DNA from: Escherichia coli
GTDB lineage: Bacteria; Pseudomonadota; Gammaproteobacteria; Enterobacterales; Enterobacteriaceae
Assembly (NCBI RefSeq): GCF_048403405.1
Contig: NZ_CP183132.1
DNA: 6,055 nucleotides
Strand: one strand, 5' to 3'
The notes below the pieces were generated by a model. The model made no database searches and had not been told where the DNA came from. It saw nothing but the letters and a program-made list of their open reading frames with translations. The position numbers were made by a program, and so were the translations under genes. Positions 1 to 6,055 of this stretch are shown here, piece by piece (positions within the stretch are counted from its first letter, which is position 1; the number at the start of each line of letters is the position of its first letter).

Positions 1-2
1 TC

Positions 3-31
3 TTGAGATCCTTTTTTTCTGCGCGTAATCT
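3..31 (+). promoter_or_regulatory. RNAII (replication preprimer) promoter: -35 TTGAGA (3-8), 17-bp spacer, -10 TAATCT (26-31)
   Basis: The block tcttgagatcctttttttctgcgcgtaatctgctgc matches the pMB1/pBR322 RNAII promoter as I recall it. The hexamers and spacing are read directly. The native upstream context is visible at the second copy (5634-5662). Confidence 0.8.
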
Positions 32-40
32 GCTGCCTGT

Positions 41-144
41 AAACGAAAAAACCGCCTTGCAGGGCGGTTTGATCGAAGGTTAAGTCAGCTTGCAGACTGC
101 TTAACCAGGTAACTGTCTTATGCGAGACGAGTCACCAAAATTGT
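41..144 (-). ncRNA. RNAI: RNAI antisense copy-number control RNA (about 100-105 nt)
   Basis: It is antisense to the RNAII 5' end. The 5' end is at 144 (minus strand ACAATTTTGG, compare pMB1 ACAGTATTTGG), 6 nt downstream of its -10. The 3' end is the stem-loop 70-49 followed by a minus-strand T-run (TTTTTTCGTTT), which acts as an intrinsic terminator. It has the three stem-loops typical of RNAI. Confidence 0.85.
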
Positions 145-150
145 TCTTCT

Positions 151-180
151 AGTGTAGCCGCACTCCGGCAGCCACTTCAA
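151..180 (-). promoter_or_regulatory. RNAI promoter: -35 TTGAAG (180-175), 18-bp spacer, -10 TACACT (156-151)
   Basis: The plus-strand agtgta...cttcaa has the same hexamers and the same 18-bp spacing as the pBR322 RNAI promoter I recall (ctagtgtagccgtagttaggccaccacttcaag). Confidence 0.8.
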
Positions 181-604
181 GTACTCTCTAAATATCTCGC
201 ACATGACTTTTACCAATGGCTGCTGCCAGTGGCGCTTTGTGGTGTCTTTTCCGGGTTGGACCCAAGAGAACAGTTACCGGAGAAGGCGCAGCAGTCGGGC
301 TGAACGGGGGGTTCCTGCATACAGCCCAGCCCGGAGCGAACTGCCTAAGTCGCCCCGAGATACCAGAAGACGTGAGCTATGAGAAAGCGCCACGTGTCCC
401 GTAAGGGAGAAAGGCGGAAAAGGTATCCGGTAATCGATATGGCGGGAACGTGGGGGCGCAGGAGGGAGCGATTCACCGGAAACGGTGATGATCTTTAAGC
501 CACGTCGGGTTTCGCCACCGCTGGCGGATTTCATGGTTGAGCCGCAAGGCTCCCACAGATGCACCGAAAAAGTGTCTGTTTTGTGAAGTCCGTCAGGGGG
601 GCGG

Positions 605-625
605 AGCCTATGGAAAAAGCGCCTC
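605..625 (+). other. oriV: RNA-to-DNA transition point of the ColE1-type origin (approximate)
   Basis: ggagcctatggaaaaa is conserved with pMB1, where the origin maps in the A-run (pBR322 coordinate about 2535). Here the run is at 614-618. Confidence 0.7.
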
Positions 626-734
626 CGGCGCGGCCTTTCCCGGGGTTTCGTTTTTTGCGTACATGTTCTTTCCTGGTTTATCCCCGGGTTCTGTGGATAA
701 CAGGGTTAGCGTTTTTGAGAAAGGAGAGTCCGCT

Positions 735-800
735 CGCCGCAGCCGAACGACCGAGCGTAGCGAGTCAGTGAGCGAGGAAGCGGAAGAGCGCCTGAACTGG
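735..800. other. Conserved post-origin block, possibly the primosome assembly (PriA/n-prime) site region
   Basis: cgaccgagcg.agcgagtcagtgagcgaggaagcggaagagcgcctg is nearly identical to the pBR322 segment downstream of ori. It contains GAAGCGG (777-783), which I recall as part of n-prime recognition sites. The functional assignment is from memory only. Confidence 0.3.
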
Positions 801-869
801 CATTTTCTCCTTACGCATCTGTGCGGCATTTCACACCGGACATGGCGCACTTTTCATACAATCCGCACT

Positions 870-960
870 GATGCCGAATGGTTAAGCCAGTATACACTCC
901 GCTATCGCTACGTGACTGGGTCAGGGCTTCGCCCCGACACCCCAAAGGTCAACGGCCTGA
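870..960 (-). other. oriT: bom / oriT of a MOB-HEN (ColE1-type) mobilisation system; putative nic between 887 and 886 on the minus strand
   Basis: gttaagccagtatacactccgctatcgctacgtgactgggtca (881-923) is almost identical to the pBR322 bom segment. The minus strand reads CTGG/CTTA (890-883), which I recall as the ColE1 nic sequence. The extent and the exact nic position are recalled, not derived. Confidence 0.7.
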
Positions 961-1035
961 CGCGCCCTGGCGGGCTTGTCTGCTCCCGGCATCCGCTCAC
1001 AGACAAGCTGTGACCGTCTCCGGGAGCTGCATGTG

Positions 1036-1227
1036 TCAGCGGTTTTCACCGTCATCCCCGAAGCGTGCGAGGCAACTGCGGTAAAGCTCATCGGCGTGGT
1101 CGTGAAGCGATTCACAGATGTCTGCCTGTTCATCCGCGTCCAGTTCGTTGAGCTTCTCCAGCAGCGTTAATGTCTGGCCTCTGATGAAGCGGGCCATGTT
1201 AAGGGCGGTTTTTTCCTGTTTGGTCAC
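1036..1227 (-). CDS. rop: Rop/Rom, the RNAI-RNAII kissing-complex stabilising protein (63 aa, GTG start)
   Basis: The last 63 codons of the 87-aa ORF read VTKQEKTALNMARFIRGQTLTLLEKLNELDADEQADICESLHDHADELYRSCLARFGDDGENR. This is essentially pBR322 Rop with S to G at residue 17 and a C-terminal L to R change. The GTG at 1227-1225 is preceded by ggaggcatca, as in pBR322. The upstream in-frame ATG at 1299 gives an extension not seen in Rop. Confidence 0.95.
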   Translation of the reverse strand: MTKQEKTALNMARFIRGQTLTLLEKLNELDADEQADICESLHDHADELYRSCLARFGDDGENR

Positions 1228-1258
1228 TGATGCCTCCGTGTAAGGGGGGGTTCTGTTC

Positions 1259-1615
1259 ATGGGGGTAATGATACCGATGAAACGCGAGAGGATGCTCACG
1301 ATACGGGTTACTGATGATGAACATGCCCGGTTACTGGAACGCTGTGAGGGTAAACAACTGGCGGTATGGATGCGGCGGGTCTGCCTGGGTGAGCCGGTTG
1401 CCCGTTCCGGGAAGCTGCCGACACTGGCACCGCCGTTACTGCGTCAGCTGGCCGCCATCGGGAATAACCTTAACCAGACAGCGAGGAAGGTGAACAGCGG
1501 GCAGTGGTCTTCCGGTGACCGGGTTCAGGTGGTGGCCGCACTGATGGCCATCGGGGATGAGCTGCGCCGGCTGCGTCTGGCGGTCAGGGAACAGGGGGCG
1601 CGGGATGATAGTTAA
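1259..1615 (+). CDS. mbeC: MbeC/MobC-family relaxosome accessory protein (ribbon-helix-helix)
   Basis: MKRERMLTIRVTDDEHARLLERCEG forms an RHH-type N-terminus, and AAIGNNLNQTARKVN is the MobC-family motif. The first ~100 nt of this gene survive beside rop in pBR322. The start is ambiguous among the in-frame ATGs at 1259, 1268 and 1277. ATG 1259 has a G-run (1244-1250) 8 nt upstream. The 3' end overlaps the mbeA start by 11 nt. Confidence 0.85.
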   Translation: MGVMIPMKRERMLTIRVTDDEHARLLERCEGKQLAVWMRRVCLGEPVARSGKLPTLAPPLLRQLAAIGNNLNQTARKVNSGQWSSGDRVQVVAALMAIGDELRRLRLAVREQGARDDS

Positions 1616-3170
1616 GTTTCATGCCAGGGGAAAAGGTGGTGGCAGTGGTCCGGTTGATTACCTGCTGGGAAGGGAGCGTAACCGGGAAGGGGCAACGGTG
1701 CTTCAGGGGAATCCGGAAGAGGTCCGGGAACTCATCGATGCCACGCCATTTGCGAAGAAATACACGTCAGGTGTTCTGTCGTTCGCGGAGAAGGAGCTGC
1801 CGCCTGGAGGGCGTGAAAAAGTGATGGCGAGCTTTGAGCGTGTACTGATGCCCGGTCTCGAGAAAAATCAGTACAGCATCCTGTGGGTGGAGCACCAGGA
1901 CAAGGGACGGCTTGAGCTGAATTTTGTCATTCCGAACATGGAGCTACAGACCGGAAAACGCCTCCAGCCGTACTACGACCGGGCAGACAGGCCGAGAATT
2001 GATGCCTGGCAGACGCTGGTGAATCACCATTACGGTCTGCATGACCCCAACGCCCCGGAGAACCGCCGGACGCTGACCCTTCCTGATAACCTGCCGGAAA
2101 CGAAACAGGCGCTTGCTGAGGGCGTCACACGCGGGATAGACGCGCTTTACCATGCCGGAGAGATAAAAGGCCGTCAGGATGTGATTCAGGCGCTCACAGA
2201 GGCGGGGCTTGAAGTGGTCAGGGTGACGCGAAGCAGTATCAGCATTGCAGACCCGAACGGCGGGAGGAATATCAGACTGAAAGGAGCGTTTTATGAGCAA
2301 TCTTTTACAGACGGGCGCGGAGTTCGAGAAAAAGCTGAAAGAGAGAGCCGAATCTACAGAGAAAATGCTGAACGACGAGTTCAGGAAGCTCGAAGAATCT
2401 GTAAACAGGGAACTGACCTCAAACGAATCTTTAATCAGGAACGCTATCAACGACCATACAACAGCCCTGAAAGAACTGCTGGAGAGGTATCAGAAAACGA
2501 CCGTCGATACGATGGACGCGCACTGGAAAACCGTACTGAAAATGAGCGTGAAACGCTGGCTGTGGCTGATTATCGTCTCAGTACTGATGTTTGCCACGAC
2601 CGGGAGTCTGCTGTGGTACCAGGGCATGAAGATAAACGCGAATATGAATATTCTCCGCGAGCAGAAAGAGAGTCTGGAGAAGCTGAACGCGAAGACATGG
2701 GGCGTGCGTTATCACGAGGACAGCAACGGACGTTTTCTGGTGTTGCCGAAGGGGATGAAAGCCGAAACGAACTGGACGAAGGACAACGGCAAACTGAACG
2801 CAGTGAGACTGGTGCAGGAGTGACAGAGCATGACGGAGCTGGAAAGACATTTGCTGAACGCATTAGAGCAACTGCAACAGGACTATATGCAGCGGCTGAA
2901 CGAATGGGAGAACGCCTTCGTGGAATTGCAGAAAATGTTTTCGCTTACGCAACGGGACAACGCGATGCTGAACGGGCGAGTCATGCAGTTGAGTCAGCAG
3001 GTGCAGCACTTGAGCGAGCGGACAGAACGCTTGAGCCAGTTATACAGCGAGAACAGGAGATAAGGGATGAACGGCTGATGCAGGAACGCGAACATGAGTT
3101 ATCTCTGGAGCGGGAGCGTCAGCCGGAAATCCAGGAGCGGACACTGGATGGCCCTTCGCTGGGATGGTGA
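1605..3170 (+). CDS. mbeA: MbeA/MobA relaxase, MOB-HEN family (521 aa from ATG 1605)
   Basis: MIVKFHARGKGGGSGPVDYLLG carries the catalytic Tyr19 (codon 1659-1661). LWVEHQDKGRLELNFVIPN gives His97, Glu104 and Asn106, the HEN motif described for ColE1 MbeA. The ORF-track start at 1557 adds 16 residues that overlap mbeC. ATG 1605 matches the ColE1 N-terminus. Confidence 0.95.
   Translation: MIVKFHARGKGGGSGPVDYLLGRERNREGATVLQGNPEEVRELIDATPFAKKYTSGVLSFAEKELPPGGREKVMASFERVLMPGLEKNQYSILWVEHQDKGRLELNFVIPNMELQTGKRLQPYYDRADRPRIDAWQTLVNHHYGLHDPNAPENRRTLTLPDNLPETKQALAEGVTRGIDALYHAGEIKGRQDVIQALTEAGLEVVRVTRSSISIADPNGGRNIRLKGAFYEQSFTDGRGVREKAERESRIYRENAERRVQEARRICKQGTDLKRIFNQERYQRPYNSPERTAGEVSENDRRYDGRALENRTENERETLAVADYRLSTDVCHDRESAVVPGHEDKREYEYSPRAERESGEAEREDMGRALSRGQQRTFSGVAEGDESRNELDEGQRQTERSETGAGVTEHDGAGKTFAERIRATATGLYAAAERMGERLRGIAENVFAYATGQRDAERASHAVESAGAALERADRTLEPVIQREQEIRDERLMQEREHELSLERERQPEIQERTLDGPSLGW
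2293..2823 (+). CDS. mbeB: MbeB/MobB mobilisation protein, nested in the +1 frame of mbeA (176 aa, one TM segment)
   Basis: AGGAG (2282-2286) lies 6 nt before the ATG. The N-terminal half looks coiled-coil, followed by the hydrophobic segment RWLWLIIVSVLMFATTGSLLWY. Position and size match the known ColE1 mbeB nested inside mbeA. Confidence 0.8.
   Translation: MSNLLQTGAEFEKKLKERAESTEKMLNDEFRKLEESVNRELTSNESLIRNAINDHTTALKELLERYQKTTVDTMDAHWKTVLKMSVKRWLWLIIVSVLMFATTGSLLWYQGMKINANMNILREQKESLEKLNAKTWGVRYHEDSNGRFLVLPKGMKAETNWTKDNGKLNAVRLVQE
2830..3063 (+). CDS. mbeD: MbeD/MobD small mobilisation protein, nested in mbeA in the same frame as mbeB (77 aa)
   Basis: CAGGAG (2815-2820) lies 9 nt before the ATG, which starts 7 nt after the mbeB stop. 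The sequence is heptad-like and helical (LLNALEQLQQDYMQRLNEWENAFVELQKMF). The position matches ColE1 mbeD, which I recall being linked to entry exclusion. Confidence 0.7.
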   Translation: MTELERHLLNALEQLQQDYMQRLNEWENAFVELQKMFSLTQRDNAMLNGRVMQLSQQVQHLSERTERLSQLYSENRR

Positions 3171-3231
3171 AACCATGAAAAATGACGTGTTCAGTGGATT
3201 AAGGCGGGCTAATGTGGCCTGTAGCATCTGG

Positions 3232-3258
3232 TTGCATAGGTATTCATGCGGTTAAAAT
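3232..3258 (+). promoter_or_regulatory. Pcer-like promoter: -35 TTGCAT (3232-3237), 15-bp spacer, -10 TAAAAT (3253-3258)
   Basis: The hexamers are near-consensus with an unusually short 15-bp spacer. This matches the published description of ColE1 Pcer as I remember it. The promoter overlaps the candidate ARG box. Confidence 0.6.
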
Positions 3259-3264
3259 TTATCA

Positions 3265-3345
3265 GGTGCGATCGCGGCAGTTTTTCGGGTGGTTTGTTGC
3301 CATTTTTACCTGTCTGCTGCCGTGATCGCACCGAACGCGTTTTGG
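3265..3345 (+). ncRNA. rcd: Rcd-like small RNA (dimer-induced cell-division checkpoint RNA), ends approximate
   Basis: It lies downstream of the Pcer-like promoter. A long hairpin pairs ggtgcgatcgcggcag (3265-3280) with ctgccgtgatcgcacc (3317-3332): 16 bp with one G-U. It is followed by the palindrome aacgcgtt and a T-run (3340-3343). Confidence 0.5.
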
Positions 3346-3346
3346 C

Positions 3347-3375
3347 GGTGCGTACAATGCGACGTTATGGTAAAT
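3347..3375 (+). other. Xer core: XerC arm GGTGCGTACAA (3347-3357), central region TGCGACG (3358-3364, 7 bp), XerD arm TTATGGTAAAT (3365-3375)
   Basis: Both arms are identical to the ColE1 cer arms (GGTGCGTACAA-TTAAGGGA-TTATGGTAAAT). The central region differs in both sequence and length. Confidence 0.85.
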
Positions 3376-3465
3376 GGAGCGGATTTTCAGGAAGGAGTGA
3401 TACTAACAACTCGAACACTGTGCAAATAATGATTTTTTTAAAATATCGGTAACGATAATAAATTA

Positions 3466-3494
3466 TTTCGTTTTACGCCGGTAATAAATATAAT
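3466..3494 (+). promoter_or_regulatory. Candidate promoter for the cargo operon: perfect -10 TATAAT (3489-3494) with only a weak -35 (TTTCGT 3466-3471 at 17 bp)
   Basis: This is the only consensus -10 in the AT-rich leader upstream of the first cargo gene. TTTACG (3472-3477) is a better -35 but lies only 11 bp away. The call is weak because AT-rich DNA produces such hexamers by chance. Confidence 0.3.
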
Positions 3495-3543
3495 GTAGTT
3501 TCAGTATATAAAAAAATATATGAGGTGTCTTGTGGGAGCTTTC

Positions 3544-4596
3544 ATGAATCTTCAACAACGTATAAATAAACTACCACAATTATCATCCAGTTTTTCATTT
3601 GGAAAAGATATTGATAATATTCATTCATTTATCTTTAACGAAACTTCTAAAGATAAAATTGAAGATTTACTAAGAAAATGGGTGTCAGGCAATCAGCCCT
3701 GTGTATTTGGTAAATTGGCAAGCAAGAAAATTAAAGGGCTTGATTTCCATTTATCTATTGTAAATAGCCCCCAACTATATAATGATGATGGTCATTTGTT
3801 TGATTTTTTGCGTAATGAAAGAGTTCGTTTTAAAGAACGCGCAAGAAGAGGAGAGGTCAGTGCGCATCTCATTTATTTTATTCATCCACAACTTGCCTTT
3901 GCTCGTCCATCAGAAGAGTTAGTGGACATACAAAAATATATTTGTTCGCTGCATATGCCAGAGTGCTATCCAATAAAAGAGGATGTTATTTATACTGAAA
4001 GCGTACCATTTCAGGATAAAGATGGGCTAAAAATATATAAGGCTGGTGTTAATGTTTTTTACTCTTCTGCTCATAGAACAAGAAATCATGATAGAAGAAT
4101 ACCAGGGGGAATACTTATTTCTGTAAATGCCCCGGGGCATTTTATGAGGCTGGCGATAGAAAAAGGTTTCTATAAAGATCAAGAACAAGCGTTAGCGGAT
4201 ATTCGTAACATGACTATTCAGTCTGTTGGTAAGGGTGGGTATTCACATCCGGAAGGGATTTCTACAACATGGCATTCAGAATCTAATTTGGATCGTTTTG
4301 GATGCCCAGTGCACACCGGTAATAGTTCTTATTACAGCGGTTTTTATCATACTGATGTATTAATTCCAGGAGAATTAACTAAGGATGAAAGATTGCTCCA
4401 TGAAATAGAAAATAGTGATCCAATGATCTTCAACTGGAATGTATTGTTTTATGTTTCATTAGAAGAGTTTCCTATAGATGATCCTTATTATGGAGAGTTT
4501 ATTGGTATTCCTGTAGATGATGCATCTATGTTTTTTAACTCCTTTCAACCAAGGAAATTTGAAAACAAACCCCTTTATGAGAAAGAGGATGATTAA
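3544..4596 (+). CDS. Uncharacterised soluble 350-aa protein (cargo gene A), possibly a metal- or heme-dependent enzyme
   Basis: A long ORF in AT-rich DNA. GGGAG (3534-3538) lies 5 nt before ATG 3544. Alternative in-frame starts are ATG 3520 and GTG 3532. There is no signal peptide or TM segment. The protein is His-rich and has four Cys. Motifs include NQPCVFGK (Cys53), C134-x2-H-x3-C141 (CSLHMPEC), H177-RTRN-H182-DRR and GCPVH. I cannot confidently recognise a family. Confidence 0.85.
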   Translation: MNLQQRINKLPQLSSSFSFGKDIDNIHSFIFNETSKDKIEDLLRKWVSGNQPCVFGKLASKKIKGLDFHLSIVNSPQLYNDDGHLFDFLRNERVRFKERARRGEVSAHLIYFIHPQLAFARPSEELVDIQKYICSLHMPECYPIKEDVIYTESVPFQDKDGLKIYKAGVNVFYSSAHRTRNHDRRIPGGILISVNAPGHFMRLAIEKGFYKDQEQALADIRNMTIQSVGKGGYSHPEGISTTWHSESNLDRFGCPVHTGNSSYYSGFYHTDVLIPGELTKDERLLHEIENSDPMIFNWNVLFYVSLEEFPIDDPYYGEFIGIPVDDASMFFNSFQPRKFENKPLYEKEDD

Positions 4597-4597
4597 T

Positions 4598-5464
4598 ATG
4601 ATTAAAGGAATGCTTTTTGCTTTTTTAGCAGCGTTCTCATGGGGGGCAGCTATCGTAATGAGCAAAAAAGGAGTTGAAGAACTAGATGCCGGAGGGGTGT
4701 TTTTCTGGCAGATTTGTAGTGCAGTAATACTATCTTGGATAGTTCTTTTTATAAAAAGAAAAAAACTCCCATTAAACTCAAAAGCGATACTTGCTTATGC
4801 GACAGGCGTTTTTGAACCATTCTTAGCGTATACTTTTACACTCTACGGACTTTATTTTATTTCAGCAGGAAGCGCATCAATTATTTTTTCACTTGAATCA
4901 GTGTTTATATTGGTGTTGTCTGTTCTTATTTGCTCAGTTAAAATTAATTCCCCGCAATATTTTATATTGTTCCTTATAGGTGCAATTGTTGGCAGTATTT
5001 TGGTAGCCTTGCCAGACATCAGTAATGGATCGAATAATATTGTTGGATATTGTCTTGTTGTTGCCGGTGTGTTATCGGCAGCATTTTATGTTGTTATATC
5101 GTCTCGCCTTATTAAATCGTTTGAGCCTATCACATTATTGAGCGGACAGTTGACATTCTCCCTTATACTGTCATCGCTCTTTATTTTTATATCTAAATCA
5201 TCAATTTATCTTCCGTTGGAATCCGTGATTATTGTTTTTTCATCTGGAATATTACAATATTTTTTAGCTTTTTGTTTTTACTTGAACTCCTTGCGTTGGC
5301 TCCCAGTTCATTTGGCAGGGATAATGTTGTACTTTATTCCGCTAGTTGCATTATTTTTGTCATGGTTGTTTTTGGATGAACAATTCACATTCTTACAGGG
5401 GGTAGGATTTATTGTAACTGTGCTAAGTGTATATTTTCTTAACAGAAAATACTCAGAGGAGTAA
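4598..5464 (+). CDS. DMT-superfamily (EamA-like) permease, 288 aa, about 10 TM segments (cargo gene B)
   Basis: ATG 4598 follows the upstream TAA (4594-4596) by 1 nt, with AAGAGGA (4582-4588) 9 nt upstream. The N-terminus GMLFAFLAAFSWGAAIVMSKKG is typical of EamA domains. I count ten hydrophobic segments arranged as two five-TM halves. The ORF-track start at 4517 adds 27 residues overlapping gene A and is unlikely. Confidence 0.9.
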   Translation: MIKGMLFAFLAAFSWGAAIVMSKKGVEELDAGGVFFWQICSAVILSWIVLFIKRKKLPLNSKAILAYATGVFEPFLAYTFTLYGLYFISAGSASIIFSLESVFILVLSVLICSVKINSPQYFILFLIGAIVGSILVALPDISNGSNNIVGYCLVVAGVLSAAFYVVISSRLIKSFEPITLLSGQLTFSLILSSLFIFISKSSIYLPLESVIIVFSSGILQYFLAFCFYLNSLRWLPVHLAGIMLYFIPLVALFLSWLFLDEQFTFLQGVGFIVTVLSVYFLNRKYSEE

Positions 5465-5631
5465 CATTCTGTTCAGGATTGCCCCCCGGCCTCCATCGAT
5501 ACCGTGCCAAATGCACGTAAAAAACGGGAGCGTTTCTGGTGTCGGAATGTAACCAAGGGGGTCAGAGGCGCGCTAAAACGCTCTCAGGGGAGTCAAATAG
5601 AGACGTTTGTAACAAAAAGATCAAAGGATCC

Positions 5632-6055
5632 TCTTGAGATCCTTTTTTTCTGCGCGTAATCTGCTGCCTGTAAACGAAAAAACCGCCTTGCAGGGCGGTT
5701 TGATCGAAGGTTAAGTCAGCTTGCAGACTGCTTAACCAGGTAACTGTCTTATGCGAGACGAGTCACCAAAATTGTTCTTCTAGTGTAGCCGCACTCCGGC
5801 AGCCACTTCAAGTACTCTCTAAATATCTCGCACATGACTTTTACCAATGGCTGCTGCCAGTGGCGCTTTGTGGTGTCTTTTCCGGGTTGGACCCAAGAGA
5901 ACAGTTACCGGAGAAGGCGCAGCAGTCGGGCTGAACGGGGGGTTCCTGCATACAGCCCAGCCCGGAGCGAACTGCCTAAGTCGCCCCGAGATACCAGAAG
6001 ACGTGAGCTATGAGAAAGCGCCACGTGTCCCGTAAGGGAGAAAGGCGGAAAAGGT
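5632..6055. repeat. Terminal redundancy: an exact second copy of 1-424 (RNAII promoter, RNAI, 5' part of RNAII) caused by linearising a circle
   Basis: A base-by-base comparison of 5632-6055 with 1-424 shows identity. The offset of 5631 also maps ORF 216-404 onto 5847-6035. Confidence 0.95.

Follow-up and report, generated by a model that had tools for sequence, protein, structure and literature searches.

In the plasmid described here, cargo DNA begins at the outer end of the XerD-binding arm of the cer site, and cargo starting directly after cer is the rule across the plasmid family. The most probable explanation, to which we assign a probability of about 0.7, is that XerCD resolution of mixed plasmid dimers or cointegrates at cer created these hybrid junctions, with cer acting as the fixed crossover for module exchange in the family. 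The evidence comes from the window (the whole stretch of DNA that was analysed, 6,055 nucleotides), from the PLSDB plasmid collection, and from cer-like sites collected by a pattern scan of genomes and metagenomes.

Plasmid and Anatomy of the cer Site

The window corresponds to a circular molecule of approximately 5,631 bp presented with a wrap, in which bases 1–423 recur at 5633–6055. Many PLSDB records from E. coli (among them strain JJ1886, NC_022662.1), Salmonella, Klebsiella and Shigella match it at 100% identity, and 119 PLSDB records cover at least 80% of it. The plasmid is a widespread 5.6-kb mobilizable plasmid of the ColE1 type, which has been deposited more than 100 times. The order on the plus strand is a ColE1-type replicon, rop, mbeC, mbeA, mbeB, mbeD, the cer region, an AT-rich two-gene block, and the replicon again. 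A variant of the plasmid (L034, NZ_CP083896.1, 7,250 bp) has a duplication of approximately 1.6 kb that takes in part of the rop-mob segment, and its transporter gene is annotated as two pieces. The features of the window are given in Table 1.

Table 1. Coordinates of the features assigned in the window and the basis of each assignment.
Feature	Position	Strand	Basis or remark
RNAI	43–143	−	Rfam scan of the whole window (plus wrapped copy)
cer accessory region (predicted ArgR/PepA-binding part)	3123–3346	+	Homology to ColE1 cer
Putative ArgR box overlapping putative Pcer promoter	3231–3258	+	Read by eye; TTGCAT, 15-bp spacer, TAAAAT
Rcd-like long hairpin inside cer	3265–3332	+	RNA fold and conservation with ColE1
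XerC-binding arm, GGTGCGTACAA	3347–3357	+	Same as ColE1
Central region TGCGACG, 7 bp	3358–3364	+	Read directly; ColE1 alignment
XerD-binding arm, TTATGGTAAAT	3365–3375	+	Same as ColE1; ColE1-type homology stops at its outer end
Short flank of normal GC content	3376–3402	+	Related to the DNA on the right of cer in small Rep-protein plasmids
AT-rich cargo leader, specific to the plasmid lineage	3403–3543	+	GC 0.275; without homology to the IncF paralogue locus
Cargo gene 1, 350-aa protein	3544–4596	+	
Cargo gene 2, EamA/DMT transporter	4598–5464	+	Pfam EamA, E = 4.6e-44
Lineage-specific non-coding stretch, right cargo end	5465–5614	+	Replicon homology resumes mostly at 5614/5615 (range 5597–5627)

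The core of the site matches the arm consensus at 22 of 22 positions. The next-best positions in the plasmid reach at most 16, and the best matches in 100 shuffles were 14–17, which indicates that the core is not a chance match. The core of ColE1 (NC_001371.1) is GGTGCGTACAA-TTAAGGGA-TTATGGTAAAT at 3909–3938. The first-pass annotation had taken both arms to be those of ColE1 cer and the 7-bp centre TGCGACG to differ from the 8-bp centre of ColE1, and the comparison with NC_001371.1 bears out both statements.

The region of 3123–3375 is 90% identical to ColE1-type cer loci, and the accessory part probably binds ArgR and PepA. The stretch ttgcataggtattcat is the same in ColE1 in a column-by-column alignment with NC_001371.1, and it probably represents the ArgR box with Pcer of ColE1 cer. 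The putative Pcer, with its 15-bp spacer, lies outside the reach of our promoter scan, which considered spacers of 16–18 bp only. The RNA fold of 3262–3346 has an energy of −44 kcal/mol (z = −5.9), and none of 200 shuffles was equally stable. As RNAI was the only match in an Rfam scan of the whole window, in which no Rcd family matched the cer region, Rcd was judged by folding and by the alignment with ColE1; the hairpin is predicted to correspond to the Rcd RNA region.

The class of cer sites is recognized by an 11-bp XerC arm, a centre of 6–8 bp and an 11-bp XerD arm, by approximately 180–200 bp of accessory DNA on the XerC side, and by an Rcd RNA encoded within the site. The first two are present here, the accessory DNA being homologous to that of ColE1 and including the putative ArgR box, and the third is indicated by the conserved sequence and the stable predicted hairpin. 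The strict definition of ColE1 cer includes the 8-bp centre TTAAGGGA, and the 7-bp spacer therefore makes the site a cer-like variant rather than cer sensu stricto. In addition to the arms, the accessory identity, the ArgR-box stretch and the hairpin, the site shares with ColE1 cer its orientation and its position downstream of mbeD; it differs in the spacer and in the right flank, which is unrelated to the exc/colicin region of ColE1. As read from its sequence, it is a normal cer-type multimer-resolution site and is presumably active.

Position of the Junction

The alignment of the window with ColE1 consists of a single segment, 1–3375, with an identity of 84.6%; the segment covers the XerD arm to its last base and goes no further. 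The earlier statement that the similarity to ColE1 halts at this position is thus confirmed by alignment to NC_001371.1. A search of PLSDB with 3080–3620 matched 1,095 records. Among the matches listed that do not carry the cargo of the window, the match ends at 3375–3378, or at 3358 in a class whose spacer differs.

The identical core is joined to at least seven unrelated right flanks, which carry DUF3800, two restriction-modification (R-M) systems, Abi, AbiEii/PP2C and others. The plasmids with the identical core include pETEC_5 (DUF3800), pSB13 (R-M system), an Abi plasmid, an Eco29kI R-M plasmid, and one from Klebsiella that carries AbiEii and PP2C, and they diverge from the window directly after the XerD arm. 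On the left side, the identity over the aligning cer segment is approximately 92–97% in three of the identical-core plasmids, and two are far more divergent. It had been proposed that the junction would be coincidental if the same 7-bp spacer were common with unrelated flanks. The spacer is indeed common with such flanks, but the conclusion does not follow, because this makes the junction the norm of the family rather than a coincidence.

The right flanks of all the fetched sites fall into 48 classes. In pairs of unrelated flanks, the number of leading matches after the arm was 0, 1 and 2 bases in 805, 239 and 55 cases, respectively, compared with 836, 209 and 52 expected by chance. As these runs are at the chance level, the divergence starts at the first base past the XerD arm, where it should be noted that the scan pattern required exact ColE1-type arms, so that breakpoints inside the arms are invisible. 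The edge of the replicon upstream of the RNAII promoter was used as a control boundary, and here the breakpoints are spread over 0–20 bp with several modes. The homology of the replicon restarts at 5613–5615 in most loci and at 5597 or 5622–5627 in others, approximately 20 bp upstream of the −35 box of the RNAII promoter.

A terminator-like GC hairpin with A/T runs (e.g., AAAAAGCCCCCGGTGGGGGCTTTT) lies within 10–20 bp of the XerD arm in several unrelated right flanks (L011, L053, L101, L107, L137 and others), which suggests that the cargo is often insulated from transcription leaving cer.

The GC content falls from 0.50 (3201–3400) to 0.275 (3401–3600). The first-pass annotation had described a change to AT-rich cargo within about 30–40 bp of the arm; the fall in GC is real, with the refinement that 3376–3402 is not yet AT-rich and that the AT-rich DNA starts at approximately 3402. 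This short flank is identical at 21 of 27 positions to the DNA to the right of the XerD arm in sites with the spacer CGGGAG or TACGGGAG, which are found on small plasmids that have a replication-initiator region after cer. A flank like 3376–3402 was also observed in L061, L091, L092, L094, L096, L128, L138 and L007, and the cer flank of the Rep-protein plasmids is kept across five spacer variants and three accessory lineages. Similarity to another cer lineage thus persists for approximately 26 bp beyond the arm, and a separate event near 3402 may have brought in the two cargo genes.

Mosaic Combinations and Linkage of the Spacer

The two sides of the core are combined in many ways. The accessory lineage of the window, defined over 60 nt at an identity of at least 80%, is paired with six spacers and 16 right flanks, and at an identity of at least 95% over 100 nt it is still paired with three spacers and six or more right flanks. 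Some pairs of sites have right flanks that are 95–100% identical and accessory DNA that is merely 56–70% identical. No recombinants of very recent origin, with near-identity on both sides of the core, were identified among the sites compared.

The spacer is not distributed evenly over these combinations. Where two sites had the same right flank but diverged on the left, it was shared in 12 of 20 pairs, and the other eight involved one-base relatives of TTAAGGGA; where the left side was the same and the right flanks were unrelated, it was shared in three of 24 pairs (Fisher p = 0.0014). With looser clustering, the corresponding values were 24 of 30 and 27 of 84. Because the pairs are non-independent and the numbers are small, this linkage is only suggestive of a spacer that tends to go with the right-hand, i.e., cargo, side.

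Proposed Origin of the Junction

In the proposed mechanism, two different plasmids sharing a backbone would first be joined. Homologous recombination within the common replicon or mob region would be the simplest way, and intermolecular Xer recombination a rarer one. The directly repeated pair of cer sites would then be resolved by XerCD with ArgR and PepA. The hybrid products would carry the mob and cer accessory DNA of one parent together with the spacer, XerD arm and cargo of the other. XerC strand exchange would take place at the edge between arm and spacer (3357/3358 in the window), and the second crossover would lie in the shared backbone. The cargo would start at cer because cer is the fixed crossover point for module exchange across the family.

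At cer, XerC swaps a single strand pair and leaves the Holliday junction to be resolved by other functions of the cell, and the recombination is strongly biased to intramolecular resolution (PMC5357621); direct Xer fusion of two plasmids should consequently be rare. Given this bias and the single Xer site, a mixed dimer formed by homologous recombination is the simplest route, and it would lead to a sharp junction at cer with no fixed second junction, as observed. We infer both this route to the joined intermediate and the involvement of Xer recombination, rather than another process, from the pattern of the sequences compared.

That the visible break lies at 3375/3376 is due to the XerD arm, which does not vary among the sites compared. 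The crossover itself is more likely to have been at 3357/3358 than at 3375, since the spacers tend to follow the right flank. An exchange at the XerC edge combines the left accessory region with the spacer, arm and flank of the right side, which fits both the linkage and the matches ending at 3358. The earlier suggestion that a junction at the core is the expected trace of a Xer-mediated swap between cer-like sites is upheld by the sharp junction of the 48 flank classes, the ragged control boundary and the mosaics.

A more specific form of this account, covering ColE1-type plasmids and neighbouring small plasmids, is that the cer core is a docking point which takes up cargo, the spacer being inherited from the cargo side through an exchange by XerC alone at the edge between arm and spacer, with resolution by non-Xer functions. 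We regard this form as tentative and somewhat short of an even chance.

An origin by selection instead of recombination at cer appears unlikely. In that case, the cargo would be replaced anywhere downstream by illegitimate recombination or indels, and only plasmids with an intact cer would survive, so that the shared sequence shrinks to the edge of the site. The right boundary of the cargo is also at a functional edge, close upstream of the RNAII −35 box, and we know of no site-specific recombinase that acts there. Furthermore, the homology of the window with another lineage runs 26 bp beyond the arm, so that some event did not take place at the arm. However, such erosion should give ragged breaks like those at the edge of the replicon, whereas the 48 flank classes share no more bases past the XerD arm than expected by chance. 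Selection also leaves unexplained the co-change of spacer and right flank, as well as the identical right flanks next to accessory regions of 56–70% identity.

The general idea behind this account is not new and has already been published: the evolution of ColE1-type plasmids by recombination at cer/Xer and oriT is attributed to Zakharova 2002 and Tran 2012, as far as these are represented by their citation in PMC8683028 and PMC6764390.

The 7-bp Spacer

The scan for exact ColE1-type arms with any spacer of 6–8 bp provided 28 genome loci and at least 120 metagenome stretches. In 128 metagenome sites, TTAAGGGA occurred 74 times, TGCGACG 15 times and TAAGGGA nine times, in addition to many rarer spacers, and TGCGACG ranks second in frequency among spacers flanked by ColE1-type arms. 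In PLSDB, the exact 33-mer around the TGCGACG core was found in 154 records and the ColE1-type 34-mer in 652. Other natural sites, with the spacers TAAGGGA, TGAGACG, TAAGGGG, TAAGTGA, TGGGACG and others, have the same arms and the same 7-bp spacing and differ in the sequence of the spacer. The view that a 7-bp spacer is unusual thus did not hold. We also take ColA and nmr of NTP16 to be natural cer-like sites with 7-bp spacers. Recombination between cer and nmr in vivo is credited to Zakova and Szatmari 1995 by citation in PMC7315355. A strict text search for 7-bp central regions found no paper, and no description of the TGCGACG spacer was found in the searchable literature.

It is improbable, and clearly more so than selection, that the 7-bp spacer makes the site an unusually active one for gene capture by changing the order of strand exchange, the processing of the Holliday junction, or by loss of the selectivity for resolution. 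The 6-bp hybrid cer sites of Summers 1989 are said to lose the selectivity of resolution. That work is cited in PMC7315355 for altered topological specificity. The length of the spacer is of known importance at Xer sites, dif having 6 bp and cer 8 bp (PMC5357621), and TGCGACG sites are joined to many cargoes. On the other hand, natural cer sites with ColE1 arms often have 7-bp spacers, which are diverse in sequence, and 7 bp is inside the normal range of 6–8 bp for Xer sites (PMC5357621). The plasmid is stably maintained in many hosts. The TTAAGGGA sites are joined to 16 flank classes and the TGCGACG sites to seven, which gives no sign of extra activity of the latter. An altered reaction pathway due to the 7-bp spacer finds no support in the sequence data.

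The scan also returned cer-like sites with ColE1-type arms and TTAGnnnG spacers on large, probably chromosomal contigs of Scandinavium, Dryocola and one labelled Chryseobacterium (L003 7015–7044, L006 3183–3212, L027 5316–5345, L026 434–463 and L020 352–381). These sites share the right flank CTCATTTGTTATGGnCAATGCCTGCTAAGAGCG, which has a second TTATGG-like motif, and may belong to an integrated element that uses Xer. In a Klebsiella sp. plasmid of 17,520 bp (NZ_CP170103.1; L001 and L023), two copies of cer are exactly 5,840 bp apart; since 17,520 is 3 × 5,840, this record appears to represent a trimeric form of a 5.84-kb plasmid, which is either a genuine multimer or an artefact of assembly.

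ColE1-type cer was also found on short contigs (L002, L005, L012, L014, L017, L018, L021, L022, L024, L025 and L028) of genomes labelled Rhizobium, Corynebacterium, Devosia, Allobacillus, Varibaculum, Pseudomonas, Hymenobacter, Bacillus and Bradyrhizobium, and in L005 and L018 it is identical to that of the plasmid in the window. Such contigs in the assemblies of Rhizobium, Bacillus and the others are most likely contamination with enterobacterial plasmids or vectors. Contig L025, in which parts of the window plasmid are joined to a ColE1-type cer, looks like an assembly of mixed plasmids and was left out of the evidence.

The Cargo Block

The pairing of the two cargo genes is kept in other genomes. 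The paralogous pair on IncF plasmids has a protein identity of 75%. In the promoter scan, no convincing promoter spanned the core or read from it into the cargo; there was one weak match of 9/12 at 3403–3430.

That the cargo is itself a mobile module, either a cassette between two Xer sites of the pdif type or an insertion borne by a transposon or IS, is largely refuted: the sharp GC drop and the conserved gene pair, which also adjoins IS1 on IncF plasmids, would suit it, but the plasmid has a single Xer-like site instead of two flanking XerC/D sites (other candidates, at most 16/22, are at the shuffle level, and none was found within 5465–5614), no terminal inverted repeats or target-site duplications bracket 3376–5614, no transposase or integrase is found among the ORFs of the plasmid, and the nucleotide homology to the IncF copy is limited to the coding region, 3550–5452.

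Comparison with Known Systems

The arrangement of the window resembles that of pMB1, in which the EcoRI R-M operon likewise lies directly at the cer core (PMC7315355). The cargo promoter of pMB1 has its −35 box, TTAAGG, within the 8-bp spacer, whereas TGCGACG offers no such hexamer. The work on pMB1 discusses cointegrates produced by XerC/D as well as hybrid cer sites that arise when cer-like sites recombine with each other (PMC7315355).

The Xer site is a module boundary in small ColE1-type plasmids also in the model of Zakharova 2002 and Tran 2012, the latter for small qnrB19 plasmids, as these works are presented by later papers. The window departs from the model so presented in its second boundary, which is at the edge of the replicon and not at oriT, and which is ragged and has no second site. 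In the pdif modules of Acinetobacter, Xer sites also bound exchangeable cargo, but these modules are bracketed by two Xer sites, whereas the window has a single site with accessory sequences.

Significance

The cer site of the window is an ordinary feature, with a common spacer and a junction whose position is family-wide and has an existing explanation. The site alone matters little, being a routine element for the stability of a cryptic plasmid that is very common in E. coli, Salmonella, Klebsiella and Shigella. If the cer core is indeed a docking point with a spacer inherited from the cargo side, spacer types may define partly separate exchange groups, and TGCGACG would be a marker of the lineage that donated the right-hand DNA and not a mutated form of the ColE1 site.

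For the annotation of small plasmids, the outer end of the XerD arm provides a boundary between backbone and cargo that is precise to the base, and the type of spacer may help to trace the donor lineage of a cargo. The comparison of sites gives quantitative sequence support to the existing model of how small multicopy plasmids gain defence, resistance and other genes.

Follow-up and report, generated by a model that had tools for sequence, protein, structure and literature searches.

Plasmid pJJ1886_3, a ColE1-type plasmid of 5631 bp, carries two genes in the slot between cer and the replication origin, i.e. the same slot that holds the colicin operon in colicin plasmids of this type. We analysed a stretch of 6,055 nt (the window), which has a period of 5631 and, therefore, a self-overlap of 424 nt; the circle is 5631 bp, and a second copy of RNAI at 5674-5774 results from this overlap. 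The features are listed in Table 1.

Table 1. Coordinates of the cargo, its landmarks and neighbouring backbone elements in the window
Feature	Position	Strand	Remark
RNAI, ColE1-type replicon	43..143	-	Rfam RF00106, 56.5 bits; context, not cargo
cer-like XerC/XerD core, GGTGCGTACAA-N7-TTATGGTAAAT	3347..3375		read from sequence; left cargo edge
AT-rich cargo leader	3376..3543	+	weak sigma-70-like site 3403-3430; SD-like GGGAG 3533-3537
Gene A, 350 aa, WP_001053268.1	3544..4596	+	member of unnamed family
Cys53 codon, QPCVFGK motif, candidate axial heme ligand	3700..3702	+	
Motif AHRTRNHDRRIPGG, residues 176-189, after beta-hairpin	4069..4110	+	candidate heme-propionate or substrate site
Motif YHTDVL, residues 268-273, C-terminal extension	4345..4362	+	conserved
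Gene A/gene B junction TAA-t-ATG (TAATATG)	4594..4600	+	SD AAGAGGA at 4582-4588
Gene B, 288 aa, WP_001335763.1, DMT/EamA permease	4598..5464	+	predicted exporter of gene A product
Non-coding tail, ~51% G+C	5465..5613		found in this plasmid lineage only

The backbone is that of a ColE1-type mobilisable plasmid with RNAI, Rop, the Mbe/Mob genes and a cer site. As stated in a preliminary description of this DNA, the part outside the cargo is of ColE1 type; RNAI (Rfam), Rop, MobC, MbeB, MbeD and the relaxase are all present. The Pfam matches are Rop, MobC, MbeB_N, MbeD_MobD and Relaxase, and these genes are also annotated in RefSeq. The core next to the cargo we take to be cer from its agreement with the ColE1 cer consensus. 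The ORFs and annotations of the whole 5631-bp circle include no genes for colicin, immunity or lysis, and none for resistance, toxin-antitoxin or restriction functions; the absence claimed earlier is thus borne out by both the ORF list and the RefSeq annotation.

Within this backbone, the cargo is an AT-rich, two-gene composition island: the G+C content is 34.6% in 3376-5470 vs 55.1% in 1-3375, confirming the earlier claim, and the counts given for 3541-3600 (16/60) and 1381-1440 (41/60) are exact. The limits originally assigned to the cargo hold on the left, where the match to other ColE1-like plasmids stops at 3358-3379 near cer, and for the stop codon of gene B at 5464; however, the lineage-specific block reaches ~5613 and not 5470, and common ColE1 origin-region homology picks up again at ~5614. 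In related plasmids, a colicin lysis gene abuts this right-hand junction. The cargo edges have no flanking direct or inverted repeats and, therefore, a transposon/IS signature was not found. None of the small ORFs in 3376-3543 and 5465-5640 is convincing. Only its agreement with the consensus marks the site in the leader as a promoter, and sites of this kind in the region are not enriched over shuffled sequence.

Gene B contains two EamA repeats (PF00892; Pfam E = 4.6e-44, 150 bits), and a simple Kyte-Doolittle scan gives ~10 hydrophobic segments, i.e. nine strong peaks and one weaker peak. By these features, gene B is a protein of the EamA-type DMT superfamily with two repeats and ~10 predicted TM helices (5+5), as in the DMT exporters EamA, RhtA and YddG. 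Its closest named NCBIfam models are amino-acid exporters, every one below cut-off (TIGR00950, 57.7 vs 230.2 bits; YddG, 20.3 vs 300 bits). The best named matches, i.e. the 2A78 carboxylate/amino acid/amine transporter model and YddG, are weak; gene B is far under every curated DMT subfamily cut-off and represents a subgroup co-evolving with gene A. No sequence match to gene B was found in the PDB.

Genes A and B are coupled as previously described, with the stop codon of gene B (TAA) at 5462-5464, and in many homologous loci A and B overlap by 4 nt. In 28 of the 54 informative loci, an EamA gene lies at most 300 bp from the gene A relative; within 5.4 kb, the number is 40. Moreover, the pairwise identities of A and B co-vary over 30 loci (Mantel r = 0.85, 0/2000 permutations). 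In the closest clade, comprising Edwardsiella, Chamaesiphon and an alphaproteobacterial MAG, the A-B pair stands alone amid unrelated genes. The pair was detected on ColE1-like plasmids, IncF plasmids, a P1-like plasmid and the Edwardsiella chromosome. Thus, the two genes do occur together in other loci and replicons, the adjacency and the co-variation support the pair as a conserved functional unit, and it is supported that the pair moved between replicons as one unit.

The start codon of gene A, ATG 3544, agrees with RefSeq WP_001053268.1 and is preceded by the SD-like GGGAG 6 nt upstream; the alternative upstream ATG 3520 is without an SD. Gene A has no match in Pfam, NCBIfam, PADLOC or PHROGs, and searches of the PDB with the single sequence and a profile gave a sole match at E = 0.31 to an unrelated 95-aa protein. 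Similarly, a Pfam search with 54 gene A family members returned scattered chance matches only. Thus, asking whether gene A matches a well-characterised family gave no such match. The protein is not an orphan as first described: at 90% identity its relatives fall into 106 clusters, at 50% they are covered by 418 representatives, and the family, with at least 418 representative clusters, spans many phyla. Nor is it His/Cys-rich (Cys 4, 1.1%; His 14, 4.0%). Gene A looks like a soluble small-metabolite enzyme, in support of the role in small-metabolite chemistry suggested for it before.

The predicted fold of gene A matches only that of AglA, a YqcI/YcgG heme-thiolate guanidine N-hydroxylase, which is top-ranked in Foldseek (E about 0.01). 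Specifically, the N-terminal ~230 residues are predicted to form a "sandwich" fold for which the only known examples are YqcI/YcgG heme-thiolate guanidine N-hydroxylases such as AglA, DcsA, GntA and ChmN. The weak Foldseek matches (E = 0.04-0.3) include the oxygenase domain of nitric oxide synthase, a heme-thiolate enzyme that acts on arginine by N-hydroxylation and whose ligand loop reads C-x-G-R. All 54 aligned sequences share Cys53, and 197 of 200 superfamily members retain it; the remaining three Cys of gene A are not conserved. The heme ligand is Cys44 in AglA and Cys47 in ChmN (PMC12866846, PMC10849742). From the position of the motif and a non-significant hhalign path, which pairs Cys53 with the cysteine of the YqcI/YcgG motif FxC(V/I)GAK, C53 is a candidate counterpart of AglA Cys44; the motif is QPC in gene A vs FPC in YqcI/YcgG. 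In addition, the AHRTRNHDRRIPGG motif, collinear with SSRxARRFxWP in YqcI/YcgG, contains D183, R185 and P187, which occur in 98-100% of 200 members.

Sequence comparison does not place the gene A family in YqcI/YcgG (PF08892), with Pfam, hhalign and hmmsearch all negative. With a threshold as lenient as E = 10, PF08892 matches neither gene A nor any of the 54 family members; two distant relatives match it below threshold in the part around the Cys (E = 0.015 and 0.11). Using narrow and then broad alignments, hhalign against YqcI/YcgG gave non-significant probabilities of 2.3% and 1.3%; its best path is collinear and places Cys on Cys, yet is statistically non-significant. A reciprocal hmmsearch of the gene A core against the YqcI/YcgG domain gave no significant match. 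Thus, gene A is without detectable sequence similarity to this family (AglA, DcsA, GntA, ChmN, Mhr24, AmbT). Moreover, it is ~110 residues longer than AglA-type proteins (~240 aa), which are too short to contain the extension, and it is usually found with a DMT exporter, whereas YqcI/YcgG enzymes are embedded in a large natural-product cluster.

The two families meet in natural fusions. The 622-aa protein P0109 consists of a gene-A-family domain (E = 2.9e-133) and a true YqcI_YcgG domain (E = 2.5e-47), and a second fusion, P0253, which is broken off by a contig end, was revealed by the reciprocal hmmsearch. The fusion genes are adjoined by PvlArgDC and MOSC. Near gene A relatives, an ArgZ/DDAH-like arginine dihydrolase (PDB 6jv0, E = 4.8e-42) is encoded in 8 loci, an arginase-family gene in 4 and an Orn/DAP/Arg-type decarboxylase in 11; in actinobacteria, the gene A relative is part of a conserved five-gene cluster with decarboxylase, saccharopine-dehydrogenase-like and arginine dihydrolase-like genes. 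Neither these arginine-related neighbourhoods nor the link to a heme-thiolate fold had been foreseen in the preliminary description. Heme-biosynthesis neighbours, encountered in Algicola and one metagenome, were dropped as evidence because adjacency in 2 of the 60 scanned loci, or 2-3 loci in total, is anecdotal.

Since the predicted fold matches that of heme-dependent arginine N-hydroxylases and the enzyme has its own exporter, a modified arginine-like small molecule is probably made and secreted. We give a probability of about one half to the reading that the two cargo genes form a self-contained module that makes and exports an N-oxygenated arginine-like metabolite; the heme, the chemistry, the substrate, the direction of transport and the benefit are inferred. 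Of the module as it was originally proposed, the paired unit, the enzyme-like gene A and export are retained, while the "orphan" and "His/Cys-rich" attributes are lost. In this module, Cys53 would ligate heme, electrons would come from host flavodoxin or ferredoxin systems, and gene A would N-oxygenate L-arginine or a close guanidino/amino metabolite. The 10-helix DMT/EamA permease, made from the same message, would move the product out across the inner membrane, and this export may also prevent product build-up in the producer. More tentatively, and with distinctly less confidence than in the module itself, a multicopy ColE1 plasmid might use host arginine to produce an N-hydroxylated guanidino compound that is secreted, by means of an enzyme that founds a new heme-thiolate family. 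If so, the product could be N-hydroxy-arginine, which inhibits arginase and is a precursor of NO, or an antimetabolite related to it, and the plasmid would correspond to a colicin plasmid that works through a small molecule, possibly affecting competitors or host arginine/NO metabolism. Compared to colicin operons, the cargo is without colicin, immunity and lysis genes, and the predicted agent is a small molecule leaving via a permease, whereas colicins are protein toxins that lysis releases; a role in competition is conceivable for the cargo as well. If gene A is a heme-thiolate N-oxygenase, it would represent a second widespread branch of an enzyme class for which a structure first became available in December 2025, and a very simple system of two genes in E. 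coli, one enzyme and one exporter; also, Col-type plasmids may then carry small-molecule besides protein-based traits for competition or host interaction. Undescribed metabolites derived from arginine are also suggested by the five-gene cluster of actinobacteria and by the natural fusions.

Some neighbouring genes would equally fit detoxification or resistance, in which A alters a toxic guanidino compound or an arginine antimetabolite of external origin and B expels either this compound or what A makes of it, so that the host is protected. In 15 loci, a MarR-type regulator separates A from EamA or flanks them, GNAT acetyltransferases, which are typical of antimetabolite resistance, are next to A in 6 scanned loci, the MOSC family, a member of which is near the fusions, includes enzymes reducing N-hydroxylated compounds, and a resistance trait suits plasmid carriage. 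However, the actinobacterial five-gene cluster looks biosynthetic, the fusion partner YqcI/YcgG is a family of known biosynthetic N-hydroxylases, and no toxic substrate is known for enteric hosts; we regard detoxification as unlikely, at roughly one chance in a handful.

Somewhat less likely still is a make-and-export module with a non-heme enzyme, i.e. a YqcI/YcgG-like scaffold that uses C53 and nearby His/Asp for other chemistry, e.g. as a cysteine nucleophile on a guanidino/amino compound. The lack of a PF08892 link at the sequence level is in line with such an enzyme, as is the C-terminal extension of ~120 residues, which has its own invariant motifs, YHTD and SxGxGG, and the invariant polar residues Y264, H269, D271 and Y303; because of this extension, the chemistry of gene A may differ from N-hydroxylation. 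Similarly, no ferredoxin/reductase partner is encoded on the plasmid or in most of the homologous loci examined. By contrast, the Cys, which is part of a C-x-(F/G)-G-(R/K) loop, sits at the N-terminal position that the heme ligand has in AglA and ChmN, R185 (invariant) and R93 (kept in 95% of members) would suit heme propionates, and the missing redox partner would be explicable by borrowed host reductases, as is common for bacterial heme-thiolate enzymes.

A third alternative is uptake and catabolism, in which B imports a nutrient and A performs the first breakdown step. Some DMT members are importers, and in Algicola a serine/threonine dehydratase-like catabolic enzyme is encoded upstream. 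At the locus with the YqcI/YcgG fusion, however, the gene encoded instead of the DMT protein is that of a MATE efflux pump, from a family known only for export; this favours export, the direction proposed for the permease in the preliminary description. Moreover, the nearest named models for B are the sub-cut-off amino-acid exporters, and a single oxygenation does not make a compound assimilable without further enzymes, none of which is nearby in the closest clade. We consider uptake and catabolism very unlikely.

The cargo was found in 118 of 5426 complete E. coli genomes (~2%), always on plasmids, and these carriers include ST131 strain JJ1886; the cargo also occurs in Salmonella and Klebsiella, and the plasmid is common in E. 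coli of human and animal origin. The papers searched give no phenotype for the plasmid, and no functional study was found in the literature on the plasmid, the protein accessions, pUB2380/O86203 or ColE1 plasmids with EamA. An anti-phage defence or functionless cargo, to which the mobile elements carrying the pair, including a P1-like phage-plasmid, and a weak match of gene B to a PHROGs family of unknown function might point, is the least probable reading, because neither protein matches PADLOC (PADLOC-DB, E up to 1), the pairing is old, spans several phyla and has co-varying sequences, many copies are chromosomal amid ordinary metabolic or housekeeping genes, and, among the 124 matching E. 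coli records listed, both genes are annotated full-length with an identity of at least 99% in all but one. Plasmids of the pJJ1886_3 type are usually dismissed as cryptic; their cargo is nonetheless nearly unchanged across carriers.

The plasmid backbone is of the ColE1 type, and the window is 100% identical to plasmid pJJ1886_3 of E. coli JJ1886 (NC_022662.1). The 6055 bases represent a 5631-bp circle with a 424-base self-overlap; because of this overlap, RNAI (Rfam match, 56.5 bits) and several small ORFs are seen twice, and bases 1-424 recur at 5632-6055. The backbone encodes Rop, MobC, MbeB, MbeD and a relaxase. From the cer consensus, we take 3347-3375 to be a cer-like core. As read, its centre (3358-3364) has 7 nt (TGCGACG) separating the XerC and XerD arms; the central region of ColE1 cer is 8 nt.

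The G+C content is 34.6% over 3376-5470 vs 55.1% over 1-3375, and the local counts of the preliminary description (16/60 at 3541-3600, 41/60 at 1381-1440) were reproduced, as was the junction TAATATG at 4594-4600 between the two cargo genes, with the second gene ending in TAA at 5462-5464. Homology to other ColE1-like plasmids stops at 3358-3379 and picks up again at ~5614; thus, the lineage-specific block comprises 3376-5613. The low-G+C insert at 3376-5470 is real; on the right, the lineage-specific block extends beyond it. The ~150 bases from the permease stop to the origin region (5465-5613) are non-coding, have ~51% G+C and are confined to the pJJ1886_3 lineage (144 PLSDB records). The suggestion that the cargo occupies the colicin slot fits with a colicin lysis gene that abuts the right junction in some related plasmids. 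A search for repeats at the block edges found none.

The first cargo gene, gene A, had no match in Pfam, NCBIfam, PADLOC, PHROGs or PDB sequences. Nevertheless, its product is neither an orphan nor His/Cys-rich, as had been described: the family comprises 106 clusters at 90% identity and at least 418 representatives at 50%, with members in Proteobacteria, Actinomycetota, Cyanobacteria, Acidobacteria and candidate phyla, and there are just 4 Cys and 14 His among the 350 residues. The motifs W..QPCxFG, AHRTRNHDRRxPGG, SxGxGG and YHTDVL are strongly conserved. Among 200 relatives, the sole conserved Cys, C53, is kept in 197, R185 does not vary and R93 is present in 95%.

The AlphaFold2 model of gene A is confident (pLDDT 92, pTM 0.92), and in a Foldseek search against the PDB its top match was AglA (E ~0.01), followed by weak matches to NOS oxygenases. 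AglA and ChmN are YqcI/YcgG (Pfam PF08892) heme-thiolate guanidine N-hydroxylases with Cys as the axial heme ligand; in ChmN, whose substrate is free L-arginine, this residue is Cys47 (PMC10849742). C53 of gene A is part of a C-x-F-G-(R/K) loop at an N-terminal distance similar to that of ChmN Cys47; a conserved extension of ~120 residues follows the AglA-aligning region. By sequence, gene A does not belong to PF08892: the Pfam model matched 0/54 family members, hhalign against YqcI/YcgG gave a probability of 1-2%, and comparing the gene A core with the YqcI/YcgG domain by reciprocal hmmsearch gave nothing significant. The best, non-significant hhalign path is collinear and places QPC on the YqcI/YcgG FxC, P187 on an invariant Pro and N195 on an invariant Asn; moreover, PF08892 has sub-threshold matches over the Cys region in two distant relatives. 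Because the sequence tests were negative and the extension is conserved, we treat the gene A family as separate and unnamed, with a predicted YqcI/YcgG fold.

The second cargo gene, gene B, contains two EamA repeats (Pfam E = 4.6e-44) and ~10 hydrophobic segments, and therefore encodes a DMT permease. No named transporter model gave it a score above the cut-off, and no sequence relative was found in the PDB.

In a neighbourhood scan with one genome per species, 63 loci contained a gene A relative, 54 of them with usable flanks. The two genes occur together elsewhere: a gene-B-like EamA gene lies within 300 bp in 28/54 loci, within 1.2 kb in 32, where a MarR regulator often intervenes, and within 5.4 kb in 40. 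The nearby EamA gene is usually downstream and co-oriented, often with a 4-nt overlap. Across 30 loci, pairs with more similar A proteins also have more similar B proteins (Mantel r = 0.85, 0/2000 permutations); shared species history contributes to this value. The clade nearest to the plasmid genes comprises Edwardsiella hoshinae (63% identity, in a chromosomal low-GC islet), Chamaesiphon, an alphaproteobacterial MAG and Algicola. In the first three, the neighbours are unrelated housekeeping genes, so that two genes are enough; in Algicola, the upstream neighbours include one dehydratase-like and one GNAT gene. Moreover, a 75%-identity variant adjoins IS1 on IncF plasmids, and a P1-like Xenorhabdus phage-plasmid carries the pair in reversed order.

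Coordinates of the cargo genes and of comparison loci (L-numbers, each with its own coordinates)
Feature	Position	Strand	Remarks
Gene A	ATG 3544	+	350 aa; SD-like GGGAG; start agrees with RefSeq
Gene B	ATG 4598	+	288 aa; RefSeq annotation of pJJ1886_3
Pair, IncF plasmid	L011 6989-8915
Pair, Edwardsiella	L016 6983-8916
Pair, Xenorhabdus	L007 6656-9053
Fusion P0109	L012 2530-4398		soil-metagenome protein
Fusion P0253	L079 2-907		soil-metagenome protein
Actinobacterial cluster	~7000-13000 in each of L024, L026, L028, L029, L031, L033, L037, L046, L065
aph(3')-Ia derivative	L080 2606-4356		NZ_CP018114.1

Three lines of evidence point to arginine/guanidino chemistry. First, P0109 (622 aa) is a fusion of a gene-A-family domain with a bona fide YqcI_YcgG domain (E = 2.5e-47); the genes downstream encode a protein weakly resembling DDAH, a MATE efflux pump, an OprB porin and a MOSC protein. 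The second fusion, P0253, is contig-truncated, and the genes after it encode a pyruvoyl arginine decarboxylase and a MOSC protein. A Rieske oxygenase is also among the neighbours of the fusions. Second, a conserved cluster in 8-11 actinobacterial genomes combines gene A with an ArgZ/DDAH-like arginine dihydrolase (PDB 6jv0, E = 4.8e-42), an Orn/DAP-type decarboxylase, a saccharopine-dehydrogenase-like gene and an EamA gene, and looks like an undescribed arginine-derived pathway; some copies have an added arginase, MarR or methyltransferase gene. Third, four loci have an arginase-family gene next to gene A.

The best-supported prediction is that the cargo is a make-and-export module, in which gene A, as a putative heme-thiolate oxygenase, would act on arginine or a closely related compound, and gene B would be the predicted exporter of its product. 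Of the original make-and-export idea, which holds in part and has become more specific, the conserved pairing with EamA stands and the export direction is favoured, without the orphan, His/Cys-rich enzyme. Alternatively, the pair could detoxify or expel an exogenous guanidino toxin, with which the MarR and GNAT neighbours fit, or gene A could perform non-heme chemistry on the shared scaffold. Uptake and catabolism is a further rival; export is favoured because the MATE efflux pump takes the place of the DMT permease in the fusion locus. Phage defence is disfavoured by the lack of a PADLOC match. The literature searched reported no function for either gene. The common 'cryptic' plasmid may carry an enzyme of an unnamed family with the newly defined YqcI/YcgG fold and a dedicated exporter, and make-and-export is directly testable in E. 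coli with two genes.

The cargo was present in 118/5426 complete E. coli genomes, on plasmids in every case and on chromosomes in none, and also in Salmonella and Klebsiella; identity was at least 99% in all matching records but one. In 5310-bp derivatives, aph(3')-Ia replaces most of the cargo; all that NZ_CP018114.1 retains is the initial 283 nt of gene A plus the 5475-5615 tail. Such derivatives are probably the 'X' kanamycin-resistance plasmids of PMC5841774. Finally, PLSDB records NZ_CP146562.1 (11262 bp) and NZ_CP183122.1 (11254 bp) have ~2x the 5631-bp length and several cargo matches each; such records probably represent plasmid dimers or duplications introduced by assembly.

Follow-up and report, generated by a model that had tools for sequence, protein, structure and literature searches.

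A plasmid-encoded Escherichia coli protein annotated as hypothetical is probably a very distant relative of the YqcI/YcgG thiolate-heme N-oxygenases

The locus studied here raises the question of what is encoded by the cargo of a widespread small plasmid that has so far been treated as cryptic. Its gene X lies on the 5631-bp ColE1-type plasmid pJJ1886_3, and the product is labelled "hypothetical" everywhere and has no Pfam or NCBIfam model. Carriers of this plasmid include pandemic E. coli ST131 as well as Salmonella, Klebsiella and Shigella. Roughly 2% (about 2%) of complete E. coli genomes contain it, in plasmid-borne form throughout, and it is also found in human gut metagenomes. We analysed a window of 6,055 nucleotides, by which we mean the whole stretch of DNA under study. 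Within it, the GC content falls from ~52% to 29-39%, starting just past a site that resembles ColE1 cer. The following features define this edge of the cargo and gene X:

3347..3375, plus strand: cer-like XerC/XerD site, GGTGCGTACAA-tgcgacg-TTATGGTAAAT, bordering the low-GC cargo on its left side
3534..3538, plus strand: GGGAG, resembling a Shine-Dalgarno sequence, 5 nt ahead of the start codon at 3544
3544..4596, plus strand: gene X, WP_001053268.1, supported by ORF, family, fold and profile-profile evidence

Gene X is an intact ORF running from the ATG at 3544-3546 to the TAA at 4594-4596, as originally predicted, and codes for a product of 350 aa. The RefSeq product of this interval, WP_001053268.1 ("hypothetical protein"), is likewise 350 aa long. 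An alternative in-frame ATG upstream, at 3520, would give 358 aa; the start at 3544 is favoured because homologues begin at the matching position, and it is supported by the GGGAG element. The protein contains 14 His and 4 Cys (residues 53, 134, 141 and 254) and has a pI of 5.9. With a GRAVY of -0.50 and no hydrophobic run longer than five residues, it is soluble by composition, in agreement with the earlier description of a soluble protein with about a dozen His and four Cys. The motifs quoted in that description were also all found where it had placed them: NQPCVFGK at aa 50-57 (Cys53, codon 3700-3702), CSLHMPEC at aa 134-141 (nt 3943-3966), YSHPEG at aa 233-238, GCPVHTG at aa 253-259 and GFYHTD at aa 266-271.

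An indexed search returned 96 homologues at E<=1e-3, most of them matching over nearly the full query length, and an exhaustive search yielded 412 representative clusters, which indicates that the ORF is more than a chance reading frame. In total, the family comprises at least 400 clusters at 50% identity from Proteobacteria, Actinobacteria and soil and marine metagenomes, with relatives of 345-430 aa. When a distant member was searched against plasmids with tblastn (E<=10), the same enterobacterial plasmids alone were returned.

Conservation within this family picks out the following parts of the protein:

3691..3714, plus strand: NQPCVFGK motif with Cys53, the predicted axial heme thiolate (invariance; hhalign pairing with FPC)
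4069..4143, plus strand: AHRTRNHDRRIPGGILISVNAPGHF, Arg/His-rich loop and beta-strand, aa 176-200 (hhalign; R185, P187 and N195 invariant)
4270..4308, plus strand: W243-H244 ... C254-P255, possible counterpart of EW...CPF (greedy hhalign, low confidence)
4318..4593, plus strand: family-specific C-terminal extension, ~aa 259-350 (conservation, structure model, greedy hhalign)

Cys53 is invariant in all 58 close and all 71 distant relatives (129/129), and R185, P187 and N195 are unchanged throughout the two branches. His269 is retained in 56/58 close and 64/71 distant relatives, W243 is invariant among the close ones, and the invariance of His177 and His182 is limited to the close family. Cys254 is kept in about two thirds of the sequences (39/58 close, 47/71 distant). 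The protein had also been read as a His/Cys metal protein with CSLHMPEC, YSHPEG and GCPVHTG as structural or catalytic metal sites, and several of its 14 His and 4 Cys do lie close together in sequence. Among the close relatives, however, C134 is kept in 28/58, H137 in 5/58, C141 in 6/58, H235 in 22/58 and H257 in 5/58, and YSHPEG is not conserved. These positions are thus without the constraint expected of metal ligands, so that the C134/H137/C141 cluster is not supported and a metal protein of this kind is hardly credible.

AglA, ChmN, GntA, DcsA, Mhr24 and GrbE are thiolate-ligated heme guanidine N-oxygenases of the YqcI/YcgG family (PF08892, IPR014988), the family to which the original prediction had likened the N-terminal part of X. 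Direct searches of X against Pfam, NCBIfam and PADLOC gave nothing significant. The Pfam scan that the prediction had proposed stayed below the PF08892 gathering threshold of 27 bits: the window protein had no match even at E<=1, and none of 59 close relatives matched at E<=10. Family consensus sequences were below threshold against Pfam too, and no member of the close family reached any Pfam or NCBIfam threshold. Among 72 distant relatives, six matched PF08892, all below threshold (best E 0.015), and this was the sole Pfam family that recurred among them. In P0140, the single match whose coordinates were checked, the aligned region covers the Cys motif. No true match came from PDB sequences when these were searched with the protein, with P0140 and with two family profiles; the top profile match there, porphobilinogen synthase (E 0.26), was a chance hit. 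When the word-indexed database was searched with a profile (E<=10), no PF08892 protein was recovered, as its prefilter does not extend to such distances. Because the close family stayed below every Pfam and NCBIfam threshold and the PDB sequences gave nothing, the case for homology rests on profile-profile and structure comparison.

For the profile-profile comparison, a YqcI seed was sought through the B. subtilis skin element, but the loci returned around ArsC carry a different ars operon without a YqcI-like ORF. The PF08892 seed was taken from Additional file 1 of PMC2922099, which gave a reference of 11 PF08892 sequences, each confirmed as a genuine member (best E 7e-79) and 234-249 aa long as extracted from the trimmed published alignment. 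Aligned to it with hhalign, the close family gave P=4.7e-4 over 127 columns (hhalign probability 32%), the distant branch P=9.4e-6 and the merged profile P=7.4e-6 (83-84% for these two), while controls with reversed templates gave P=0.28-0.89. In global mode, the alignment was meaningless. The alignments pair Cys53 with the FPC cysteine of YqcI/YcgG and AHRTRNHDRR...ISVN with PAHxxRxSR...VINP. AHRTRNHDRRIPGGILISVNAPGHF as a whole aligns with PAHxxRxSR...(hydrophobic strand)QPR, the segment that bears the invariant arginines of that family, and R178, R180, R184 and R185 of its Arg-rich loop align with R157/R160 (numbering of the trimmed DcsA). Two elements named in the original prediction, PCxF(G/A)K near the N-terminus and G-x-N-V-F...AH..R...RR followed by a hydrophobic strand, do align with genuine PF08892 sequences. 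C254-P255 aligns with CPF in the greedy alignment only and with low confidence; this C-P is invariant in PF08892, whereas the cysteine is not invariant in the X family. The likeness to YqcI/YcgG thus stands for the N-terminal ~255 residues at the level of hhalign, but below the PF08892 threshold.

The structure model of X folds as one unit of core and C-terminal extension (pTM 0.92). In the structure search that had been called for, its sole significant neighbour was AglA, a YqcI/YcgG enzyme, at an identity of about 7-12%. X has the AglA-type alpha/beta/alpha sandwich, in which three helices cover one side of a central beta-sheet and two cover the opposite side. It does not share the fold of PaiB-like dimers, whose His-ligated heme lies at the dimer interface. 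On these grounds we consider X to be a very distant and previously unrecognised relative of the YqcI/YcgG thiolate-heme N-oxygenases. It differs from YqcI/YcgG proteins, which are single-domain proteins of ~240-270 aa, in its 350 aa with a ~90-aa YHTD extension, in an additional N-terminal helix with an invariant Asp and in QPC instead of FPC.

An extra C-terminal part had been proposed at residues 225-350. Such a part exists, but it is better placed at ~259-350, since W243 and C254-P255 appear to be the EW...CPF of the family (low confidence), and the greedy alignment to genuine PF08892 sequences stops near aa 258. It carries the conserved Y264-S-x-x-Y268-H-T-D271-V-L-I-P (nt 4333-4368) as well as Y303. 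The C-terminal ~90 aa are a conserved and integral part of the family and not an optional or added domain.

In AglA, Cys44 ligates the heme and its mutation abolishes activity, the heme propionates are salt-bridged by R166, K196 and R200, and in ChmN the heme is lost in the C47A variant (PMC12866846, PMC10849742). Cys53, the predicted heme ligand, would be the counterpart of AglA Cys44 and ChmN Cys47, and the AHRTRNHDRRIPGGILISVNAPGHF loop is a candidate site for the heme propionates and for substrate binding. The putative match of Cys53 to Cys44, like that of the arginines to the propionate ligands, comes only from sequence alignment to DcsA-like proteins. That X binds heme is likely. The known chemistry of YqcI/YcgG enzymes is guanidine N-hydroxylation by a Cys-ligated heme (PMC12866846, PMC10849742) and not N-N bond formation, as had been supposed. 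KtzT, which had been placed in this family, is PaiB-like and His-ligated; like X as predicted here, KtzT, PipS, LnzB and SbPZS are unconventional heme enzymes that act on N-functionalised amino acids. The oxygenase domain of NOS and cytochromes P450 share with the predicted X a Cys thiolate as axial ligand, and NOS also N-hydroxylates the guanidine of arginine. By analogy, the chances that X is itself an N-oxygenase may be put at about even.

The same fold could also serve something other than a heme enzyme. Cys53 would then be a nucleophile or an acyl/thioester anchor, or would form a non-heme metal site with H182, D183, H269 and D271. For YqcI/YcgG, an analysis of 2010 had suggested that the conserved cysteine serves as a thiocarboxylate anchor (PMC2922099), but later biochemistry on AglA and ChmN showed it to be the heme ligand. 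Numerous invariant polar residues of X are without counterpart in canonical members (D22, E140, Y150, H177, H182-D183, H244, Y264 and Y268-H-T-D271), and the 7-12% identity to AglA leaves room for a change of cofactor. On the other hand, the flanks (F/Q)PC-x-F-(G/S)-(R/K) and the Arg-rich loop are retained, and in the distant branch H177 and H244 are substituted while Cys53 is not, a pattern that argues for a site centred on the cysteine and not on a group of His residues. We regard this rival reading as quite unlikely.

The gene that follows X encodes a transporter:

4584..4589, plus strand: AGAGGA Shine-Dalgarno sequence for the transporter, within the last codons of X and 8 nt before the ATG at 4598
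4598..5464, plus strand: EamA/DMT transporter, 288 aa, WP_001335763.1 (PF00892, E=6.8e-44; RefSeq start)

Its ATG lies 1 nt past the stop codon of X, so that the transporter gene comes second in the cassette, and the two genes are apparently translationally coupled. The protein scores 149.9 bits against PF00892 (cut-off 28.2), contains two EamA repeats and is called "DMT family transporter" in RefSeq. Matches to TIGR00950, a carboxylate/amino acid/amine transporter model (58.5 against 230 bits), and to the YddG model (22.6 against 300 bits) are weak and far under the equivalog thresholds. The DMT amino-acid exporters EamA/YdeD, RhtA and YddG are likewise two-repeat EamA proteins. Around the cassette, nine promoter-like matches were found where 8.8 are expected in shuffled sequence, and no promoter is therefore claimed.

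The pairing with a transporter is conserved. Among 47 diverse loci, an EamA gene adjoins X in 32, mostly on the same strand and overlapping or at most 15 nt apart, and a MarR gene is present in 16, mostly divergent and upstream. The typical context of X is a two-gene cassette with EamA, with or without MarR, whereas YqcI/YcgG genes are found in NRPS, phosphonate or nucleoside antibiotic clusters; in the literature searched, we found no report of an EamA protein paired with a YqcI/YcgG-like enzyme. Recurrent neighbours in the 47 loci are genes for Arginase-family proteins (4), pyruvoyl arginine decarboxylase (3), homospermidine-synthase-like proteins (4) and GNAT proteins (4). The arginine/polyamine neighbours are a minority, with 3-4 loci each out of 47, and the plasmid cassette itself has no partner gene of this type. 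A ferredoxin or reductase gene beside X was found in none of the loci. Members of the distant branch lie in CHAT/caspase operons that lack a transporter, and the superfamily is therefore not bound to one role.

Some loci are informative about substrates. In P0098 and the ORF of locus L145, the X domain is fused to a canonical PF08892 domain (E 2.6e-47), each domain retaining its Cys motif; as the two coexist in one protein, they are not redundant. At the fusion locus, a MatE efflux pump replaces EamA and a MOSC-domain gene is also present. The MOSC-domain family is known for the reduction of N-hydroxylated compounds, and DcsB, the hydroxyarginase of the D-cycloserine pathway, is an arginase homologue. 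X loci with an Arginase-family neighbour are reminiscent of this pathway; according to the title of Kumagai 2012 (reference 41 in PMC8976061), D-cycloserine biosynthesis needs a heme protein and a hydroxyarginase. A homologue in Actinoplanes lies in a MetRS-paralogue/cupin/DAO/EamA cluster, and clusters of this type have been predicted to make oxygenated peptides (PMC2922099). The natural fusion and the arginase, arginine-decarboxylase and homospermidine-synthase-like neighbours are substrate leads, and by the neighbours an arginine- or polyamine-type substrate is suggested, tentatively and with the odds somewhat against it.

The mechanism that we propose is drawn by analogy with AglA, ChmN, GntA and, by genetics, DcsA. 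X would be an alpha/beta/alpha sandwich in which heme b is held by the thiolate of Cys53 (QPCVFGK). Electrons would reach it from the host's general ferredoxin or flavodoxin reductase system, O2 would be activated at the heme, and a nitrogen atom of a small amine or guanidine would receive oxygen. The substrate pocket would be built from the Arg/His-rich loop (aa 176-189) and the extension (aa ~259-350, with YHTD), which would replace the mobile C-terminal loop L2 of AglA. X would be co-transcribed with the EamA/DMT transporter, which would most likely export the product; export rather than import is the direction that we moderately favour. Together on a plasmid, the pair would be self-sufficient in making and exporting a product from some common metabolite, for which arginine, agmatine or a polyamine is suggested by the recurrent neighbours elsewhere. 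Our preferred reading, to which we give a fair measure of confidence, is that X, as a thiolate-heme N-oxygenase, modifies a compound related to arginine or polyamines and that its partner exports this compound. The plasmid, although treated as cryptic, would then probably produce or alter a small nitrogen compound, most likely for export.

The same gene pair could instead form a detoxification or resistance cassette, in which X oxidises, and thereby inactivates or tags, a toxic amine or guanidine that enters the cell (an antimetabolite, a toxin of plants or microbes, or a biocide), EamA pumps the compound or its product out and MarR acts as the sensor in chromosomal versions. A divergent MarR gene with an efflux-type transporter is the classic layout of an inducible module and, as noted, MarR occurs in 16/47 loci; the MOSC-domain gene at the fusion locus would also fit. 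Moreover, the cassette is carried at >=99% identity by mobilisable plasmids of clinical and farm isolates, as resistance traits spread. However, every characterised YqcI/YcgG enzyme is biosynthetic, and the arginine decarboxylase, arginase, homospermidine-synthase-like and MetRS-paralogue neighbours look anabolic. No known resistance determinant is similar, and the NCBIfam search, which includes the NCBI resistance models, was empty. We consider this role unlikely.

For the family, the link to YqcI/YcgG gives a hitherto unannotated group of proteins a testable prediction. Only a handful of thiolate-heme N-oxygenases have been characterised, with AglA as the single solved structure, and X would add a second architecture of core plus C-terminal module. 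In a more far-reaching version, which we hold to be rather improbable, the plasmid would, with two genes, convert a primary metabolite such as arginine, agmatine or a polyamine into an N-hydroxylated product that is secreted. As a small-molecule counterpart of a colicin plasmid, it would serve microbial competition or host interaction, and X would define a new family of thiolate-heme N-oxygenases with its own substrate module. Compounds of this kind, such as N-hydroxyarginines or hydroxyguanidines, can serve as antimetabolites, arginase inhibitors or precursors of NO or hydroxyurea. Should the cassette produce and export a modified metabolite of the arginine or polyamine type, the plasmid would confer a trait that bears on the ecology of the gut or the urinary tract.

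The open reading frame at 3544-4596 (+), whose 350-aa product we call X (WP_001053268.1), was borne out by RefSeq and by a ribosome-binding site, GGGAG, that precedes it by 5 nt; RefSeq lists the same product as 'hypothetical protein'. As predicted, X is a soluble, His/Cys-containing protein (14 His, 4 Cys, pI 5.9, GRAVY −0.50) without a membrane-like segment. It had been regarded as an orphan, but an indexed search returned 96 homologues, most of which span nearly the full query, and an exhaustive profile search gave 412 representative clusters at E<=1e-3. Homologues occur in Gammaproteobacteria (Algicola, 53% identity; Pseudomonas, 35%), Alphaproteobacteria (Rhodopseudomonas, Aureimonas and Ciceribacter), Actinoplanes and many soil metagenomes, and none of them has a Pfam assignment. 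No match to X was found in Pfam, NCBIfam, PADLOC or PDB sequences, nor did the family profiles match any PDB sequence.

An alignment of 59 close members (A1) is conserved along its entire length, the last 120 residues included. Invariant positions are D22, W46, P52, C53, R93, E140, Y150 and P155 in the N-terminal half, A176, H177, H182, D183, R184, R185, P187, G189, N195 and G198 in the middle, and S227, G229, G231, G232, W243, Y264, Y268, D271, V272, L273 and Y303 in the C-terminal part. A distant branch (alignment A2; 20-26% identity) retains W46, C53, F55, F172, R185, P187, N195, Y264, T270 and D271, and has Asp in place of H177 and hydrophobic residues in place of H244. Judged from these alignments, the cysteine is invariant across the X family. 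The His/Cys motifs of the original prediction are all present in X where it placed them, but the metal clusters that it built on them were rejected because of their poor conservation: in the CSLHMPEC cluster, C134 is kept in 28, H137 in 5 and C141 in 6 of 58 close relatives, and YSHPEG is not conserved in the family.

A likeness to YqcI/YcgG (PF08892) had been proposed. None of the close members matches PF08892 even at E<=10, and it is the sole Pfam family matched by several members of the distant branch (6/72, best E 0.015); in one of the family members, P0140, residues 60-127, a stretch that includes NQPCVFGR, fall on profile positions 8-70. The reference set comprised 11 true PF08892 sequences, DcsA among them, from a text alignment published with PMC2922099 (Additional file 1); every one is recognised as PF08892 (best E 7e-79). 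Adding 60 further members to the PF08892 profile left the hhalign outcome unchanged.

hhalign comparisons with the PF08892 set
Close family (A1): P 4.7e-4; 127 columns, aa 50-196 of X
Distant branch (A2): P 9.4e-6; probability 83%
Merged superfamily: P 7.4e-6; probability 84%
Controls, reversed templates: P 0.28-0.89; scores 10-16

Cys53 of X (QPCVFGKLASKK) was aligned with the FPC cysteine of PF08892 (FPCVFSRNAFRK), and VFYSS-AHRTRNHDRRIPGGILISVNA with LFINMSSPAHQVR-RSRNLGRHFALVINP; a greedier alignment, of low confidence, reaches W243...C254-P255 opposite EW...CPF. At the level of profiles, motif order and register of X match those of PF08892. X was modelled by AlphaFold2 from A1 with high confidence (pLDDT 92.7, pTM 0.92) as a single folded unit, and has the fold of AglA, a solved structure of the family, which Foldseek ranked first, albeit weakly. 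The proposed likeness is upheld by profile comparison and fold, though not by any Pfam match, and X is very probably remotely homologous to the YqcI/YcgG fold. The extent of the alignment places the canonical domain at ~aa 25-258. An extra C-terminal part does exist, but it is the X-family-specific stretch of ~aa 259-350 with the conserved motif YS..YHTDVLIP, and it belongs to the one folded unit rather than forming an additional domain of ~120 aa. Because its HMM score is below the threshold and its length and architecture are different, X is not filed under PF08892, whereas its structure and key motifs agree with the YqcI/YcgG superfamily. The X family is best seen as a sister family of YqcI/YcgG that is new and unannotated.

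In AglA, an alpha/beta/alpha sandwich, heme is bound between the sheet and the three-helix face, with Cys44 as axial ligand; mutation of this cysteine leaves no activity. The propionates are anchored by R166, K196 and R200, and the substrate pocket owes its shape to the mobile C-terminal loop L2 (PMC12866846). ChmN made in E. coli binds heme, which the C47A variant loses; supplied with NADPH, ferredoxin and ferredoxin reductase, the enzyme N-hydroxylates free L-arginine (PMC10849742). DcsA is likewise heme-binding, and arginine hydroxylation has been proposed for Mhr24 and GrbE. KtzT, which had been counted among these proteins, is instead PaiB-like, a dimer in which His ligates the heme (PMC13274692). 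Going by sequence, X probably binds heme through Cys53; a non-heme role of this invariant residue is less likely.

One family member, P0098 (622 aa), is a natural fusion of an X domain at the N-terminus (profile E 2e-130) with a canonical PF08892 domain at the C-terminus (E 2.6e-47). In locus L145, the ORF at 2512-4398 codes for this protein with an N-terminus longer by six residues (628 aa); L178 2530-4398 is a further location of the fusion. Both Cys motifs are intact (YQPCLFGRL and EFPCIGAKY...RCPF), indicating that the two modules are separate paralogues which cooperate in one or more lineages. Next in the operon come genes for a 347-aa protein without known family, a MatE efflux pump, an OprB porin and a protein with a MOSC domain; enzymes of the MOSC type reduce N-hydroxylated compounds.

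The window is a circular ColE1-type mobilisable plasmid, traversed slightly more than once: identical ORFs at 203-382 and 5834-6013, and RNAI (RF00106) at 43-143 and 5674-5774, both (-) and 5631 bases apart, imply that 1-424 and 5632-6055 are the same DNA (~424 bases). The backbone (MobC, relaxase, MbeB/MbeD, Rop and RNAI) has 52-61% G+C, and the cargo block at ~3400-5500, with two genes, X and an EamA/DMT transporter, has 29-39%. MbeB-like and MbeD-like genes lie wholly within the relaxase ORF in other frames (1557-3170, 2293-2823, 2830-3063), an arrangement typical for ColE1-type mob regions. At 3347-3375 lies what we take to be a cer-like XerC/XerD recombination site (GGTGCGTACAA-tgcgacg-TTATGGTAAAT), which coincides with the drop in G+C from ~52% to ~30%; an inverted repeat (3265-3280/3317-3332, 16 nt, 94% complementary) is found just upstream. 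Capture beside this multimer-resolution site may be how the plasmid gained its low-GC pair of cargo genes.

The cargo region (3300-5600) matches pJJ1886_3 (5631 bp; from JJ1886, an E. coli ST131 strain) at 100% identity, as it does many further records of E. coli and Salmonella, and a protein-level search also found X on small Klebsiella and Shigella plasmids. Among 5426 complete E. coli genomes, 118 carry the cassette of X and transporter, which is always plasmid-borne and at >=99% identity; it also occurs in many contigs of human gut metagenomes. In a literature search, pJJ1886_3-type plasmids were regarded as cryptic and the X accession appeared in no paper. At 100% identity the cassette sits on plasmids of ~5.0 to 11.3 kb (for example CP088798.1, 7066 bp; OM135997.1, 7641 bp; NZ_CP070129.1, 4992 bp), some with two copies; NZ_CP127313.1 (11304 bp) matches it in two places. 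Identical cassettes on differently sized plasmids point to transfer between several small replicons, or retention through their rearrangements. A second enterobacterial allele, on a 43.5-kb E. coli contig (L091 1-8295), has an X that is 75% identical and overlapped by EamA by 8 nt; it adjoins PIN/PhdYeFM and Fic/PhdYeFM toxin-antitoxin pairs and a second EamA gene, partnered with a GFO_IDH_MocA oxidoreductase.

In the plasmid cassette, a single base lies between the stop codon of X (TAA, 4594-4596) and the transporter ATG at 4598, whose AGAGGA ribosome-binding site lies within the end of X. We counted neighbours by Pfam family at 47 diverse loci, 41 of them from a metagenome scan.

Gene families beside X
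EamA: 32/47 loci
MarR: 16/47 loci
Arginase family (PF00491): 4/47 loci
Homospermidine-synthase-like saccharopine dehydrogenase: 4/47 loci
GNAT acetyltransferase: 4/47 loci
Pyruvoyl arginine decarboxylase (PF01862): 3/47 loci

EamA usually lies directly downstream of X on the same strand, and most loci without it are contigs that end at gene X. It adjoins X in Pseudomonas (upstream), Algicola, Steroidobacteraceae and the 75%-identical E. coli variant, and in Rhodopseudomonas it is adjacent but divergent, with MarR. X is co-operonic with the transporter across phyla, and the pairing is ancient. MarR is mostly upstream of X and divergent, and a MarR-regulated detoxification-and-efflux module is the main alternative to the explanation that we favour moderately, in which X makes a product that EamA exports.

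Other neighbours come from soil metagenome contigs: a homospermidine-synthase-like enzyme co-operonic with X (L142, L155, L163, L173), a pyruvoyl arginine decarboxylase with a lactonase-like beta-propeller, divergent from X (L151, L153, L165), and an arginase gene between X and EamA (L139, L141, L144, L146). DcsB, the hydroxyarginase, is an arginase homologue, and an arginase homologue beside a YqcI/YcgG-type heme protein recalls D-cycloserine biosynthesis. That pathway requires a heme protein (DcsA) and a hydroxyarginase, according to the title of Kumagai 2012 as cited in PMC8976061. In Actinoplanes sp. (L094 6444-14044), the X homologue belongs to a nine-gene same-strand cluster (DUF3291, X, cupin, methionyl-tRNA-synthetase paralogue, DAO oxidase, DUF4178, SIS, EamA, cupin) of the 'paralogous MetRS' type, peptide-synthesis systems predicted to make oxygenated peptides (PMC2922099).

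In the distant branch, two of three loci, on mobile islands, have an operon of Peptidase_C14, a ~340 aa protein without known family, CHAT and, last, the X-like gene (L096 5070-8290 and 9949-11442; L181 1404-6245). This operon has no transporter, its X-like gene is unpaired with EamA, and no PADLOC model covers it. Its surroundings, with NACHT, integrase, HNH and toxin-antitoxin genes, look like a conflict or defence island.

For make-and-export by the cassette, we envisage that Cys53 would ligate heme and that X would act as an O2- and ferredoxin-dependent N-oxygenase, with the C-terminal extension walling the substrate pocket in place of loop L2, and that EamA would export the product. More tentatively than this core, the substrate may be related to arginine, agmatine or polyamines. 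X has no redox partner encoded nearby; a dedicated one may be dispensable, since ChmN ran on a generic ferredoxin/ferredoxin-reductase pair.
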